NCBI GenBank assembly: GCA_018062965.1 | Contig: JAGORG010000004.1 | Location: 15,055-79,054, forward strand | Length of the DNA stretch: 64,000 nucleotides | Direction: 5' to 3' | From: Minisyncoccota bacterium | GTDB taxonomy: Bacteria; Patescibacteriota; Minisyncoccia; Phycocordibacterales; UBA5272 | In this document: one piece after another, positions 1 through 64,000 of the stretch | Position numbering within the stretch: position 1 is the stretch's first letter | Layout of the letters: the number at the start of each line of letters is the position of its first letter | Translations under genes and position numbers: made by a program | Notes under the pieces: model-generated | Seen by the model: only the letters and a program-made list of their open reading frames with translations | What the model was told of the DNA's origin: nothing | Databases searched by the model: none

Positions 1-476
1 GCGGCCTGATCCCCCAAAAAACCTGATCCTTCCTGTAACTGTTGTGCAATAGCTTCATACTGAGACGTGTCTTTTGCTAAAACTGAAAGAGATGCGCCAA
101 ATGGGTTCTCTCCGAGCTCTTCGAGTGCTTGAAGTGTCAACTGATCCCCTGCATGTTTAACTCGAAATTCTTCAAGGGCCTGCTCTCGTGATGTATAGAT
201 AACAGATTTCACCTGTGGAAGTCCAGCAAGCTTTGCTTTGACATCCATGATTTGGTTTTCGGTTGCATCTACTGTGAAATACACGCGAACATCCACCTTT
301 TCACGGATTTCGGTCAGTGTGTAATCAAAAATAGCTCTGAAAAAGAAAAACGAAGCGAGGATCGAAAGCGTGATCGTCAAAATAAAAATAGATGACAATG
401 ATACGGTACGGTTACGATAAAATCCGCGTAACCCTGCCTGAATAATCCTTCGTGTGAGTGTTGTTTTTGTTGCCAT
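1..476 (-). CDS. ftsX: Cell-division ABC transporter permease-like protein FtsX; 3' end lies outside the window.
   Basis: Reverse translation from ATG at 476 gives MATKTTLTRRIIQAGLRGFYRNRTVS... with an FtsX-like N-terminus, TM segment and extracytoplasmic domain. It lies directly downstream of ftsE on the same strand. Confidence 0.6.
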   Translation of the reverse strand, partial: MATKTTLTRRIIQAGLRGFYRNRTVSLSSIFILTITLSILASFFFFRAIFDYTLTEIREKVDVRVYFTVDATENQIMDVKAKLAGLPQVKSVIYTSREQALEEFRVKHAGDQLTLQALEELGENPFGASLSVLAKDTSQYEAIAQQLQEGSGFLGDQA

Positions 477-481
477 AAATA

Positions 482-1162
482 TTACATTGCGAACTTACCT
501 GATTTTTGATCACGGATAACACGACCGTCTTCCATAGTGATAACGCGACGACCGAGATTGTCCACGATGCCTTTGTTGTGAGTAGTCAAAATAACTGTAG
601 TACCGAGATCGTTTATCTTTTTGAGAATCTGTACGATATCGTAGGTATTAAGTGGATCAAGGTTCCCTGTTGGTTCATCGGCGATGATGATTTCTGGACG
701 ATTGATAATAGCTCGAGCAATCGCAACACGCTGCTGCTCTCCACCTGAAAGCTGGTGCGGGAAATGATGCATCTTGTCTTTCAAGTCAACAAGATCAAGA
801 ACGTGTGGAACATCTTCTGCGATGTCATCATCGTGTTTTCCTGCTGCTTCCATAGCAAACGCAACATTTTCGTACGCGGTTTTGTTTGGGATGAGGCGAA
901 AGTCTTGGAACACAACTCCGACTTTGCGGCGATAGTTTGACATACCGTTGCCACGAAGTTTGTGAATGTCTTCTGAGTGAAATGAAACCTTCCCTTCGGT
1001 TGGGTGCTCTTCTGCAAGAAGTAGTTTGATAAGTGTTGTTTTTCCAGCACCTGAGTGTCCTACGATAGAGACGAGTTCACCTGGTTGTATTGTGAGGGAA
1101 ATATCTTCGAGAACTTTATTTCCATTGTCGTACTCTTTAGAAACGCGGTCAAAGTAAAGCAT
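482..1162 (-). CDS. ftsE: Cell-division ABC transporter ATP-binding protein FtsE.
   Basis: Walker [13 protein letters not shown] signature [14 protein letters not shown] and Walker [13 protein letters not shown] are present. The start [11 protein letters not shown] is typical of FtsE. The ORF-track start at 1228 was trimmed to ATG 1162. Confidence 0.85.
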
Positions 1163-1262
1163 ATCTTCTATTGTAACACACGCAACAGATGCTTTGTGAC
1201 ATCCTGTGCATAAACAAAACCCCCTCACGATGTGAAGGGGTTTTGTAAGGTAAACCTCGTTT

Positions 1263-3419
1263 TTACTTGGTAACGTTGATTACTTTTGTAGCAACGTTAT
1301 TTGCGGCATCGTAGGCCTTTGCTGTGATTGTATGAGCTCCAGTAGTAAAGGTTGAGTTCTTTACTGAGATAGAACATGTATTTACGTTTGTACATGTCTT
1401 GAGCGTCGTTGTGTCACGCATGAGCACGATCTTGGTAACCTTCACATTGTCAGTTGCTGACCCTGCAATAGTTGTGTTTCCAGAACTTGGAATGACAGCA
1501 CCGTTAGCAGGACTAGTTATGTTTACTGTTGGAGCAGTAGTGTCCGGCGGAGTAACAAGTGTAACTGTTATCTGTGTTGATGTACCAGTGTTCCCTGAGT
1601 AGTCGTATGACTTTACATAGAACTTGTACCCCTTGAGCGTTTCTGGAGATGTATCCCACTTGAGTCTGTACGGCGCAACAGATGTTGTGTCGATGAGAAC
1701 ATTGTCCTTGTACAGTTCCAGCTTATCAACAAAACCTGAGTTATCAGTTGATGAAGCGTTAAAGTAGAACCATCCACCAAGTTTTGGTGTTGTTGTAGAC
1801 GTTGCTGGAGATGTAAGAGTGACTACTGGCTTTGTCGTGTCTGTTGGGTTACTTGTTGTAACTGTTACAAGTTCAGAAGCTCCTGCGTTTCCAGCTACGT
1901 CATATGTAGTTACTTGGAGCGTATGATTTCCATTTGCAAACTTCATTGATGGGAACTGGAACGTAAACGGCTGGAGATATTCTGTTTTGTACAAAACACC
2001 ATCCACTCGTAGTTCAGCACGAGCAACACCTTGGTCATCCGCAAGTGTTGTTGTTACTGGAATAAGCCCAGATACTGTAGAACTTGATGTTGGAGATGTT
2101 ATTTCTGATGTTGGAGCAACGCCATTTGTAAATGGTGCTGCGTAGAAATCTAGACGTTCATTGAGAGCTCGCTGAGAAATAACATTAAAGTATGTATCTG
2201 TAATGATATTCATCAAGCTATTTGCAGATGAGCGGTAGTAATTTGGGAAGTTACATCCCTTTGTGTAATCAGCTGGTGCAACAAGTCCTACCCATGAAGC
2301 AGGCATAGTGGCTGTGGTGCTGCAGTTGACCATCTGGAACTCTGTCATGCTGAGTTGGTACTCATCTGAAAGGTTCCCAATTGAGTGACCTCCAAGTTCG
2401 TGAAGTCCAACGAGTGGACCAAATGTTCCGCTGTATGTTGCAGCGATTGGATCATCTCCTGCTCCACCGTAGGCAGCGTTGTTTAAGATAATGAGTGCCT
2501 TGTCATACGGAACACCGGCAGTGTTCAAGAGTGAAGCAGTAAGCGCACGGTCACAGATGATTAAACGTCCTTGGTACGCACACTTTAGGTCGTCAGTGTT
2601 GTCTACATAGTGAAGCATGATCTGTGAAGCACGGCTCTTGAACGGTTCAACCGCAAGAATCTGCGCAACCATACGATCTACGTCATCATGGAACTTTGCC
2701 ATATCAGCCGCTGTATAGTCATCTCCGATAAATGCGATATCAAGTGTTGTACTTGATGACTGAGTAGCTGTTCCACCAGTTGAGCCAGGAACGAGGTACT
2801 CTGCACCAGAAATAGAACTAAACGCAGGTGGCGGTGGAGTTACCGATGTGACGTTGCGAACGTCTACAGATGCAAGCACTTTACCCAATTCATTAACAAG
2901 ACGAACCTCAGTCGCGTCTTTGTGAAGCGGCAAATTTTCTGTAAAGGTAAACTTTTCAAGCGTAACACTACCAGGACGAGTGTCATTTTCGTTTTCTGGT
3001 GGTGGACCATCAACTTCTGTTGGTGGAACAAATGCGATTGAATTTAAAGTTTTCCCTTGAGCATCCACAAGACTGAGTGAGTACTCAGCTTCGTCTTTGT
3101 GTGACTGAGGAGATTTTTTTGGAATATATCCAACTTTTTTAAATGTCGATGCTATTGTGAGTGGTTGCTCATTTGCAGCATCGTACGCAAGGTTTACTTC
3201 CAAGATAGACTGACTATCTTTGAACGCTCCTTTTTGCTTGGCATCTTTTCCAGATTTCCAAGCTTTACCAACTTGTTGCTGTTGTGCAACTTTTGGTTTT
3301 TCTTTTGCAAAGAGAGTTGTGTATCCGACAATAAGTCCGATAACAACCATAACGATGAGCACTTTTATATGAAGATGGGAATGCGAATGCGATTCAGTAG
3401 TCGGTGTTGAAGAATTCAT
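1263..3419 (-). CDS. Membrane-anchored extracellular protein with C-terminal Ig-like repeats and a putative M64-like zinc-metallopeptidase motif.
   Basis: His-rich N-terminus then a TM segment (VLIVMVVIGLIVGY). The central motif is HELGGHSIGNLSDEY, resembling the HExxH...DEY family of IgA-peptidase M64. The C-terminal third has three ~90-aa Thr-rich Big-like repeats (TAPTVNITSPANG... / TKPVVTLTSPATS...). Confidence 0.6.
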   Translation of the reverse strand: MNSSTPTTESHSHSHLHIKVLIVMVVIGLIVGYTTLFAKEKPKVAQQQQVGKAWKSGKDAKQKGAFKDSQSILEVNLAYDAANEQPLTIASTFKKVGYIPKKSPQSHKDEAEYSLSLVDAQGKTLNSIAFVPPTEVDGPPPENENDTRPGSVTLEKFTFTENLPLHKDATEVRLVNELGKVLASVDVRNVTSVTPPPPAFSSISGAEYLVPGSTGGTATQSSSTTLDIAFIGDDYTAADMAKFHDDVDRMVAQILAVEPFKSRASQIMLHYVDNTDDLKCAYQGRLIICDRALTASLLNTAGVPYDKALIILNNAAYGGAGDDPIAATYSGTFGPLVGLHELGGHSIGNLSDEYQLSMTEFQMVNCSTTATMPASWVGLVAPADYTKGCNFPNYYRSSANSLMNIITDTYFNVISQRALNERLDFYAAPFTNGVAPTSEITSPTSSSTVSGLIPVTTTLADDQGVARAELRVDGVLYKTEYLQPFTFQFPSMKFANGNHTLQVTTYDVAGNAGASELVTVTTSNPTDTTKPVVTLTSPATSTTTPKLGGWFYFNASSTDNSGFVDKLELYKDNVLIDTTSVAPYRLKWDTSPETLKGYKFYVKSYDYSGNTGTSTQITVTLVTPPDTTAPTVNITSPANGAVIPSSGNTTIAGSATDNVKVTKIVLMRDTTTLKTCTNVNTCSISVKNSTFTTGAHTITAKAYDAANNVATKVINVTK

Positions 3420-3514
3420 GCTGATAGATAAAATAAAAAGTAAAAGTAACCAGAAAGTGCAATATCTAGCATAAGGATATCACGCTTACCTTACAGGCTT
3501 ATGTTAATAGCTTT

Positions 3515-4396
3515 TTAGAGAGTTTTCTCAGCTTCTATAAATGCATCCAATTCCCCTCGTTCAAGTACCGCCTCTACATTGCTTGTTTCTACATCAGTTC
3601 TGTGGTCTTTGACCATTTTGTATGGATGAAGAACATATGAACGTATCTGATTCCCCCATTCAATTTCCATGGTTTTACTGATTTGTCTACCTTCTATCTC
3701 TGCTTTGCGTTTTTCTTCTTCCAATTTAAAGAGTTTTGCAGACAAAATCTCAAGCGCTTTTTGCTTGTTTCGTTCCTGTTCGCGCTCTGTTGCCACATAC
3801 ACTGCAATATTTGTCGGAATATGCACGATACGCACTGCTGTTTCGCGTTTGTTCACATTTTGCCCGCCTGGACCGGATGATTTTGATGTTTCGATACGAA
3901 TCTCGTCAGGTAGGATAGGTTTGCGTTCTGCTTGCGGGATAACTGGAAGCACTTCAACGAGTGCAAAAGATGTATGTCGCTTTGCCTGCGCATTAAACGG
4001 TGAAATACGCACCAGACGATGCACCCCAGATTCGTTCTTGAGGTTTCCGTATGCACCTTTCCCGTCGATCTCAATAGTTAGATTACGATACCCGCCATGG
4101 TCGTTTTTGTTGTCGTGAAGCGTTGTGTATGAGTACCCTTGCCGTTTGAAGTACGCATCATACATTTGAAAAAGCATATATGCGAAATCTTCACTGTCAT
4201 CTCCACCTGCTCCGGCTAGGATAGTCAGCACAGCGTTCCCACGATCCAAAGAAGAAACCCCGTCACGTTTGTCTTTGAGTTCTTTGATACGTTTGATGGT
4301 TTCCTGAGCTTTTTCTTTATCACTCCAAAAATCTACCTCATTCATGCGGGCTTCGAGCTCTACTATTTCTAGGTCTATATCTGAAGTGTTGTCCAT
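3515..4396 (-). CDS. prfB: Peptide chain release factor 2, compact form.
   Basis: SPF tripeptide (RISPFNAQ) and GGQ motif (SGPGGQNVNK) are present. It is only 293 aa and lacks most of domain 1. No programmed +1 frameshift site is visible; an upstream terminator hairpin sits at 4417-4440. Confidence 0.9.
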   Translation of the reverse strand: MDNTSDIDLEIVELEARMNEVDFWSDKEKAQETIKRIKELKDKRDGVSSLDRGNAVLTILAGAGGDDSEDFAYMLFQMYDAYFKRQGYSYTTLHDNKNDHGGYRNLTIEIDGKGAYGNLKNESGVHRLVRISPFNAQAKRHTSFALVEVLPVIPQAERKPILPDEIRIETSKSSGPGGQNVNKRETAVRIVHIPTNIAVYVATEREQERNKQKALEILSAKLFKLEEEKRKAEIEGRQISKTMEIEWGNQIRSYVLHPYKMVKDHRTDVETSNVEAVLERGELDAFIEAEKTL

Positions 4397-4438
4397 TGGT
4401 TTAGTATAGCAAAATAAAAGCTACCATTGCTGGTAGCT

Positions 4439-4738
4439 TTATCTCTTTTTGGACAAATATCCTACACCTTTTATGGAAAGGCTGTAAACCTTTGTGTCGT
4501 GCTTGAGCGGTTTTTCGAGGTATCTAGTAACCTCTTGGTTTACATACCCCTCCTGTACAAGATACGCGAGTGCCCATTTGAGATTAGAAATAGTGACCGA
4601 GGGTGAACCCCTGAAAAGAAAGATTGGCGGGTAAAGCTTTGTGAATACTTCTTGCACCTCCTCTATTGTTCGCTTTCTCATTGCAACTGACCTAAGTGTT
4701 TTATTAACCAGGCCGTTATGCATAGACAACGTCGCCAT
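4439..4738 (-). CDS. Small hypothetical protein, possibly winged-helix (Mrr_N-like).
   Basis: ATG at 4738 is preceded by AGGAGG. The segment SNLKWALAYLVQEGYV...YSLSIKGVGYL resembles winged-helix DNA-binding N-terminal domains. A terminator hairpin follows the 3' end. Confidence 0.5.
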   Translation of the reverse strand: MATLSMHNGLVNKTLRSVAMRKRTIEEVQEVFTKLYPPIFLFRGSPSVTISNLKWALAYLVQEGYVNQEVTRYLEKPLKHDTKVYSLSIKGVGYLSKKR

Positions 4739-4807
4739 ATGACCTCCTGGTAGTGTTGAACAATTATTCTCTACACTACCCAAAATCAGAGAACTTGTCT
4801 ATACAAG

Positions 4808-5941
4808 CTACTCATTTAGATACTTTTTACCACGCAGCTTTTCTGGTAGAAGATCTTCTTTAGTGTATATTTCGTATCCATCTCCATACCCAGCATCTTT
4901 CATAAGTTTTGTTGGAGCGTTACGTATCATCATGGGAATAGGCAGGTTACCAAGTGTTTGAGCATCGTAAAGAGCGGACTTGTATGCGTCGTACACCACT
5001 CGCTCTTTTGGTGCGGAAGCTAGATAGATAACACCGTGAGCTAAGTTAATTCCACACTCAGGTAAACCGATAGTTTCAACAGCCCTAAACACTTCATTTG
5101 CTACCACAAGCGCCTGTGAGTCTTTCATACCTATGTCTTCGGAAGCAAATATCACCATACGCCGTGCGATGAACTTTGGATCTTCTCCTGCTTCTATCAT
5201 GCGCGCAAGATAGTAGAGCGCTGCATTTGCTTGAGATGCACGCATGCTTTTAATAAATGCGCTAATTGTGTTGTGATGCTCTTCGCCTTTCTTGTCATAG
5301 CGTAGGTGTTTGGACTGTATCGTGTTCTGTAGATTATCTACAGTTATATCGTCGTAGAGCTCTTTGGTATGTGAAAGTACACCTAATGCTTGGCGGGCAT
5401 CTCCAGAAGCTAAAGCAATAATCCAATTCATTGCATCATCGGGAATAGAGTACCCAGATCTCGATATAATTTCTTTCATGTCAGCGGGTGTTAACTCATG
5501 TAAGATAAACACTCTACAACGCGAAAGAAGTGCAGGAATAACTTCAAACGAAGGATTTTCTGTTGTTGCTCCGATCAAGATAAGTTTTCCCTTTTCAACA
5601 TGTGGCAAAAGATAGTCCTGCTGAGCTTTATTGAAACGATGTATCTCATCCAAGAAAAGAACTTTGGGTCCAAACAAGTCGCCCCCTTTATCGATAATAT
5701 TTCGTATATCATCTTTTCCAGCGGACACAGCAGACAGCTCGTGATAATCAGCGTTGATTGCTTGTGCGTAGATGCGAGCAAGCGTTGTCTTACCAACTCC
5801 AGGTGGACCCCACAAGATAAACGAGAAAATATGCTTCTTTTCGATAGCAACACGAAGAGGTTTACCATCGCCCACGAGATGAGCTTGTCCTATGTATTCG
5901 TCGAGTGTTTTTGGGCGAAGAATATGAGCCAAAGGTTCCAT
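4808..5941 (-). CDS. rarA: Replication-associated recombination protein A (MgsA/RarA AAA+ ATPase).
   Basis: Walker A GPPGVGKTTLARI and a DEIHRFNK sensor region are present. The C-terminal MgsA-specific domain is seen (ALYYLARMIEAGEDPKFIARR). Confidence 0.85.
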   Translation of the reverse strand: MEPLAHILRPKTLDEYIGQAHLVGDGKPLRVAIEKKHIFSFILWGPPGVGKTTLARIYAQAINADYHELSAVSAGKDDIRNIIDKGGDLFGPKVLFLDEIHRFNKAQQDYLLPHVEKGKLILIGATTENPSFEVIPALLSRCRVFILHELTPADMKEIISRSGYSIPDDAMNWIIALASGDARQALGVLSHTKELYDDITVDNLQNTIQSKHLRYDKKGEEHHNTISAFIKSMRASQANAALYYLARMIEAGEDPKFIARRMVIFASEDIGMKDSQALVVANEVFRAVETIGLPECGINLAHGVIYLASAPKERVVYDAYKSALYDAQTLGNLPIPMMIRNAPTKLMKDAGYGDGYEIYTKEDLLPEKLRGKKYLNE

Positions 5942-5990
5942 ATCTACAGTATACACCACCTATTAGAACAACTGTTCTTATGCCCCGCGA

Positions 5991-7064
5991 TTATTTAGTT
6001 GTAATATCTATATACCCTTTCCTGATAGAATCAACAAGAACCATATCTGACTGTTTGGCTATATGATCGAGGATACGTAAACGTGCGCTTTCTGTGGCGA
6101 TTGCCGGTATAGATCTTGATGAACGAACAGGTACAAGCTCATACCTAATACCACTATCTAGACTGGATATGCGAACCATATAACCATCTTCTAGGTCACT
6201 TCGCCAATACTGGTCAAAAATAAAATTACCAAGTGAATAAAATATCGGCTTCTCTTTATATAGTTCCACACCTTGTGCAACATGAGGATGCGCTCCGATG
6301 ACAGTGTCTACGCCTCTATCAATGAGCTTGTGAGCAAATGCACGCTGATAGATGTTTTGAGTAACATACTCATCACCCCAGTGTAGATATGCGATCAGAT
6401 GGGCCTGTGGAAACTCTTTCCGTAGCTTTTCAGTCACGTTAAGTGCTTGTGATTCATCCCATCCGGTAGCAATCATGGTGATGCCGTAAACAATGACTGT
6501 CGTTGTGCCAAGCTTTGTTTCAAAATAATCATCTGCAGTTGGAGAATAACCACCAAAATGAGCTACACCGCCCTGACCCAGGGCTTCTTTTGTTTCTTCG
6601 TATCCACTGCGACCTTTATCGAACATATGGTTATTTGCAAGCGACACTGCTTGTATACCCCCAAGTTTTAAAATACGAGGAGTTGAGGAAGCAAATGAAA
6701 AACTAAATCCATTAATCGGAGTCTGTACGTGATTATCGGGTATTGGACCCTCTAGGTTTGCAATAGTTACATGCTGCTTCAAGTACTCTGTCGTAGAGGC
6801 GAACATAAACAGTTCGTCTCCATGTCGTTTAGCTAGAGTTTCCACATGTCTTCCAAGCATGATATCTCCAACAAAAAGAAGTGGCTGGGCATTTTTTTGG
6901 TTTATGTGAGGCACTTGTTCAATATCTTTGTAATAAACATCGTGTTTATTCTGAGTAAAAAATATCGCACAAACACCTATCAAAACAATCCCAACAAGGG
7001 CTAGTCTTTTATTCATGCTATGAAGTATAGCAGTCGACACTTTTGCGTTGAAAATATAGCTCAA
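5991..7064 (-). CDS. CapA/PgsA family metallophosphoesterase-like protein (poly-gamma-glutamate capsule synthesis family).
   Basis: N-terminal TM then the characteristic CapA motifs (NLEGPI..., ANNHMFDKG, IAYLHWGDEY, GAHPHV, LGNFIFDQ). Confidence 0.75.
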   Translation of the reverse strand: MSYIFNAKVSTAILHSMNKRLALVGIVLIGVCAIFFTQNKHDVYYKDIEQVPHINQKNAQPLLFVGDIMLGRHVETLAKRHGDELFMFASTTEYLKQHVTIANLEGPIPDNHVQTPINGFSFSFASSTPRILKLGGIQAVSLANNHMFDKGRSGYEETKEALGQGGVAHFGGYSPTADDYFETKLGTTTVIVYGITMIATGWDESQALNVTEKLRKEFPQAHLIAYLHWGDEYVTQNIYQRAFAHKLIDRGVDTVIGAHPHVAQGVELYKEKPIFYSLGNFIFDQYWRSDLEDGYMVRISSLDSGIRYELVPVRSSRSIPAIATESARLRILDHIAKQSDMVLVDSIRKGYIDITTK

Positions 7065-7097
7065 ATCAGATAGAATGGAGCGACTGTTTTGAAATCA

Positions 7098-7170
7098 GCC
7101 AAGATAGCTCAGTCGGTAGAGCACTTCCATGGTAAGGAAGAGGTCGCGGGTTCGATTCCCGCTCTTGGCT
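7098..7170 (+). tRNA. tRNA-Thr (anticodon GGT).
   Basis: Cloverleaf traced by hand: acceptor GCCAAGA/TCTTGGC, D-arm GCTC...GAGC, anticodon stem CTTCC/GGAAG with loop AUGGUAA, T-arm GCGGG-TTCGATT-CCCGC. No CCA is encoded. Confidence 0.9.
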
Positions 7171-7308
7171 CACGAAGTGAGCCAAGGCTGTGAGGGGGGG
7201 TCGGGGAAACGGGAGTTTCCCCGTGGCGGAGGAGTCGGAACCGAGGGGTTCCGAAACCGAAGCGAATGATAGTGAGTGCAGGTTGCTCTTGGCTCATGAA
7301 GGAGTAAA

Positions 7309-7336
7309 GAAAAAGCGCGACCATGGTCGCGCTTTT
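7309..7336. terminator. Bidirectional rho-independent terminator hairpin.
   Basis: Perfect palindrome AAAAAGCGCGACC-ATGG-TCGCGCTTTTT flanked by A/T runs. It sits between the tRNA-Thr region and the convergent 7347..9188 gene. Confidence 0.6.
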
Positions 7337-7346
7337 TAGTTGGCTG

Positions 7347-9188
7347 TTATCGTGTTACACACGCTCCCCAAAGTCCTGGATTGACACCTCCACATCCACC
7401 ACCGAGCGAACAAGATGCAACTTGAGAGCCGTAAGCGCTTACGATATCAGCATTACATGCACCTTGACCGTTTCCATTTACAAAGTTGCGAGTAACTGGC
7501 TCAGTTACAGTAATGGTAGCTGCAGCAGAATACGTGCTACATCCAACTATATTACAAGCTTGCGCCTGTATAAGATGACTTCCTGCAGAAAGCCCAAGAG
7601 ATGCGGGTGTCCCCGTCCAAGATGTTCCTGTTTGAGGATATATAGTACCACCAACTTTAACGTTATATGAGGTTGGTGAATTATTGGCTGACCATGTTAC
7701 TGTAAAGTTTTGAGTTGTAGAAAGACTTGTCGGGGTTACGGTTAATTGAGTTTGGGTTGGCGCAGCAGCTGCAACACTAGTAGCAGGAGTACTATTAATA
7801 CATGCACCCCATAAACCTGGATTCAATCCTCCACACCCACCACCAAGTGAACATGATGCAACTTGTGAACCATAGATACTCACAATCGTTGCATTACAAG
7901 AAGCTTGGCCGTTCCCATCAACAATATTACGAGAACCTGTAGTCGAAGCAGATGTCACATTAACGGTGATTGATTTTTCGGCAGAATAACTATTATTTGC
8001 ACACACGATTCTATAAGTCGTCGTCTGAGTTGGGTACACAGTGTACAACCCTTGAGTAAGATTCTTTTCAGTATTACCTCCGTAGTACAAGGTACATGTG
8101 TCTGCACCAGTTGTGTTCCAAGCAATTTGAGTACTTTGTCCTGCGGTAATGCTGTACGAAGAGGCCGAGAAACCGATAATCGGAACCCCGGTATTTGTTG
8201 AAGTATTAGTTGTTGTGTTTGTGGTTGCAGTTGATTCAACTGTTACTGTTTTATCAACTGAAACAACCTGTCCTTGTGTATTCATACACTCCACTCTGTA
8301 CGTAGTTGTTTGTACTGGATACAGAGTCTTTGTTCCCCACGTTGTTAATGTTTCTGAAGCTCCACTTGTTATATTTCTTCCACTGCAACTTGTTGCATTT
8401 GCTGCATTCCATGACAAATATGTTGCGGCACCTCTTTGAATATATGAAGGAGAGAGCGTGACATTTAGAGTTGGAGCTGAAACATATGTTGTGTTTGTAG
8501 TGGTGAGTGTACTTAGAATTTTAATTGGTACACCATTACTCTGCCCACGATCAGTTGTAATAGTTGTCATATAGGTAAACCCTGGGACAAAACTTGCCGG
8601 GACTCGAATCGTGATACGATCATATGTTGCAGATGTAACCGGCACATCAACCCCTGCCATGGTGACTCGTGGAGTAAACGTATTCCCTCCAATAAGGTTG
8701 GTACCGATAAATGTACCATCTCCATTTGCATCCATTTCAAAATTCCCTGCCGCTCTTGCATTTGTACTTACGATAACAGGCGCACCGCTTTGTGATGAAC
8801 CTGATTGGTAGGTAGTATTTGTTGTAGAAGTGGTTACATTTCCAGAACAAACTCGAGCAATCACAGCGCGAGTAAGTGACCCCGCAATTCCGTATGAAGG
8901 CAAATTATTATCTATCTGAAAATCTTTAATCGCCTGAACAGTAAGCCCTGCAACTCTACCTGTTGGAGCTTCGATATCGAGATACCCTCGCTCAATGAGG
9001 AATCTCTGTAACTGAGACGCTTGACCTTGTGTGGTTGCGTCCGTTGAACCTCGTTGCATAGTAATAGAGAGGTTTGGGCAATACCCAGCACGTGAGTTTG
9101 TAGCTGTGCCGTAGTCGTCAGCCATTTGAGCCATAGCGTGTGTACCAGATATCAGCGCAATAAGAAGTGCGAGTAAAGTTGTTTTCAT
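7347..9188 (-). CDS. Secreted modular surface protein with an N-terminal peptidoglycan-binding-like domain, Thr-rich Ig-like repeats and two C-terminal Cys-rich modules.
   Basis: Signal peptide MKTTLLALLIALISGTHAMA. PG_binding_1-like segment (LQRFLIERGYL...GLTVQAIKDFQ). Repeated ~95-aa domains follow (VPIKILS.../VPIIGFS...). A 45-aa Cys-rich module (NGNGQ.CNA.IVS.YGSQVASCSLGGGCGG.NPGLWGAC) occurs twice. Confidence 0.8.
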   Translation of the reverse strand: MKTTLLALLIALISGTHAMAQMADDYGTATNSRAGYCPNLSITMQRGSTDATTQGQASQLQRFLIERGYLDIEAPTGRVAGLTVQAIKDFQIDNNLPSYGIAGSLTRAVIARVCSGNVTTSTTNTTYQSGSSQSGAPVIVSTNARAAGNFEMDANGDGTFIGTNLIGGNTFTPRVTMAGVDVPVTSATYDRITIRVPASFVPGFTYMTTITTDRGQSNGVPIKILSTLTTTNTTYVSAPTLNVTLSPSYIQRGAATYLSWNAANATSCSGRNITSGASETLTTWGTKTLYPVQTTTYRVECMNTQGQVVSVDKTVTVESTATTNTTTNTSTNTGVPIIGFSASSYSITAGQSTQIAWNTTGADTCTLYYGGNTEKNLTQGLYTVYPTQTTTYRIVCANNSYSAEKSITVNVTSASTTGSRNIVDGNGQASCNATIVSIYGSQVASCSLGGGCGGLNPGLWGACINSTPATSVAAAAPTQTQLTVTPTSLSTTQNFTVTWSANNSPTSYNVKVGGTIYPQTGTSWTGTPASLGLSAGSHLIQAQACNIVGCSTYSAAATITVTEPVTRNFVNGNGQGACNADIVSAYGSQVASCSLGGGCGGVNPGLWGACVTR

Positions 9189-9308
9189 AAATAGTGAATG
9201 ATAGATTACACACTAAAGTGTACCATCAAAGTCAGGACACATACGTAGCAATTGTTGACAACTACTAACCTTAAGTGTAGATTGACAATAGATTTTAAGG
9301 AGTGAATC

Positions 9309-9809
9309 ATGTTTTTCTTTAGAAGGAATCACTACAACAAGCCATTTCGGGTTAAGGACATGAAACCCATGGACATGTTTTTATTTTTCAAGGGTATCAT
9401 CACACCTGAAGATTTCCTTTGTCCGTTTTCTACTACAATAGATGACGTTGTCTGTTCTTATTTTTTTCCAACCAGGGATAAAATATCTCCGTATGCAGGT
9501 TTAGGGTTGTATCCTTTTTCGGGCCAGCCTTATACCTCACCAGATAGTCAGGGGGTTCTTTTGATAATTTACGAAGAAATTCGTGACCCGCAAAACCCTC
9601 TTGCCATTAAACGCTCGGCCCCAAACTTTATGAGGATGGAGTTCTTTTGGTCAATATATCCTCCATACCCTTTTAAATCCATTAGCTGTATTCTTATCGG
9701 GGAAAGTCAACAATACCCTTTGAGCATAGAAAATCCAGTCTTCGGCTTAGCTCTAGAGATAGCGCGTAGGGCTCAAAAAACATGGACGGGTGCTTATCAA
9801 CATAGTTAA
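9309..9809 (+). CDS. Hypothetical protein.
   Basis: AAGGAG RBS lies 7 nt upstream of the ATG. A terminator hairpin (AAAGCCTCCACGTGGAGGCTTTTT) follows immediately. No recognisable domain. Confidence 0.45.
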   Translation: MFFFRRNHYNKPFRVKDMKPMDMFLFFKGIITPEDFLCPFSTTIDDVVCSYFFPTRDKISPYAGLGLYPFSGQPYTSPDSQGVLLIIYEEIRDPQNPLAIKRSAPNFMRMEFFWSIYPPYPFKSISCILIGESQQYPLSIENPVFGLALEIARRAQKTWTGAYQHS

Positions 9810-9844
9810 GGAACCATCTAACAAAGCCTCCACGTGGAGGCTTT

Positions 9845-10513
9845 TTATTTTCCTATTTTATTTTCTTTCTTTGCGCGATACGCTTCGATCAGTTTATGAT
9901 TTCCTGACAAAAGGACTTTTGGTACACGGTACTTCTTTCCTTTATATTCATATACTTCTGGTCGGGCGTAGATTTCGTGGGATGCGATACGGTTCTCTTC
10001 GAGAGACGCTTCGTCGTTAAGTGTTCCTTTTATTTGACGTGTAATTGCATCAATACAAACCATTGCAGGAAGCTCTCCTCCTGTGAGCACATAGTTACCA
10101 ATACTCCACTCTTTGGCTTTCAAAATTTTCTTTACACGAGCGTCTATCCCTTCATAACGACCGCAAATAAAAACAATATCGGTGTATTTTGTCGCAACAT
10201 TCTTTGCTAATGTATTTGAAAACATATCTCCACCTGGATTAAACATCACAAAGAGGATTTTTGTATTCTTTTTTCGGGCAAGTTTCTTTTCGATTTTTGT
10301 AACACAGTTTAGTATTGGATCTGCCCACATAACCATTCCAGGTCCACCACCGTATGGTTTACCATCAACGCGTCTGTGTTTGTCGGTTGTGTATTCACGC
10401 AGTGCATATGTATGAATTTCTATAAGCTTGTTTTCTACAGCACGGGAAATAATCGACTCAGCAAAATACGAGTCGAGCATGTTTGGGAAAATAGTAACCA
10501 CGTGATATCTCAT
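9845..10513 (-). CDS. trmD: tRNA (guanine37-N1)-methyltransferase.
   Basis: The N-terminus MRYHVVTIFPNMLDSYF...GKPYGGGPGMVM is a typical TrmD SPOUT knot. It lies in the conserved rpsP-KH-trmD neighbourhood. Confidence 0.9.
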   Translation of the reverse strand: MRYHVVTIFPNMLDSYFAESIISRAVENKLIEIHTYALREYTTDKHRRVDGKPYGGGPGMVMWADPILNCVTKIEKKLARKKNTKILFVMFNPGGDMFSNTLAKNVATKYTDIVFICGRYEGIDARVKKILKAKEWSIGNYVLTGGELPAMVCIDAITRQIKGTLNDEASLEENRIASHEIYARPEVYEYKGKKYRVPKVLLSGNHKLIEAYRAKKENKIGK

Positions 10514-10586
10514 ACTTGACAGTATAACAAATATAATGTCAAAAGAAAAGCCTGCCGATGGGCAGGCTTTTCAAACTTTGAGAACC

Positions 10587-10904
10587 TTACAAACTCTTGA
10601 GATCGTTCATCACCGCATCTACATCTGTCGTGTCATACTCTGCACGAGCATACCCTTCGCGACCTGCTGGCTCGTTGATTTTGAGATTTACACGAGCGTT
10701 GTTTTTCATACCAACAACACGGAGAAGTGTACGGAGAGCCTTTGCCGTTGCTCCGTCACGTCCAATGATTTTACCCATATCAACACCTGCAACATCAAGC
10801 GTAATAAGCACACCCATTTCGTCCACTCGTCGATCTACCTTTACCTGATCTGGATTATCTACCAAAGCTTTCACTACATACTCGACAAATTCTTGATCTT
10901 TCAT
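10587..10904 (-). CDS. KH-domain RNA-binding protein (YlqC/UPF0109 family).
   Basis: GxxG KH signature (IGRDGATAKALR). It sits between rpsP and trmD as in the canonical operon. Confidence 0.8.
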   Translation of the reverse strand: MKDQEFVEYVVKALVDNPDQVKVDRRVDEMGVLITLDVAGVDMGKIIGRDGATAKALRTLLRVVGMKNNARVNLKINEPAGREGYARAEYDTTDVDAVMNDLKSL

Positions 10905-10987
10905 ATTGATTTGTTCTTATATATCTATCGTAACAGTAATACGGAAATACCTACACTCACTTATACACAGATGGGAATCACTAAAAA

Positions 10988-11287
10988 CTAAGCAGCTTTT
11001 TCTTCTTTCTTTTGTGGAGTCTTCTTTGGAAGTACGTTTACTTTCTTTCCTTCAAGAACACCCTTTGAGACGAGGAGATTGTGCACTGTTGGAGTAACTT
11101 GAGCACCTACTGAGATCCAGTGCTTAACACGGTCAGCCTTTGCTTCGAAAATACCTGCCTTAACATTGTATGTTCCAACAATCTCAGCAAACTGAGACGT
11201 CTTTGGTTTGAGTGTACTTTCGGTCACAATAAGGCGGAAATGTGGGTCGTTCTTGCGTCCTGTACGTTGTAGTCTGATTTTTAACAT
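10988..11287 (-). CDS. rpsP: 30S ribosomal protein S16.
   Basis: MLKIRLQRTGRKNDPHFRLIV... matches the S16 N-terminus. The ORF-track start was trimmed to this Met. Confidence 0.9.
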   Translation of the reverse strand: MLKIRLQRTGRKNDPHFRLIVTESTLKPKTSQFAEIVGTYNVKAGIFEAKADRVKHWISVGAQVTPTVHNLLVSKGVLEGKKVNVLPKKTPQKKEEKAA

Positions 11288-11403
11288 GTGCTGTATTCTA
11301 CCATAAACCCCTGAAAAAGAAAAGCCCCTTACGGGCACCAATTTTATTGACTAACTTAATAAAAAATAAAAACCAACCGCTACCGGCTGGTTTTAGTGGG
11401 ACC

Positions 11404-11994
11404 TTAGGCGTCCATTGTGAATCCTTGAGGCTTTAAGCTGTTCGCCTCATCGTTGGGCGATTTAGGAAAATCTTCATGCATTTCACGCAATACTTTTTGC
11501 CATTTAGGATGGGTAAGGCAAGCAAGCTGACAACGAAGATTGTCTAGGTCTTCTAGGTCAACTTTATTTGGCACACCAGATTTGTGGTAAACCTTATGTT
11601 CTCCGCCGACAATATCACGAAGGAGAATAATCGTCGGATGACTCTCGGTATATGACCTGCTGACAGAAAGAACCACAAACCAATCTACGATTGCTAGACC
11701 ATTGAGTCGATCAAGCACATCGATGGCAGAGTTTTTTGCCTTCATGGCGATGATGGGTGCAACCACGACTGACATAAATGCTATAAGTACGACAAATGGG
11801 TACGGAACCGGTATAGAGTCAAGTGTGTAGCCGACACCCAGAGTAGCGACAAGTGGTAAAAATGACCATCCCAAATGACTCCAAAAGTGGCGAAGAATCC
11901 ACTTCCGCACAATCAGGCGCTGTATTCCACGCCTAAGCTCAGTAGTAGGGTCAGTGTTCACAGGAAACTCCTTATCTATATTTGATGACAACAT
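11404..11994 (-). CDS. Hypothetical membrane protein.
   Basis: 196-aa ORF with two hydrophobic segments. No recognisable motif. Confidence 0.55.
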   Translation of the reverse strand: MLSSNIDKEFPVNTDPTTELRRGIQRLIVRKWILRHFWSHLGWSFLPLVATLGVGYTLDSIPVPYPFVVLIAFMSVVVAPIIAMKAKNSAIDVLDRLNGLAIVDWFVVLSVSRSYTESHPTIILLRDIVGGEHKVYHKSGVPNKVDLEDLDNLRCQLACLTHPKWQKVLREMHEDFPKSPNDEANSLKPQGFTMDA

Positions 11995-12041
11995 ATCACC
12001 AATTCAAAGTAAACTCTACAGTTCCAAAAACTCCTTGTCAA

Positions 12042-13982
12042 CTAGGCAACCAGCTCGTAATCGATCACTCTTAGATCGAGATTTGCTGCTTTTACTTTTA
12101 TTTTTACAGGGGTTCCGATTTTCCATTCAATACCTGTTCGTTCACCAAATACACGGCTATTCTTTTGATCATACACATAGAAGTCATTTCCAAGATCACG
12201 AAGACGAATCATCCCTTCACATTTACTCTTCTTCTCAGAAACAAAGAGTCCCCACTCTGAAACACCAGAGATAACACCATCAAACTGCTGTCCGAGGCGA
12301 TACGACATGTATTCAACTTGTTTGTATTTAACACTTCCACGTTCTGCGTCAGCTGCTTCTTTTTCACGATTAGATGCTTGCACACACAATCTGTCATAGA
12401 GTGGTCGCTCTTCTTCTCTTGGGTAGTCATTTTCTAGGACACGCATGAGTAGTCGATGGGTAAGCACATCAGGATAACGACGAATCGGAGATGTGAAGTG
12501 TGAGTAGTAGTCAAACGCAAGTCCGTAGTGTCCAATATTTTTGGTACTATATACAGCTTTTGCCATAGAACGAGTAATGTGCATTTGAAGCAAGTCTTTT
12601 TCTGGATGACCTTCGAGTTTCTTAAGGAGTGCATTCAAATCCTGAGATGGGATAAGTCCATCCATAAATCTGACATGGTGCCCAAGTCCACGAATATACA
12701 AGTCCAAATCATGCATGCGATCAGCATCTGGTTTGTCGTGAACACGATAGATACAAATACCTTTTCCCTCGCCCGCTTTTTCCTCTTGCTTCTTGGTGAT
12801 GAACTTGCTCACGTATTTGTTCGCAAGGAGCATGTACTCTTCAATGAGCTTGTGTGTATCGCCTCGAACTTTTACATACACATCAACTGGTACACCCTTT
12901 TCATCGAGTTTAAATTTAACCTCTTCAGTTTCTAGAGATAATGCACCGTTTGCAAAACGTGCTTGCGTCATTTTTTTAGCAATGGTATTCAAAATCTGAA
13001 GCTCTTCGGCAAAATCACCTTTTCCTTGGTCAAGGGTTATTTGAGCATCTTCGTAAGTGTATCGTCTCTGTGAGTTGATAACAGAACGACCAAACCATTC
13101 ACCGTGCACTGTACCCTCATCATCTAGTTCTAGCACTGCACTCATCACGAGACGGTCTTGTCCTTGTACAAGCGAACACAGATCGTTTGATAGCACTTCA
13201 GGAAGCATTGGAATCACTCGGTCAACGAGATATACAGACGTCTGGCGAGAAACAGCTTCTTCATCAAGCGCCATACCAGGCTGCACATAGTACGATACGT
13301 CAGCAATGTGAATACCTACCTCATAATGTCCGTTTGGAAGTTTTTGAAACGAAATAGCGTCGTCAAAGTCCTTTGCGTCAATTGGGTCGATAGTAAATGT
13401 TGGTATAGATCGAAAATCTCGACGGTTAAGCTTGTCTTCTTCTGTGATACCGCGCGCTTTGATAGCATCAGCTTCTTCGTTTACTTTTGCATCATGCTTA
13501 TCTGAAAAGCCACGCTCAAGAGCGTACGCGAGCATTTCTGCATCGTTATCCCCTGGGTAGCCGAGCGCTTGCACCACTTCTCCGCGTGGAGATTTTTTGT
13601 GATCAGTCCAGTCAGTGATAGAGGCGATGACTTTCATACCTGGTTCTGCCTCGTTTAGATGATCATGAGAAATCATGATATCTGTATACATACGCTTGTC
13701 ATCTGGAACCAGGAAATACATGCCATTATCTTCTTCAAGAATTCCAGCATACCCACGACGTCCGCGACTAACTACTTTTGCAATTTTTCCATACAGCTCA
13801 TCCTCGTCTTTTTGATTTTTCTTTTTCCCAAGAAGTTCAACTTCTACGGTGTCACCGTGAAGTGCAGTGTGTAGATGGTCATGGTCAACAAAAATAGCCC
13901 CTTCGTGTTCGAGCTCTGGCACACGCACATATCCGTCTTTTTTAGAGGTAATACTAATAGTCCCCGTGTAGATTCTTTCCAT
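12042..13982 (-). CDS. rnr: Ribonuclease R (RNB-family 3'-5' exoribonuclease).
   Basis: N-terminal cold-shock/OB region, RNB catalytic core (DPIDAKDFDDAIS..., four-Asp motif) and a C-terminal S1 domain. Confidence 0.9.
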   Translation of the reverse strand: MERIYTGTISITSKKDGYVRVPELEHEGAIFVDHDHLHTALHGDTVEVELLGKKKNQKDEDELYGKIAKVVSRGRRGYAGILEEDNGMYFLVPDDKRMYTDIMISHDHLNEAEPGMKVIASITDWTDHKKSPRGEVVQALGYPGDNDAEMLAYALERGFSDKHDAKVNEEADAIKARGITEEDKLNRRDFRSIPTFTIDPIDAKDFDDAISFQKLPNGHYEVGIHIADVSYYVQPGMALDEEAVSRQTSVYLVDRVIPMLPEVLSNDLCSLVQGQDRLVMSAVLELDDEGTVHGEWFGRSVINSQRRYTYEDAQITLDQGKGDFAEELQILNTIAKKMTQARFANGALSLETEEVKFKLDEKGVPVDVYVKVRGDTHKLIEEYMLLANKYVSKFITKKQEEKAGEGKGICIYRVHDKPDADRMHDLDLYIRGLGHHVRFMDGLIPSQDLNALLKKLEGHPEKDLLQMHITRSMAKAVYSTKNIGHYGLAFDYYSHFTSPIRRYPDVLTHRLLMRVLENDYPREEERPLYDRLCVQASNREKEAADAERGSVKYKQVEYMSYRLGQQFDGVISGVSEWGLFVSEKKSKCEGMIRLRDLGNDFYVYDQKNSRVFGERTGIEWKIGTPVKIKVKAANLDLRVIDYELVA

Positions 13983-14100
13983 AATTCCTTCTACTATACC
14001 ACATGTGACATATATTTCATTTGATCTTTACAGAAAATTGACACCCTAGAAAAAAGTTGTAGTATATGAAATATTACAATTGTTCTTTAAGGAGCCGAGA

Positions 14101-14511
14101 ATGAGACTCAACCCGTATGTTTTTTGGGCAATCAGTATCTTGCTTACTGCTCTTCAACTTTTTATCCATATGAATATCGCCCGTCGACTACTCCCGATGG
14201 TACGTAAGGCGCACGAGCTTACACGTAATCAACGTATCAATCTCATTGCAGATGCAGATCTTCAAACACAACGAGCCAGATACGGGAGTTTGTTTATTTT
14301 ATTTGTGATTTACTTGCCCAGCGTCCCCTTTCTCATACCGAAGGAAGAATCAATCTGGTCGGGTTTTATATTCATGTTAGTATGCAACGCCCAAATATTC
14401 ATCATTCGGGTTGCTAGTAATCATGCAAAAATCGTCGCGATACAACTCAATAAATTGATACTAAGCGACCCAGAAGCCTACATTGCCTATATCCAAAAAA
14501 GACGACCCTAA
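14101..14511 (+). CDS. Hypothetical membrane protein.
   Basis: AAGGAG lies 6 nt before ATG 14101. Three hydrophobic helices are predicted. A terminator hairpin sits at 14527-14548. Confidence 0.55.
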   Translation: MRLNPYVFWAISILLTALQLFIHMNIARRLLPMVRKAHELTRNQRINLIADADLQTQRARYGSLFILFVIYLPSVPFLIPKEESIWSGFIFMLVCNAQIFIIRVASNHAKIVAIQLNKLILSDPEAYIAYIQKRRP

Positions 14512-14548
14512 GTAAGGAGCTCCATCAACCCGCCACAGCGGGTTTTAT

Positions 14549-16786
14549 TTATACTACATGCGCTACATCTTTGAAGTTAATGGAGAGTAGTTTAGATGCA
14601 CCTTCTGCGCCTATTGTGACACCGTAGAGCATGTCACAATGATTCATCGTTTCGCGATTGTGTGTAATCACAAGAAGTTTAGACTTTTCAGCAAGTCGTC
14701 CAAGCATGTGACCGTATTTGCGCGCATTATGCTCATCAAGCGGAGCATCTGTTTCATCGAGCACCATAAATGGAGGCGGTGTAAGAGATGACATAGCAAA
14801 TAAGAGCGCAATAGAGGTGAGTGCTCGTTCCCCTCCTGAGAACATAGCGAGCTCTTGCACTTTTTTACTTGGAAGTTTTACTTCAATATCAACGCCTTGC
14901 TCTTTTGTTTGCTCACCATCTTCGTCGACTTTGATAATATCCATAAGCGTTAGTTTTGCCTTGCCACCATCAAATACCTCTGCAAAGAAATCACTAAAAC
15001 TCTTTGAAACATGCTCAACCCCTGATGCAAAACGTTCTTTGAGCTGCACAGAAAGATCATCAATAAGTGCGAGTAATTTTCCTTCTGTTTCTTTAATATC
15101 CGCAAGCTCTTTGCTTAAGTATTGTTCTCGTTCTACGGTTAGACGGTACTCTTCACGAACCTCAGCTGCATTTGGGATACCTGCTTCTTCTATTTTTATT
15201 TTTGAACGCTCTATTGCACGCATGAGATCTGTCATAGGGAGTGTTTTGTATACATCATGCACAGCTGTTTCTTTGTATCCAAGTATTTCTCTGCCGACAA
15301 TAACAGCACCTTCTGAAAGGAGAGCGTCAAAGCGCTCTTTACGCATAGCAACTTCCGCCTCTTCCTGTTTACGAAGCGCAATCGTAGATTCAAGTTCACG
15401 TAGCTTGCTCTCTAAGAGCATTTTCTTCTTTTCCTCTTCATGAAGTGAGATAAGCGTATTTTGAGCAACTGAGTCTAGAGTGTCTATCTTTTCCTGTAAT
15501 GCCTCAATGTCGCTTTTTAGACCCCGCTCTTTTTGTTCATGCTCTTGTATCTCGTCATTAGCGCGAGCAATAGAACTACGAAGTTTTTCTTTTTTATCTT
15601 CATCGGTCTGGCTACCTGCTTGTGCAAAAAATGCATCTGCATGGGACGAAAGAGATTCGGTATGTGTTTTTGCAAGTGTTGCATCCCATATGTCGAGTGC
15701 TTTTTTGAGTGAATTTATACCAGATGTAAACGTTGTCCCTGCCTCCACAAAAGCATCACGAGGGATAACAACATCTTTTCGTACATCATCTTGATTAAGC
15801 TCTCGAACAAGATACCCCTTTTCTGCTTCTAATCGCCCAATTGTTTTTGTGATTTGCTCTTTACGTTCAAGAAGCGATCGCAGTTCTGCTTGTAGTGTTT
15901 GTTTTTCATTACGAGAAACTGTGTGCACATCTCGGTTAGATGATTGATAGATAGCAAGCTCTTTTTTGATGGAATCTGTGATAAGTGAAAGTGATACCGA
16001 AGACCCAGCTTCACGGATTTTTTCTACACGTAGAGCTATGTCGTGCTCTTCTCGATTAAAATATGCAACTAAAAGATTCCCGAGAAGTATTCGTTCTTGT
16101 TCTTTTGATTCTAGTTTTTCAACTTGTCGTTTGAGGTGGAGTAGGTGTGGTGCAATTTCTTTACGCAATAGTTCAACTTCATGCACATGTATTTTTACTT
16201 TCTCCAACTTTCGTCGAGATTCGTTCAGTCGAATATGATATACACGCAAGCCAAGTGCATCTTCGAGAGCTTCTTTGCGTTCTTTTGGAGAAGCGAGTAA
16301 GATTCTATCTGCTTCGCCTTGGTTGATGATTGTATGAGCACTCCCACCGATACCAGCAAAGGCAAGTAACTCCTGAACGTCTTTGAGGCGTACTTTTGCA
16401 TCGTTTAACGTATAGTCACTTGTACCATCAGCATAGATGACACGAGATAACACCAGTTCATCATACACAAGGTATGGAGCGAGTTCATCACTTGCGTGAT
16501 GTGTTGCAACATTTGTATGTTTGTCGCGATTATCAATCACCATTGTTACAGATGCACGAGACATTCCCGGTAACATATGAGAACCTTTGAAAATCAGGTC
16601 TGCACCCTGTTTACCTCGCATAGACTTCATCGACTGTTCACCAAGTACGAATCGAATAGCCTCTGCTACGTTTGATTTACCAGAACCATTTGGCCCAACA
16701 ACACCAGTAACTTGATGTGTGACATCAAGTGTTGTTTTTTTGGCGAATGATTTGAACCCGTGAAGTGTGATGTGCGAAAGCCGCAT
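14549..16786 (-). CDS. smc: SMC-family chromosome-segregation ATPase, short (745 aa).
   Basis: N-terminal Walker A GPNGSGKSN, long coiled-coil, and C-terminal signature LSGGERALTSIALLFA with Walker B VLDETDAPLD. Confidence 0.8.
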   Translation of the reverse strand: MRLSHITLHGFKSFAKKTTLDVTHQVTGVVGPNGSGKSNVAEAIRFVLGEQSMKSMRGKQGADLIFKGSHMLPGMSRASVTMVIDNRDKHTNVATHHASDELAPYLVYDELVLSRVIYADGTSDYTLNDAKVRLKDVQELLAFAGIGGSAHTIINQGEADRILLASPKERKEALEDALGLRVYHIRLNESRRKLEKVKIHVHEVELLRKEIAPHLLHLKRQVEKLESKEQERILLGNLLVAYFNREEHDIALRVEKIREAGSSVSLSLITDSIKKELAIYQSSNRDVHTVSRNEKQTLQAELRSLLERKEQITKTIGRLEAEKGYLVRELNQDDVRKDVVIPRDAFVEAGTTFTSGINSLKKALDIWDATLAKTHTESLSSHADAFFAQAGSQTDEDKKEKLRSSIARANDEIQEHEQKERGLKSDIEALQEKIDTLDSVAQNTLISLHEEEKKKMLLESKLRELESTIALRKQEEAEVAMRKERFDALLSEGAVIVGREILGYKETAVHDVYKTLPMTDLMRAIERSKIKIEEAGIPNAAEVREEYRLTVEREQYLSKELADIKETEGKLLALIDDLSVQLKERFASGVEHVSKSFSDFFAEVFDGGKAKLTLMDIIKVDEDGEQTKEQGVDIEVKLPSKKVQELAMFSGGERALTSIALLFAMSSLTPPPFMVLDETDAPLDEHNARKYGHMLGRLAEKSKLLVITHNRETMNHCDMLYGVTIGAEGASKLLSINFKDVAHVV

Positions 16787-16861
16787 GATAGTAAAAGTCT
16801 ATCATGCATACGAGACTACTTGGTGTGTGTAAACAAAAAACCTACGCATTGCGTAGGTGTG

Positions 16862-17216
16862 TGCATACTCATATCGTCCTGTGTTTGGCAGGTAAACGAT
16901 TCGGTTTGACGCTTCTTGCAGATCCGGCGTGATAGGTATTTGCAAAATACCTGAAACGTCGGGGCAAGTTTTTCCATGGAGATTCCCCATGAAAGAAACT
17001 TAGGTCCGGTCGACGATGAGAGGTGTGTTGCTTATTCTTTGAACACGGTTCGTCAAGCGCACCACACCCAACGTTTCTTGAAGTTGTAGGCTTTTTCCTG
17101 AGCCGAACCGGACCAGGACCCGCTACAACCGAAACAACTTGCTCGCTCGTGCCGTGACGGTGCACGACACGGTAACCACGCCCATCAGCCAAAGCTGCCA
17201 CAAAAATTCCAATCAT
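16862..17216 (-). other. GC-rich element of uncertain nature: either a small highly basic ORF (16869..17216) or a structured RNA.
   Basis: GC content is far above the flanks. A minus-strand AGGAG RBS lies 6 nt before ATG 17216. The 115-aa product is Arg-rich and basic. A minus-strand intrinsic terminator (CCTACGCAATGCGTAGG + T6) sits at about 16835-16860. Many internal helices are possible. Confidence 0.3.
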
Positions 17217-17263
17217 GATGACTCCTCTGTGTGTGAAAAACCTTATGCTACACTACACCTTAT

Positions 17264-18040
17264 ATGACACTTTTGCAATCGATATATCTTGGGATTATCG
17301 AAGGTCTCACCGAGTTTCTTCCTATATCTTCCACGGGACACTTGATCCTTGTTTCGCACCTTTTGGAAATTCCTCAAGACACATTCCTTGTTACATTTGA
17401 AATAGCGATTCAACTCGGTGCGATATCTGCAGTAGTATTTCTCTTTTGGAAACGACTCATGCGCATTTCGATGCTACAAAAACTTATAGTTGGTTTTATA
17501 CCAACAGCAATCATTGGTTTTTTGGTCTACCCATATATAAAAGTACTTCTCACTAACCCGATCATCGTTGGTGTTACTCTTTTTATTGGCGGAATCATTA
17601 TTCTGTTTGCAGAAAACTATTACTACAAACAACAGCTTCTTGGTGCGGTTGAGCTACGTCACGAGGTTTCAATGAAGCAAGCATTCCTCCTTGGAATATA
17701 TCAAACTATCGCCATGATTCCTGGCGTTTCTAGGTCTGGCGCCATTATTGTTGGCGGGTTATTTATGAACATGGAACGCAAACTGCTCACCGAATTTACG
17801 TTTTTGCTCGCTGTTCCTACTATGTCAGCAGCAACCCTCTACTCGCTCTACAAAAACCACGAAGTAGTCATGCAAACTGGGAACATATCGCTATTGCTTA
17901 CTGGGGCACTAACATCTTTTATCGTCGCGACACTGGTCATCAAACTATTCCTAGATTACATCAAACGCCATACGTTTGTGATTTTTGGTATCTATAGAAT
18001 AATCTTAGGTATTATCGTCTGTTTGATTTTCCTTCCGTAA
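17264..18040 (+). CDS. uppP: Undecaprenyl-diphosphatase.
   Basis: The N-terminus LGIIEGLTEFLPISSTGHLIL is a BacA/UppP signature, with about 8 TM helices. Confidence 0.9.
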   Translation: MTLLQSIYLGIIEGLTEFLPISSTGHLILVSHLLEIPQDTFLVTFEIAIQLGAISAVVFLFWKRLMRISMLQKLIVGFIPTAIIGFLVYPYIKVLLTNPIIVGVTLFIGGIIILFAENYYYKQQLLGAVELRHEVSMKQAFLLGIYQTIAMIPGVSRSGAIIVGGLFMNMERKLLTEFTFLLAVPTMSAATLYSLYKNHEVVMQTGNISLLLTGALTSFIVATLVIKLFLDYIKRHTFVIFGIYRIILGIIVCLIFLP

Positions 18041-19847
<1,807 letters not shown>

Positions 19848-19864
19848 TTAGTAATTGATATGGC

Positions 19865-20713
19865 TTATGTTGTGAGCGCCATAGCTCCTGAAGTAATCTC
19901 TGCAATTTCTTGCGTTACAGCACCCTGTCGTGCTCGGTTAAAGTATAGTTTTAGATCTTTTTGCAAATCTCCAGCGTTATCTGTTGCGTTTTTCATCGCA
20001 AACATACGCGCTGAGTGTTCCGATGCGTAGCTTTCTAATATTCCCCCAAAAATAATGTTGTGAATCATCATTGGGATAATCGTCTCAAGTACATGATTCT
20101 GATCAGGCTCATATTCGTATCGAGGTTCTCCGCGAGTATCTGGTTTGCCTTCTGATGAAAACGGTAGGAGCTGAATAAGTGTTGGAGTAAATGTGCTGGC
20201 GGACGTAAAGTGTGTATATAAAAGACGAACTGTTCCTATAGATTTTGCTTTGTAATTATCCACAATGAGCTTTGTGATGACGCGAGCATCTCGCGCTGTG
20301 AGGACCGCATGATTAAACGATGCGAGTGTTTCAAGATGCATTTTCTTTGCAACTTTTTCAGAAAACTTTCCCACGGTAATCAACTTGAGATTCTTTTTAT
20401 TCTCGCCAGAATACGCGGCTAATAGTTTGCGGTACACGTTTACGTTATAACTTCCACAAAGTCCTTTGTTTGAAGCAATCATCACAACCAATTCTGTGTC
20501 TACACCATTGTGCATAAGGAGTTCATGTTGAACAAGCGAATCAAGTGAAAGATCTTCGAGAATATGCTGAGCTTCTGTATGAAATGGACGAAGCGTGAGG
20601 GCTTGGTCAATAGCTTTTTTCATTTTTGCAGCAGAAACCATCTCCATTGTTTTGGTGATCTTTTTGATATTCCCAACGCTTTTGATTTTTTCTTTGATAG
20701 CTTTTGTCTGCAT
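19865..20713 (-). CDS. atpG: ATP synthase gamma chain.
   Basis: MQTKAIKEKIKSVGNIKKITKTMEMVSAAKM... is the conserved gamma N-terminal helix; length 282 aa. Confidence 0.9.
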   Translation of the reverse strand: MQTKAIKEKIKSVGNIKKITKTMEMVSAAKMKKAIDQALTLRPFHTEAQHILEDLSLDSLVQHELLMHNGVDTELVVMIASNKGLCGSYNVNVYRKLLAAYSGENKKNLKLITVGKFSEKVAKKMHLETLASFNHAVLTARDARVITKLIVDNYKAKSIGTVRLLYTHFTSASTFTPTLIQLLPFSSEGKPDTRGEPRYEYEPDQNHVLETIIPMMIHNIIFGGILESYASEHSARMFAMKNATDNAGDLQKDLKLYFNRARQGAVTQEIAEITSGAMALTT

Positions 20714-20718
20714 GAGTA

Positions 20719-22212
20719 TTATTTCGCCTGCGTGCTGTATGTTTCAAGTGCGAGCTTGAGATCTGCTTCAATAGCGTCGTCCCATCCGCCTTCAATCTTT
20801 TCAAGAAGTGCCCCTTCTTTTTCTTGCATGTGTGTATGCATACCAGATTCCCATGTACCGATATCTGTAACCGCAACAGTATCAAGAAAACCATTGTTTA
20901 CTGCGTACACAGAAGCAACCTGTAACCCGACACGAAGTGGAGACCCTTGTGCTTGCTTCAACATTTCAGCTGTTCGCTTGCCGCGTTCAATCGTTCGTTT
21001 TGTATCAACATCAAGATCAGAGTCAAACTGCGCAAATGATTCTAGTTCACGATACTGCGCCATGGCGAGCTTCATTTTGCCGGCGTTTTTCTTCATCGCC
21101 TTTGACTGTGCAGACCCTCCCACACGAGATACCGAAAGACCAACATCAATCGCTGGACGCATACCTTTATAAAAAAGATTGGCATCCAAGAAAATCTGTC
21201 CGTCAGTAATCGAAATCACGTTTGTCGGAACGTATGCCGAAATATCCCCAGCCTGAGTTTCGATAATAGGAAGTGCGGTGATAGACCCTCCACCTGACGC
21301 TTCATTTCGACGACACGCACGTTCAAGTAATCGAGAGTGAAGATAAAACACATCCCCTGGATAGGCTTCACGTCCTGGTGGGCGCTTAAGAAGAAGTGAC
21401 ATTTCACGATACGCAATAGCATGCTTGGTCAAATCATCATAAACAACCAAAACATCTTTCTTTTTATTCATAAAATATTCAGCAACAGCAACCCCAGAGT
21501 ACGGTGCCAAAAATGAAAGTGCAGCGGACTTAGACGCTCCAGCAAGCACTACTACCGTATACTCCATCGCACCTGATGCTTTTAGCTTTTCAACGATCTG
21601 AGCAATCTTTGATTCTTTTTGGCCGATAGCAACATACACACAGATAACATCTTTTCCTTTTTGGTTGATGATAGTATCGATAGCAATCGTTGTCTTTCCT
21701 GTTTGTCTATCCCCGATGATGAGTTCACGCTGCCCACGACCAACAGGAATCATAGCGTCTATCGCTTTTACACCTGTTTGAAGCGGCTGATTAACTGGCT
21801 CACGAGACATAACACCGGGAGCAATTTTTTCTACAAGTTCTTTGTGTTTGTATTCAATTGCTTTACCTCCATCAAGTGCGTTCATGAGTGGGTCAACAAC
21901 ACGACCAAGAACGCCGTCTCCAACAGAAATCGCAAGCACATTCTCTGTTCTTCGCACTGTCTCCCCTTCAGAAACCATGTCTGCACCAGAAACAATAACC
22001 ACACCAACCATGTCAGTTTCTAGGTTAAGCGCTATACCTCGAGCACCGGATGCAAATGTTACCTCTTCCATCGATACAACACGAGAAAGTCCCGCAACAC
22101 GTGCAATACCATCTGATACAGATACAACAGTACCAATCTCCTGCTCTTGTACATCAGTTCCGAGATTATTTATTTTCTTTTCGAGATCTTTGATGATTGT
22201 TTCTACTGACAT
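20719..22212 (-). CDS. atpA: ATP synthase alpha chain.
   Basis: Walker A GDRQTGKT; length 497 aa. Confidence 0.95.
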   Translation of the reverse strand: MSVETIIKDLEKKINNLGTDVQEQEIGTVVSVSDGIARVAGLSRVVSMEEVTFASGARGIALNLETDMVGVVIVSGADMVSEGETVRRTENVLAISVGDGVLGRVVDPLMNALDGGKAIEYKHKELVEKIAPGVMSREPVNQPLQTGVKAIDAMIPVGRGQRELIIGDRQTGKTTIAIDTIINQKGKDVICVYVAIGQKESKIAQIVEKLKASGAMEYTVVVLAGASKSAALSFLAPYSGVAVAEYFMNKKKDVLVVYDDLTKHAIAYREMSLLLKRPPGREAYPGDVFYLHSRLLERACRRNEASGGGSITALPIIETQAGDISAYVPTNVISITDGQIFLDANLFYKGMRPAIDVGLSVSRVGGSAQSKAMKKNAGKMKLAMAQYRELESFAQFDSDLDVDTKRTIERGKRTAEMLKQAQGSPLRVGLQVASVYAVNNGFLDTVAVTDIGTWESGMHTHMQEKEGALLEKIEGGWDDAIEADLKLALETYSTQAK

Positions 22213-22217
22213 AGGTA

Positions 22218-22568
22218 TTATTGTTCTTGTATAAATTGTCTAATAATGGTTTTTGCTGATGCGTCGTATTCTTTGCTTTTGTATCGGGCGAGGAATCCTG
22301 CGAGGAGCGATGTGTTTTCTATTTCTCGAACTTCGGCCATATCGTTACCAACCATCCGCCGTATCGCCTGTACCCCTTTATCTCCAACAGGAAACGGAGA
22401 TTCGATAATGAGCGTATTTCTCTCATCATCTTTACGCTTAAGTGTATAAAGATGCTTGAGAACAAGCGGTAAAAGTGACGTAAGATTATGTTCCTTGAGG
22501 TAGGTAACTACACCCTCGACATGAATTGACTCTTTATGAAGTAACTGTGCAAGTGTGCGAGATAACAT
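22218..22568 (-). CDS. atpH: ATP synthase delta (OSCP) subunit, short form.
   Basis: Assigned by its position between atpF and atpA and by OSCP-like C-terminal helices. At 116 aa it is shorter than the canonical ~180 aa. Confidence 0.65.
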   Translation of the reverse strand: MLSRTLAQLLHKESIHVEGVVTYLKEHNLTSLLPLVLKHLYTLKRKDDERNTLIIESPFPVGDKGVQAIRRMVGNDMAEVREIENTSLLAGFLARYKSKEYDASAKTIIRQFIQEQ

Positions 22569-22571
22569 GGA

Positions 22572-23072
22572 TTATGAGCGTGCCACAGAAGCGACAATAG
22601 AGTCGTTGATGTCTTTAGTCATCGTGTCGCGAAGCGCTTTTTCAACAAGAGAAGCAACCAAAGCAGGAGCCTGTGCTCGAAGCTCTTTCTCACCGTCAGC
22701 ACGAGCTTTTTCTTTTTTGAGGGCTGCTTCTTGGACGAGATCATTTGCGTCACGTGTTGCTTTGTCTTTGATGTCAGCCGCGAGTAGTTCTGCTTTTTTA
22801 TAAGCATCGTTTACAATAGTGTGCGCTTCCACTTCTGCTTGCTTTACTATTACTTGCTTTTTTTCTTCAGCTTCACGCTTTGCGTGTCCTGCTTCTTGTG
22901 CGTCCAAGAGACCTTGCTTGACCAATTGATCTCGGTTGTCGATTGTAATTCCAATTTTCTTAAAGATAAAACGATTAAGAAGGTAGAGAATAATCAGAAA
23001 GTTCACAAAATTGGCAAGTGCTACATGCCAATTAAAACCAACACTTCCCAACATTTCTAAAATCGCTTGCAT
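22572..23072 (-). CDS. atpF: ATP synthase subunit b.
   Basis: Single N-terminal TM followed by a long charged coiled-coil (EAEEKKQ...). Confidence 0.85.
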   Translation of the reverse strand: MQAILEMLGSVGFNWHVALANFVNFLIILYLLNRFIFKKIGITIDNRDQLVKQGLLDAQEAGHAKREAEEKKQVIVKQAEVEAHTIVNDAYKKAELLAADIKDKATRDANDLVQEAALKKEKARADGEKELRAQAPALVASLVEKALRDTMTKDINDSIVASVARS

Positions 23073-23094
23073 AGGTTATGTGTCCTATAAGATA

Positions 23095-23313
23095 TTAACC
23101 AAGGAGGAAGAACGCAACGAGCGCAAAAATAGCAGTCGTTTCTGTCATCGCAATAGCAATAATCATCTTAGAAAAGAGTGACCCTTCGATATCTGGGTTA
23201 CGTCCGATTGCTTCCATAGTCTTACCTACGAGGTATCCTTGTCCGATAGCTGTTCCAACCATGGCGATAATCGTCATGCCTTTTGCTATATACATTGCTG
23301 CTTCTGGTGTCAT
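23095..23313 (-). CDS. atpE: ATP synthase subunit c.
   Basis: Two-helix hairpin with a conserved carboxylate (AMTETTAIFALV); 72 aa. Confidence 0.9.
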   Translation of the reverse strand: MTPEAAMYIAKGMTIIAMVGTAIGQGYLVGKTMEAIGRNPDIEGSLFSKMIIAIAMTETTAIFALVAFFLLG

Positions 23314-23414
23314 AAAATTAAAATAAAAGATGTTATCAATAAAAATCCGCCCTTAGGGCTTTGGTGTACAGTATACCAGAAACCTATCAATAATCCACAG
23401 CGCGTTTAACTAAA

Positions 23415-24242
23415 CTAGTGAGAATCCTTTCCTTCTTTTTTCAAGATGAGTGAGTAGTACACCGTGATAAGTGCTGTAAACACGATACCTTGCACAATAC
23501 CAACCAAAACCCCCATACCCATCCAAATAGCAGGCAAACCAAATGCAAACACACCGAGAAGCACCACCGTGAGCACTTCATGAGCAAACAGGTTTCCAAA
23601 CAAACGAAGTGATAGCGAAGCCATCTTTGCAAACTCAGAAATAATTTCAATCAAACCAACGAGGAACCCAACACAGGCAACCAATCCTGCTCCAAGACCT
23701 TTTCTGAAGCCCTGAATAACCTGCTTGATCTGAATAAAATGTGAAAGATATCCGAAAACACCCTGCTCTTTCATGCCAAAGTACTGCATAGCTAAAACAG
23801 CAGCGAGAGCCAGTCCAAATGTTGTATTAAAGTCAGTAGTCGCACCACGGAACAATTGAACATGCTCACCTGATTCAGTTGTAATATAAAAACTAGCAAT
23901 ACCAGGAATCATTGGAAGCAAGTTAGCAACTATCAGATACACCATAACAGCTCCCACATACGGAACTATTTTCTTTCCTTTTTCTTTACTACCAACAACA
24001 GATGAAACAAAACCAAGAATTGCTTCGTATACAATTTCAAAAAAGTGCTGAACTCTGTTTGGGATAAGCTTAAATCGAGCAACCACAAGCGCCACAACTG
24101 CAAATATGAGCCCAATCAATACAATCGTTGTTGTGGTATTTGCAATACTAAACACACCAACATCAGCAATGACATGTGATGCTATTGTAGGGATTTCTTC
24201 GTGTGCCTGATAAAACGGCGCAGCAACGTGAGCTTCGGTCAT
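23415..24242 (-). CDS. atpB: ATP synthase subunit a.
   Basis: Polytopic membrane protein with the conserved Arg region (SLSLRLFGNLFAHE). Confidence 0.9.
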   Translation of the reverse strand: MTEAHVAAPFYQAHEEIPTIASHVIADVGVFSIANTTTTIVLIGLIFAVVALVVARFKLIPNRVQHFFEIVYEAILGFVSSVVGSKEKGKKIVPYVGAVMVYLIVANLLPMIPGIASFYITTESGEHVQLFRGATTDFNTTFGLALAAVLAMQYFGMKEQGVFGYLSHFIQIKQVIQGFRKGLGAGLVACVGFLVGLIEIISEFAKMASLSLRLFGNLFAHEVLTVVLLGVFAFGLPAIWMGMGVLVGIVQGIVFTALITVYYSLILKKEGKDSH

Positions 24243-24310
24243 AACAATAATCGTTCGATTATATCATATATACAAAATGTATCATCAGGTCACGACGTCT
24301 TTTGTGAATC

Positions 24311-25135
24311 ATGCGTGATATACTTTTTGACATAGTCACACCATATCATTTTATACTCATGCAACGTATTACAACATTTTGGAAGTCACTCGTTAGAATC
24401 TGCAAAGACAAGCGCATCACAACACCTGAGATGATTCTTATTGGAGCGATTATTATTTCGCTTTCTATTTTGGCACATGGAGTTCTCATTCGAAATACTG
24501 TTCTCAAAGAACTTAGTGGTTACCTACAAGGAGCACCACAAGAACAAAACTCTCCTACACCCTTTACAGGTAAAGCTCCTGGTGAAAATGAGTACGTTTC
24601 TGGTCCGCGTGATAATGACGTATTTCTCATTGAGTACTCAGACACTGAATGTCCGTATTGTTTGAGTGTTTACCCAACAATAGACCTGTTGCAGCAACAA
24701 TATAAGGACGCAATTACATTTATCTATAGACATTTTCCGCTGACAAATATTCACCCTGGAGCATTTCCTGAGGCTGTAGCTATCACCTGTGCAGGAAATA
24801 TCGGTGGAGAAAAAAGATACTACGACTACATGAACGCGATGCTTTCATATAAGTACAACAGAAATGTGACGACCATCACCGAGGCTGAGCGTCTTTCATT
24901 TGCAACGAATCTTGGCATAGACAAAACGGCTTTCACAGCATGCCTTCAAAGCCAAGACGTAGCAAATAGTGTTGAAGCTTCTATAGCAGACGGTGTTAAA
25001 GCTGGTGTAAAAGGAACCCCTGCAACATATGTTGTCGTCAAGACAAAAAGCGGATACGAAGTGGTAGCAATGCTTGATGGGGCACAGCCATATGACTTGT
25101 TTAAGGTAGCTATTGACGAAGCGCTTTCAAGGTAA
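24311..25135 (+). CDS. DsbA-family thiol:disulfide oxidoreductase with an N-terminal membrane anchor.
   Basis: CPYC active site (YSDTECPYCLS) in a thioredoxin fold; TM helix MILIGAIIISLSILAHG. A terminator hairpin sits at 25149-25190. Confidence 0.8.
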   Translation: MRDILFDIVTPYHFILMQRITTFWKSLVRICKDKRITTPEMILIGAIIISLSILAHGVLIRNTVLKELSGYLQGAPQEQNSPTPFTGKAPGENEYVSGPRDNDVFLIEYSDTECPYCLSVYPTIDLLQQQYKDAITFIYRHFPLTNIHPGAFPEAVAITCAGNIGGEKRYYDYMNAMLSYKYNRNVTTITEAERLSFATNLGIDKTAFTACLQSQDVANSVEASIADGVKAGVKGTPATYVVVKTKSGYEVVAMLDGAQPYDLFKVAIDEALSR

Positions 25136-25314
25136 CAAAACTATACTACGTATACAAACAACAGAGTAGACAATGTGTCTACTCTGTTGTTCTTTACATA
25201 TGGCAAAAATAGGTATATTATTCGGGACGTAGGCAGTTAACACATATAACGATTCCCTACACAAGAGGAGCCACCTTTGGTGGTGTTGTACATTAGAATC
25301 GACGAGGAAAGAAC

Positions 25315-25716
25315 ATGATAGTTGTGGCAACCAATGAAACTCATCTGGTGAAGCTTTGTGATCTGTTTGCTCAAAGCCTGGAACAGGGCGGCGTACAAAT
25401 GCATGCGAACATTTCTGGTCTCACCTTGCCGGAGTACCTACTCCGAGGAAACCTTTCTGGCATCAGTGCCTCTGGTCAACGCTTTGCGTTTGAGGTGAAA
25501 AACCCTCAAAACCAACGTCTCCAGTTCGCTTTTGAACAAAGAGCCCTGTTTCCGCGCTTTCTTACTTGGGCAGAAACAGCTCAACAAGCAACCTGTGCAC
25601 CACTCATAATCCCTGCGATCTTCAAGTTCACGGGGGGTGTTGGGGAAAGTACGGGCGTCATGAAAATCTATAAAAATAAAACTGAGGATGCTGACAACCT
25701 GCCATTGGCAGCGTAA
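25315..25716 (+). CDS. Hypothetical protein.
   Basis: GAGGAAAG RBS before the ATG. An intrinsic terminator (GCGGGACATCTACGGATGCCCCGC + T7) sits at about 25733-25765. Confidence 0.55.
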   Translation: MIVVATNETHLVKLCDLFAQSLEQGGVQMHANISGLTLPEYLLRGNLSGISASGQRFAFEVKNPQNQRLQFAFEQRALFPRFLTWAETAQQATCAPLIIPAIFKFTGGVGESTGVMKIYKNKTEDADNLPLAA

Positions 25717-25874
25717 AGAAGCAATTGAAGCAAGCGCGGGACATCTACGGATGCCCCGCTTTTTTATATTCAAAAAGCACCACAATATTTGACATATATA
25801 TCTATTATGTGGTATAATGTATAGATAGGTTCCTTCACTTTTGAAGGGTAAACAATCAACTTTGGAGCAATCAA

Positions 25875-26744
25875 ATGTACCGAAAACTTGGCGCATTCAG
25901 CGTCTTTGTCTTTCTTGTGACCATGTGTGGGCTGGCTTTCTTTCTTGATAGCCTCACACTTGGTATTTCCGTAGGACTCATCACCGCAGCGTGTTTTACG
26001 CTCGCATGGACTGCACCTGTCGCCCTTTCCATCGCAATCAAGAACAATGAAAACTCTCTTGAGCGCTGGATTGGTATCGGAGCTGTCGCATTCAGCGGTT
26101 TGATGCTTGGTGCACTCTATCTGTGGTGTGAATGGGCCGGTTGGGTGCATAACACCCCTCGAGAGCACGGCATTACCTGGTATTCGACGGTTGCGCTCAT
26201 GGCAAACACAGCCATGTTCGTATTCCTGACAGCACTCCTGATGCTGTGGTACAAAGAGTGCCGTGAAAACCCTCGCGACCAACCACACTTTCCATTTGTG
26301 GTGGCAACACTGCCACTAGCGATCTTCCTCACCATTTCGGCGCAAGGCCCGTCTGTGGTTATCCTCAACATACTGTTTGCCACCGTGCAAATCGTAATTG
26401 CTTGGGTTTTCACACGACGAGGAGTTCGCATCCTCGTATCACTCATACCAAGTATCTACTTCTTTACTTCTGGTTGGTATTGGATTTACATCAAAACATC
26501 GTCTATCCCTGAGTTCATCTCAAGCGGCGACGCTGCACATCCGGGGATGGACCAGTTCCTCTCCTTTGGGCACTTTGTGCTCTTCGGAGCTGTACCACTT
26601 CTGCTCTCCATCGTATGGTTTGCGGCCTACAAGCCAAAGAAACCAGAAGATCAGGAATCGGATGAGGGTATTACACCCCTTATTCCGATCAACCCAGAAG
26701 ATCCCCCTTACAAAGGCAGGAATAGGAAGCGACTCTCGTCGTAA
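25875..26744 (+). CDS. Hypothetical polytopic membrane protein.
   Basis: Preceded by a consensus promoter (TTGACA 25789-25794, TATAAT 25813-25818) and a GGAG RBS. About 8 TM helices; moderately GC-enriched. A terminator hairpin sits at 26755-26785. Confidence 0.6.
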   Translation: MYRKLGAFSVFVFLVTMCGLAFFLDSLTLGISVGLITAACFTLAWTAPVALSIAIKNNENSLERWIGIGAVAFSGLMLGALYLWCEWAGWVHNTPREHGITWYSTVALMANTAMFVFLTALLMLWYKECRENPRDQPHFPFVVATLPLAIFLTISAQGPSVVILNILFATVQIVIAWVFTRRGVRILVSLIPSIYFFTSGWYWIYIKTSSIPEFISSGDAAHPGMDQFLSFGHFVLFGAVPLLLSIVWFAAYKPKKPEDQESDEGITPLIPINPEDPPYKGRNRKRLSS

Positions 26745-26780
26745 CCTACCCGCAACAATCGCCCTCAACCGAGGGCGATT

Positions 26781-27233
26781 TTATATGTCTTTTTTTACTT
26801 CATCTGCATGTACAGCGGATTTTACTTGTTCGTATATTTTTGCGATACTCCCCTTTTCATCAATAAGAAAACTCATACGATCGATTCCCACATATTCACG
26901 CCCCATGAACTTCTTTAATTTCCACACACCGTAACTTTTGATAACGTCAGTACTTTCATCTGATAGTAGCGGAAACTGAAGAGAAAACTTATCTGCAAAT
27001 TTCTTGTGACTTTTTACAGAGTCTTTGCTCATACCCAAAATAACTAGCCCACTATCTGCAAATGACGTGTACCCATCACGAAAGTTACACGCTTCGGTAG
27101 TACATCCTGGTGTATCATCTTTTGGATAGAAATAGAGCAGCACCTTTTTACCTTTGTATTGGTCAAGCCTGTGCAGTACACCGTCTTGATCTGGAAGAGA
27201 AAATGATGGAGCAACGTCTCCGACTTTTAGCAT
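26781..27233 (-). CDS. bcp: Peroxiredoxin (Bcp / AhpC-TSA family).
   Basis: The Bcp-type active site is in PKDDTPGCTTEAC. Confidence 0.85.
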   Translation of the reverse strand: MLKVGDVAPSFSLPDQDGVLHRLDQYKGKKVLLYFYPKDDTPGCTTEACNFRDGYTSFADSGLVILGMSKDSVKSHKKFADKFSLQFPLLSDESTDVIKSYGVWKLKKFMGREYVGIDRMSFLIDEKGSIAKIYEQVKSAVHADEVKKDI

Positions 27234-27251
27234 ATCCTCAGTATACCATTG

Positions 27252-28376
27252 CTAAATAGTGTGGCCATGAGTATGCGCATGGGTATGCTTTTCTGTATGT
27301 CCATACATAAGCCACACAGCAATCAGTGTGGTTAATGGCACAGCAGCGAGTAGCCCTATTGAGCCGACAATAGCTCGAATGATTTCAGTAGCGATTGCTT
27401 CACGGTTGATGAGTTCTATCACTGGTGCTGTTGATGTATACAAAAGTAAAACAAGTGGAAGCGAAGCACCGGTATACGCAAGGATAAGTGTATTGATAAC
27501 TGCACCCATATGATCCTTGCCAACCTTGAGAGCTTTTATGTAGAGTGTCCTACGAGAATAGGCAGGATTTGCAGCGTGAAGCTCATGTACAACAGATGCT
27601 TGCGTGATAGCTATATCATCAATCACCCCAATCACCCCAATAATAATTCCACCTATAAGGAGTGCTACAAAATCTAGCCGGCCGCTAGTTGCTAGGTTGA
27701 GATACACACTCTCTTCGCTTGCAAACCCAGTCAATCGCGCAGCCGTCACTGCGTACTGTGCCAAGAGTATTGTTACAAAGACTGAAGCAGAACAACCCAA
27801 AAATGCAGAGACCGTAAGTCGTGAACGGCCATGTGTCACAAACATAACAATAAAGAGCGAAACAAGCGCCGCAACCGTTGCAACAAGAACAACACTATCT
27901 GTTGTGAGTAACTTAGGAAACAAAAATGTAAACACTCCTCCAAAAGAAATAGCCAGTGCAACGAGTGCTAAAAAGCCTTGTTTACCTCCAAAAAGAAGGA
28001 CACAGACCACAAATAACCCGAGAAGCCATATAAGCACTGGTATACGATACGGCTCTTGAACGCTAAAATATTCTGTACCATCAAATGTTTTGAGGTAGCT
28101 AAGATACAACATATCTCCTACCTGTATTTCAAAAACACTTTCTTCTATGGTTTTAGTCGCTCCAACATATGGACCATCCAAAATAACAACTTCGAGTTTT
28201 TTTGGGTGTGCTGTGGTAAGCGATTGTTCACCACCTCTTGGTTCGAGCAGCGTTACAGATGTGACTTTTGCTTTATAAATAGCTTGAACTTCTGTAACAG
28301 ATTGAGTTTGCGCATAAGCAAATCCAAAAAAAGTAACAGCAAGTGAAACAAGTACAGCTAAGCGCAGTTTTTGCAT
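27252..28376 (-). CDS. YibE/F-family membrane protein with a His-rich C-terminal tail.
   Basis: Signal/TM segment, a soluble N-domain, then multiple TM helices. The C-terminus is HTEKHTHAHTHGHTI. It overlaps the 3' end of the upstream Fur-family gene, so the two are probably co-transcribed. Confidence 0.75.
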   Translation of the reverse strand: MQKLRLAVLVSLAVTFFGFAYAQTQSVTEVQAIYKAKVTSVTLLEPRGGEQSLTTAHPKKLEVVILDGPYVGATKTIEESVFEIQVGDMLYLSYLKTFDGTEYFSVQEPYRIPVLIWLLGLFVVCVLLFGGKQGFLALVALAISFGGVFTFLFPKLLTTDSVVLVATVAALVSLFIVMFVTHGRSRLTVSAFLGCSASVFVTILLAQYAVTAARLTGFASEESVYLNLATSGRLDFVALLIGGIIIGVIGVIDDIAITQASVVHELHAANPAYSRRTLYIKALKVGKDHMGAVINTLILAYTGASLPLVLLLYTSTAPVIELINREAIATEIIRAIVGSIGLLAAVPLTTLIAVWLMYGHTEKHTHAHTHGHTI

Positions 28377-28792
28377 AGGCCGTAAATTTCCATTGAGTGT
28401 GTAGTTGTGTGTTTAAACTTTTTAGACTTCTTGATCATCTTTTTGACGACATCATCAATAGATACGCCTTCGATTTTTTCAATTGTTTCGCAACTGCCGC
28501 AAACAAGCTGATGTGAAGCTCGTCCTGTTTCTAGTTCGTAGTGGGCGTGTCCATGGTTAAAATCAAGACGACGCAAGAGTCCAGCTTCGTGAAGGGAGTT
28601 TAGATTACGATATACAGTTGCTTGGTCGATGTTTTCTTTTTTGCGAAGCGTATCAACAAGCTCATATACAGTAATTGGGGTTTTGACTTTTGCCACAGTT
28701 GCCAAAACCATCAAACGATGATCAGTCACACGAAGCCCAGCCCCTTGAAGGAGTGCCGTGAGGTCGTCTTTTGAGTATGTTGCCATAATATA
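28358..28792 (-). CDS. zur: Fur-family metalloregulator, probably Zur.
   Basis: Fur DNA-binding helix (RLMVLATVAKVKTPITVYEL), an H...HYE metal site, and a C-terminal CxxC...CxxC (CGSCETIE...CKNC). Confidence 0.8.
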   Translation of the reverse strand, partial: YIMATYSKDDLTALLQGAGLRVTDHRLMVLATVAKVKTPITVYELVDTLRKKENIDQATVYRNLNSLHEAGLLRRLDFNHGHAHYELETGRASHQLVCGSCETIEKIEGVSIDDVVKKMIKKSKKFKHTTTHSMEIYGLCKNCA

Positions 28793-28828
28793 CCTAGTAT
28801 ACCACGATAGAAGCATCTGTTCCACTAC

Positions 28829-28845
28829 ATGCAAAGCATTTGCAT
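28829..28845. promoter_or_regulatory. Candidate Zur/Fur operator: 7-3-7 palindrome ATGCAAA-gca-TTTGCAT.
   Basis: A perfect inverted repeat in the 88-bp divergent region between zur (minus) and the ZIP transporter (plus). The half-site TTTGCAT recurs upstream of the G3E GTPase gene at about 29585-29594. Confidence 0.4.
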
Positions 28846-28879
28846 TGCACAAAAGAAGGCCGTAGAGTAGACTGTATAT

Positions 28880-29557
28880 ATGGACATACTTATAGATCAG
28901 CAGTTTATGTTTACATTACTGAGTGCGAGTGCGCTTCCTTTTTTGGCGATACTTGCTCTTGTGCTCCGACGAAATCTCTTTAAAGGACGATGGAAAAATG
29001 TCTTTCTTGTTTTAGGGCTTGCTCTCCTTGGTTTTGCTGTATACGAAACACTTCACGAACATGGTGGAGAGCTGACATGGGGAGACGGACTGATTGGTAT
29101 TGTTACCGCATCTGTTACTGTATATATTCTTTCTCGGTTTAATCACGGGCACAGCCATGCCAAGGAGGCGTATGGTGCAAAAGGTATAGCTATAAGTGAA
29201 GCATTTCACTCACTCTTAGACGGTGCAGTTATCGGCTCAAGTTATCTTGTGAATCCCCTTTTGGGATATGCAGCTACTGTTGGGATTATTACACACGAAC
29301 TGCCAAAAATCGTTGGTACCATAACTGTATTTAGATCTCTTGGTTTGTCTATCAAACAAACTATTATGTACGGCGTCTTTGCACAAATTGGGTCTCCTGT
29401 TGCTGCGGTGCTTGTTTATATACTTGGAGCACGCTTTTCTCATGAGGACTTCCAGGCTTTTGAAATAGCCTCTATTTCATCTTTAGGCGCTATAGTACTT
29501 TGGATTATTTATCTAGAGATTCGATTTCACACAAAACACGATAAGCATACTCACTAA
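28880..29557 (+). CDS. zupT: ZIP-family divalent metal (zinc) transporter.
   Basis: Conserved ZIP helices IV and V with HSLLDG and GIITHELPK; His-rich loop (NHGHSHAKE) and tail (HTKHDKHTH). Confidence 0.8.
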   Translation: MDILIDQQFMFTLLSASALPFLAILALVLRRNLFKGRWKNVFLVLGLALLGFAVYETLHEHGGELTWGDGLIGIVTASVTVYILSRFNHGHSHAKEAYGAKGIAISEAFHSLLDGAVIGSSYLVNPLLGYAATVGIITHELPKIVGTITVFRSLGLSIKQTIMYGVFAQIGSPVAAVLVYILGARFSHEDFQAFEIASISSLGAIVLWIIYLEIRFHTKHDKHTH

Positions 29558-29688
29558 ATATATATGGTTTATATCTGCGAGTTATTTGCATATAGGCGTA
29601 TATATATGCTAGGATAACCAACGTACCGTACCACCTTTTGGTGTAGTACTTTGTTCATTGTTTCAAACCATTTAGAGAGGTTCCCGTT

Positions 29689-31296
29689 ATGAAAGTCATC
29701 GCACTCGTTGGCCCCTACGGTTCTGGTAAAACGGATCTGGGATCCAATACTATCTCTGCGCTCCTTGCGTCTGGATGGGAAACCAACCAGATTGCCTACG
29801 TTTTAAACGACGAAGGTGATTTGCAGACGTCTATACACGACAAAGCCAAAATCCTTCCGATGGTGAATGGCTGTTTCACCTGTTCTGACAACCAGGATTT
29901 ACAAAACATTCTGGACAAACTCGCACAGGAAAAAACCGTCGACCTCGTTTTTCTCGAGGGTTTCGGTGTTGTGTCAGGATATGAGACCACTCAATTCCTG
30001 GAGAGCACAGGGTATGAGTACGAGGTTATAGCCCTCATTGACCACCTTCATTTCAAACAAAACCAAGTGCGCTACGGCGACGTGATGAAATCCCATATTG
30101 CGGTCGCAACCCTTGGTATCTGTATTACCAAATCAGGAGTTGCCACCCTTGAAGATGTCCACCACGACACACTTGTGTATATTGAAGACAACATGGCTCA
30201 ACGGGTGCGAACCATCCTGCTTGACCGCGGTGCGCCGTTTCCGATTGGGCACTTGGTTGATGTGGTCACAGGCGCCGGCAAAGTTCCAAGTTTTTCGTGC
30301 GGTGGTTGTAAGCATTGCCATACTCATGGGGAGGCACATCATCATCACGAACATGAAGAACATGGTCACGCACATGCCGACCATGGGTACATGTACAAAT
30401 ACACGCCTCTGCCAGGAGTTACGCTAGAAGTACTGAAAGCAGCGTTTATGCCTTACATGGAACGCTTTGGTATAACCCGTATCAAGGGCGCAACCCTTGG
30501 GCGAACATTCCACGGTGTCTACGAAACCTGGCAAAACGGATGCGCAAGTGATCAGCGTTTGGTTATCTTTTACAGCGCAAAGCAAGTTGAGATTGAGCGT
30601 GACATGCCTCGACTGTTTGACTGTATCGAGCACTCAACTCCTTCCTCACAAGAAGCTGGTAAGAAAAGTTATGAGTTGATGCGCACCAAGAACGTTTCCA
30701 CCGAAGCAACCCTCGCTGAAATCACAACACTGCTTGGTCAAATACCGAAAACACCGATGGTGGTGAGAGGTACTGACAAAGTTCGAGTCATCACACACCC
30801 TGAACTACTTCAGGTTGTGAAAGAAATCGTCAGGCGACCCTATCCGGAGCTTGAGAAGAACTTCGCAGAAGTCATAATCGTTTGCATGGGTTACTGGACT
30901 GAGTGCGCTGTTTATATCACCGTAAACGAAATGGCGATCGACCAAAACGAGCTTCCGGTAAACCAGCGCGAGCTTGGCGTGTCACTCGCTTGGTGGACAC
31001 ACCGCTTCGGAAAGATGTTTCCAAAAGAACTCACGGAACGAGTGATCCTTCTCAAACCCGGAGAAATGGTTGCGCGCGGGATTCTGGGCGGACTTCTGAG
31101 TCTCAACAGTGATCCTGAGCGTGCCTACTGGCAGTGTGAGGAATATGCTCGTGCTTTTGAGTTTGGTCTTGACCACTGCGAAGATCGCGAGCTCATGATG
31201 CGCGCTGCGCACCATGCACTATCCCTTGTTCCAAATGATCGCAAAGATCTCAAAGAACAATGGGAAAAGCATGTAGCGAATCTGGAAACCAGGTAA
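29689..31296 (+). CDS. G3E-family P-loop GTPase (CobW/COG0523-like putative metallochaperone) with a His-rich segment and a long C-terminal extension.
   Basis: Walker A GPYGSGKT; a CobW-like NDEGD switch; a metal-binding Cys motif (GCFTC); His-rich HCHTHGEAHHHHEHEEHGHAHADHG. At 535 aa it is longer than typical COG0523 proteins. Confidence 0.7.
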   Translation: MKVIALVGPYGSGKTDLGSNTISALLASGWETNQIAYVLNDEGDLQTSIHDKAKILPMVNGCFTCSDNQDLQNILDKLAQEKTVDLVFLEGFGVVSGYETTQFLESTGYEYEVIALIDHLHFKQNQVRYGDVMKSHIAVATLGICITKSGVATLEDVHHDTLVYIEDNMAQRVRTILLDRGAPFPIGHLVDVVTGAGKVPSFSCGGCKHCHTHGEAHHHHEHEEHGHAHADHGYMYKYTPLPGVTLEVLKAAFMPYMERFGITRIKGATLGRTFHGVYETWQNGCASDQRLVIFYSAKQVEIERDMPRLFDCIEHSTPSSQEAGKKSYELMRTKNVSTEATLAEITTLLGQIPKTPMVVRGTDKVRVITHPELLQVVKEIVRRPYPELEKNFAEVIIVCMGYWTECAVYITVNEMAIDQNELPVNQRELGVSLAWWTHRFGKMFPKELTERVILLKPGEMVARGILGGLLSLNSDPERAYWQCEEYARAFEFGLDHCEDRELMMRAAHHALSLVPNDRKDLKEQWEKHVANLETR

Positions 31297-31349
31297 ACAT
31301 CCCTTGGGCACTTCACAACTTTGGTTGTGGAGATGCCCATTTTTATACT

Positions 31350-32165
31350 ATGAATATAGCACAGACACCTTATATAGCACTTCAGAAAAAAATCATAGAA
31401 ATCTATGATGCTCTTTCGTCACACCAAGACCTCACCCCTCGCGAAGAAATAAATAATTTGTTCAGTTCACTTGTTGATATTGTTATTTCTACACCAAAAG
31501 ACCTATCTGCACAGCTGCTATCGACACCAGAAATACAAACTATTCAGCAAGACCTACTTTCTATATGTTCCAAGGGGGAATACGAGCTAGAATTAGCTTA
31601 TGCAAAAAAGATACGAGAAAGCCACGTCCCTTATGAAACTCTTGCAGAGTTTCCATATATTGAAAACTATAAAAACCTAACAGCCATGGAAGTAGAGCAT
31701 CTGCAACCACATACATCAGATGCACATCGTATTCTTTTTATTGGAGGAGGACCATTGCCATTATCTGCAATTCTTATGGCACAGATACACAACATACAGG
31801 TGGACATCTTAGATAAGGACGAGACTGCTTGTAGCGCATCTAAAGACGTACTGCAGGCTCTTGGTTTAGAAGACCAAATACGGGTTATCCATGGAGACAT
31901 ATCACATACAAAAACCTTAGAAACATACACAACTGTTATTCTGGCAGCGCTGGTGGGAGAATCTCAGCAGGAAAAAGATAAGATTCTACAACACATTGCA
32001 GAACATACTCACAAGGGAACATGTCTTATGCTACGCAGTGTGCAAGATCTTGGCAAACTCCTCTATCCTGAGGTTATACTAAACAATGACGCTGTAACTA
32101 TAGTTGATTTTGTCCATCCAAAAAAAGACGTAATCAACCCAATACTTATATGTACAACAAAGTAA
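31350..32165 (+). CDS. Nicotianamine synthase (NAS) family protein, a CntL/NAS-like aminobutyryl transferase.
   Basis: Hand alignment to plant and archaeal NAS. N-terminus LTPREEINNLFSSLVDIVI matches PSEDVNILFKQLVSTCI. ILFIGGGPLPLSAIL matches VAFIGSGPLPLTSIV. VILAALVGESQQEKDKILQHI...CLMLRS...LYPEV...HPKKDVINPIL matches VVFLAALVGMNKEEKVKVIEHL...VLMLRS...LYPIV...HPTDDVINSVV. Confidence 0.8.
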   Translation: MNIAQTPYIALQKKIIEIYDALSSHQDLTPREEINNLFSSLVDIVISTPKDLSAQLLSTPEIQTIQQDLLSICSKGEYELELAYAKKIRESHVPYETLAEFPYIENYKNLTAMEVEHLQPHTSDAHRILFIGGGPLPLSAILMAQIHNIQVDILDKDETACSASKDVLQALGLEDQIRVIHGDISHTKTLETYTTVILAALVGESQQEKDKILQHIAEHTHKGTCLMLRSVQDLGKLLYPEVILNNDAVTIVDFVHPKKDVINPILICTTK

Positions 32166-32656
32166 CTCTACTAACTCAAGCTCGAGAATATACGGACCAT
32201 CTCCTCATGCAATACCATGAGTATAAGGAAGTATCTCATGCACTTCACGAAGCTTATTCAGACGAAACAAAAAGTATTCTCAAGGAACGGCTGAACCAAA
32301 TCTCTGATGCTATGACATTTGCCAACCCAATTGTTTGGCTTATGTATAAACGCGATGCTTACCAAGGAACTCCTCGAGCTATTTCTTCACTAGGAGACCT
32401 AAGGTCTCATGTAGACCACCCAGAAGACATATGCTACAAACGGTATGATTTCTTCACCAAAGAACTCCTTAAACATGGAGTAAATCTGAAAGATACTGAG
32501 GTATTTCCAGATACTATGGAGCTTGGAGAACTTCTAGAGCAAGATGCTATATACACTGTTTTCCAAGACGGAACATTTTTACCAACGTGGGAGGAGTATG
32601 AGTACAACAGAATTGAGGGGAAGGTTGCTAAGTGGCAAAACTATCTACCGCAGTAA
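32150..32656 (+). CDS. Hypothetical protein, translationally coupled to the NAS-like gene.
   Basis: Its ATG overlaps the last 16 nt of the NAS-like CDS. The 168-aa soluble product has no recognisable motif. Confidence 0.5.
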   Translation: MYNKVTLLTQAREYTDHLLMQYHEYKEVSHALHEAYSDETKSILKERLNQISDAMTFANPIVWLMYKRDAYQGTPRAISSLGDLRSHVDHPEDICYKRYDFFTKELLKHGVNLKDTEVFPDTMELGELLEQDAIYTVFQDGTFLPTWEEYEYNRIEGKVAKWQNYLPQ

Positions 32657-33507
32657 TCCTTGTCGGTACATAGAAGGTTATTTGTTTTTGCGTCAAAACA
32701 TCCATCACACACAAGAATTTTCTTGTTACACATTTGATTTGAGCAGTTTCTATAGGTTTCTGTTTTTGTGTCACAGTACGAACATATACCAACTATATCT
32801 CTTTCTCCACCAAAATCCATCGTGATTCGATTATCAAATGTAAACAGTGTTCCTTTGAAATGTTTTCCTGGATATTTTTCCATAAAACCATGCATACCAT
32901 TATGAAGCTGATGTACATCTTTGAAGCCTTGATCAAGAAGATACGCTGACATTTTTTCACAGCGCACACCACCAGTACAAACAGTTACCACGGTTGTATC
33001 TTTGTGAATACGTAGTTTTTCCATAGCTTGTGGCAAATCTCGCGATGCTCTGAGTCCTGGATTTACGGTTTTTTCAAAATACCCACTCGCAATCTCAAAA
33101 TCGTTTCGCATATCGATAACAACAAAGTCTTTGCCTTCATCGTACCAACGCTTGAGTTCATGTGGTGGAAGATACTTACCCGTCTGTTTTGTTGGGTCAA
33201 TATGAGATGGAAACTTTGTAGCCACGATTTCTGGTTTGAGCATAACTTTAAGCCGTGGGAAAGCTGTTCCTGTACCTACACTTGTTTTGATGTTCATGTT
33301 CTTGAACCGAGCATCTGAAAGAATATGTTTTTTGTATTTTTCTGTAGCTTCAGGGGTTCCTTCAAGTGTTCCGTTGATTCCTTCACTTGCAACAATAATA
33401 CGCCCTGTGAGCCCTAAAACAGAGCACACTGAACGTTCACGCTCTGCGAGTGCTTCAGGATCTTTGACACCAACATATTTATAAAAAAGAAGGATTTCTG
33501 TTTCCAT
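32641..33507 (-). CDS. trhO: tRNA uridine(34) hydroxylase (rhodanese-domain YceA/TrhO, UPF0176).
   Basis: N-terminal YceA-like domain (LLFYKYVGVKDPE), a rhodanese active-site loop CTGGVRCE, and a C-terminal Cys cluster. Confidence 0.8.
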   Translation of the reverse strand: METEILLFYKYVGVKDPEALAERERSVCSVLGLTGRIIVASEGINGTLEGTPEATEKYKKHILSDARFKNMNIKTSVGTGTAFPRLKVMLKPEIVATKFPSHIDPTKQTGKYLPPHELKRWYDEGKDFVVIDMRNDFEIASGYFEKTVNPGLRASRDLPQAMEKLRIHKDTTVVTVCTGGVRCEKMSAYLLDQGFKDVHQLHNGMHGFMEKYPGKHFKGTLFTFDNRITMDFGGERDIVGICSYCDTKTETYRNCSNQMCNKKILVCDGCFDAKTNNLLCTDKDYCGR

Positions 33508-33599
33508 GTGTTTGAGTATTCTACTATATGCATATACACTTTACAAATGAACATACTGTGATAGTCTGTATACACCTTCAGGGAATAAGCCTTGTTGGT

Positions 33600-33832
33600 A
33601 CTTGTATAAATGCACATTTTTCGAGGGGCAATGCATGCAAACGTTTCAAAATAACAAGCCGGCACGGGTAATCCAACGTGGTCACCTGCAGTGGGGTAAG
33701 ATTCCCCCACGCGGTGGCATGAACGGCCTGGGGCGTGACAGGAGAACTGGGCAAAAGGAAGGTCACAACAAGCGCGATCGCGGATAACGCGAAGCGCAAC
33801 CACGAGGGCGCCTCATGTGAGGCGCCCCTTTT
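33600..33832 (+). other. GC-rich islet: a small Gly/Arg-rich basic ORF (ATG 33635..33787) or a structured RNA, ending in an intrinsic terminator.
   Basis: GAGGGG RBS lies 6 nt before ATG 33635. The product is a 50-aa basic, low-complexity peptide. A strong terminator (GAGGGCGCCTCATGTGAGGCGCCCC + T6) sits at 33800-33832. A hairpin GUGGGG...CCCCCAC is also present. Confidence 0.3.
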
Positions 33833-34872
33833 TTATTGTATAATTCCCCCTCCGATACACACTGTTCCGTCGTATATAACAAGAGATTGCCCACTTGCAG
33901 GCACCAGCTCACCATGCACCACTTCAACCACACCATCTTTAGTAACTGTAATTTCTGCAAGAGGTGCTCTATATCGTGCGCGTGCTGTGTACACTTTTCC
34001 ACTATCTGGCGTATCTTGCACCCAGCTTACTCGTTCAAGTTTAATGCTGTGTGAGTTTTGTGTTTCCGGTTTATCATGAGAAACAGTGAGTATATTAGTC
34101 TCTATGTCTTTTGCAACCACATAATAAGCTTTGTCTTCGGTACTCTTTTTTGTAATAGTAAATCCGTGTCGCTCACCAATGGTATAAAACATAACCCCAG
34201 CATGAGTGCCAATTACATTCCCCTCTATATCACACACATCCCCCGGCTTTTCCTTGATGTACTCTTTAAGGAGCGTTTTAATATCAATCGTCCCAACAAA
34301 ACATAATCCCTGACTATCTTTTTTGAAACTCGTTGTTAAGTTTCGTTTTTCTGCTTCACGACGAACATCATCTTTTACCATGTGCCCAATAGGAAACAGT
34401 ACATGGCTCAAGTCTTTCTGAGTAAGCGTCCACAAAAAATACGTCTGATCTTTGTTGACATCTTGTGAAGCAAGCAACCTCGTTCCATCTGTCTGCGCAT
34501 AGTGACCCGTTGCGATATAGTCCGCACCTTGTGCTTGTGCCCACTTCCAAAACGCACCAAATTTTACCTCACGGTTACACATAACATCTGGGTTAGGAGT
34601 TCTTCCGATACGATACTCTTCGATCATATAGTCAATAACGCCTTGCTTGTATTCCTGTTCAAGGTCAAGTGTTACAAATGGTATACCTAGATGCGCAGCA
34701 ACTCGCATAGCGTCTAACCTATCTTCTTTCCATGTACACTCTACAAAATCTGGTTGCCAAACTTTGATAAATACCCCCGTCACATCATAGCCCTGTTCGA
34801 GTAAAAGCGCAGCAGAAAGCGACGAGTCGACCCCGCCTGACATACCAACATAGACCTTCTTGCCTTTTGTCA
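33833..34872 (-). CDS. mnmA: tRNA-specific 2-thiouridylase.
   Basis: PP-loop SGGVDSS followed by the conserved MnmA catalytic Cys region. The ORF-track start was trimmed to MTKGKKVYVGMSGGVDSS. Confidence 0.9.
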
Positions 34873-34922
34873 TAATTGGCGTATTATAGCAAACAGAATC
34901 CCCAAACCATAGGAGACCGTTC

Positions 34923-35147
34923 ATGAACATTCGGACTTTGATTTTCGGACTTCTTCTGATCTTTTCAGGAACCCATGCGCTCGCCGATCACAGGCATCAC
35001 CGACACCATCGCCACTACTATCAACCACCCGAGCCCCGTGTTGTTTGTTGGTGGGAACACATCCCTACAGGCCGTTACTTCATTGATCGCTATGGACGTA
35101 GACACGACCAATTCACCGTTGTACGTCGATGCCATCAACGGTGGTAA
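34923..35147 (+). CDS. Small secreted His-rich protein.
   Basis: AGGAGA RBS lies 7 nt before the ATG. Signal peptide MNIRTLIFGLLLIFSGTHALA is followed by DHRHHRHHRHYY and two Cys; 74 aa. Confidence 0.45.
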   Translation: MNIRTLIFGLLLIFSGTHALADHRHHRHHRHYYQPPEPRVVCWWEHIPTGRYFIDRYGRRHDQFTVVRRCHQRW

Positions 35148-35183
35148 AGCGAAATCGCTCCAAAGGAGCGATTTTTATTATGC

Positions 35184-35735
35184 TTACGCACCCATCATCT
35201 TACGGTAACACTCTACAAGAGCTCGAGTGTCAGCCAAAGCAGTGTGCGCTTTTGTATTATCTACTTTTAAAAGTTCACACAATGCGCGCAATGAAAACTT
35301 ATCTGCCTGTGGTGCATCGTACAAACGAGCAAATGCCATTGAGATAGTATCCATCTTTGCATAATGCATCAGATTTTCAACGCCTGTTTCTTCAAAGGCT
35401 TTTTGAACGAAAGCATAGTCAAATACAAGATTGTGCGAAACAAAACTACAGCTCTGTGTCTTTTTTGCAAACTGTTCCATGACTGGCTTCAACTCTGATG
35501 CAAACATCCAATCAACCTCGTTATACCCGTTTACACGAAGAGCTTGTTCCTCTGCTGTTTCAAGATGCATTGGTTTTATTTTCCACTCACACTCTTCTAT
35601 GATTTCAAGTTTTGGCCCCTTACCTTCACGTGGAACTTGTCGAGCGATAATAACCGCTAGTTCTATGATTTCGTGTTTGTTTGGATCTGTTCCCGTTGTT
35701 TCTGTGTCAATAAATGCGAGATTGTGAGTTTTCAT
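35184..35735 (-). CDS. DnaQ-like (DEDDh) 3'-5' exonuclease.
   Basis: Exo I motif AFIDTETTG; Exo II HNLVFDYAFV; Exo III H...ALADTRA. Confidence 0.75.
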   Translation of the reverse strand: MKTHNLAFIDTETTGTDPNKHEIIELAVIIARQVPREGKGPKLEIIEECEWKIKPMHLETAEEQALRVNGYNEVDWMFASELKPVMEQFAKKTQSCSFVSHNLVFDYAFVQKAFEETGVENLMHYAKMDTISMAFARLYDAPQADKFSLRALCELLKVDNTKAHTALADTRALVECYRKMMGA

Positions 35736-35745
35736 GCGGTAGTAT

Positions 35746-36660
35746 CTATCGTAAATATTTTCTAATGTTTTCTTTGTGTTCGGCAAATGTTGTAGCGTAA
35801 TACATTTTACCATCATCTCCTGTTATATAGTAGAGATACGGTGTAGGAATTGGATCAAATACAGCATTCATAGCAACTAATCCAGGATTATTGATAGGCT
35901 GCTCGGGGATACCAGCTTCATCGTAAGTGATTTCAGCCACATCAACCTGCAAGCGCATACCCTGCGCCAAGCGAGTTTGCAAGATACCAGATACGATACG
36001 CATATCTTCTTCTCCTTTTGCTTCACCTTCTAAAATAGCCGCAAGAGATACAACACTTTTTTGGTTTGGTACATATCGTGGGTAGTTCTTATCTTTGAAA
36101 GCAGCTTCGTATTGTTTATCAAACGTCGCTCTCATTCGCGCTATGATATCTGACTCTTGCTGCGACGGAACAAGGTAGTAGGTAGATGGAAACAAATACC
36201 CGTCAGCCCGCTCTCTATACACAAGCTCTCCAAATATATCGATAGACAGTGCAGGTTGAGCTTTTTTGATAATAGCAGCTATTTCTTGTGTAGTGCTTCC
36301 CTCTGGAATAGTGATTGATAGTAAGGGCTCTTGAGGTCCAGCGATAAATCTACGTACCACCCCTGTTATATGTGTAGGAGTTTCAAACCGATACACGCCA
36401 AGTTGAACAGCTCTGTCATGCCCCAAAAATGAAATAGCTGCGCGAAATAATACAGACGAGGTAATAAATCCCTCCTCTTTTAAACGCAAACTTATACTAC
36501 GTAAACTTTCATATTCATTTACAGTGAATCTTGCTTGCTCAGGAAAAGTTGAAGGTATACGGAAAAAACTTACCCACAATGTAATTATGAGGGCACATAT
36601 AGATCCTATGATGAGTATTTTTTTAGTTGTTTGTGAGGGTGTTGTGATTTCAAATGTCAT
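35746..36660 (-). CDS. mltG: Endolytic murein transglycosylase MltG (YceG-like).
   Basis: N-terminal TM. YceG motifs are present (GVYRF, SITIPEGST..EIA, YLFPSTY, ASILEKE-like ASILEGEA). Confidence 0.85.
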   Translation of the reverse strand: MTFEITTPSQTTKKILIIGSICALIITLWVSFFRIPSTFPEQARFTVNEYESLRSISLRLKEEGFITSSVLFRAAISFLGHDRAVQLGVYRFETPTHITGVVRRFIAGPQEPLLSITIPEGSTTQEIAAIIKKAQPALSIDIFGELVYRERADGYLFPSTYYLVPSQQESDIIARMRATFDKQYEAAFKDKNYPRYVPNQKSVVSLAAILEGEAKGEEDMRIVSGILQTRLAQGMRLQVDVAEITYDEAGIPEQPINNPGLVAMNAVFDPIPTPYLYYITGDDGKMYYATTFAEHKENIRKYLR

Positions 36661-36668
36661 ATCAGAAT

Positions 36669-38174
36669 CTACTGTGGTAAGTTAACTGGGGCGACACCTT
36701 TAGCACTATCAATACGTGGAAGCGTAGGAGTTGCAGCAACTGAACCTGGGAAATGCCAGAGTGTTGCCAATTCCTCCAAGTTTAACACTACAACCTCATC
36801 TGCTTCTGGATGGTCAAATGGATGGAAAATAGCTTCATAGAACATACGCCACTTCTTTCTTGTTTTCATTGGGAATGACCAGAAAATACTGTCTTCCCAT
36901 TTATCCAACTCTTTCCGACTTCCCACATGAGGATGGAAACCTTCACGTTCAACAAATGCTTCAAATTTTTCTTCAGTTCGCCACGGAACGCGACGCTTAC
37001 GAAAGTTCTCCCAAGGAAATTCATATGGATCTGTTGGCCCTAGACCAAATTTATTCCAACCAGCGAACGGTTTCATAATACTCAATATGTTTTGTATATG
37101 AGAACCTTTAAAATTCTCTGACTTTGCGACATATAATAGTCTAATAATAGCTCTAACTAAAGGTTTAGAGAGCTTCATGTTGATTGCTTCTATTTCATTT
37201 TTTTCTTCTACGGTTAACTCAGACTCTCGCAGTCCGATTTCTCGAGCATCTCCATAGGTCAAAGGTTCGTACGAAATAGTTCCGTCAGGCGCGCGAACAG
37301 TTTTTTGCACAGGGTGCCCGTACTGATCATACGCAAGATCTCCTTCTTTTATTTTTTTGGTTTTACGAATGAACTTCTTACGCAGTGTTGCAAGGTCAGA
37401 CAACGATACGTGTTCATGTGTTTCTGGATGAACATACATTTTAGGCATTTTTTTATCGTTAAACACAGACTCGTCTTGAACGATAACCTGATACCAAGCG
37501 TACTCACCTTTACCCATACTACCCATAAACTCAAGAAGTGGAGTTATTGGATCTATTTTAAACTCTTCTTTAGGATCTTTATCAAGGCCATAGTCAACAT
37601 ATGTTTTAAGAGGCAAATAGTCCGCATTCATTTCTATGCTGTCACCTTTTGAATTAACACCAATAGGTCTTTTTTCACCAAGAGGGTATGTCGCCCCCCA
37701 AACATTAACATCCTGACTTAAATGATGATATCTAATGAGCTTTGTATAATCATCCGCTTCACTGATCTCTATTCCAGGATATTGTGCATATAGATTAGCT
37801 TCAAATAAATCACGATATTTTTTCTGTGTTCGAATATAAAAGTGAATAATCCCTTCAAGAGATGCAATCTCAAGTGATGTCCAGGCAGGTAAGTTGCCTA
37901 AAAATAATCGCTTATACCGTGAACCAAGCCCTCCTGTTTGCAAGAGCATAGCAAGAGCCGTTTCCATAGCAAGTGGAGATTTCATAATCTCTCGAGGAAG
38001 CTTAATCTCAAGCATTATCCAATCAAGACCATTCATATGTTTTTGACCCACATACATCATCCAGAATCGCCACATCCATGCAAAGATAAGCAATACAGCT
38101 CCTGCGTATATAAGGATAAGCACAAGGTCAATAAGGAATTGCATATACAGCAAAGTATACCAGAAGCAAAACAA
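36669..38174 (-). CDS. Hypothetical membrane-anchored protein (501 aa).
   Basis: N-terminal TM pair then a large soluble domain with no recognisable motif. It is tightly linked upstream of the sigma70-r4/HARE-HTH gene's neighbour. Confidence 0.6.
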   Translation of the reverse strand: MFCFWYTLLYMQFLIDLVLILIYAGAVLLIFAWMWRFWMMYVGQKHMNGLDWIMLEIKLPREIMKSPLAMETALAMLLQTGGLGSRYKRLFLGNLPAWTSLEIASLEGIIHFYIRTQKKYRDLFEANLYAQYPGIEISEADDYTKLIRYHHLSQDVNVWGATYPLGEKRPIGVNSKGDSIEMNADYLPLKTYVDYGLDKDPKEEFKIDPITPLLEFMGSMGKGEYAWYQVIVQDESVFNDKKMPKMYVHPETHEHVSLSDLATLRKKFIRKTKKIKEGDLAYDQYGHPVQKTVRAPDGTISYEPLTYGDAREIGLRESELTVEEKNEIEAINMKLSKPLVRAIIRLLYVAKSENFKGSHIQNILSIMKPFAGWNKFGLGPTDPYEFPWENFRKRRVPWRTEEKFEAFVEREGFHPHVGSRKELDKWEDSIFWSFPMKTRKKWRMFYEAIFHPFDHPEADEVVVLNLEELATLWHFPGSVAATPTLPRIDSAKGVAPVNLPQ

Positions 38175-38224
38175 AAGAGCGCAGCGCTGCTGTGCTCTTT
38201 TGTGGGTAAACTAGAGTGTTGCTA

Positions 38225-39253
38225 TTATGCGATAGTATATTCTCCAGCGACTTTTCTAAAATGCTTGCTATTTTGAAGGTTAACCAATACAGTGTTTGGC
38301 TTTACGATACGCTTCGCGAGAACTCGTTTAACTATTTCATCCTTTGAGAGCGGACGTCCAGCGTCTTTGAGAACTTCTGTGATAACATCACGGACAACTC
38401 CACCGGTATGCCCCCAGTCTTTCAAACCATACATACCACGGCCAACGAGTACAAAACGTGGATCCTTGATAAGTTCGTTGTGGCATGTGGCAACGTGAGC
38501 GCGCTTACCAAATGTCTTATTGATTTCAGTTGCAACTTCTTTGAAGTGCATTGGCTCTCCTTTACGGCGCATGATCAAATATGCGTAATCCTTGATCCCA
38601 CGAGCCTTTACATGAGGTGAAGATGTTCGCCCCCATTCATTGAGCTGGTTCTTTCCGATAACCTTAGAAAGTGCGAGATATCGATAGATAATATCTTTAT
38701 TGTTTTTGTATTCACCGATAAGATCTGTTAGGTGACTAAGGAATCGTTCGTAGATTTCTTCTTCTTTAACCAAATCTTCTTCATCAATTGATGTATACAA
38801 TTTGCCAAGCGCTTCACGGACATGGGTTGCTGTATCGTCATCAGTTGTAAAATGCGCTTGATAGTGATCACTTTCCTTGTGCTTGATAAAATCTTCACCT
38901 AGAGCGAGATATAGATTGATATGGTTCTGAATAACAGGATCCTTTGAAATATGACGCATGAGGTGCTCCTCTGAAACAACGGCACCGAGTTCTTTTACAA
39001 TTGCTTTCAATTCATCAAAAACAAAAGCATGTTCTTTGAAATCCTTAGATTTCTTGATAGTTGCAAGTGCGAAGTTTTCAATCTGACGAACACGTTCGCG
39101 AGTAATATCGTATGTCTTGCCGATAGCTTCTAGCGTCATGCGTTCACCTTTTTCAAGGCCATAACGGTTAACCACAATCTCGCGTGTACGAGGATTGAGG
39201 CTTGTAAGAAGCTTCTTTGAGACCGCTTTTGGTTTGAAAGTAATTCCTGACAT
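38225..39253 (-). CDS. Sigma-70 region-4-like HTH plus C-terminal HARE-HTH domain protein.
   Basis: The N-terminus LNPRTREIVVNRYGLEKGERMTLEAIGKTYDITRERVRQIENFALATIKK is classic sigma-70 region 4. The C-terminus ...YAYLIMRRKGEPMHFKEVATEI...RFVLVGRGMYGLKDW fits the HARE-HTH pattern of the RpoE-delta N-domain. Confidence 0.65.
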   Translation of the reverse strand: MSGITFKPKAVSKKLLTSLNPRTREIVVNRYGLEKGERMTLEAIGKTYDITRERVRQIENFALATIKKSKDFKEHAFVFDELKAIVKELGAVVSEEHLMRHISKDPVIQNHINLYLALGEDFIKHKESDHYQAHFTTDDDTATHVREALGKLYTSIDEEDLVKEEEIYERFLSHLTDLIGEYKNNKDIIYRYLALSKVIGKNQLNEWGRTSSPHVKARGIKDYAYLIMRRKGEPMHFKEVATEINKTFGKRAHVATCHNELIKDPRFVLVGRGMYGLKDWGHTGGVVRDVITEVLKDAGRPLSKDEIVKRVLAKRIVKPNTVLVNLQNSKHFRKVAGEYTIA

Positions 39254-39295
39254 GTAATTAAAGTACATCTATTCTACCAGAACTTGCCAAAAACG

Positions 39296-42166
39296 TCAAA
39301 TTACGATATTTATAAGCTTGTTTGGTACGAAGATAACCTTTTTAGGGGTAGTCTGAGCCACATATTTTGTGTACACATCCAGCTTCGCAACCTTAGAAAG
39401 CACTGTGTTTTCATCAGCATCTCGAGCAACGGTAATAGTTCCTCGCAACTTTCCAGAAATCTGAATAGCAAGTGTTACCTCTTTTTCAACAAGTAATGTC
39501 TGATCTGCAACTGGCCAAGAAGATCTGTGAACGGACTCCGCATACCCTCTTTCGTTCCACAGCTCTTCTGCAAGAAATGGAGCAAATGGTGCGAGCAACT
39601 TGATGAACGTATCAAAATCACTAGCACTCACAGTTCCGCGCTTTTCAAACTCGTTAGCGCAAATCATGAGTTGTGAAATACACGTATTAAACGTCATTGC
39701 TTCTACCCCTTCTGTAACCTTACTAATAGTTTGGTGCACTATAGAAAGCGAACCAGTTGTTTCTGTATCAACCTGCTTTGAAAGTTTGTATACTTTATCC
39801 AAAAATCTTTCAACCCCAACTATTGCTTTATCGTCCCATGCAACAGACTGATCAAATGGACCAATGAACATTTCATAAACTCGAAGTACATCCGCACCAG
39901 AAGATGTAATAATCTGATCTGGATTCACAACATTGCCGAGTGACTTACTCATCTTTACCCCACCAGCACCAAGGATCATTCCTTGAGAAGTTCGCTTGTA
40001 GTACGGCTCACTTGTTGGCACTAACCCGATATCAAACAAGAATTTATACCAGAATCGAGAGTACAAAAGGTGTAGCGTTGTATGCTCCATCCCACCGTTG
40101 TACCAATCCACAGGAAGCCATGCCTTAAGAAGTTCTGGGTCCCCAAGAGCTGTCTCATTTTTGGGATCGATATATCGCATAAAGTACCACGAAGATCCCG
40201 CCCACTGCGGCATCGTATCTGTTTCGCGACGAAATACTTCACCTGTTTCGTCTGATACAAAATGTCCTGTTGCGTCGATTTTTCCTTTGATATTGACCCA
40301 CTCAGAAATAGTTGCAAGTGGTGATTCACCGTTATCTGTTGGCTCATATTTATCAACCATTGGAAGCACTATAGGAAGCTCACTTTCTGCAACTGGATAC
40401 ATCGTCCCTTCTTTGTCATACACAACAGGAATAGGTTCTCCCCAATATCGTTGACGAGCAAATACCCAGTCACGAAGCTTGGACTTTATTACAACTCGAC
40501 CATGAAGTGCTTCTGTGATTTTATTACGAGCAACTTGAGAAGTGAGCCCGTTATGCTCACCGGAGTTAATAAGCGCACCATCTTCTGTGATATATACCGA
40601 ATCTGATGCTAATTCTTTCTCCCAAATACCCCATTCACTACAAATAAATTCTGACGGGAATTCATTTTTATGAACCCACATTTTTTCATACCGTGTAGTT
40701 TCTTCTTGAGAAGGCGTCTCTTCAGTAGTCGTGTCACTCATATCTAAAACCACTGCTTTACAATATGAAATTCTATTTTGCTTTTTATGGTTTGCACTAT
40801 ACTCACTTCTAACAACTGAAAGTTCTCTAATAAAAGTAACGTTTGAAATGCCAGCTTCTTCTTTAAGTTCTCTTAATGCAGCATCACGTGCACTTTCACC
40901 ATTTTCTATCCCCCCGCCGACAAAAGTAACCCATGGGAGCTCTTTCCATTTAAGCATTAAATATGTTTGGTCTTTTGGATTACGAAGTATAATCTGCACC
41001 ATTTGCCGCTCTATTGTTGGCCAGTCTTTTACAAACGGATTCTTTAAGTCGTAACGAACAGGTGCAATAACTTGTTTCACTGTAATCCCATATTTTTTTG
41101 CAAACTCTCCATCTCGCTCATCGTGAGCTGGAACAGCCATAATAGCCCCCGCCCCATACTGAGGCAATACATAATCCGCAATAAAGACCGGGACAGACTC
41201 TTTAGTTGCAGGATTGATTGCTGTCACACCTTCTAACTTAACACCAGTTTTTTCTTTACCTTCAGCGGAACGATCTATATCAGGTTTTGAAACTGCTTCG
41301 TCGATATATGACCTAACCTCTTGGCTGTTAGTAACAGCTCCCATATCAAGGAGCTGCTTTACACGTGGATGTTCTGGTGCAAGCACACAATAGGTACAAC
41401 CAAAAATAGTGTCGGCACGGGTAGTGAAGATGGTAAACGGAATACTTGTATCGCCTGCTTGTAATGTAAAATCAATTTCGCTTCCTTCTGAAAGCCCAAT
41501 CCAATTACGCTGCTGAATTTTTATTTTCTCTAGATAGGTTGTCTCATCGAGATCCTTATCAAGCCTCTCAGCGTATTTTGTAATAGCAAGCATCCACTGT
41601 TCTTTATTTCTTTTTTCAACCAAGGTTCCACATCGTTCACATGCACCATCCACTACTTCTTCGTTTGCGAGCACGCATTTATCTTTTGGACACCAGTTTA
41701 CTGGCATTTCTTTTTTGTATGCCAGCCCTTGTTCGTATAGTTTAAGGAAAATCCATTGCGTCCACTTGTAGTACTGCGGGTCTGTTGTTTCAAACCTTCT
41801 CTCCCAATCAAACGAAAACCCACAATTCTTCATCTGACGCTCAAAGTTGTCTATATTCTTACGTGTTGTAATACTTGGGTGAATACCTGTCTTGATCGCA
41901 TAGTTCTCAGCAGGAAGCCCAAATGAGTCATACCCAATAGGAAAGAGAACTTCATACCCCTGGCGACGAGATGCGCGTGCGATAACATCCATAGCAGTGT
42001 AGCTACGAACATGCCCCACATGGAGACCTTCACCTGAAGGATACGGGAATTCAACGAGCAAATATCGCTTCTTTTTGTCGCTATGAATATCTGTTCTATA
42101 GATACCGTCTTCTTCCCATTTTTTAGTCCAATACTCAGCTATCTTGATATGGTCGTATGCGCTCAT
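39296..42166 (-). CDS. leuS: Leucine--tRNA ligase with an embedded NUDIX hydrolase domain.
   Basis: HIGH (HVGH) and KMSKS (KMSKS) motifs. CP1 editing motif TTRADTIFG and AVPAHDERD are present. A ~160-aa insertion (aa ~371-530) carries the Nudix box GGGIENGESARDAALRELKEEAGI. Confidence 0.95.
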   Translation of the reverse strand: MSAYDHIKIAEYWTKKWEEDGIYRTDIHSDKKKRYLLVEFPYPSGEGLHVGHVRSYTAMDVIARASRRQGYEVLFPIGYDSFGLPAENYAIKTGIHPSITTRKNIDNFERQMKNCGFSFDWERRFETTDPQYYKWTQWIFLKLYEQGLAYKKEMPVNWCPKDKCVLANEEVVDGACERCGTLVEKRNKEQWMLAITKYAERLDKDLDETTYLEKIKIQQRNWIGLSEGSEIDFTLQAGDTSIPFTIFTTRADTIFGCTYCVLAPEHPRVKQLLDMGAVTNSQEVRSYIDEAVSKPDIDRSAEGKEKTGVKLEGVTAINPATKESVPVFIADYVLPQYGAGAIMAVPAHDERDGEFAKKYGITVKQVIAPVRYDLKNPFVKDWPTIERQMVQIILRNPKDQTYLMLKWKELPWVTFVGGGIENGESARDAALRELKEEAGISNVTFIRELSVVRSEYSANHKKQNRISYCKAVVLDMSDTTTEETPSQEETTRYEKMWVHKNEFPSEFICSEWGIWEKELASDSVYITEDGALINSGEHNGLTSQVARNKITEALHGRVVIKSKLRDWVFARQRYWGEPIPVVYDKEGTMYPVAESELPIVLPMVDKYEPTDNGESPLATISEWVNIKGKIDATGHFVSDETGEVFRRETDTMPQWAGSSWYFMRYIDPKNETALGDPELLKAWLPVDWYNGGMEHTTLHLLYSRFWYKFLFDIGLVPTSEPYYKRTSQGMILGAGGVKMSKSLGNVVNPDQIITSSGADVLRVYEMFIGPFDQSVAWDDKAIVGVERFLDKVYKLSKQVDTETTGSLSIVHQTISKVTEGVEAMTFNTCISQLMICANEFEKRGTVSASDFDTFIKLLAPFAPFLAEELWNERGYAESVHRSSWPVADQTLLVEKEVTLAIQISGKLRGTITVARDADENTVLSKVAKLDVYTKYVAQTTPKKVIFVPNKLINIVI

Positions 42167-42377
42167 AGTTTCTCTATAGTATCAATAAATACGTCGAAAG
42201 TCGAAAAGAGTGACGCCGTAGGCGTCACTCTTTTCGACTTTTAAAAATAAGAATACGAGGTAATCAACTATATGACCTAAGATTCAAGGCGCGATGAAGC
42301 GCGCGAGGAGACGTACATGGAGTACGTTGACGAACGAGGTGAAATCAGCAACGCAGAAGATTGGGTTAGAGAGTTGA

Positions 42378-43478
42378 TTACCTGCCGTAGTACATGTCAG
42401 AAGTAATAACCCTCTTAAAACATGTCTCTCCAATCCCATGATTCCAAAACGGTGAAACATCTCCTGAGTAGTAGTAGTTTGCTACTGAGTACATTTTTTC
42501 AGAGTACACAGGCGTTCCGCGTCCATTGTATTCTCGAACTGTGTCAAATGTAGCACAGAGCTCAAACGTTGCAGGAGATACCATTTCTTTTTTACTTGTA
42601 AGCGCATTCACTCGAATTGTAGGCTGCTGAATAACGCGGTATACATATGATTCTTTAGTCACAGGATCTTGTGGAACTGTGTATCCTTGGAAAGCGTCAT
42701 TGAGTTCACTCAGCTGAACTGGGAGCCTGTCTGTGTTTTGAAGACGATTAAAGACTTCTTGTTGAATTCGTGAAATATCTGATAGACGAGTGTCATCTAT
42801 TCTCATAAGACGCATTTCTTTTGGTGTGCCGATAATTGAAACACTCCAGACAAGAGAACCAAGAACAAATAGCGAAGCTGCTACTGCAATTAACTTTGGA
42901 AGACGTGTGGTCTTTGAATAGTCACGTCGAAGTGCGTAAACATAGTATCCACATACCGCTCCGGCTATCACAAACACCGTGAGGGCCTTAAACCCAAAAC
43001 GTACAGTGAGCTCTCCTCCTAAGAATGTATAGATAGTTGCAACGAGTGTACCTAGCAAAGTGCAGATAGTTACAAAGAGCGTTGTGTATACAAATACCTT
43101 ACGAATAAGAAGGTCTCGTTTGTACAAGAATTTCTTGATATCGTTTGATACGTAGAGTGATAATCCTAGGTAAATTGGAAACATAACCACAAGGGACGCA
43201 ATGGCCATGCGCATGTCACTTCCGTACATGTCGACATATTGTCCAACTTCAAGCACATCAATAAACTTGCGTTCGATTGCTGTAAAGAGAATTTGGATGA
43301 TATTAGTAACTGAAACAACGAGTGAGATAAAAATCCCAAGGTACACGAATACATCAAGTGCTTTTGTTTTTGATTCCATATGAGTAGTGTGTTTTGTAAT
43401 AAGCATGTATAGCAAAGTCCCCACCCCAACAATAACAAGGAGAGGTACCAGCAATGCGACAAGGATAAATATTGTCAT
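42378..43478 (-). CDS. Hypothetical polytopic membrane protein with a C-terminal soluble domain.
   Basis: About 6 TM helices then a ~170-aa hydrophilic domain. A 20-bp perfect hairpin terminator lies downstream (42196-42240). Confidence 0.65.
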   Translation of the reverse strand: MTIFILVALLVPLLVIVGVGTLLYMLITKHTTHMESKTKALDVFVYLGIFISLVVSVTNIIQILFTAIERKFIDVLEVGQYVDMYGSDMRMAIASLVVMFPIYLGLSLYVSNDIKKFLYKRDLLIRKVFVYTTLFVTICTLLGTLVATIYTFLGGELTVRFGFKALTVFVIAGAVCGYYVYALRRDYSKTTRLPKLIAVAASLFVLGSLVWSVSIIGTPKEMRLMRIDDTRLSDISRIQQEVFNRLQNTDRLPVQLSELNDAFQGYTVPQDPVTKESYVYRVIQQPTIRVNALTSKKEMVSPATFELCATFDTVREYNGRGTPVYSEKMYSVANYYYSGDVSPFWNHGIGETCFKRVITSDMYYGR

Positions 43479-43529
43479 ACATCTATAGTACCATTTCCAT
43501 GGTATAGTGGAAATATCTTAAAAACACCT

Positions 43530-43955
43530 ATGGATAAGCTAGAAAACCTCGCATTATCAGTTACTAAATGGATTGGATCAATCTGGTCAGTCATCGCCCA
43601 CACAATAATCTTTATGGGTGCTTTTGTTTTAGTTCTGATAGGAGTTGATCTAGAGCGCGTCCTTTTGACACTTACAACACTTGTTTCTCTCGAAGCAATC
43701 TATCTTTCAATTTTTATTCAGATGAGTGTGAACCACCAGGCGCGCGCGCTTGCAAATGTAGAAAAAGACATCGATGAAATTCAGGTGGACGTGGAAGAAA
43801 TCTCTCATGATGTCGAAGAAATTTCACATGACGTTGAGGAAATCGCCGAAGATGTGGAAGAAATTGCAGAGGACGTGGAAGACATCCAAGAGGACATGGA
43901 GGAAATCCAGGAAGATCTAGAAGATATCCAAGAAGAGCACGAGCCGAAGAAATAA
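43530..43955 (+). CDS. Small membrane protein (DUF1003-like) with a C-terminal acidic 8-aa tandem repeat.
   Basis: Two TM helices and a QNRQ-like segment (MSVNHQARAL). The C-terminus is (D/E)EI..DVE repeated 7-8 times. Confidence 0.6.
   Translation: MDKLENLALSVTKWIGSIWSVIAHTIIFMGAFVLVLIGVDLERVLLTLTTLVSLEAIYLSIFIQMSVNHQARALANVEKDIDEIQVDVEEISHDVEEISHDVEEIAEDVEEIAEDVEDIQEDMEEIQEDLEDIQEEHEPKK
43760..43940 (+). repeat. 24-nt tandem repeat, about 7.5 copies, inside the CDS.
   Basis: Units of the form GAAGAAATCTCTCATGATGTC / GAAGAAATTTCACATGACGTT / GAGGAAATCGCCGAAGATGTG... encode the EEI(S/A)(H/E)DV(E) repeats. Confidence 0.7.
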
Positions 43956-43968
43956 AACCTTAAGGGGT

Positions 43969-44307
43969 TTATTCGAAGATAAATAGTGCCCAGTTTACAA
44001 TCGAAAGCACAACAGCAAAGACAAGCGCCATCCAAAATGACGGAATACTAAACCCAGGAACAATCCACGACGCAATCGTGATCATAAGTGCGTTAATAAC
44101 AAATGAGAAGAGCCCGAGCGTTACAACAGTAACAGGAAGCGTCACGACAGAAATGATAGGTTTGATTGTGTGATTGATAACAGCGAGCACAAGCGCAACC
44201 ACAAACCCAGTAAGCCCAGTACTCCAGGCAAATACAATCGGTACCCCCACCTTTGTTATGTAGCTTGTAATAAGTACTGCGATTGTTCGTACAAGTAAAT
44301 ATGTCAT
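43969..44307 (-). CDS. Phage-holin-family-4 / DUF360 (YvlD-like) small membrane protein.
   Basis: Four TM helices with the characteristic INHTIKPIISVVTLPVTVVTLGLFSFVINALMI pattern. Confidence 0.6.
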   Translation of the reverse strand: MTYLLVRTIAVLITSYITKVGVPIVFAWSTGLTGFVVALVLAVINHTIKPIISVVTLPVTVVTLGLFSFVINALMITIASWIVPGFSIPSFWMALVFAVVLSIVNWALFIFE

Positions 44308-44309
44308 AC

Positions 44310-44573
44310 CTACAGTGTAGCACCTTCACTTTCCAAGATACTACGCTTTGTATCAACACCGCCACGATTATACCCACCCATTCCTCCATCACTTCGAATT
44401 ACTCTGTGACATGGAACATCTGGGTTATAGTTTTTAGCGAGCACAGTTGCTACAGCACGAAATGCTTGAGGTCTACCGATCTGTATCGCCACCTCTTTGT
44501 AGGTCATCACAGACCCCTTTGGAATACGTGATACAACTGCATACACAGCGTCTTTAAACGAAGTATCCTTCAT
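44310..44573 (-). CDS. MGMT-family protein: the DNA-binding domain of methylated-DNA-protein-cysteine methyltransferase.
   Basis: PCHRV active-site motif and HTH (VMTYKEVAIQIGRPQAFRAVA). At ~88 aa it has the C-terminal domain only. Confidence 0.7.
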   Translation of the reverse strand: MKDTSFKDAVYAVVSRIPKGSVMTYKEVAIQIGRPQAFRAVATVLAKNYNPDVPCHRVIRSDGGMGGYNRGGVDTKRSILESEGATL

Positions 44574-44577
44574 GAAT

Positions 44578-44964
44578 TTAATGAGCAAGAAGCTCTTGCA
44601 TCTCACGTAGCTCGTCTTCGGATGCTTTATATACATGAACCTTATCGAAATCCTCTGGTTTGTTGGTTGGCACAAGATGCACATGCACGTGAGGCACGCC
44701 GTAACCTTCGACAAACACACAAACACGAGCACACCCTGTCTTTGCTTTCATAACCTGAGCTATATACCTAACTCGACGCATCATTTCGTCATACATGACT
44801 TCATCGAGTTCAAACATTTGATCAACTTCCTGCTTTGGGATAACAAGCACATGACCTTTCTGGATTGGATTAAGGTCTAAAATAGCAATAACATACTCGT
44901 CTTCGTAGATTTTGTATGAAGGTAACTCTCCGTTAATTATCTTTGTGAAAATTGATGACATGGT
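44578..44964 (-). CDS. HIT-family (histidine triad) nucleotide hydrolase.
   Basis: The HIT motif is in HVHVHLVP, and the N-terminus IFTKIINGELP is typical of Hint proteins. Confidence 0.8.
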   Translation of the reverse strand, partial: TMSSIFTKIINGELPSYKIYEDEYVIAILDLNPIQKGHVLVIPKQEVDQMFELDEVMYDEMMRRVRYIAQVMKAKTGCARVCVFVEGYGVPHVHVHLVPTNKPEDFDKVHVYKASEDELREMQELLAH

Positions 44965-45035
44965 GTATTTAGTATAAAGGATAGAAACATAAAAAGCAGC
45001 TACGGTAGTACGCTTTGGTTTACACACCACATAAG

Positions 45036-45581
45036 CTATATCAACTTCTTTACCTGATCAATACGCTCCTTTCGTGTTCCAGATATAACTTTTACGGTTA
45101 TATTGTTCGAACGAATCAGTTCAAACAATAATTTCAGGAACTGAGTATTTGTGGCGTCGATAAACGAAGTATCGATATCTCGAAGCTCGTCATTAACAAG
45201 TGGAACAGAGACAGCGGTTGGGATAAAAAGATACAGATCCACACTTTGAAGCGTATCTCGCATCATTGCTTCACTTTCATCTACAAACCACTTTGGGATG
45301 GTTCCTTGTTCGTATTGCAAACATGTATACACAAAGTTATCTATCAAACAGCGGTCAAAAATAACATTGTAGTCTGTGTTGTGACGCAGCTGCCCAAACA
45401 TAAAATCTCGAATAGCTTTCTGACTTTCTGTGGTAGTTTGTTGATTTATTTGTAGGCCACCCTCTGTCACAACATCTCGATATGTTTTATCTGATGCCAC
45501 ATAGTGCGGAAACTCTTTGAGGAAGTCTTGGATGAATGTAGATTTGCCGGTATTTTGTGGGCCAATAACTGCGATTCTCAT
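45036..45581 (-). CDS. P-loop NTPase (AAA_28-like putative kinase/ATPase).
   Basis: Walker A GPQNTGKST at the N-terminus; 181 aa; no other clear motif. Confidence 0.6.
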   Translation of the reverse strand: MRIAVIGPQNTGKSTFIQDFLKEFPHYVASDKTYRDVVTEGGLQINQQTTTESQKAIRDFMFGQLRHNTDYNVIFDRCLIDNFVYTCLQYEQGTIPKWFVDESEAMMRDTLQSVDLYLFIPTAVSVPLVNDELRDIDTSFIDATNTQFLKLLFELIRSNNITVKVISGTRKERIDQVKKLI

Positions 45582-45603
45582 ATGTTCAGTATACGGACGA
45601 GAG

Positions 45604-46143
45604 TTAGTTGCTCCAAGGGATATTCTTTTCTTCCCGTATTTTGCAAGTTTTATTCACAAAATCTTCACGCCCAGAACCTTGTCTATACAAACCATACCGG
45701 AGAGGGTTCTTTTCCGCATACTGTTGGTGATATTCTTCTGCTCTATAAAATGGCTTTCTTTCTACAATATCAACCTGTGCAGGTACCTCATACACATGAC
45801 TTTGGTTAAGTTCCTCAATAACAGCTTCTGCAATAAGCTTTTCGTCTTCAGTTTCATAATAGATAGCAGTACGATAGCTTTCTCCCCGATCTGCAAACTG
45901 CCCACCTGCATCCGTTGGGTCAATATGGTCAATAAAAAATTGAAGTAGTTTTTTATACGATGTTTCTGAGTCGTTATATTCAACAAGAACTACTTCACGA
46001 TGACCCGCATGATTCTCGTATGTTGGACTAGTTGACGCCCCACCAGAGTACCCAGAAGTTACAGAAATCACACCTGGGGCTTCGCGCAGATCATGCTCTA
46101 CACACCAAAAACATCCACCAGCAAGAATGAGAGATTTAGTCAT
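45604..46143 (-). CDS. msrA: Peptide methionine sulfoxide reductase A.
   Basis: Active site GCFWC close to the N-terminus; 179 aa. Confidence 0.9.
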   Translation of the reverse strand: MTKSLILAGGCFWCVEHDLREAPGVISVTSGYSGGASTSPTYENHAGHREVVLVEYNDSETSYKKLLQFFIDHIDPTDAGGQFADRGESYRTAIYYETEDEKLIAEAVIEELNQSHVYEVPAQVDIVERKPFYRAEEYHQQYAEKNPLRYGLYRQGSGREDFVNKTCKIREEKNIPWSN

Positions 46144-46206
46144 ACTCCAATGGTATCACATGACAATTCACAGACGCACTAATTTGTGATAGTATATTTG
46201 CTACAC

Positions 46207-46290
46207 GCGTCGGTGGTGGAGTGGTCAATCACAACAGACTGTAAATCTGTCGCCCTTCGGGCTTCGCTGGTTCAAATCCAGCCCGGCGCA
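46207..46290 (+). tRNA. tRNA-Tyr (anticodon GTA).
   Basis: Acceptor GCGTCGG/CCGGCGC; anticodon stem ACAGA/TCTGT with loop CUGUAAA; long variable arm GCCCTTCGGGC; T-arm GCTGG-TTCAAAT-CCAGC. Confidence 0.85.
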
Positions 46291-46297
46291 CTGAATT

Positions 46298-46325
46298 CAA
46301 AAAGCACCTTCAGGTGCTTTTTGTG
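46298..46325. terminator. Bidirectional intrinsic terminator.
   Basis: AAAAAGCACCTT-CAG-GTGCTTTTT hairpin flanked by A and T runs. Confidence 0.6.
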
Positions 46326-46466
46326 TGTCTGGTTGGATTTGAACCGCGGGCCGCAACCCGCGAAGAGCGGGTGTAGGTCTCGAGGCAAGCATGCCGAGAG
46401 GCAAATCCAGCCCGGCGCACCAATATAAGCAACTAAAAACACCCTGTACAGGGTGTTTTTAGTTTA

Positions 46467-49163
46467 CTATTTCTTTGCTACAGCTTTTGCTGGAGTGATA
46501 GGACTTGGTATCTTCTTCGGGCGCTTTGCTTCAACAACAATCTCGCCTTTTTTATCGACAGTTACAACAGCACTACTTCCCTTTGCAAACTTTTTAAGGA
46601 GAATAAACTGTGCAACTTTGTTCAAGATATTTGTCTGCATGTATCGCTTGATAGGTCGTGCACCGTAGTGTGGATCAAATGACTTCTCCGCAATCAGGGC
46701 GACCGCTTCATCAGACACTTCTAGAACAATTTCCTTTTGTGCGAGGCGCTTTGCAATGTCTGCCACCTGTAGACGTACAACTTCTTTGATTTCGTCCTTG
46801 ACCAATACATCAAAGATAACAGTATCGTCGAGACGATTCAAAAACTCAGGCTTGAAGTATTCTTTCAGAGCTTCAAGCACTCGCTCTTTGACTTGGACAT
46901 ACTCTTTGCCAACTTCACCGTTTCCAAAACCGATCTGCTCCATTTTTTGAATGTACTGACTACCGATATTTGATGTCATAACAATGATCGTATTTTTGAA
47001 GTTAACCACTCGTCCCTTTGAGTCAGTGAGTCGCCCTTCATCGAGCACTTGGAGTAGCAGGTTAAACACTTCTGGGTGAGCCTTTTCTACTTCATCAAAC
47101 AATATGACAGCATACGGACGATGACGCACTGCTTCTGTGAGCTGTCCTGATTCTTCGTATCCAATATATCCAGGAGGTGAACCAATCAACTTCGATGTTG
47201 AATGTTTCTCCATGTATTCACTCATATCCACCTTGATGAGGGCTTTTTCGTCGTTGAAGATAAATTCAGCGAGAGCTTTGGTGAGCTCTGTTTTACCTAC
47301 ACCAGTAGGACCCAAGAACATAAACGAACCAATTGGTCGCTCTGGATCATTTACTCCAGCACGTGAACGTCTCACCGCATCAGATACTTTTCCAATAGCT
47401 TCACGTTGTCCAATAACTCGTTTGCCGAGCTCTTCTTCCATACGCACCAGCTTCTCCTGCTCTTCTTCAAGCATGCGCGATACAGGAATACCCGTCCAAC
47501 GAGCAACCACTCCTGCAATGTCTTCTTCGGTAATTTCTTCTTTCAAGATTCTGCGTGTCTTTTGTAGTTTGCGAAGCTTTTCGAGATTTGCGTGCAATTC
47601 TTTTGTAAGCTCTGGAATTTGCCCATAACGAATCTCTGCAACACGAGTTAGATCCGCACGAAGCTCTGCATTGTCTGCTTCTGTGCGAAGGGATTCAAGA
47701 GTCTTCTTGATTTCACCTATTTCGTTTAATGTCTTCTTTTCGTTTTGCCACTTCAGTTCAAGCTCGCGAGTTTTTTCTTGCACGTTAGCTATTTCTTCTT
47801 CGATACCTTCAATGCGTTTCTTTGTAGATGTGCCGCTTTCATCTTCTGCAGATACAAGCTCCTTTGTGAGGGCTTCTTTTTCAATTTCAAGACGCATGAT
47901 TCTGCGATGTGCTTCATCTAGTACTGGTGGCTTGTTTTCAAGTGCAATACGAAGAGCAGACGCCGCTTCGTCGATCAAATCGATAGCCTTGTCTGGCAAA
48001 TAGCGAGACGTGATATAGCGTGTCGAAAGATTTACCGCAGATACAAGCGCATCATCTGTGATACGTACACCGTGAAAGAGTTCATATTTTTCTTTGAGAC
48101 CACGCAAAATAGCAAGCGCGTCTTCTTCAGATGGTTCTTCTACAAATACTGGCTGGAAACGTCGAGCAAGTGCTGGATCTTTTTCGATATGCTTTTGATA
48201 CTCCTTCATCGTTGTCGCACCGATTGCTCGGAGTTCTCCTCGAGAAAGCGCAGGTTTGAGCAAGTTTGCAGCATCAGCAGATCCTTCTGCAGCCCCTGCT
48301 CCTACGATAGTGTGAATTTCATCGATGAACAAAATAATACCGCCTTCTGAACGCTCGATTTCTTTCATGATAGCCTTTAGACGCTCTTCGAATTCTCCGC
48401 GAAACTTTGTTCCAGCGATGAGCATACCAAGATCAAGCGAAACGAGTTCTTTGTTTTTCAAACTCTCTGGTACATCTCCCTTTGCCATACGAATAGCGAG
48501 ACCTTCAACAACCGCAGTCTTTCCAGTTCCCGCTTCTCCGATCAAAATCGGATTATTTTTTGTACGACGTGAAAGGATTTGCATCAAGCGCATGATTTCC
48601 ATATCGCGACCAATCACTGGGTCGAGTTTGTCCTGACGAGCAAGATCTGTGAAATTACGTGTGTACTTTGCAAGCGCTTTGTTCTTCTTTGGACCCTGAG
48701 CTTCGGTGATATTGTTTGCACGCAAGTCTTCAAGGATATGCTTTGCTTCGTCTTTATCGATACGAAAACGAGCCAACACTTCTCGTGCAGGACCTGCTGC
48801 TTCAAGAAGCGCCAAGAAAAGGTGCTCTGTTGAGACAAATTCATCCGAAAGACCCTGAGCAACCACCAGAGAATGCTCAAGAACCTGAGCAAGCTCAGGT
48901 GTCAGATACATTTGATATGACGGACTCATCGTAGCCCCAACTGGTGGGACTTCAATAGCATCCGCAACGGTGTCCATGAGAAGTACGAGGTCGACTTCGA
49001 GTTTTTCAAGCATTGCTTGAACAATTGACTCTTCTTGTGTCAGAAGTGCACCGAGCAAATGAAGTGGGTTCACCTGATTCTGCCCTCGCTCAATTGCTAA
49101 CTCGTGTGATTTTCGAATCGCTTCTTTGGCTTTTGTGGTGAAATTATTAAATGCTGGAGGCAT
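46467..49163 (-). CDS. clpB: ATP-dependent chaperone ClpB.
   Basis: Clp_N repeats; two AAA modules with Walker A GEAGTGKT and GPTGVGKT; a middle coiled-coil; 898 aa. Confidence 0.95.
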
Positions 49164-49430
49164 AAGATATATATAGTAATTAGAATGTAGGGAACAATAA
49201 ACAAAGAATTCACAGCACCAATAAACTAATAACTAACGTAAAGATACATATACAGTTTAACAGATTACAGAGTTCAGTCGTGGTGGATAATCAGACGATT
49301 CAGGATATATTCACAATACCGATATTTGCACCATCACGCAACTTGACTTATATATAGATATATTGTATAATATAAAGATGTTCCATGTGTTGTCAACACT
49401 GTCTGTTGCCGCATGGAAAAGGAGATCTTT

Positions 49431-49709
49431 ATGAAGTCCGTACCCATTCTTGGGTTGAAGATTTTTGCAACTGCGGTAGCGGTGTGGCTTGTGATGCTTG
49501 CGCTTCGCGCAGACCCCAAGTTTGCTACATGGATTGCGGCAACTGTCGCAATGGGTGCCTACCGCAACGAGCTCACAGAGTTCGTGCTTGACCCATTCGC
49601 AAAAGACGTACTCGGCATGCAGCTCCCGACGCCAAGCTGGATCAGTAAGCCCAACCTGACCGCTCTACTTGCGTCTCTGGCGGCCGGACTGAGCCTGCTG
49701 TTTGCTTGA
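49431..49709 (+). CDS. Small GC-rich membrane protein.
   Basis: Consensus promoter (TTGACT 49343-49348, TATAAT 49366-49371). AAGGAG RBS lies 8 nt before ATG 49431. Two TM helices. Terminator at about 49715-49742. GC content is well above the flanks. Confidence 0.5.
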   Translation: MKSVPILGLKIFATAVAVWLVMLALRADPKFATWIAATVAMGAYRNELTEFVLDPFAKDVLGMQLPTPSWISKPNLTALLASLAAGLSLLFA

Positions 49710-49828
49710 CCAACCACCGACCATCCCAGGTCGGTTTTTATATTTTTGACAAAACTATACATATAGTGTAGTTTTAATCCCGGCTGTACTTAGGCATATC
49801 GCCTTCAATCAACATACGGAGAAACACC

Positions 49829-50239
49829 ATGATCACTTTCTTTTATGAACTCTTTGGTGCCTTTCGTGGCATTGATTGGTTCCTGATCATTCTCTTAGGC
49901 ATGTTACTCACGTTATCTTTCATTGTAGGAATAACTGAAAACTCCCTCTACAGGGAAATCGAAATGGAGACCCTAATGCAAGGCTTTAATGTGCATGTAT
50001 TAACATCTCTGTACATGAGCCCTTTTATGTACGCATTCATTGTGTACGAAAATGAAAAGATATTTTCCATCCTTGGAAACGTACATGTCTTTATACCCTA
50101 CATCATTGGTATTCTTTTCCCATTTTTGGTTATCGCGCTACATGTAATCCTTCTCCTGGGAGGGGTAATCATTCGCGCCTTACCAGGCAATCTATACGAT
50201 TGGTATCAGTGGAAAAAGATGGCCACCCAATATCACTAA
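49829..50239 (+). CDS. Hypothetical membrane protein.
   Basis: Four hydrophobic helices. A terminator hairpin (AAACCGGTC...GCCGGTTTT) follows at 50252-50280. Confidence 0.55.
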   Translation: MITFFYELFGAFRGIDWFLIILLGMLLTLSFIVGITENSLYREIEMETLMQGFNVHVLTSLYMSPFMYAFIVYENEKIFSILGNVHVFIPYIIGILFPFLVIALHVILLLGGVIIRALPGNLYDWYQWKKMATQYH

Positions 50240-50280
50240 AACATAAAAACAAACCGGTCTTTTCAGGCCGGTTTTATTAT

Positions 50281-50841
50281 TTATACAAATCGTTTTTCAA
50301 CAACACTCCAATCAATTGCATTCATGAATGCTGCGATGTAATCTGCTTTCTTAATACCGTAATCAGTCATATATGCATGTTCCCAGCAATCCATTACAAG
50401 AAGAACTTTGCAGTTAACTGGAATACCTTGCTCATGCTCACGAACCCATGTTATAAATAGCTCTCCATTTGTAGGATCTTCAAAAAGAACAACCCATCCG
50501 ATGCCACGCATCATCCCTTTTGCTTTAAAGCACTCAACCCATTTTTCATAGCCACCATAAATCTTTTCAATTTTTTCCTTAAGAACCCCTCTGACTTCTG
50601 TTTTTTCTTTGGTCATATTCTCGAAATAGAGTTCATGCATACGCATACCATCAAATTCCCAACCGAAACGTCGTTCAAGTTCACTTGCTTCGACAGATGA
50701 TTGTTCTGCAGCTTCTAACTTTTCAACAAGAAGATTTACGTTCTTCACATACCCCTGATACAACGTGAAGTGATTGTTGAGTAACGTATCTGAAAAACCT
50801 GGAAGCCCGAGCAAATGTGAAAAATCTTTTGGTTCGTACAT
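50281..50841 (-). CDS. sodA: Superoxide dismutase, Fe/Mn family.
   Basis: C-terminal DCWEHAYM (matching the D..WEHAYY metal ligands) and a central GMRMHELYF region. Confidence 0.8.
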   Translation of the reverse strand: MYEPKDFSHLLGLPGFSDTLLNNHFTLYQGYVKNVNLLVEKLEAAEQSSVEASELERRFGWEFDGMRMHELYFENMTKEKTEVRGVLKEKIEKIYGGYEKWVECFKAKGMMRGIGWVVLFEDPTNGELFITWVREHEQGIPVNCKVLLVMDCWEHAYMTDYGIKKADYIAAFMNAIDWSVVEKRFV

Positions 50842-50901
50842 ATAAATAGTAATTAGTTGGTAGTAAGTAGTATACAGTGTAATACAACAAAAAATCGCTT
50901 G

Positions 50902-52146
50902 CTACTTGCTGAAGTTTTCTTGTATCTCTTTCATAGCACGCACAAGTGCGTCCATATCCCCTTTGGTTGTATCTCTTCCAAGCGTGATGCGTATATTTTG
51001 AAGAGCTTCTTCACGAGACGCGCCAAGTGCTTCTATCACATAACTGCCGTCCGTCTCAGATGATGCACACGCACTCTTGTGAGACACTGCAAACCCTTTC
51101 GCATCTAGTCGAATAATCATCTCATCCGATGAAATCCCTGGTATGCGACAGTTGATGTTATTTGGAAGACGCTTTTCATCATGAAGCACACGCACTCCGT
51201 TGTGTGACATATATTCATCCCATGCACCATAGAATGTAATCCCTTGTATAGATTTCTGTAGTTCTTCATACGCATAATCACGCACATCGCGCAGTCGAGC
51301 ACTTTCTCGCTCTCTCATTTCGTACGCTTCACGAAGTGCTACACCAAATGCATACAAGCTTGGTGCGTTTTCTGTACCACTACGAAGTCCGCGTTCCTGT
51401 CCGCCGCCAAACAAAACTTCACCCAAACGAAGACCTTCACGTTTATACAAAAGCGCTGTACCTTTTGGCCCATAACACTTGCTTCCATTTACTGTCATCA
51501 GATGACACTTGAGACGCACCACATCTAGGTTCAAATAATTCGCCGCCTGACATGCGTCTGTGTGCAGATATGGATATTCGTTAAATGTCCTACCATTTTC
51601 TCGCTTCCACTCATCTATCGCGCGTCCGATTTCTTTTATAGGTAAAATAGTCCCGATTTCGTTATTTGCATACATGATAGATACGAGTATCGTATCTTCA
51701 GATAACGCTTCTCGTATATCCTGCACACGAACAATACCTTCTTTAGAAACAGGTATGTATGTCACACGGACTTTACCAGCCCGCTCGAGATGACGAATAG
51801 GTTCAAGCACACTTGGATGCTCTATCGTACTCGTGATGATATGTGGGATGTTTGTCGATGCTTTCTGGTGCGCGTTATACGTGCCCAAAATAGCCATGTT
51901 GCAACTCTCAGTTCCAGAGGATGCAAAATATATTTCGTATCCATGAGCATTAAGTGTAGACGCACACAAACCGCGCGCTCTATCTAGTAGATTTCCAGCC
52001 TCAACCCCTTCTTTATGAATACCTGATGCATTTCCATAGGTAGTAAGAGATGCGATGAGTGCATCCTGTGACTGTTTACTGATGTGAGTTGCTCCTGCAT
52101 TGTCTAAATAGACACGTTTTTGTGTAGATCGTAAAAAAGAAAACAT
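50902..52146 (-). CDS. Cysteine desulfurase (class V aminotransferase, NifS/IscS-like).
   Basis: PLP-lysine region (NGSKCYGPKG) and the active-site Cys loop (SHKSACASSE). Confidence 0.85.
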   Translation of the reverse strand: MFSFLRSTQKRVYLDNAGATHISKQSQDALIASLTTYGNASGIHKEGVEAGNLLDRARGLCASTLNAHGYEIYFASSGTESCNMAILGTYNAHQKASTNIPHIITSTIEHPSVLEPIRHLERAGKVRVTYIPVSKEGIVRVQDIREALSEDTILVSIMYANNEIGTILPIKEIGRAIDEWKRENGRTFNEYPYLHTDACQAANYLNLDVVRLKCHLMTVNGSKCYGPKGTALLYKREGLRLGEVLFGGGQERGLRSGTENAPSLYAFGVALREAYEMRERESARLRDVRDYAYEELQKSIQGITFYGAWDEYMSHNGVRVLHDEKRLPNNINCRIPGISSDEMIIRLDAKGFAVSHKSACASSETDGSYVIEALGASREEALQNIRITLGRDTTKGDMDALVRAMKEIQENFSK

Positions 52147-52296
52147 GATAATGGTGATATATACCCAAACTCTACCATACAAAATAAAAAGCGCTTCCTT
52201 CGCTACTTCCCCATGCGGGGATATGTAAACGAGGAAGCGCGGTGGTCGACCGTCAGATGGAGACAGGGCTCAGATCAATCGACAGTGACCGGGCGA

Positions 52297-52614
52297 TCAG
52301 ACATCGCTCGGGTCGGTACTGCCCGTGCCCAGGTGTGTGGGCGGAGCTTGCGCGGTCAGGCAGCTGGAACCGCCACCATTGGCCGAAGTGATGCCGCCCG
52401 AGCCGCCACCGTTGATCGTCTTCATGCCGGTCACGTCACTGGAGCCACCGCCGGGGTTCATCTTGGTGATACCGTCTGCACTCGCAATGGACACGCCAGT
52501 GATCATGAGGGCGCCGCCCTGGAACGTGTTGATGTTGGTCGGGGGAGCTTGGCCGGCAGATGCCACGCCAGCAGCGCAAGCCAGAACGGCGAGCGCAATC
52601 AGGGACTTTTTCAT
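52297..52614 (-). CDS. Secreted glycine-rich small protein in a GC-rich islet.
   Basis: AGGAGA RBS before ATG 52614. Signal peptide MKKSLIALAVLACAAGVASA. Gly/Ser-rich repeats follow (GGGSSDVTG, GGGSGGITS, GGGSS). Confidence 0.5.
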   Translation of the reverse strand: MKKSLIALAVLACAAGVASAGQAPPTNINTFQGGALMITGVSIASADGITKMNPGGGSSDVTGMKTINGGGSGGITSANGGGSSCLTAQAPPTHLGTGSTDPSDV

Positions 52615-52779
52615 GTCGTTTCTCCTGGGTTCAATAATCACGCGGAAATTTTTTTGTACAAGCATAAAGGTATTCCGATAACCTTTACCTACCCAAACTC
52701 TAGCACACAGGAATCATGCCATACAAGAGTTATGCACATATTCTTTTCTTACATTTTTTTCTGTTACAATACATCACAC

Positions 52780-53268
52780 ATGAATCTCTCTGCGATTATT
52801 TCTTATATAACCACCTACCCATCTATCCCGCTTGCTATCGCACTTGGTATCGTTCTTGCATACGTCGTTTACCTCCACCGCAAAATCCACCACTTTACAA
52901 AAGGTGAAACTGGGGCATCACTTGAGTCTCTCATCAAAAACTGCATCGACAGCGTCAAAGATATAGAAGACCGTAACGAACTCATCTCAAAACACGCTCT
53001 GTCACTCGATACACGACTATCTCATGCGCTCCGCAATGTACACATGATGCGCTACAAAGCATTTGAACAAAACGGATCAAATCAATCGTTCTCACTCGCA
53101 CTCGTAAACGAAAAAGGAAATGGAGTTATCATCTCTACACTTCACTCTCATGACCGCGTGAGCACCTTTGCAAAGCCGATAGAAAAATATACGAGCACCT
53201 ATGAACTCACCGACGAAGAAAAAGAAGTTCTCAGCAAGAGCAAAGACGAGCACCGCAGTATCCGTTAA
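52780..53268 (+). CDS. DUF4446-family protein.
   Basis: N-terminal TM then the conserved ...MMRYKAFEQNGSNQSFSLALVNEKGNGVIISTLHSHD... block. It is the 3' portion of ORF-track entry 52213..53268. Confidence 0.6.
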   Translation: MNLSAIISYITTYPSIPLAIALGIVLAYVVYLHRKIHHFTKGETGASLESLIKNCIDSVKDIEDRNELISKHALSLDTRLSHALRNVHMMRYKAFEQNGSNQSFSLALVNEKGNGVIISTLHSHDRVSTFAKPIEKYTSTYELTDEEKEVLSKSKDEHRSIR

Positions 53269-53325
53269 TCAACCCAAAGACCTAGCAATCTAAGCGATTT
53301 TGTGGTATTATTGTAAAACATTTTT

Positions 53326-54840
53326 ATGGCTACATCTTCATCTCAAACATTGTCCCCTCGTCAACCGGTTATCGCGGTTCTTGGGCACGTCGACCACGGC
53401 AAAAGTTCTCTTTTGGACTTTATCCGCAAATCAAACGTCGTAGACGGTGAAGCAGGTGGCATCACACAGCGTATTTCGGCATACGAAGTCAGCTTTACCG
53501 GTGAATCAAAGCTCGCTCGCAAAATCACCTTCCTTGATACTCCAGGACATGAAGCATTTCAATCGATGCGTGAGCGCGGCGTAGAAATCGCAGACATTGC
53601 CATCCTCGTTGTTTCAGCAGAAGACGGCGTAAAAGCTCAAACACTCGAAGCATGGAAAACAATTGACACTCGAAAAATCCCCTATGTTGTAGCTATCAAC
53701 AAAATCGACAAGCCAGGAGCTGATGTTCAAAAAACAAAAAACTCTCTCGTTGAAAACGGTATCTATATCGAAGGGTACGGTGGAGATGTTCCATGTGTAG
53801 AAATCTCTGCAAAAACAGGACAAGGAATCGATTTCCTTCTTGAAACACTTGTTCTCGTTGCTGATATCGCAGAACTCACAGCAAATCTAACTATAGATGC
53901 AACGGGATATGTTCTTGAAAGCTTTGTGGACCAGAAGCGCGGTGTTTCTGCAACACTCATCATCAAAGACGGAACACTTGCTACAAGCGGGGCAATCATG
54001 GCAGGCACTGCTGTTTCCCCTATTCGTATTGTCGAAGACTTTACAGGTAAACCAATTCGCGCACCACATGCAGGGCAACCAATCAAAGTAACTGGTTTTG
54101 ATGATATCCCAGCATCAGGATCTGTATTTATATCTTCATCAGATAAAAAAGAACTCGAGAAGCTACAATCAGAAGCAAAGCAAAACGCAGTCAAAGATGT
54201 TCTTGATCCTCGTGTATATCGAAATGCAAAAGTGGTAATCCCTGTTGCGATTAAAGCAGACTCACTTGGAACATTGGATGCTGTTGTGCGAGAACTCAAA
54301 AAACGCGAAACAGATGACGTCAAGATAAAAATCATCGGAAAAGGAATCGGGGCCATCAGTGAAGGAGATATCATGCTTGCTTCATCTGATGAAAAAGCGG
54401 TTGTACTTGGTTTTGCTGTAAAGCTCGACCCGCGCGCTCGCGAACAATCAGAACGATTTGCTATCGAACCACAACTCTTTGATATCATCTACAAACTCGG
54501 TGAATGGTTTGACACACTCGTTGAATCTCGCCTTCCATACGAAGAAAAAGAAACGATTCTTGGAACTCTCAAAGTCCTCAAAAACTTTTCAACACAAAAA
54601 GACAAGCACGTTATCGGTGGACGTGTAGAAACAGGTCGCATCCAACTTAACTCACTCGTCAAAATCGTTCGTCGTGGCGTAGAACTCGGTCGTGGACGCG
54701 TGATTGAACTTCAGTCACAAAAGATTAAGACAAACGAAGTCCTCGAAGGTACAGAATGTGGTCTCATGGTGGAATCAAAGATAGACATGATTCCAACTGA
54801 CATCCTCGAGTCTGTTGTTGTTGAAAAACTAAAAATGTAA
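53326..54840 (+). CDS. infB: Translation initiation factor IF-2, short form.
   Basis: G-domain motifs GHVDHGKSS, DTPGH and NKID. Domains II through C2 are present; there is no N-terminal extension (504 aa). Confidence 0.9.
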   Translation: MATSSSQTLSPRQPVIAVLGHVDHGKSSLLDFIRKSNVVDGEAGGITQRISAYEVSFTGESKLARKITFLDTPGHEAFQSMRERGVEIADIAILVVSAEDGVKAQTLEAWKTIDTRKIPYVVAINKIDKPGADVQKTKNSLVENGIYIEGYGGDVPCVEISAKTGQGIDFLLETLVLVADIAELTANLTIDATGYVLESFVDQKRGVSATLIIKDGTLATSGAIMAGTAVSPIRIVEDFTGKPIRAPHAGQPIKVTGFDDIPASGSVFISSSDKKELEKLQSEAKQNAVKDVLDPRVYRNAKVVIPVAIKADSLGTLDAVVRELKKRETDDVKIKIIGKGIGAISEGDIMLASSDEKAVVLGFAVKLDPRAREQSERFAIEPQLFDIIYKLGEWFDTLVESRLPYEEKETILGTLKVLKNFSTQKDKHVIGGRVETGRIQLNSLVKIVRRGVELGRGRVIELQSQKIKTNEVLEGTECGLMVESKIDMIPTDILESVVVEKLKM

Positions 54841-54843
54841 TCT

Positions 54844-55233
54844 ATGGATGCAAACCGAGAACCAACCCAACGTCAGCTAAAAGTAACTCTTGAAGTCCAA
54901 GGACTTGCACAGGATTTCTTTCAGCGTGAGTCATCTGGTGCTTCTATGATAACCGTGACACGAGCAGAAGTGTCAGCCGATATGCGTCACGGAACTATTT
55001 TTATTTCAGTACTTCCAGAAAACAAAGAGGCCGCTGCGCTAGATTTTGCAAAACGCATGCGAACAGATTTGCGAAAGTATGTCATGAAGCGACTACCGGT
55101 GCGTGTTATTCCATTTTTTGAAATCGAAGTAGACTACGGAGAAAAGAATCGCAGAAACATCGATGACATCCTCCGCAAAGAAAAACTTGAACGAGGAACT
55201 GTAGAAGAGAAAGCTGTCGAGGAAACAGACTAA
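54844..55233 (+). CDS. rbfA: Ribosome-binding factor A.
   Basis: KH-like RbfA fold; immediately downstream of infB. A terminator hairpin sits at 55247-55275. Confidence 0.85.
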   Translation: MDANREPTQRQLKVTLEVQGLAQDFFQRESSGASMITVTRAEVSADMRHGTIFISVLPENKEAAALDFAKRMRTDLRKYVMKRLPVRVIPFFEIEVDYGEKNRRNIDDILRKEKLERGTVEEKAVEETD

Positions 55234-55285
55234 AATACACAAGAAAAGCGCGCCTACGGCGCGCTTTTCTCTGCGTTTCTAACCC

Positions 55286-55313
55286 CTCCCAATACTTGAC
55301 AAAATGTATATTT
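55286..55313 (+). promoter_or_regulatory. Consensus sigma-70-type promoter driving GC-rich gene A.
   Basis: TTGACA (55286-55291), a 16-nt spacer, then TGTATAAT (55306-55313). It is nearly identical to the cassette at 56536-56563. Confidence 0.5.
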
Positions 55314-55421
55314 TATGTATAATATAATATGACATTTGTCGTTAGGACGACATGTCAGTTGTACCTCGTTTTTTTTAATTCAACCCAAGCCCTTCAAGGC
55401 TTTTACTTCTGGAGATATCAC

Positions 55422-56420
55422 ATGGGAAGTGGAAAATCCTTTCGTCGCGAAGACAAGCGCGCCATCCCGCGCGGCCCCGGCCCTCAAGCCAGTCGTGCCG
55501 CAATCCTGTCCCGTCAGTCTGAGACCCGCCACCAACCGGCACCTGCATGGACCTGGATCACAGGTGAAGACGCCTTGGTGAAAGCTTGCCTGGATATGCT
55601 GCATGGCATTCCTGGCATGTACCCGATCTTCGGCATCAAACTGGAAATCCAGGTGCGCCAAAGCAAAACCGAAGACTACCCAGTCCTCGTTTACTACGGC
55701 GCCGAAGCGAGCGACAGGCACGAAGGCCTACACGAGACGGATATGAGGGATGGCTTTGCTATGAGCCCTGACTCCTTGAAGTGGAACGTGACCAAAACCA
55801 CGCGCTTCAAAACTGAGTGGCATGAACTACTCACTCGCACGCTCCTGGGGCAACCTGAGATGCAAATGGCACGCCAAGACTTCTTCGCAGAACAAGAGAA
55901 GCTCGCTAAGCAACAAGATGAACAGGCTCGCGAGGCACAAACCAAGCGAACCAGTCTCGTCGCTCGCCTGCGAAACCAAGTGGCTACGCCCATGACGGAA
56001 CCCGCCGACCTGCCGATCGCCGAAAAAGCGCGCCCGCAAAGGCGCCAGAAACCGGAGTACCCGGAAGTCGACCACATCAGTGAACTGATCGACGGTGACA
56101 TCTGCGTCTTTTACCACTATTCGGGGACAACCCTGAAGACCTGCGAAGGCGACAAGAGGCAACTCGTGGTCCGCATCAGTGGGCTGAAGGACGAAAATCA
56201 CCCGATGTTCCGTGCATCCCAGCTGAACGTGTTCGCCTTCCTCGACGAGGTCGTCGAGGAGCCGGAAAACCCCAAGCTCGAGACCGAAATGCAGCGTGAA
56301 GGTCAAGCATTCCGCGTGTGGCTGCGCGAAGAAGGTATCCTGAACACACCGCAGCAGTCTACTGAGGGTGAACCCTCGGGAAACGTGGTGGGCACCGCGA
56401 CAGAATTGTCGACTTCCTGA
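55422..56420 (+). CDS. Hypothetical protein (GC-rich, foreign codon usage), gene A.
   Basis: GGAGA RBS lies 7 nt before ATG 55422. GC3 is very high relative to neighbours. Basic N-terminus MGSGKSFRREDKRAIPRGPG; no recognisable domain. A terminator hairpin sits at 56479-56527. Confidence 0.6.
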   Translation: MGSGKSFRREDKRAIPRGPGPQASRAAILSRQSETRHQPAPAWTWITGEDALVKACLDMLHGIPGMYPIFGIKLEIQVRQSKTEDYPVLVYYGAEASDRHEGLHETDMRDGFAMSPDSLKWNVTKTTRFKTEWHELLTRTLLGQPEMQMARQDFFAEQEKLAKQQDEQAREAQTKRTSLVARLRNQVATPMTEPADLPIAEKARPQRRQKPEYPEVDHISELIDGDICVFYHYSGTTLKTCEGDKRQLVVRISGLKDENHPMFRASQLNVFAFLDEVVEEPENPKLETEMQREGQAFRVWLREEGILNTPQQSTEGEPSGNVVGTATELSTS

Positions 56421-56535
56421 AGTCGATTTTCCGTATCGGTGCCGCCAAAGGTGCCTAAGCCAACAATGGCTTCATAATAGCGTATCTACCTAGCTTTTTA
56501 GCGACAGTAGATACGCTGTTTTTTATTTTCTATAC

Positions 56536-56563
56536 TTGACAAAATACATATTTCGTGTATAAT
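56536..56563 (+). promoter_or_regulatory. Consensus sigma-70-type promoter driving GC-rich gene B; a paralogue of 55286-55313.
   Basis: ATACTTGACAAAAT(A/G)(C/T)ATATTT(C/T)(G/A)TGTATAATATA is shared between the two cassettes, with about 31 of 36 nt identical. Confidence 0.5.
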
Positions 56564-56637
56564 ATATATTAGCCCTTTGAACGATTCTGTTCATTGGATT
56601 CTTTGAAAACTCCCCTGTTGAATTGAAGGAGAAAGTA

Positions 56638-57666
56638 ATGGCAAAGACCAAAACAACCCAGCAAAAGAAATCCCCACATGGGAAAGTAAACCCCGTGAAC
56701 ATGGGAACTCCGGGCGCAAACATCGCCCGAAGCGAAGCTGGTCGTTTGCACAAGAAGCAGGTGCAAAAAGTGCGCCATAATAGCGCTGTCGCACAACGTG
56801 AAGCAGCGCAGCATGTCGAGCATCGCAAGCTGACTATCCAGTTCGACTCTCTGTCCCGAAACTACGAAGCAATGCTTCGTGGCACACAGGGCAAATCCTT
56901 CGGACTGAGACTGAACAAGTCATTCGAAAACTATTCTGCTTTTGGCATAATCAGAATGGAAATCCGTATCTGCGGCAAACACAACTTGCCGTCGATCATG
57001 GTGACTGGTTCAACCTTCGACCCCATCCCGGAGAGCGAAGGGAACTTCTTGCCATTGGTTACGCTGGCGCACAAGACCCTGAAAGACGTTGGTCAACCGA
57101 AGCACGTCCTCGACTGGCAGGTGGAACTCCATTCGACGCTCCGCCATTTCCTGAAAGACGAACTCGGAGCAAACCCTCCCTTCAGCTCCAAACTGACACC
57201 GCCTGTTCACATCGTTGCTCCGCAGCTTCAACTCCGACCGCAACGCACCGCAGATCACGAGTCTGCAACTGCACAAGCAAATAAAAGCGAAGAAGGGGTG
57301 GATGTCACCGGCCACAAGCCGCTGACAGGCACCCAATTCTTCGCAAAGGATACATCTGGCATCTACACCCACGAAAAAAATGGGTGTCTCGCCTACTTCC
57401 GGTTGGAGCGTATCGCCGGCGTGCAATCGTTCAAACTGGTTGCAGTGGACGAAGGCCATCCGCTCATGCACTGCCTGGAGCACCACGACACCGTCCATGT
57501 GCACCTGCAGGACCTACCGGCGAACAACCGCCCATATGGTGCACTGCAGGAAATGCGCAACGCGCGCGAGTGTGTACGCCAGTACCTGCGCCAGGTCGGC
57601 ATGAGTTTCGGCATCAAACCGAAAATGAAACATGGCTCCCCTGAACAGCAGCAATCAGTGGCCTGA
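56638..57666 (+). CDS. Hypothetical protein (GC-rich, foreign codon usage), gene B.
   Basis: GAAGGAGA RBS lies 5 nt before the ATG. Basic N-terminus MAKTKTTQQKKSPHGK...; no recognisable domain. An intrinsic terminator sits at about 57692-57728. Confidence 0.6.
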   Translation: MAKTKTTQQKKSPHGKVNPVNMGTPGANIARSEAGRLHKKQVQKVRHNSAVAQREAAQHVEHRKLTIQFDSLSRNYEAMLRGTQGKSFGLRLNKSFENYSAFGIIRMEIRICGKHNLPSIMVTGSTFDPIPESEGNFLPLVTLAHKTLKDVGQPKHVLDWQVELHSTLRHFLKDELGANPPFSSKLTPPVHIVAPQLQLRPQRTADHESATAQANKSEEGVDVTGHKPLTGTQFFAKDTSGIYTHEKNGCLAYFRLERIAGVQSFKLVAVDEGHPLMHCLEHHDTVHVHLQDLPANNRPYGALQEMRNARECVRQYLRQVGMSFGIKPKMKHGSPEQQQSVA

Positions 57667-57766
57667 TTAAGTTCACGCAATGTGATACACAAACCCCGTC
57701 AAACGTTAAATCGTTTCGGGGTTTTTTCTTTTGTCCATTTTAATGTATAATCATCAAACACTCGAC

Positions 57767-57848
57767 GCCCGGGTGGCGAAATTGGTAGACGCACTTGCCT
57801 TAGGAGCAAGCGCCGCAAGGCATGAAGGTTCAAGTCCTTTCCCGGGCA
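57767..57848 (+). tRNA. tRNA-Leu (anticodon TAG).
   Basis: Acceptor GCCCGGG/CCCGGGC; anticodon stem CTTGC/GCAAG with loop CUUAGGA; long variable arm; T-arm AAGGTTCAAGTCCTT. A TATAAT box lies at 57745-57750. Confidence 0.85.
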
Positions 57849-57852
57849 CTTT

Positions 57853-58545
57853 ATGAAAATCCCCGTTATATTCGAGGATGAAAACATACTTGTCATCAAC
57901 AAACCTGCAGGACTTGTTGTACACCCTTTTGATAACTCTACAGAGGAGACGCTTTTGGATATTCTTAAGGAGCGTAATCCTGAATGTTTTTCGTTTGATA
58001 ATCTACTAACACTTCAAGACGGCAGAGTTATTAATCTTGGTGGCATTGTTCATAAGCTTGACCGAGAAACATCTGGTGTTATGGTTATCGCAAAGTCACA
58101 TGAAGTGTTTGAAGGCCTTCAGAAACAGTTTCTAAACCACGCAACACAAAAAGAATACATAGCTCTCGTTGAGGGTGGTGTTGACCAAAACACATTTGTA
58201 ATTGATGCACCGCTATCACGCATCAAAAAAAGTTTTAAGCGTACAACAGACATGAATATTGCTCGAGGGAAACAAGTGAGCGCACTCACTCACGGAGAAG
58301 TTATTTCACGAAATGAATCGACAACCTGTGTTCGTTTGTTACCTGTTACTGGACGCACACATCAATTGCGTGCACACATGGCACATATCAGTCACCCAAT
58401 AGTAGGAGACAATGTATACGGAACTAAAGGCACCAATTCCCCACTCATGCTTCACGCCCACAAACTAACCCTCAACGTGAAAGGTGAACAAAAAACCTAT
58501 GAGGCACAGGTGCCAGAAATATTTGGGTACCCGGCGTACCACTAA
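57853..58545 (+). CDS. RluA-family pseudouridine synthase.
   Basis: Catalytic Asp motif HRLDRETSGVMVIAK; 230 aa. A terminator hairpin sits at 58582-58615. Confidence 0.85.
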   Translation: MKIPVIFEDENILVINKPAGLVVHPFDNSTEETLLDILKERNPECFSFDNLLTLQDGRVINLGGIVHKLDRETSGVMVIAKSHEVFEGLQKQFLNHATQKEYIALVEGGVDQNTFVIDAPLSRIKKSFKRTTDMNIARGKQVSALTHGEVISRNESTTCVRLLPVTGRTHQLRAHMAHISHPIVGDNVYGTKGTNSPLMLHAHKLTLNVKGEQKTYEAQVPEIFGYPAYH

Positions 58546-58622
58546 TTACCCACGGTTCGGGTCTCATTATAAACTGTAAAAACAAAAACACGGAAAAGCA
58601 TTTCCGTGTTTTTGTTTTCATG

Positions 58623-58707
58623 TGCCCAGGGCGGGACTCGAACCCGCACGCCATTAGATGACAGAAAATTTTAAGTCTTCCGCGGCTACCATTACGCCAC
58701 CCGGGCA
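58623..58707 (-). tRNA. tRNA-Leu (anticodon TAA).
   Basis: Reverse complement gives acceptor GCCCGGG/CCTGGGC, an anticodon loop CUUAAAA and a long variable arm with T-arm GCGGGTTCGAGTCCCGC. Confidence 0.8.
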
Positions 58708-59189
58708 TTATTGTTATTTACCTTTTTATTTCTACCTCTGTGCGTTGACTGCATACTGTGACAGTTAGGACAAAGAATCCTTAGATTTTCTATCCTGTTG
58801 TCTCTATGTTTTCCATTAATATGGTCAAGCTCAACAGGGATTCTACCATCTTCTGTGACTCTCGCCCAGCCACACATTTCACATTTAGGTTTCTTGATAC
58901 CTTCTTTAAAGAGTCTTTGTTTCAATTTAAAACTCTGGAAGTCGCTATTTTCAACTAAAATATCTTTTGTTGCTATAAGTACTTTTCTCGGAATAACTTT
59001 GCCCTTGTTGGATCCTTTACCTAAAAAGTGTTTTATATCAAGATCGTGAATACGAATATATTTCTTAATTTGCTCGTAGTTTCCGCCAGCTTGAACTAAG
59101 TTAAGTTTCTTTAAAACTTGGCGTATACTCGTAGAATTTTTTATAGCCACCTTCAAGCCAGGCAAATCCCACTTTTTTGTTCTTACCAT
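58692..59189 (-). CDS. HNH endonuclease.
   Basis: The HNH core ELDHINGKHRDNRIENLRILCPNCH plus a zinc-finger CEMCGW. Its 3' end overlaps tRNA-Leu(TAA) by about 16 nt. Confidence 0.7.
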   Translation of the reverse strand: MVRTKKWDLPGLKVAIKNSTSIRQVLKKLNLVQAGGNYEQIKKYIRIHDLDIKHFLGKGSNKGKVIPRKVLIATKDILVENSDFQSFKLKQRLFKEGIKKPKCEMCGWARVTEDGRIPVELDHINGKHRDNRIENLRILCPNCHSMQSTHRGRNKKVNNNNARVA

Positions 59190-59229
59190 AATGGTATAGT
59201 AACACAAATAACTATTCTTCTATGTGTAC

Positions 59230-59820
59230 CTATTTCTTTCTATTAACAAAAAAGTGGAGAAGTGCAGCAAACAGTGCGCCACTCGTATCCATCAATATAT
59301 CCTTCTGGGCATCCCAAATATCTCCCTGAGCACCTAGAACTGCAATCCCAGCTTCTGGGTCTGCTGCAAGAGCATACCGCCATTCAAATAGTTCGTATGC
59401 TGCAGCAACAGCCATAATAATAGCTACAGCAGAAAGGTATGCAAACCACTTTTGGTTAACGACTTTGTACTTGATAAGCTCTTCAATAATTGGATATGCA
59501 TACAATCCTACCATTGCATGAGCAACACGGTCGTACATATTTCTTTCAAAGCCAAATAAGTTGTTAAACCAATCAAACGGTACAAGCGCAAATGTATAAT
59601 GTCCGCCAATCGTGTGAAGATAAATAAGAACACTCATCAATACGTATGAAAGTACCGAGAGTCGAATATTTTTTATATAGAGCACCACTAAGAGTACAGC
59701 GATGGGTAGCACTGTCATATTTTCTGTAAACCAAACAGCCCTATCGACTGGATTGATAGCCAAAAATGCAAACTCTACTATATAGATACCTAAGAGAGCG
59801 TGCGGAATGTATTTCTTCAT
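59230..59820 (-). CDS. DUF2238 (YjdF-like) membrane protein.
   Basis: Six TM helices with the YjdF-like pattern (HTIGGHYTFALVPF..., DRVAHAMVG). Confidence 0.65.
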   Translation of the reverse strand: MKKYIPHALLGIYIVEFAFLAINPVDRAVWFTENMTVLPIAVLLVVLYIKNIRLSVLSYVLMSVLIYLHTIGGHYTFALVPFDWFNNLFGFERNMYDRVAHAMVGLYAYPIIEELIKYKVVNQKWFAYLSAVAIIMAVAAAYELFEWRYALAADPEAGIAVLGAQGDIWDAQKDILMDTSGALFAALLHFFVNRKK

Positions 59821-60004
59821 ATAATGAAGTATACAGTACTTTGGAGACGCAGGCGGGAGGTTCGGTCACAAAACTACCTCGCTTCGCTCGAAGCAGTTTC
59901 GCTTGTTCCAAGAACCGAACTTGCTAGTTCGCCTATTCAAGTCCTTACGCAAACAAAGCAGTTGGCTTTTTCCTGCGTCTCAAAAACGCTTCGCTTATTT
60001 TGGG

Positions 60005-60078
60005 AGACGCAGGCGGGAGTCGAACCCGCGAATGGCGGTTTTGCAAACCGCAGCGTTAGGCCACTTCGCCACTGCGTC
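60005..60078 (-). tRNA. tRNA-Cys (anticodon GCA).
   Basis: Reverse complement gives acceptor GACGCAG/CTGCGTC, anticodon stem GCGGT/ACCGC with loop UUGCAAA, and T-arm GCGGGTTCGACTCCCGC. Confidence 0.8.
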
Positions 60079-60175
60079 ATTCACTTTAATTCAAAAGTTT
60101 TTACATTCTAGCATACTTGCATACAAGACTCTAGAAATTATTTAAAACTCATGGTATAGTATGTGGCACATATTT

Positions 60176-60248
60176 GCCCCTATAGCTCAGCTGGTAGAGC
60201 ATCGGACTCTTAATCCGCAGGTCGTAGGTTCGATCCCTACTGGGGGCA
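60176..60248 (+). tRNA. tRNA-Lys (anticodon CTT).
   Basis: Acceptor GCCCCTA/TGGGGGC; D-arm GCTC...GAGC; anticodon loop CUCUUAA; T-arm GTAGGTTCGATCCCTAC. Followed by the terminator AAAAGCGCGCCGTAGGCGCGCTTTT. Confidence 0.85.
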
Positions 60249-60307
60249 CAAATAAAAAAGCGCGCCGTAGGCGCGCTTTTGTGTTTATTGTTCACCAGTA
60301 AACTTTT

Positions 60308-61354
60308 TTACGAGAATGAAAACCCATAGTTCCCGCGGTCACCTTTGTGGAATGTTTCCCACATACGCTCTGCATCTCTCATCGTAAAGGATGGGTCGTC
60401 TTTGTGCATGAGTTCAAACAGAGACTTCACTTCTCGCTGTTTCGCATTGGTATCACGTGAACGCATGTTACTCCCTGCAATAGACTGAAACAGCTCTTGC
60501 AGTGCATCGTTTTCAAATCGCACAAAACGATTTGAGATGTTTTGAAGCTTGAGCCCGTGCACCACTTCTTGAGTTATTGAATGTAACCCTAGCATTAAGT
60601 TCTTTGCTTTCTTGCCTTGAACCTCCTCAAATGAAAACCTTTGGGCAGCATTGTGGAGTGCTTGAGCAGTGAGCTCTTTGACAGCATCAATGAGTGGCTT
60701 ACGCTGTTCTGGGAGCGTTTGAGCATTAGTATCGAGTGCATCCTCATATGCATAGACATCAACAATGCGCCATGTCGCGACGAGCGAGAGAACAACAGCC
60801 TTGTTGTCTCTTGTATACACCACAACTGTTTCGTTAAAGACAATCGGAGACATATCCACACCACGCACCGCATTGTAGCCAAGCACAACACGAGAGAAGG
60901 TGTAGATAAATACTTCGGCCATAAGCGGAAGAAGTCCAGGCAGCCAGTTCATCCCCTCGTGAATACTTGCGCTTGTGCGTTTGCCGTTAAACGATTCGAC
61001 AGCTGCACGCTTTTCTTTTTCAAACCAGATGTGGGCTGCGATTTCGGTTGCTATGTAGAGCAGTGTGATTGTTGCTATAGTCCACCCGCTATTGATGACA
61101 GATTTTTGCCACCACAAAAATGTAAATCTAAACGGCGCAAACAGGTACAGCGGCAAAGCAACAAGTGCCATGCTGTATCCAACAGCAGATGAGACGATGA
61201 GTCCGATTTTTACAGACTCTGAAACCACATACCCCTGTCTGCGGGCTTGAGAAAATAGTGCCAGAAACACAAGTAGTGAAATAGTTGCACAAGCAACAAT
61301 GCCAACCCAGACAAAGTCTATGTTGGCAAAGAATTGCGTAATAGTTTGATTCAT
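60308..61354 (-). CDS. Hypothetical membrane protein, possibly SPFH/band-7-like.
   Basis: Four N-terminal TM helices, then a ~200-aa domain with an SPFH-like stretch (VVVYTRDNKAVVLSLVATWRIVD). Weak call. Confidence 0.5.
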   Translation of the reverse strand: MNQTITQFFANIDFVWVGIVACATISLLVFLALFSQARRQGYVVSESVKIGLIVSSAVGYSMALVALPLYLFAPFRFTFLWWQKSVINSGWTIATITLLYIATEIAAHIWFEKEKRAAVESFNGKRTSASIHEGMNWLPGLLPLMAEVFIYTFSRVVLGYNAVRGVDMSPIVFNETVVVYTRDNKAVVLSLVATWRIVDVYAYEDALDTNAQTLPEQRKPLIDAVKELTAQALHNAAQRFSFEEVQGKKAKNLMLGLHSITQEVVHGLKLQNISNRFVRFENDALQELFQSIAGSNMRSRDTNAKQREVKSLFELMHKDDPSFTMRDAERMWETFHKGDRGNYGFSFS

Positions 61355-61498
61355 CACAAACTCCTTGAAAAGATCTTTCTCGCGACATGCGAGCTCGTCA
61401 AACATTCTGCCACTATTGTAGATGTTTTACAACCACACTTGCTAGAGACCCTAGTCTCATGTAGATTATGAGATATCGTTCTTTTTGAGGAGGCATCT

Positions 61499-61846
61499 AT
61501 GGCACACCATACACATGATGTGAATGTCCAGGTTCGTTTGCCTGGATTCTTTAGTAGATTTTTTGCCCAGATTGGAGACAAGCTTGGGTATCTGGTTGGC
61601 GTACTGATTGCTCTGGCAATCGGGCTTCTCGTAATCGCAAAGGCTATTGCGTTTATCTGGCCGACACTCATATGGCTCATACCAAGTCTTGTGATACTAG
61701 CCATCACCACGCTGGTACTTTACAAGGCCTACACCATGCCACATGGTGAAGCTATCCCATTTTTCCAACACAAGGCAACCGTACTTGCTGTTAGAGTTAT
61801 TTTTGTCATCTTCCTACTCCTTGCGGACATCAAGAATGTCCCGTGA
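61499..61846 (+). CDS. Small membrane protein.
   Basis: GAGGAGG RBS before the ATG. Three TM helices. A terminator with an extended stem (ACGGCGTACAT...ATGTACGCCGTTTTT) follows. Confidence 0.55.
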   Translation: MAHHTHDVNVQVRLPGFFSRFFAQIGDKLGYLVGVLIALAIGLLVIAKAIAFIWPTLIWLIPSLVILAITTLVLYKAYTMPHGEAIPFFQHKATVLAVRVIFVIFLLLADIKNVP

Positions 61847-61997
61847 AAACATACGGCGTACATTTGAGATCATTTGCAGGAATCTGTAGATAAAGACATG
61901 TACGCCGTTTTTATTTTGTATACTAATAATTGACATACATCACTAGTTGTTGTAGTTTAGAAGTAAGAGTTCAATCAATATATTATTAGGAGAACAC

Positions 61998-62417
61998 ATG
62001 GCAACAGAAAGAAATATCCAAGGCCGACCACACCTACCTGAAAAGGAGGAGCACATCATTGTTGATGAAGTACTCGGCAGAAAGAAGTTTCCTTGGAAGA
62101 AAACCTTTGATGCGCGCAAACCACCAGGTCCGGTGACAATTGACATCGCTGCGCGAGTAAAAGAAGTCGCACCTAAACCCGCAGAACCAGAACCGCTCCG
62201 TGGGACATCTTTGATGAACACCCTAGTTGGCGTCAACTGGAGTCCACGCATGTGGGTTGGTGTTTGTCTGGTTGTGATAATCATCATCGTGATGATCGCA
62301 CCCAAAAAGAAACAGCCCGCGGAAGAACCAAAACCTGTACAATCTGTGCAACAGCCCGCACAGTCACAACAAGGAACAAAAGAAAGGCCGATACCTTGGC
62401 CGTACGCTCCCAAATAA
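61998..62417 (+). CDS. Small single-TM protein with a C-terminal RPIPWPY motif.
   Basis: AGGAGA RBS before the ATG. A strong terminator sits at 62425-62455 (GCCGCCCCTTCGGGGCGGC + T5). Confidence 0.5.
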   Translation: MATERNIQGRPHLPEKEEHIIVDEVLGRKKFPWKKTFDARKPPGPVTIDIAARVKEVAPKPAEPEPLRGTSLMNTLVGVNWSPRMWVGVCLVVIIIIVMIAPKKKQPAEEPKPVQSVQQPAQSQQGTKERPIPWPYAPK

Positions 62418-62552
62418 CCCAAACCAGCCGCCCCTTCGGGGCGGCTTTTTCTTGTCTTTCAGAAACTTGACACCTACATACTAAAGTTGTAGGATAAAAA
62501 TTGAACCTTCTTTGTATTACCTTACGGTCGTAAAGACCATAGAAAGGAACCT

Positions 62553-62852
62553 ATGAGCCAACAGGAGATTGTTAATAACCATATCAAACCTTGGTTGCCG
62601 GTTGCGATGATCGTAATCGGCGCAATCACAATCACCAGGCTTGCTTTCGACTCACACACGGAAGCACAAGAGCCACCGGCGGTGAAAATCGAAAAAGAAA
62701 AGACCAAGCAAGCCTTTTTTGAGGCAAACAAGAGAAAGTACGACGCGGAAATTGCAAAGGCGGAGGCTCGCAAGAACCAACCGCCAATCATCGTCCCGTC
62801 GCCGTTTTCTCAAGTCCAACAACGGCCGCAACAATGGCCATACCAACCGTAA
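62553..62852 (+). CDS. Small single-TM protein with a C-terminal RPQQWPY motif; a paralogous tail to the 61998 gene.
   Basis: TTGACA promoter upstream and an AAAGGAAC RBS. The C-terminal ...SQVQQRPQQWPYQP parallels ...SVQQPAQSQQGTKERPIPWPYAPK. Confidence 0.5.
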   Translation: MSQQEIVNNHIKPWLPVAMIVIGAITITRLAFDSHTEAQEPPAVKIEKEKTKQAFFEANKRKYDAEIAKAEARKNQPPIIVPSPFSQVQQRPQQWPYQP

Positions 62853-62863
62853 AGGAGAACACC

Positions 62864-63118
62864 ATGAGTGACAGTCACGCTGCACCCAAAGAGAGTAAAG
62901 CTCAGCTTGCTGGAGGTATCGTTCTCCTGGCAATTGCAGGGACCCTTGCCTTGTACTTGCTGTCGGATGGATTCCGGTCAGCAATGGACAACATCGTCCA
63001 TGCGATGTTTGGCTACCGGATGGTGAAGAACGACCTGACGAACTTCCTCGCCATTCTGCTCGTTTTCGTTGGTGTCATCATGGTGATGACCCGAAAACCT
63101 GCAGCGCCCCACCATTGA
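62864..63118 (+). CDS. Small two-TM membrane protein.
   Basis: AAGGAGA RBS before ATG 62864; two hydrophobic helices. Confidence 0.45.
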   Translation: MSDSHAAPKESKAQLAGGIVLLAIAGTLALYLLSDGFRSAMDNIVHAMFGYRMVKNDLTNFLAILLVFVGVIMVMTRKPAAPHH

Positions 63119-63342
63119 TCTTTCCAGCGGAATCAAAACCGCTTCATCAAATAACGAGGTCCCTCTGACTTCGTGTACGAAACTGTGTTCTCGTTTAACC
63201 GCGAGGCACATAGATGTACGCGGAGAACGGGTGACCTCGTTTTTATTTTGTCTATTTTTATTGTGTAAGAAAGATGATGGGCGCCTACGGCGCCCATCAT
63301 CTACACAGCCCATATCATCACCGTGACGGTATACTAGTCACA

Positions 63343-64000
63343 TGTCCATTTCAAGTATCGAGCGTGAAGAATTTGCACAACACTCTTTTCTCAAACGCCT
63401 CCTTGAACTACACGATATACCTGAACGACTCTACATCAAAGGATCTCTTCCAGAAGTCACCTTTGATACCTACGGTCGCGCCACTCCACGCATCCTCGCA
63501 GTGATTGGTTCACGCAAAAATACCACCTATGGAAAAGAAGTTGTAAAGAAACTACTGACCTCTCTAGCAGGGCAACAGGTTGTCATCCTTTCAGGGTTAG
63601 CACTCGGTATTGATGGGCTCTCCCACAAAGAGGCTCTCAACAACAGCCTCATCACTGTTGCGGTTCCAGGCTCAGGGTTAGATGAAGCAGTTCTCTACCC
63701 ACATGCTCATATAGAGCTGTCGCGTAATATTCTGGAGAACAATGGATGCCTCATATCTGAACTATCCCCTGACACAAAACCTGCACAGTGGACATTTCCA
63801 TCACGAAACCGTATTGTTGCCGCACTTGCGGATGCGATTCTTGTCATAGAGGCTGCGAGCAAGTCAGGTGCGCTGATTACAGCGCGCCTCGGCCTTGAAC
63901 TCGGTCGTGACATCGGCGCAATTCCTGGAGACATTTTCTCAGAACAAGCAGAAGGCACAAACCTACTCATCAAAGATGGTGCGTACATCATACGAAATGG
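63343..64000 (+). CDS. dprA: DNA processing protein DprA (Smf); continues beyond the window.
   Basis: Rossmann-like core with GSRKNTTYGKEVVKKL...VILSGLALGID...GSG..E..YP.AH; the C-terminus is truncated by the window end. Confidence 0.8.

Follow-up and report, generated by a model that had tools for sequence, protein, structure and literature searches.

The window, by which we mean the whole 64-kb stretch of DNA analysed (64,000 nucleotides of a Paceibacteria (CPR) genome), carries two adjacent genes, here called A and B, in a slot flanked by infB and rbfA on the left and by tRNA-Leu and rluA on the right. From left to right the features are:

55237–55276, plus strand: terminator hairpin of rbfA (−24 kcal/mol, z −6.5), matched also by the terminator scan
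55292–55326, plus strand: promoter cassette 1 (A-type, ‘TATG’ variant), −35 TTGACA at 55296–55301 and −10 TATAAT at 55318–55323 with TG directly before it
55331–55421, plus strand: predicted 5′ leader of gene A, with a 5′-end hairpin (55331–55356), an AAGCC-N6-GGCTT hairpin (55387–55402) and the Shine-Dalgarno sequence GGAG (55411–55414)
55422–56420, plus strand: gene A (332 aa; GC 0.58, GC3 0.65)
56476–56526, plus strand: intrinsic terminator of gene A, with a T-run after a 14-bp stem (hairpin at 56476–56520, −22.9 kcal/mol, z −7.5)
56532–56566, plus strand: promoter cassette 2 (B-type, ‘CGTG’ variant), −35 at 56536–56541 and −10 at 56558–56563
56571–56637, plus strand: predicted 5′ leader of gene B, with a hairpin near its 5′ end (56574–56597) and the Shine-Dalgarno sequence AAGGAG (56626–56631)
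56638–57666, plus strand: gene B (342 aa; GC 0.54, GC3 0.63)
57691–57730, plus strand: intrinsic terminator of gene B, with a T-run after the hairpin (57691–57724, −15.7 kcal/mol, z −4.5)
57767–57849, plus strand: tRNA-Leu(TAG), found by ARAGORN and Rfam, with its own TGTATAAT promoter at ~57744

Both genes are compositional outliers, as an earlier note on this DNA had held: their GC3 values lie 4.0 (gene A) and 3.6 (gene B) standard deviations above the mean of the other 62 window ORFs of at least 100 aa (mean 0.379, sd 0.069, maximum 0.572). The richest 60-nt stretch of gene A reaches 75% GC, and the ATP-synthase genes of the window average 43.7%. Their codon profile is like that of a genome of ~55% GC, and amino-acid usage is GC-shifted as well (Ile and Tyr down; Arg, Pro, Gln and His up); in the window their 2-fold purine codons are unchanged. 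The excess ends at the ORF limits, the leaders and spacers being AT-rich, and the GC-rich part of gene A takes in a 5′ segment in which the haplotypes differ little.

The two promoter cassettes are identical at 31 of 35 positions, and the window holds exactly two copies, with none expected from 100 shuffles. The near-identical duplicated promoter of the earlier note is thus real, but its formula (TTGACA-N16-TGnTATAAT) was wrong: TG abuts the −10 hexamer, giving TTGACA-N16-TATAAT (TGTATAAT), and the −10 elements of this genome are usually of the TGTATAAT form. Each copy matches all 12 consensus positions (the first with a 16-nt spacer). Of sigma-70 type sites that fit the consensus perfectly or nearly so, the coding strands of the 64-kb window have only four, this pair included. 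The other two of these best consensus promoters drive GC-rich ORFan genes with their own terminators, the pairing of a consensus promoter with a GC-rich ORFan gene being found four times in the window. The element of cassette 1 is kept upstream of A orthologues in the relatives L012 and L014, and the CGTG variant also stands upstream of B-type genes in L014, L018 and L020. The pairing of TATG-type with A and CGTG-type with B is constant across lineages, even with inverted gene order, showing that the promoter is part of the cassette and not locally captured.

A longer ORF for gene A, from 55329, was rejected, since it would begin at an ATG within the promoter and the orthologues all have MG(S/N)GK as their N-terminus. 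The predicted leader of gene A, its transcription start putatively placed from the promoter position, is 90–95% identical to those of L012 and L022, where the identity of the A coding sequence drops to 44–67%; the AAGCC-N6-GGCTT hairpin is conserved. Of six cassettes folded, five have a predicted hairpin at the leader's 5′ end or close to it, among them that of L012 and, from different sequence, those of L014 (A-type) and L020 (at the B-leader position); in the L022 leader it is absent from both the MFE and the centroid fold. The window and L020 have in common the TCCCCTGTTGAATTGAAGGAGA stretch of the B leader. Any role of the 5′ hairpins in the leaders is a putative one. Taken singly, no leader fold reaches significance (z −0.75 to −2.0; for the gene A leaders −0.75 to −1.65), and the Rfam matches were tRNAs only, so a structured RNA in the leaders was rejected.

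The rbfA terminator is predicted to insulate cassette A from infB-rbfA read-through. As for the terminators of A and B, of which the earlier note had assigned one to each gene, hairpins and T-runs are present in both; none of 200 shuffles folds as well as that of gene A, which is kept in L012, and a near-identical core of the gene B terminator lies 3′ of the B-type gene in L014. Taken as a whole, promoter, leader, ribosome binding site and terminator suggest cassettes built for high expression.

Protein A has a conserved basic N-tail (residues 1–25), a hypervariable N-domain with a long helix, and a C-terminal domain that varies less; its orthologues are 58–61% and 38% identical, and a dN/dS of ~0.2 marks A as a coding gene. 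Its AF2 model is poor (pLDDT 44, from a 7-sequence alignment). Protein B, modelled at pLDDT 80.5 with two alpha/beta domains, consists of a basic N-tail and long helix (25–69), an alpha/beta N-domain, a disordered linker (186–218) and a C-terminal alpha/beta domain that ends in a RNARECVRQYLR helix. The earlier description of basic, disordered-looking N-termini and no recognisable domains agrees with what we found: the models show the N-termini of both as disordered or of low confidence, and searches of Pfam, PHROGs, PADLOC and NCBIfam with A, B, the related B′ and B″ types and the long forms gave nothing consistent (the matches to P0066 and P0079 are apparently artefacts of repeats). Nor did the B model match the PDB by Foldseek at E ≤ 0.001 or anything significantly among BFVD viral structures, and a PDB sequence profile search gave no match. 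Inspection by eye revealed in A and B neither a hydrophobic signal peptide at the N-terminus nor any long hydrophobic stretch, and the suggestion that they are secreted effectors finds no direct support.

Direct BLASTP of A against B is not significant, but in an hhalign comparison of the two families (A6 vs. A4) the C-domains align at a probability of 94% (E 1.3e–7), and B-type against B′-type proteins align over their full length (99.6%, E 1e–24). P0078 joins a B-type tail to an A-type N-domain and is matched by both the A profile (E 1e–5) and the B profile (E 3.4e–4), N- and C-domain types being shuffled between family members. A and B are ancient paralogues with a C-terminal domain in common. 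Family members are built alike: a basic, disordered tail at the N-terminus is followed by an N-domain of alpha/beta type, a flexible linker and a second alpha/beta domain at the C-terminus.

The family is sparsely represented in databases: it was matched by 65 clusters among 1.84 billion protein representatives and by 7 to 11 proteins per search of 5.8 billion. All homologues with a checkable source, among the 65 clusters a minority, lie on Paceibacterota/CPR-like contigs. A scan of GTDB species genomes gave one match with the A profile, a Candidatus Paceibacterota MAG (the L014 genome), and none with the B profile; a JGI metagenome scan with B patterns gave no match, and neither two scans of IMG/VR nor tblastn against 50,697 phage genomes found relatives. 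Literature searches found no description of the A/B family or of the GC phenomenon. A and B would thus belong to a lineage-restricted, fast-evolving, modular superfamily, so far seen only on Paceibacterota/CPR-like contigs.

Family members with the same GC3 excess occupy the rbfA-tRNA-Leu/rluA slot in L009–L013, L014, L020, L021 and L022, and the pair is found there in relatives down to 78% IF2 identity. The order of the two cassettes is inverted in L014, and in L017, L018, L024 and L025 family members sit in other slots. On the right the variable slot is bounded by the conserved tRNA-Leu(TAG) gene, which shows 100% identity to its counterparts in L012 and L022; the neighbouring gene B is unrelated.

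Within this slot alleles have been replaced between strains whose flanking IF2 is 97–100% identical. Between the window and L022, protein identity is 100% for IF2 and 99% for RbfA, against 61% for A and 24% for the B-slot protein. At the nucleotide level the flanks are 94–99% identical and divergence along gene A is mosaic (N-domain 44–67%, C-domain 77–93%); over the stretch that runs from the promoter 2 −10 hexamer as far as the gene B terminator, identity is ~50%. The block 56507–56566, which ends with promoter cassette 2, is 98% identical to L012, and the sequence downstream of it is unrelated. Synonymous divergence tells the same story, with a dS of 1.3 for A (its N-domain saturated) vs. 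0.17 for IF2; dN/dS is ~0.2 for A vs. 0.01 for IF2 and stays well below 1 in every tested segment. The B protein of the window is 49% identical to that of L020, from a distant genus, vs. 24–29% to the same-species B′. We found no integrase ORF and no flanking repeats beyond the two promoters, and tblastn and blastn found no silent partial copies or donor cassettes elsewhere in the 64-kb window, so a supply of silent donor cassettes there was dropped as an idea.

The GC excess is carried by the family as a whole. Family GC3 exceeds the local background in seven of seven independent lineages, with a mean offset of ~+0.23, and tracks the host background (slope 0.90, r 0.77); a family member at background GC3 was found in none of the seven. 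High GC and GC3 would accordingly be read, from these comparisons, as a property of the gene family and not as the trace of a recent import from a high-GC phylum. As to cause, we prefer, and infer from sequence only, synonymous or mRNA-level selection for a U-poor, stable and heavily expressed message. Genome-wide translational selection for GC-ending codons is not evident in L017, since the ribosomal-protein genes beside its family member have an ordinary GC3 (0.43–0.51 vs. 0.74 for the member). Pure translational selection of NNC over NNT fails, because in L017, L018 and L020 the 2-fold purine codons of family members also shift. An equally hypervariable segment of SOD is AT-rich, not GC-rich, which means that the GC excess needs more than recombination and disfavours GC-biased gene conversion as its sole cause. 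Codon selection would account for the GC-shifted amino acids no better than a bias from mutation or import.

The observations of anatomy, paralogy, synteny, hypervariability and family-wide GC offset are probably best explained by two ancient paralogous cassettes of high-expression type, from a lineage-restricted family, that carry the GC offset of that family and are exchanged by recombination. Each would be a monocistronic unit of consensus −35/−10 promoter, hairpin leader, strong Shine-Dalgarno sequence, coding sequence and intrinsic terminator. Divergent alleles, and even different family members, would be exchanged at the rbfA-tRNA-Leu slot by homologous recombination, for which the conserved flanks, promoters and terminators would serve. 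Most likely, if tentatively so, the proteins are abundant and cytoplasmic and bind nucleic acid or another polyanion, with the variable domain under diversifying pressure.

It is possible, though on balance unlikely, that the cassettes are instead continually imported from a GC-richer pool, a lineage or virus within the CPR or its mobile elements, as moron-like units, each replaced by the next before its base composition could come to match the surroundings. Allelic replacement, with saturated dS between alleles and a dS of 0.17 in the flanks, is what such import would produce, and the fact that the window B is nearer in sequence to its counterpart in a distant genus than to B′ from its own species, the inverted order in L014 and the members in other slots (L017, L018, L024, L025) point the same way, as do the GC-shifted amino-acid composition and, in some lineages, the shifted 2-fold purine codons; the definition of a moron, with its own promoter and terminator and a deviant GC content, fits too (PMC3594210). 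Yet none of the seven lineages has a background-matching member, the tracking of host background by GC3 (slope 0.9) points to long residence and not to one fixed source, the 5′ segment that haplotypes share is itself in the GC-rich part of A, and neither relatives in IMG/VR or the 50,697 phage genomes nor an integrase, flanking repeats or other mobility genes were found. The import proposed by the earlier note, in which a high-GC phylum (an actinobacterial host, for example) recently donated genes that came under native AT-rich promoters and encode effectors, is very improbable. What survives of its horizontal cargo is a flexible-genome locus whose alleles are replaced between strains; the recent high-GC donor is unsupported, despite a GC3 ~4 sd above the window mean, a codon profile like that of a ~55% GC genome and an adjacent tRNA gene. 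No homologue was traced outside Paceibacterota/CPR-like contigs, where best matches in high-GC Actinobacteria had been expected. Orthologues in relatives down to ~78% IF2 identity have the same slot and the same bias, where a recent import would predict absence from this locus in sister genomes, and the earlier note had itself named this finding as one that would speak against it. The promoter variants, supposedly native ones wired to foreign cargo, keep to their genes across lineages, and mobility genes were not found.

A doubtful alternative of another kind makes the slot a conflict locus, A and B being polymorphic parts of an undescribed defence, anti-defence or host-interaction system in which a variable specificity domain is joined to a conserved effector or oligomerisation domain and an arms race drives the hypervariability. 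Deep haplotypes at a fixed hotspot adjoining a tRNA gene, the mosaic divergence of A, the shuffling of N- and C-domain types and a dN/dS ~10 times that of the flanking genes are all of the kind expected. However, that dN/dS is well below 1 in all tested segments, PADLOC matched none of A, B, B′, B″ and the long form, no enzymatic or known effector domain was found, the proteins have by eye no export signal or long hydrophobic segment, and consensus promoters suggest constitutive expression, which is unusual for defence genes. We consider distinctly unlikely the more specific proposal that the A/B superfamily comprises abundant, hitherto unrecognised and Paceibacteria-specific polymorphic nucleic-acid-binding proteins in genetic conflict (with phages or mobile DNA, or in host-cell manipulation), their GC-rich, U-poor recoding being adaptive; the recoding would then serve, for example, to escape AU-directed RNases, toxins or AT-targeting silencing.

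A marked local deviation in GC3 next to a tRNA gene is commonly taken as a sign of recent horizontal transfer. The deviation at this locus is peculiar to a single gene family and persists in lineages with IF2 identities of only ~77–79%, a warning for screens of horizontal transfer. To our knowledge almost nothing is known about host and phage interactions of the CPR. What is new is an uncharacterised, lineage-restricted, modular superfamily, apparently of very-high-expression design, that is swapped between near-identical strains; such genes are of the kind expected behind strain-level ecological differences. The link between consensus promoters and GC-rich ORFans bears on what maintains base composition within one genome, and if the reading of genetic conflict with adaptive recoding were true, a GC-rich gene with a consensus promoter would be the signature of a special expression class in reduced genomes.

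Among known systems, phage ‘morons’ are autonomous promoter-gene-terminator units with deviant GC content (PMC3594210). Like them, A and B each have their own sigma-70 type promoter and intrinsic terminator, lie between unrelated genes with a GC content unlike that of their neighbours, and vary in content between close relatives. Unlike them, A and B lie not in a prophage but in a chromosomal core-gene neighbourhood (infB-rbfA/tRNA-Leu-rluA), have no PHROG match and no phage or viral relatives in the collections searched, and keep their deviant GC across lineages, with no mark of recent arrival. Islets next to tRNA genes and defence-island hotspots resemble this locus in their fixed slot, bounded by core genes and a tRNA gene, with divergent alleles or genes in near-identical strains, but the A/B slot is without integrase, direct repeats or known defence genes, and its occupants are always of one superfamily, each with a conserved promoter.

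At the level of protein structure, the PUR-alpha/Whirly-like and dsRBD folds may offer a loose likeness, both modelled domains of B having three beta strands and flanking helices and being flexibly linked with a basic tail in front. The top Foldseek PDB matches of the B model were PUR-alpha repeats I–II and tandem dsRBDs (none at E ≤ 0.001), and by our own reading the modelled domains may loosely recall the alpha-beta-beta-beta-alpha layout of the dsRBD. Sites of antigenic variation of the pilE/pilS and vlsE type differ in that the 64-kb window holds no silent partial copies, A and B have no evident export signal, and the variation seen in A and B is between strains; the likeness to such sites lies in gene A, whose promoter and 5′ and 3′ ends are conserved around a hypervariable centre.

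Genes A (55422-56420) and B (56638-57666), which an earlier note took for foreign genes on account of their composition, are indeed GC3 outliers: at 0.65 and 0.63 they lie 4.0 and 3.6 sd above the mean of the remaining 62 window ORFs (0.379, sd 0.069, highest 0.572; ORFs of >=100 aa taken mechanically), and GC, averaging 43% in the window, reaches up to 55-57% in 55500-57500. The excess is restricted to the ORFs, since leaders and spacers are AT-rich. The codon shift is mainly from NNT to NNC; C and G replace A and T at 4-fold sites (CTG, CCG, GGC, CGC, ACC, ATC), 2-fold purine codons are nearly unchanged (in family members on L017, L018 and L020, contigs of relatives, these are shifted too), coding strands are U-poor (T = 16-18%), and amino-acid usage is likewise shifted towards GC.

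Both are real coding genes, given a dN/dS of ~0.2 between strains. The ATG at 55422 is the start of gene A; GGAG precedes it by 8 nt, and all A orthologues begin MG(S/N)GK; a longer mechanical ORF from 55329 was rejected, its start falling within the promoter. Gene B starts at 56638, AAGGAG lying 7 nt upstream; the NCBI model (P0008, 321 aa) seems to place its start 21 codons too late. Assembly artefact is excluded because an identical A protein occurs on 10 contigs (the 8 listed each being a different sample), with the same flanks wherever flanking DNA is present. Elsewhere in the window, the automatic DUF4446 call of 351 aa (52213-53268) is overextended across an antisense gene, its true start being near 52780, and in 61500-63200 a cluster of short, moderately GC-rich ORFs (0.47-0.52; single-pass membrane proteins with Pro/Gln-rich tails) has uncertain gene models, since ORFs overlap there on both strands.

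The two genes share a slot in the order SOD, aminotransferase, DUF4446, infB, rbfA, [slot], (tRNA-Leu), rluA, and family members occupy it in every relative with the SOD-rluA neighbourhood. Against sister strains L022 and L012, amino-acid identity is 100% and 97% for IF2 and 99% in both for RbfA, whereas it is 61% and 63% for A and 24% and 29% for the B-slot protein. Nucleotide identity profiles against the same strains give 93-99% for flanks, promoter 1, A leader and first ~25 codons, 44-67% for the A N-domain, 77-93% for its C-domain, 98% for promoter 2, ~50% (unrelated) from a point just past the -10 as far as the B terminator, and 100% for tRNA-Leu. Alleles of A have a dS of 1.3 (N-domain saturated) vs 0.17 for IF2 in the same strain pair, and B of the window is nearer B of the distant genus L020 (49%; IF2 77%) than B', the occupant of its slot in strains of its own species. 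The flank/slot contrast, the dS values and the affinity of B to L020 show that alleles or cassettes were replaced by recombination and did not diverge gradually in place. Gene order in L014 is B''-A, B'' being its B-type gene, and other lineages have family members in different slots: downstream of rpsI, in the interval that separates the aminotransferase gene from DUF4446, and elsewhere. In L021, a close relative, a His_Phos_1 histidine-phosphatase gene of ordinary GC3 (0.43; 8839-9663) is inserted in antisense orientation between rbfA and cassette A, which again shows that insertions are tolerated in the slot. Two ORFs of the window outside the slot:

52297-52665, minus strand, small ORF between aminotransferase and DUF4446 genes, GC ~0.63-0.66
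58692-59207, minus strand, HNH-endonuclease ORF, Pfam HNH and HNH_3

The product of the small ORF is Gly-rich and has, by eye, a hydrophobic signal-like stretch at its N-terminus; the ORF has a core (52295-52555) that is hypervariable from strain to strain, and L024 has an A/B superfamily member in the same position. The HNH ORF abuts or overlaps tRNA-Leu(TAA) at 58622-58706. Since L012 sequence beyond window position 58524 is unrelated, 58524-59207 has the look of an insertion, downstream of rluA, that is specific to the strain.

Each gene comes with its own signals. The 35-nt sequence ATACTTGACAAAATnnATATTTnnTGTATAATATA occurs exactly twice in the window, at 55292 and 56532 (chance expectation none), and both promoter copies score 12/12 against TTGACA-N16-TATAAT; near-identical promoters had been noted earlier, correctly, with the formula N16-TGnTATAAT, which needs amending in that TG abuts the -10 hexamer directly. 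The separate terminators claimed for the genes are present and strong, each a hairpin then a T-run (z -7.5 for A, -4.5 for B), and rbfA upstream has another, at 55234-55268; this is a repeated element, with a 35-nt inverted copy, 91% identical, at 60256-60289 near a tRNA-Cys/tRNA-Lys cluster. In the window, L012 and L014 a 'TATG' promoter variant precedes A-type genes and a 'CGTG' variant B-type genes, even in L014 with its inverted order; distant members retain TTGACAAA, an AT-rich spacer and TGTATAAT. This tracking of gene type rejects a recent promoter duplication, contradicts the proposal that foreign cargo captured native promoters, and identifies the two copies as ancient paralogues under purifying selection. 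A predicted hairpin lies at, or a few nt from, the leader 5' end in 5 of the 6 folded cassettes, some formed from differing sequences. 5' stabiliser hairpins, as in the ompA and aprE leaders, favour long-lived mRNA, and those predicted here would do likewise, a role we infer because the folds are individually without statistical significance. Although TGTATAAT is the usual -10 style of this genome, a perfect or near-perfect -35 stands beside it at only four sites on coding strands of the window, all four ahead of GC-rich ORFans with their own terminators: A, B and the two ORFans below.

25789-26790, GC-rich cassette: perfect TTGACA-N18-TATAAT, TGG before the -10, terminator hairpin of its own
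25875-26744, 289-aa multi-pass membrane ORFan behind that promoter: GC3 0.545, no Pfam match
49343-49745, cassette: near-perfect consensus promoter at 49343, own terminator
49431-49709, 92-aa GC-rich membrane ORFan behind that promoter

The 49343-49745 cassette is hypervariable against L022 (43-65% nucleotide identity, flanks 94-99%).

Direct BLASTP of A against B gave no significant match. Because their C-terminal domains match in profile comparison (hhalign probability 94%, E 1.3e-7), B-type and B'-type match over full length (99.6%, E 1e-24), and P0078, a homologous protein, joins a B-type basic tail with an A-type N-domain, A and B are linked as old paralogues of a modular superfamily. N- and C-domain types are shuffled among members, and forms of 456-471 aa have an additional N-domain. 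AF2 modelling was unsuccessful for A (pLDDT 44). For B it used an alignment of 23 sequences and reached pLDDT 80.5, with these parts:

N-terminal basic tail, disordered
residues 25-69, long helix
first alpha/beta domain, three strands plus helices
residues 186-218, disordered linker
second alpha/beta domain, terminating in the conserved RNARECVRQYLR helix

Our best guess for the function of the family is an abundant cytoplasmic protein binding nucleic acid or another polyanion, with diversifying pressure acting on its variable domain.

Transfer in the recent past from a high-GC donor, the view of the earlier note, has the GC anomaly in its favour and is now highly improbable. Best matches in high-GC Actinobacteria did not materialise; a protein identical to A is annotated in the MAG of a 'Candidatus Pacebacteria bacterium', 5.8 billion proteins yielded 7 relatives of A and 10 of B, a profile run against 1.84 billion cluster representatives yielded 65 clusters, and GTDB species genomes a single match, a Candidatus Paceibacterota MAG. 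Family GC3 exceeds that of flanking housekeeping genes in 7 of 7 independent lineages (by +0.12 to +0.34, mean +0.23) and increases with that of the background (slope 0.90, r 0.77, p 0.045). We conclude that in this family, and in a few other strongly promoted ORFans, the excess is an intrinsic trait that has been maintained for a long time. Recombination alone, through biased gene conversion, is an insufficient cause, since a 136-aa ORF plus the Fe-SOD gene (49857-50800; 53-76% nucleotide identity to L022, flanks 94-99%) is equally hypervariable, its SOD segment being AT-rich; the genome thus has several replacement hotspots, and hypervariability by itself brings no high GC. The main candidate causes of the excess are mRNA- or codon-level selection for very high expression, complicated by the GC-shifted amino-acid usage and by ribosomal-protein genes adjoining one family member whose GC3 is not elevated, and constant turnover that draws on a CPR gene pool richer in GC. 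Small ORFans with GC3 of 0.6-0.77 against backgrounds of 0.32-0.48 occur on other Paceibacteria contigs, and such a compositionally distinct class appears general in these genomes:

L017 13662-14696
L018 1485-1991, 8267-8620 and 17660-17887
L012 586-888
L010 6875-7258

On the genomic side, A and B are probably, by their sequence, two self-contained cassettes, apparently with strong expression, that belong to a polymorphic family restricted to Paceibacteria and that homologous recombination would swap between strains by way of the conserved promoters, terminators and flanking core genes. Moron-like flux out of a GC-rich reservoir is possible but doubtful; IMG/VR and 50,697 phage genomes hold nothing related to the family. 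A conflict, defence or host-interaction system, compatible with cassette exchange, is unlikely. PADLOC, PHROGs, PDB sequences, Pfam and NCBIfam gave no family match.

The tempting inference of horizontal transfer from a GC anomaly is thereby corrected, and CPR proteins that are specific to strains and apparently expressed at high levels emerge as a candidate class worth testing; the libraries and literature searched hold no description of the family. In cassette anatomy A and B resemble phage morons (PMC3594210) and strain-variable hotspots beside tRNA genes. Unlike either, they sit among chromosomal core genes, the occupants of their slot all come from one superfamily, and their GC deviation persists across lineages.

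Follow-up and report, generated by a model that had tools for sequence, protein, structure and literature searches.

Directly behind the tRNA genes of Patescibacteria (CPR), and co-oriented with them, lies a family of folded elements of 100–160 bases that accompanies tRNA genes of most specificities, each element having antisense and sense copies of about the final 20 bases of its own tRNA. The repeated tRNA-Cys 3′ end considered here is firmly placed as part of one insertion in this large tRNA-linked family, the arms of whose members are matched to the local tRNA. ‘The window’ below is the whole 64,000 nt stretch analysed. With only a little more than even confidence, we lean towards considering the elements to be non-autonomous insertion elements that depend on RNA structure and whose adaptors are copied from the resident tRNA. 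A search of the literature yielded no description of such tRNA-trailing elements.

What is seen at tRNA-Cys? On the minus strand CTCCCGCCTGCGTCTCC, the last 17 nt of the gene as called by ARAGORN, has two exact occurrences in the 64 kb, at 60003–60019 and 59843–59859, which are 160 nt apart; the number of such repeats expected by chance, from 100 shuffles of the window sequence, is 0, and when lengthened to 20 nt the copies are 95% identical. The direct repeat reported in the initial annotation is real. A 10-nt ‘direct copy’ had also been placed in between, at 59976–59985. The actual site is 59972–59981, where CCTGCGTCTC is on the plus strand; along the tRNA strand this is GAGACGCAGG, reverse-complementary to the acceptor 3′ strand at the tRNA-Cys 3′ end. 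The middle ‘copy’ is inverted, and this inversion, previously missed, is the key to the architecture of the element. The sequence of the locus is identical in two independent public Logan assemblies and, since these agree, the pattern is no assembly artefact. The same pattern had been claimed for the Thr and Tyr tRNAs of the window, rightly so: Thr has a 12/17-nt repeat with starts at 7161 and 7285, 124 nt apart, and Tyr one of 19 nt with starts at 46273 and 46402, 129 nt apart; at each locus an inverted copy comes just past the tRNA. The pattern was looked for at the two Leu tRNAs and the Lys tRNA of the window, and is absent there.

At all three loci the layout, followed along the tRNA strand, is tRNA, hairpin or terminator, inverted copy, GC-rich structured segment and direct copy, with a terminator behind the direct copy at the Thr and Tyr loci. 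On folding of each insert the inverted and direct copies form the closing stem, with z-scores of −3.8 to −4.9. No shared sequence was found between the Cys, Thr and Tyr inserts, which have three different cargo types; the Thr and Tyr elements are two further types on the same plan as the Cys element (Table 1).

Table 1. Parts of the tRNA-Cys, tRNA-Thr and tRNA-Tyr elements, in window positions
Feature	Position	Strand	Remarks
tRNA-Cys(GCA)	60005..60078	-	ARAGORN; Rfam tRNA, 60.1 bits; tRNA positions 56-73 (S1) are 60005-60022
Cys direct repeat copy 1, CTCCCGCCTGCGTCTCC	60003..60019	-	tRNA T-stem 3′ strand, acceptor 3′ strand, discriminator, CC
Cys hp1, CCCAAAAUAAGCGAAGCGUUUUU	59982..60004	-	A-arm, GCGAAGC mini-hairpin, U-arm; joins tRNA end to antisense arm
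Cys S′a antisense arm, GAGACGCAGG	59972..59981	-	Complements acceptor 3′ strand, discriminator and next base
Cys hp2 module, degenerate	59947..59971	-	ACUGCU loop kept, 5′ arm broken; from alignment
AAGGACUUG and conserved AAUAGG bulge	59932..59946	-	Antisense part fits tRNA-Leu(UAG) T-arm, not tRNA-Cys
Extra hairpin CGAACUAGCAAGUUCG and linker	59902..59931	-	Typical of subfamily A2
P4 hairpin CGAAACUGCUUCGAGCGAAGCGAGGUAGUUUUG, conserved GUGACCGA core, 2-nt filler	59860..59901	-	
Cys S2 sense arm (direct repeat copy 2)	59842..59859	-	Reads ...GUCUCCA
tRNA-Thr(GGU) element, cargo type B	7161..7337	+	Homologue behind tRNA-Trp in L091
Thr S1a	7161..7172	+	
Thr antisense arm, joined by a GAA-triloop hairpin	7178..7187	+	
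Thr cargo	7188..7284	+	
Thr sense arm	7285..7296	+	
Thr terminator	7310..7337	+	
tRNA-Tyr element, cargo type C	46273..46460	+	Homologues behind tRNA-Leu(UAA) in L022 and tRNA-Tyr in L066
Tyr S1	46273..46291	+	
Tyr terminator	46299..46322	+	
Tyr antisense copy, contiguous	46323..46345	+	
Tyr cargo	46346..46401	+	
Tyr sense arm with CCA	46402..46422	+	
Tyr second terminator	46435..46460	+	

The window Cys copy, with an insert of 143 nt and no ORF, is an old, remodelled and chimeric member of the element family, of about 160 nt. It is chimeric since the segment at the S′t position fits tRNA-Leu(UAG) while S′a and S2 are Cys-specific. Its hp1 is kept in the orthologous Cys elements of five other genomes, a covariance model of the family (R1) matches it at 59908–59972 with 22 bits (E=0.002, family E-values being rough), and its closest cargo relative trails tRNA-Thr(GGU) in L082, with 92.5% identity over 80 nt. 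CCA is encoded in the Cys S2; the tRNA-Cys gene itself is without it. An HNH gene neighbours the element at this one locus only, in two genomes, and an association was rejected.

When GTDB species genomes were scanned with the tRNA-Cys 3′ end, the identical tRNA turned up in MAGs whose labels, as deposited, are Saccharibacteria, Nomurabacteria and unclassified bacteria. At one such locus (L019) the DUF2238 gene seen in the window comes straight after tRNA-Cys, nothing being inserted between them, and against this empty orthologous site the inter-repeat segment of the window is, as had been surmised, an insertion. At three others (L026, L022 and L025) an insert is present with its own direct repeat. 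At L012 tRNA-Cys is empty, and it is the next tRNA, Leu(UAA), that carries an insert, one whose 3′ half is homologous to the window Cys insert and which ends in a copy of the Leu 3′ end; from this comparison it follows that the cargo is common and the arms are tRNA-specific. Occupancy varies at the same tRNA more widely, with Cys empty at L003, L012 and L019 and Lys(CUU) mostly empty.

A metagenome scan using the constant core only, GAATAGGGGTCGC-N(20–50)-GTGACCGA, gave 68 loci, about 5 of which are chance matches in GC-rich coding DNA; in the scan loci the core is 63–95 nt behind tRNAs of about 21 anticodon types. The covariance model, built from 57 copies, has 108 matches in 409 kb of these metagenome loci and more in the genome loci. 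Every element with a tRNA within 300 nt (75 of 75) has that tRNA upstream and on the same strand, and the initial suspicion of a systematic tRNA-linked process is borne out; the same kind of element trails many tRNAs in related genomes. Of the 109 non-redundant tRNAs in the loci, 63 have a type-A element behind them and represent 15 amino-acid classes; the figure is biased, as the loci were gathered with a pattern derived from the family and none was included unless it had a copy. ‘Orphan’ copies, those with no tRNA, have degenerate tRNA 3′ fragments in front of them. Types B and C, known from few copies only, are behind Thr and Trp, and behind Tyr and Leu, respectively.

How is a type-A element built? 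The order is tRNA, hp1, S′a, hp2, S′t, AAUAGG bulge, P4 and the sense copy S2, with linkers on both sides of hp2. The first hairpin, hp1, is either a GAA-triloop mini-hairpin or a full terminator, and its stem is lengthened by pairing of the tRNA acceptor 3′ strand, N73 and CA with S′a, so that hp1 and the acceptor arm together are near-perfect palindromes with arms of up to about 30 bp and no strand asymmetry. S′a is antisense to tRNA positions 65–73 plus the following CA, i.e., it complements N73-CA as present in the gene flank and not the mature N73-CCA end, and S′t is antisense to positions 56–64. Between them, hp2 is a 25-nt hairpin module with a 9-bp stem and a conserved CUGC loop, and beyond the bulge P4 is a long hairpin whose base, GGUCGCG.../...UGUGACC, has two invariant G·U pairs. 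S2 begins at C56 and has two forms: the whole 3′ end (15–23 nt) or, in about half of the copies, no more than the T part (8–13 nt); the tRNA-derived part is preceded by 2 filler nt in some copies and by 0 in others. The geometry of the arms is precise: among 50 copies S′t ends at position 64 in 27 and S′a starts at 65 in 23; the positions they cover abut exactly in 19 of the 27 evaluable copies, and in 20 the separation between the arms is 25 nt.

The fold so described is conserved and specific to the tRNA-sense strand, a conclusion we regard as firm. RNAalifold predicts hp2, P3 (S′t with S2) and P4, with compensatory changes in 19 of 27 pairs. When the structure is held fixed, 96.3% of cells are paired, compared with 75.8% after shuffling and 35–43% when the partners are slid, and there are 348 double changes compared with 111 in shuffles. 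In all 59 copies it is the sense strand, and not the antisense strand, that folds better; G·U pairs on the sense strand outnumber A·C mismatches, though about 100 of these G·U pairs are the two invariant ones. The compensatory changes and strand specificity are those expected of a structured RNA. What bears on its possible transcription is the co-orientation with the tRNA and the terminators seen behind the sense arm. The perfection of hp1 is another matter. Ordinary terminators in these genomes are long perfect palindromes too, with arms of 18–22 bp, so that the perfection of hp1 is no proof of recent synthesis; the notion that a perfect palindrome marks a recent ‘snap-back’ is weakened accordingly.

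In each of the minimum-energy structures predicted for the full tRNA-plus-element transcripts of Cys, Thr, Tyr and L052, S2 is the partner of the 5′ acceptor strand of the tRNA, and the antisense arms hold S1 in a long hairpin. This is prediction only, and it suggests that the antisense arms may be able to choose between two partners. Encoded CCA is commoner on the distal copy (9 of 34) than in the gene (1 of 32). Might a distal CCA betray retro-copying of mature tRNA? This was considered; CCA is in only those 9 copies, and some Cys genes encode CCA themselves. A further apparent correlation, of terminator-less hp1 with a full-length sense arm, was set aside as weak and threshold-dependent: with a scripted split at ≤30 nt, which cuts through a run of similar short hp1, the counts are 5/5 vs 19/47 (Fisher p = 0.016), and with a split at ≤34 nt, recounted by hand, they are 9/13 vs 15/39, judged non-significant by eye.

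Are the arms merely inherited along with the rest? Elements behind tRNA-Val in L068 and tRNA-Lys in L093 are 100% identical over the 72 nt of hp2, bulge and P4, and their adaptors differ; such a combination would call for quick rewriting of the arms. At the orthologous Cys-DUF2238 locus, elements can be aligned in six genomes whose flanking protein is only 70–76% identical. In L064, the T-loop, T-stem and acceptor of tRNA-Cys have all changed and the adaptors have changed likewise, and the same holds in L092, where it is the acceptor that changed. Turnover of whole elements is seen in tandem arrays, behind one tRNA, of like and unlike cargo types, and in L070 and L080, which have a common left half with sense arms from different tRNAs, so that at least one of them is recombinant.

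It is because of the empty sites, several cargo types, arrays, chimeras and orphans, and of the identical cargo with different arms, that the insertion-element reading is favoured. Such elements would be gained and lost at tRNA 3′ ends, and the resident tRNA gene would serve anew as template for their short adaptors, which would be copied by fold-back or template switching over the hairpins on either side, and/or rewritten by short-tract conversion between S1 and S2. We hypothesise that such copying across hairpins, along with S1/S2 conversion, is the most economical route for the rewriting, with the resident gene presumably the template for the adaptors. The tRNA read-through transcript would have to fold, and the modules would in consequence stay covarying. 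That element transcription is by tRNA read-through seems probable but, as hp1 often resembles an efficient terminator, it is not assured. Mobility, rather than inheritance alone, would also call for an enzyme that presumably acts in trans. Pfam scans of the 50 largest ORFs of the window, which are ordinary CPR housekeeping genes, found no mobilising enzyme (integrase, transposase or reverse transcriptase), and neither the loci nor IMG/VR yielded an autonomous long version or a viral copy of the element. Two observations sit less comfortably with the insertion-element reading. The sense arms with the T part only, in about half of the copies, are unexplained by a simple target-site duplication, and the conservation of Cys elements at orthologous loci, whose flanking proteins have diverged as described, fits vertically inherited RNA equally well.

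That last point leads to the strongest competitor, that the element is a host cis-acting RNA that belongs functionally to the tRNA transcription unit, is inherited vertically and is kept in step with its tRNA by selection, with negligible mobility. It is a possible account, though we consider it on the unlikely side. By it the antisense arms would pair either with the 3′ half of their own tRNA or with the downstream sense copy, giving a bistable switch, or a timer, that acts on how the tRNA folds and is processed, or they would constitute a bipartite guide, omega-shaped and H/ACA-like in topology, for a factor acting on the tRNA 3′ half. Much of the structural evidence is congenial to it: the strong covariation with invariant loop, bulge and G·U positions; the precision of arm length and split (9 + 11 nt, at 64|65) across unrelated tRNAs; the adaptors that covary with the tRNA at orthologous loci and the retention of the element beside so divergent a gene; the strict co-orientation with the tRNA; the four predicted folds in which the distal copy takes over the tRNA 5′ strand and the antisense arms sequester S1; and the greater frequency of CCA on that copy. 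Yet presence varies at the same tRNA, at least three unrelated cargo types, the tandem arrays, chimeras and orphans resemble the turnover of elements, identical cargo with different adaptors demands more than slow co-evolution, and hp1 is often a strong terminator ahead of the element. We know of no partner protein, and of no RNA-guided modification system in bacteria, which also counts against it. However, a host role and insertion are compatible, and not mutually exclusive.

A bolder proposal, to be entertained more tentatively still, is that of a programmable RNA. A constant scaffold (hp2, the AAUAGG bulge and P4) would hold a bipartite 9+11-nt guide against the final 20 nt of a particular tRNA or its gene, closed by a target mimic in cis, and would direct a factor to tRNA 3′ halves or tRNA genes, or else copy itself to new tRNAs by tRNA-templated synthesis, whether fold-back or reverse-transcribed. 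If true, it would be unprecedented in bacteria, whether as a guide-RNA-like system or as a mobile one templated by its target.

Could the elements instead be satellites or remnants of integrase-type elements? They would then be CIME-like small circles whose attP has the segment from T-loop to 3′ end, inserted by a tyrosine integrase provided in trans, with attL left inside the tRNA and attR at the distal copy. The classic signature is there, in that a direct repeat begins in the T-loop, runs to the tRNA 3′ end and restores the tRNA, the repeats being of 17–23 nt from about C56 as for attL and attR; there are also empty and filled sites and tandem accretion, and the distal copy keeps the original flank. 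Nevertheless this is improbable. Among the 50 window ORFs Pfam detects neither a tyrosine nor a serine recombinase, there is no match to viral contigs, and no large element bounded by these repeats was found at any locus. The GUGAC or GAGAGG on the left side of the distal copy is not a T-stem-like core site, the right junction with its 0 or 2 filler nt is unlike conservative recombination, and a single integrase would need to serve more than 20 att identities. The T-part-only copies, the bipartite antisense arms and the covarying hairpins are left unexplained. The suggestion of ‘integrative elements’ in the initial annotation is not supported if taken in the usual integrase sense, the obligatory antisense copy of the tRNA end in particular being something for which att sites do not account. 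Its other suggestion, decay products of larger islands, fares no better, as the inserts are families of conserved covarying modules and not random remnants, and at no locus does a distant second copy flank a large insert.

Quite improbable, and largely refuted by conservation at the level of the family, is a neutral by-product of template switching, by which terminator palindromes provoke fold-back synthesis that yields direct-inverted-direct triplications with neither function nor mobility. A tandem inversion duplication would indeed have the order S, S′, S and a hairpin at each turn-around, as the elements do, native terminators are the perfect palindromes that it needs, the near-perfect ones of hp1 with the acceptor arm reach about 30 bp and lack strand asymmetry, and the antisense arm fits the gene flank rather than mature CCA. 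What it does not explain is cargo modules common to different tRNAs and genomes, their covariation, a fixed 25-nt module exactly at 64|65 and conservation at orthologous loci. Least probable of all, and barely to be credited, is that the tRNA is split, the distal copy being the true 3′ half in read-through transcripts and everything from S1 to GUGAC forming, between positions 55 and 56, a giant insertion or intron, either excised or tolerated. The four predicted folds, the distal copies that encode CCA and the start of the duplication at C56 would suit it, but the upstream tRNA is complete, with a normal score, the distal copy has no acceptor part in about half of the elements, there is neither a splicing motif nor an Rfam intron match, and no case was found of a broken S1 with an intact distal copy behind a tRNA 5′ part.

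Several known identities were tried and rejected. At the Rfam gathering threshold only the six tRNAs of the window pass, the inserts giving nothing meaningful even at E≤10, and permissive runs on the Cys, Thr and Tyr elements and on the canonical element returned only terminator-like or miRNA-like noise. Viral origin was dismissed as scans of IMG/VR gave only chance matches in coding DNA with no tRNA nearby. A decayed tandem tRNA duplicate would not have an interior common to different tRNAs, nor an antisense arm pairing beyond the acceptor stem through N73 and CA; the inverted arms of a MITE would be specific to the element, and here they are specific to the tRNA, with a duplicated segment of 9 or about 20 nt from a fixed tRNA position. 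For an H/ACA or C/D guide, no boxes were apparent on inspection of alignment A3, there was no snoRNA-like match in Rfam and there was no Nop- or Cbf5-like gene in the window. A retroelement primer-binding site for mature tRNA would complement N73-CCA and not N73-CA, and inspection gave no convincing fit to hammerhead or other small ribozymes or, in the bulge, to K-turn, loop E or T-loop motifs. The group I introns of Patescibacteria tRNAs are at another site (35/36) and of another size; the paper on them, which places them in the anticodon loop and finds group II introns absent from the phylum, makes no mention of downstream repeats.

Why does all this matter? In the loci gathered here, biased as they are, more than half of the tRNA genes of ultra-small CPR genomes bear a conserved folded appendage matched to their own 3′ end, and if such occupancy is general across these genomes, the expression or processing of tRNAs, or genome plasticity, in the large CPR radiation involves a component absent from Rfam and from the literature searched. 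A constant scaffold with rewritten 9+11-nt antisense arms, including cases of identical scaffold with different arms, is a hallmark of programmable RNA systems, and the question is now a testable one: what rewrites the arms, and what reads them? On a practical level, the direct and inverted repeats of the elements at tRNA genes can pass for the att sites of prophages and islands, the chimeras show that the elements serve as recombination substrates, and the covariance model can be used to annotate CPR genomes.

Of known systems, the tRNA sites of tyrosine integrases (prophages and ICEs, the T-loop sublocation class, integrase-less CIMEs) are similar in that a direct repeat from T-loop to 3′ end flanks an insertion that leaves the tRNA intact, and in the distal copy with original flank, the empty and filled alleles and the tandem accretion. 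They differ in that the elements here are of 100–160 bp with no gene, integrase, arm sites or viral match, and in that one cargo serves more than 20 tRNA identities and is accompanied by filler nt, a bipartite antisense copy and covarying hairpins. Tandem inversion duplications (TID in Salmonella, DUP-TRP/INV-DUP in eukaryotes) share the direct-inverted-direct order, the hairpins at its two junctions and the perfect palindrome at the first of them, though not the scale of about 20 nt, the recurrence at many tRNAs or the conserved foreign modules. With REP/BIME/REPIN sequences, the RPE of Rickettsia, the Correia elements of Neisseria and pneumococcal BOX there is likeness in size (about 100–150 bp), in many copies per small genome, in modular hairpins, and in being non-coding, at 3′ ends of transcription units and substrates for recombination that gives chimeras. 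However, the elements here have neither fixed-sequence terminal inverted repeats nor a short target duplication of fixed length, they are behind tRNA genes only, with strict position and strand, and their arms are rewritten to the neighbouring tRNA.

Structured RNA just downstream of, and co-oriented with, a tRNA is familiar from the 3′ETS-leuZ of Escherichia coli, the dicistronic tRNA-snoRNA genes of plants (RNase Z), the tRNA-miRNAs of MHV68 and the mascRNA of MALAT1, and for the present elements release by tRNA-processing enzymes would likewise be plausible; those systems, though, lack antisense and sense copies of the tRNA 3′ end and do not constitute a multi-copy family on most tRNAs. Lastly there are the guides: the H/ACA pocket, the box C/D cis guide in the archaeal pre-tRNA-Trp intron, the bridge RNA of IS110 and the tigRNA of TIGR systems. 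TIGR arrays themselves were discarded, their units of 36 nt with 9-nt spacers fitting the elements in neither size nor repeats. From the guides as a group the elements differ in having no recognisable H/ACA, C/D or K-turn boxes, in the pairing of all target nt, in their target mimic in cis, and in that no Nop, Cbf5 or recombinase gene was found alongside. What they have in common with them is a constant scaffold with programmable segments (9 + 11 nt) flanking a conserved hairpin, an omega-shaped three-way junction with the target strand, and a guide that is encoded beside its target.

Is the terminal CCA encoded by these tRNA genes? After most of them, in the CPR loci from related genomes and metagenome contigs (L003-L103) and among those of the window, what is found is N73-CA-N, N73 being the discriminator, and CCA is encoded in 13 of 120, with the CA that follows N73 forming part of a palindrome with the antisense arm of the element, the folded insert directly 3' of the gene. 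For the distal sense copy that closes the element, the count across all loci is 9 of 34 followed by CCA, versus one of the 32 corresponding tRNA genes. In the window CCA is encoded on the distal copies behind tRNA-Cys and tRNA-Tyr (Table), and where they have CCA the tRNA-Cys and tRNA-Tyr genes proper have CCC and CTG, respectively.

The terminators of tRNA genes in the window and related genomes are perfect palindromes of unusual length, with arms of 18-22 bp (A-tract, GC stem, T-tract), and they are found also at tRNAs that have no element; the Table lists examples.

Table. Coordinates of features in the window and in compared CPR loci (L numbers)
Feature	Location	Strand	Remark
CobW-like gene	window 29689-31296		
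Leucyl-tRNA synthetase	window 39296-42166	-	
CCA on distal copy behind tRNA-Tyr	window 46420-46422		
Two adjacent ORFs	window 55329-57666	+	363 and 347 aa
Free-standing HNH endonuclease ORF	window 58692-59207	-	weak Pfam HNH_3 match
CCA on distal copy behind tRNA-Cys	window 59842-59844		
Long perfect-palindrome terminator	window 60250-60286		
Long perfect-palindrome terminator	L019		Lys
Long perfect-palindrome terminator	window		Leu(UAA) trailer
Distal copy with interrupting hairpin	L003 3940-3990		
Distal copy with interrupting hairpin	L022 3900-3950		
Distal copy with interrupting hairpin	L038 about 760-800		

In some elements an extra small hairpin interrupts the distal copy precisely where T-stem and acceptor meet (65|66), nearly the same position as that at which the antisense copy is divided by the hairpin module hp2 (64|65). 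The T-stem/acceptor junction seems to be a recurrent place of hairpin insertion. The elements on two contigs, L070 (about 540-640) and L080 (about 1748-1850), have an identical left half with Leu(CAA)-type arms, and the sense arms closing them are from different tRNAs, Leu versus Trp, which implies that elements have recombined with one another inside the conserved core.

Among protein-coding features, the leucyl-tRNA synthetase has an inserted NUDIX domain, at residues 390-503, following its editing domain, and the CobW-like gene contains an imperfect 25-nt direct repeat (30092-30116 and 30476-30500, spacing 384 nt) that is probably an internal protein repeat. Neither of the two adjacent ORFs has a Pfam match, nor is any relationship of one to the other detectable; the GC content of the segment holding them is raised, at 51% versus about 43%.

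The HNH ORF at the tRNA cluster is flanked by the DUF2238 gene and tRNA-Leu(UAA), and its final 15 nt are shared with the 5' end of the latter. A copy with 67% identity is at the equivalent position in L092, and none is present at the equivalent locus in L026 and L064. The ORF looks like a mobile homing-type endonuclease.
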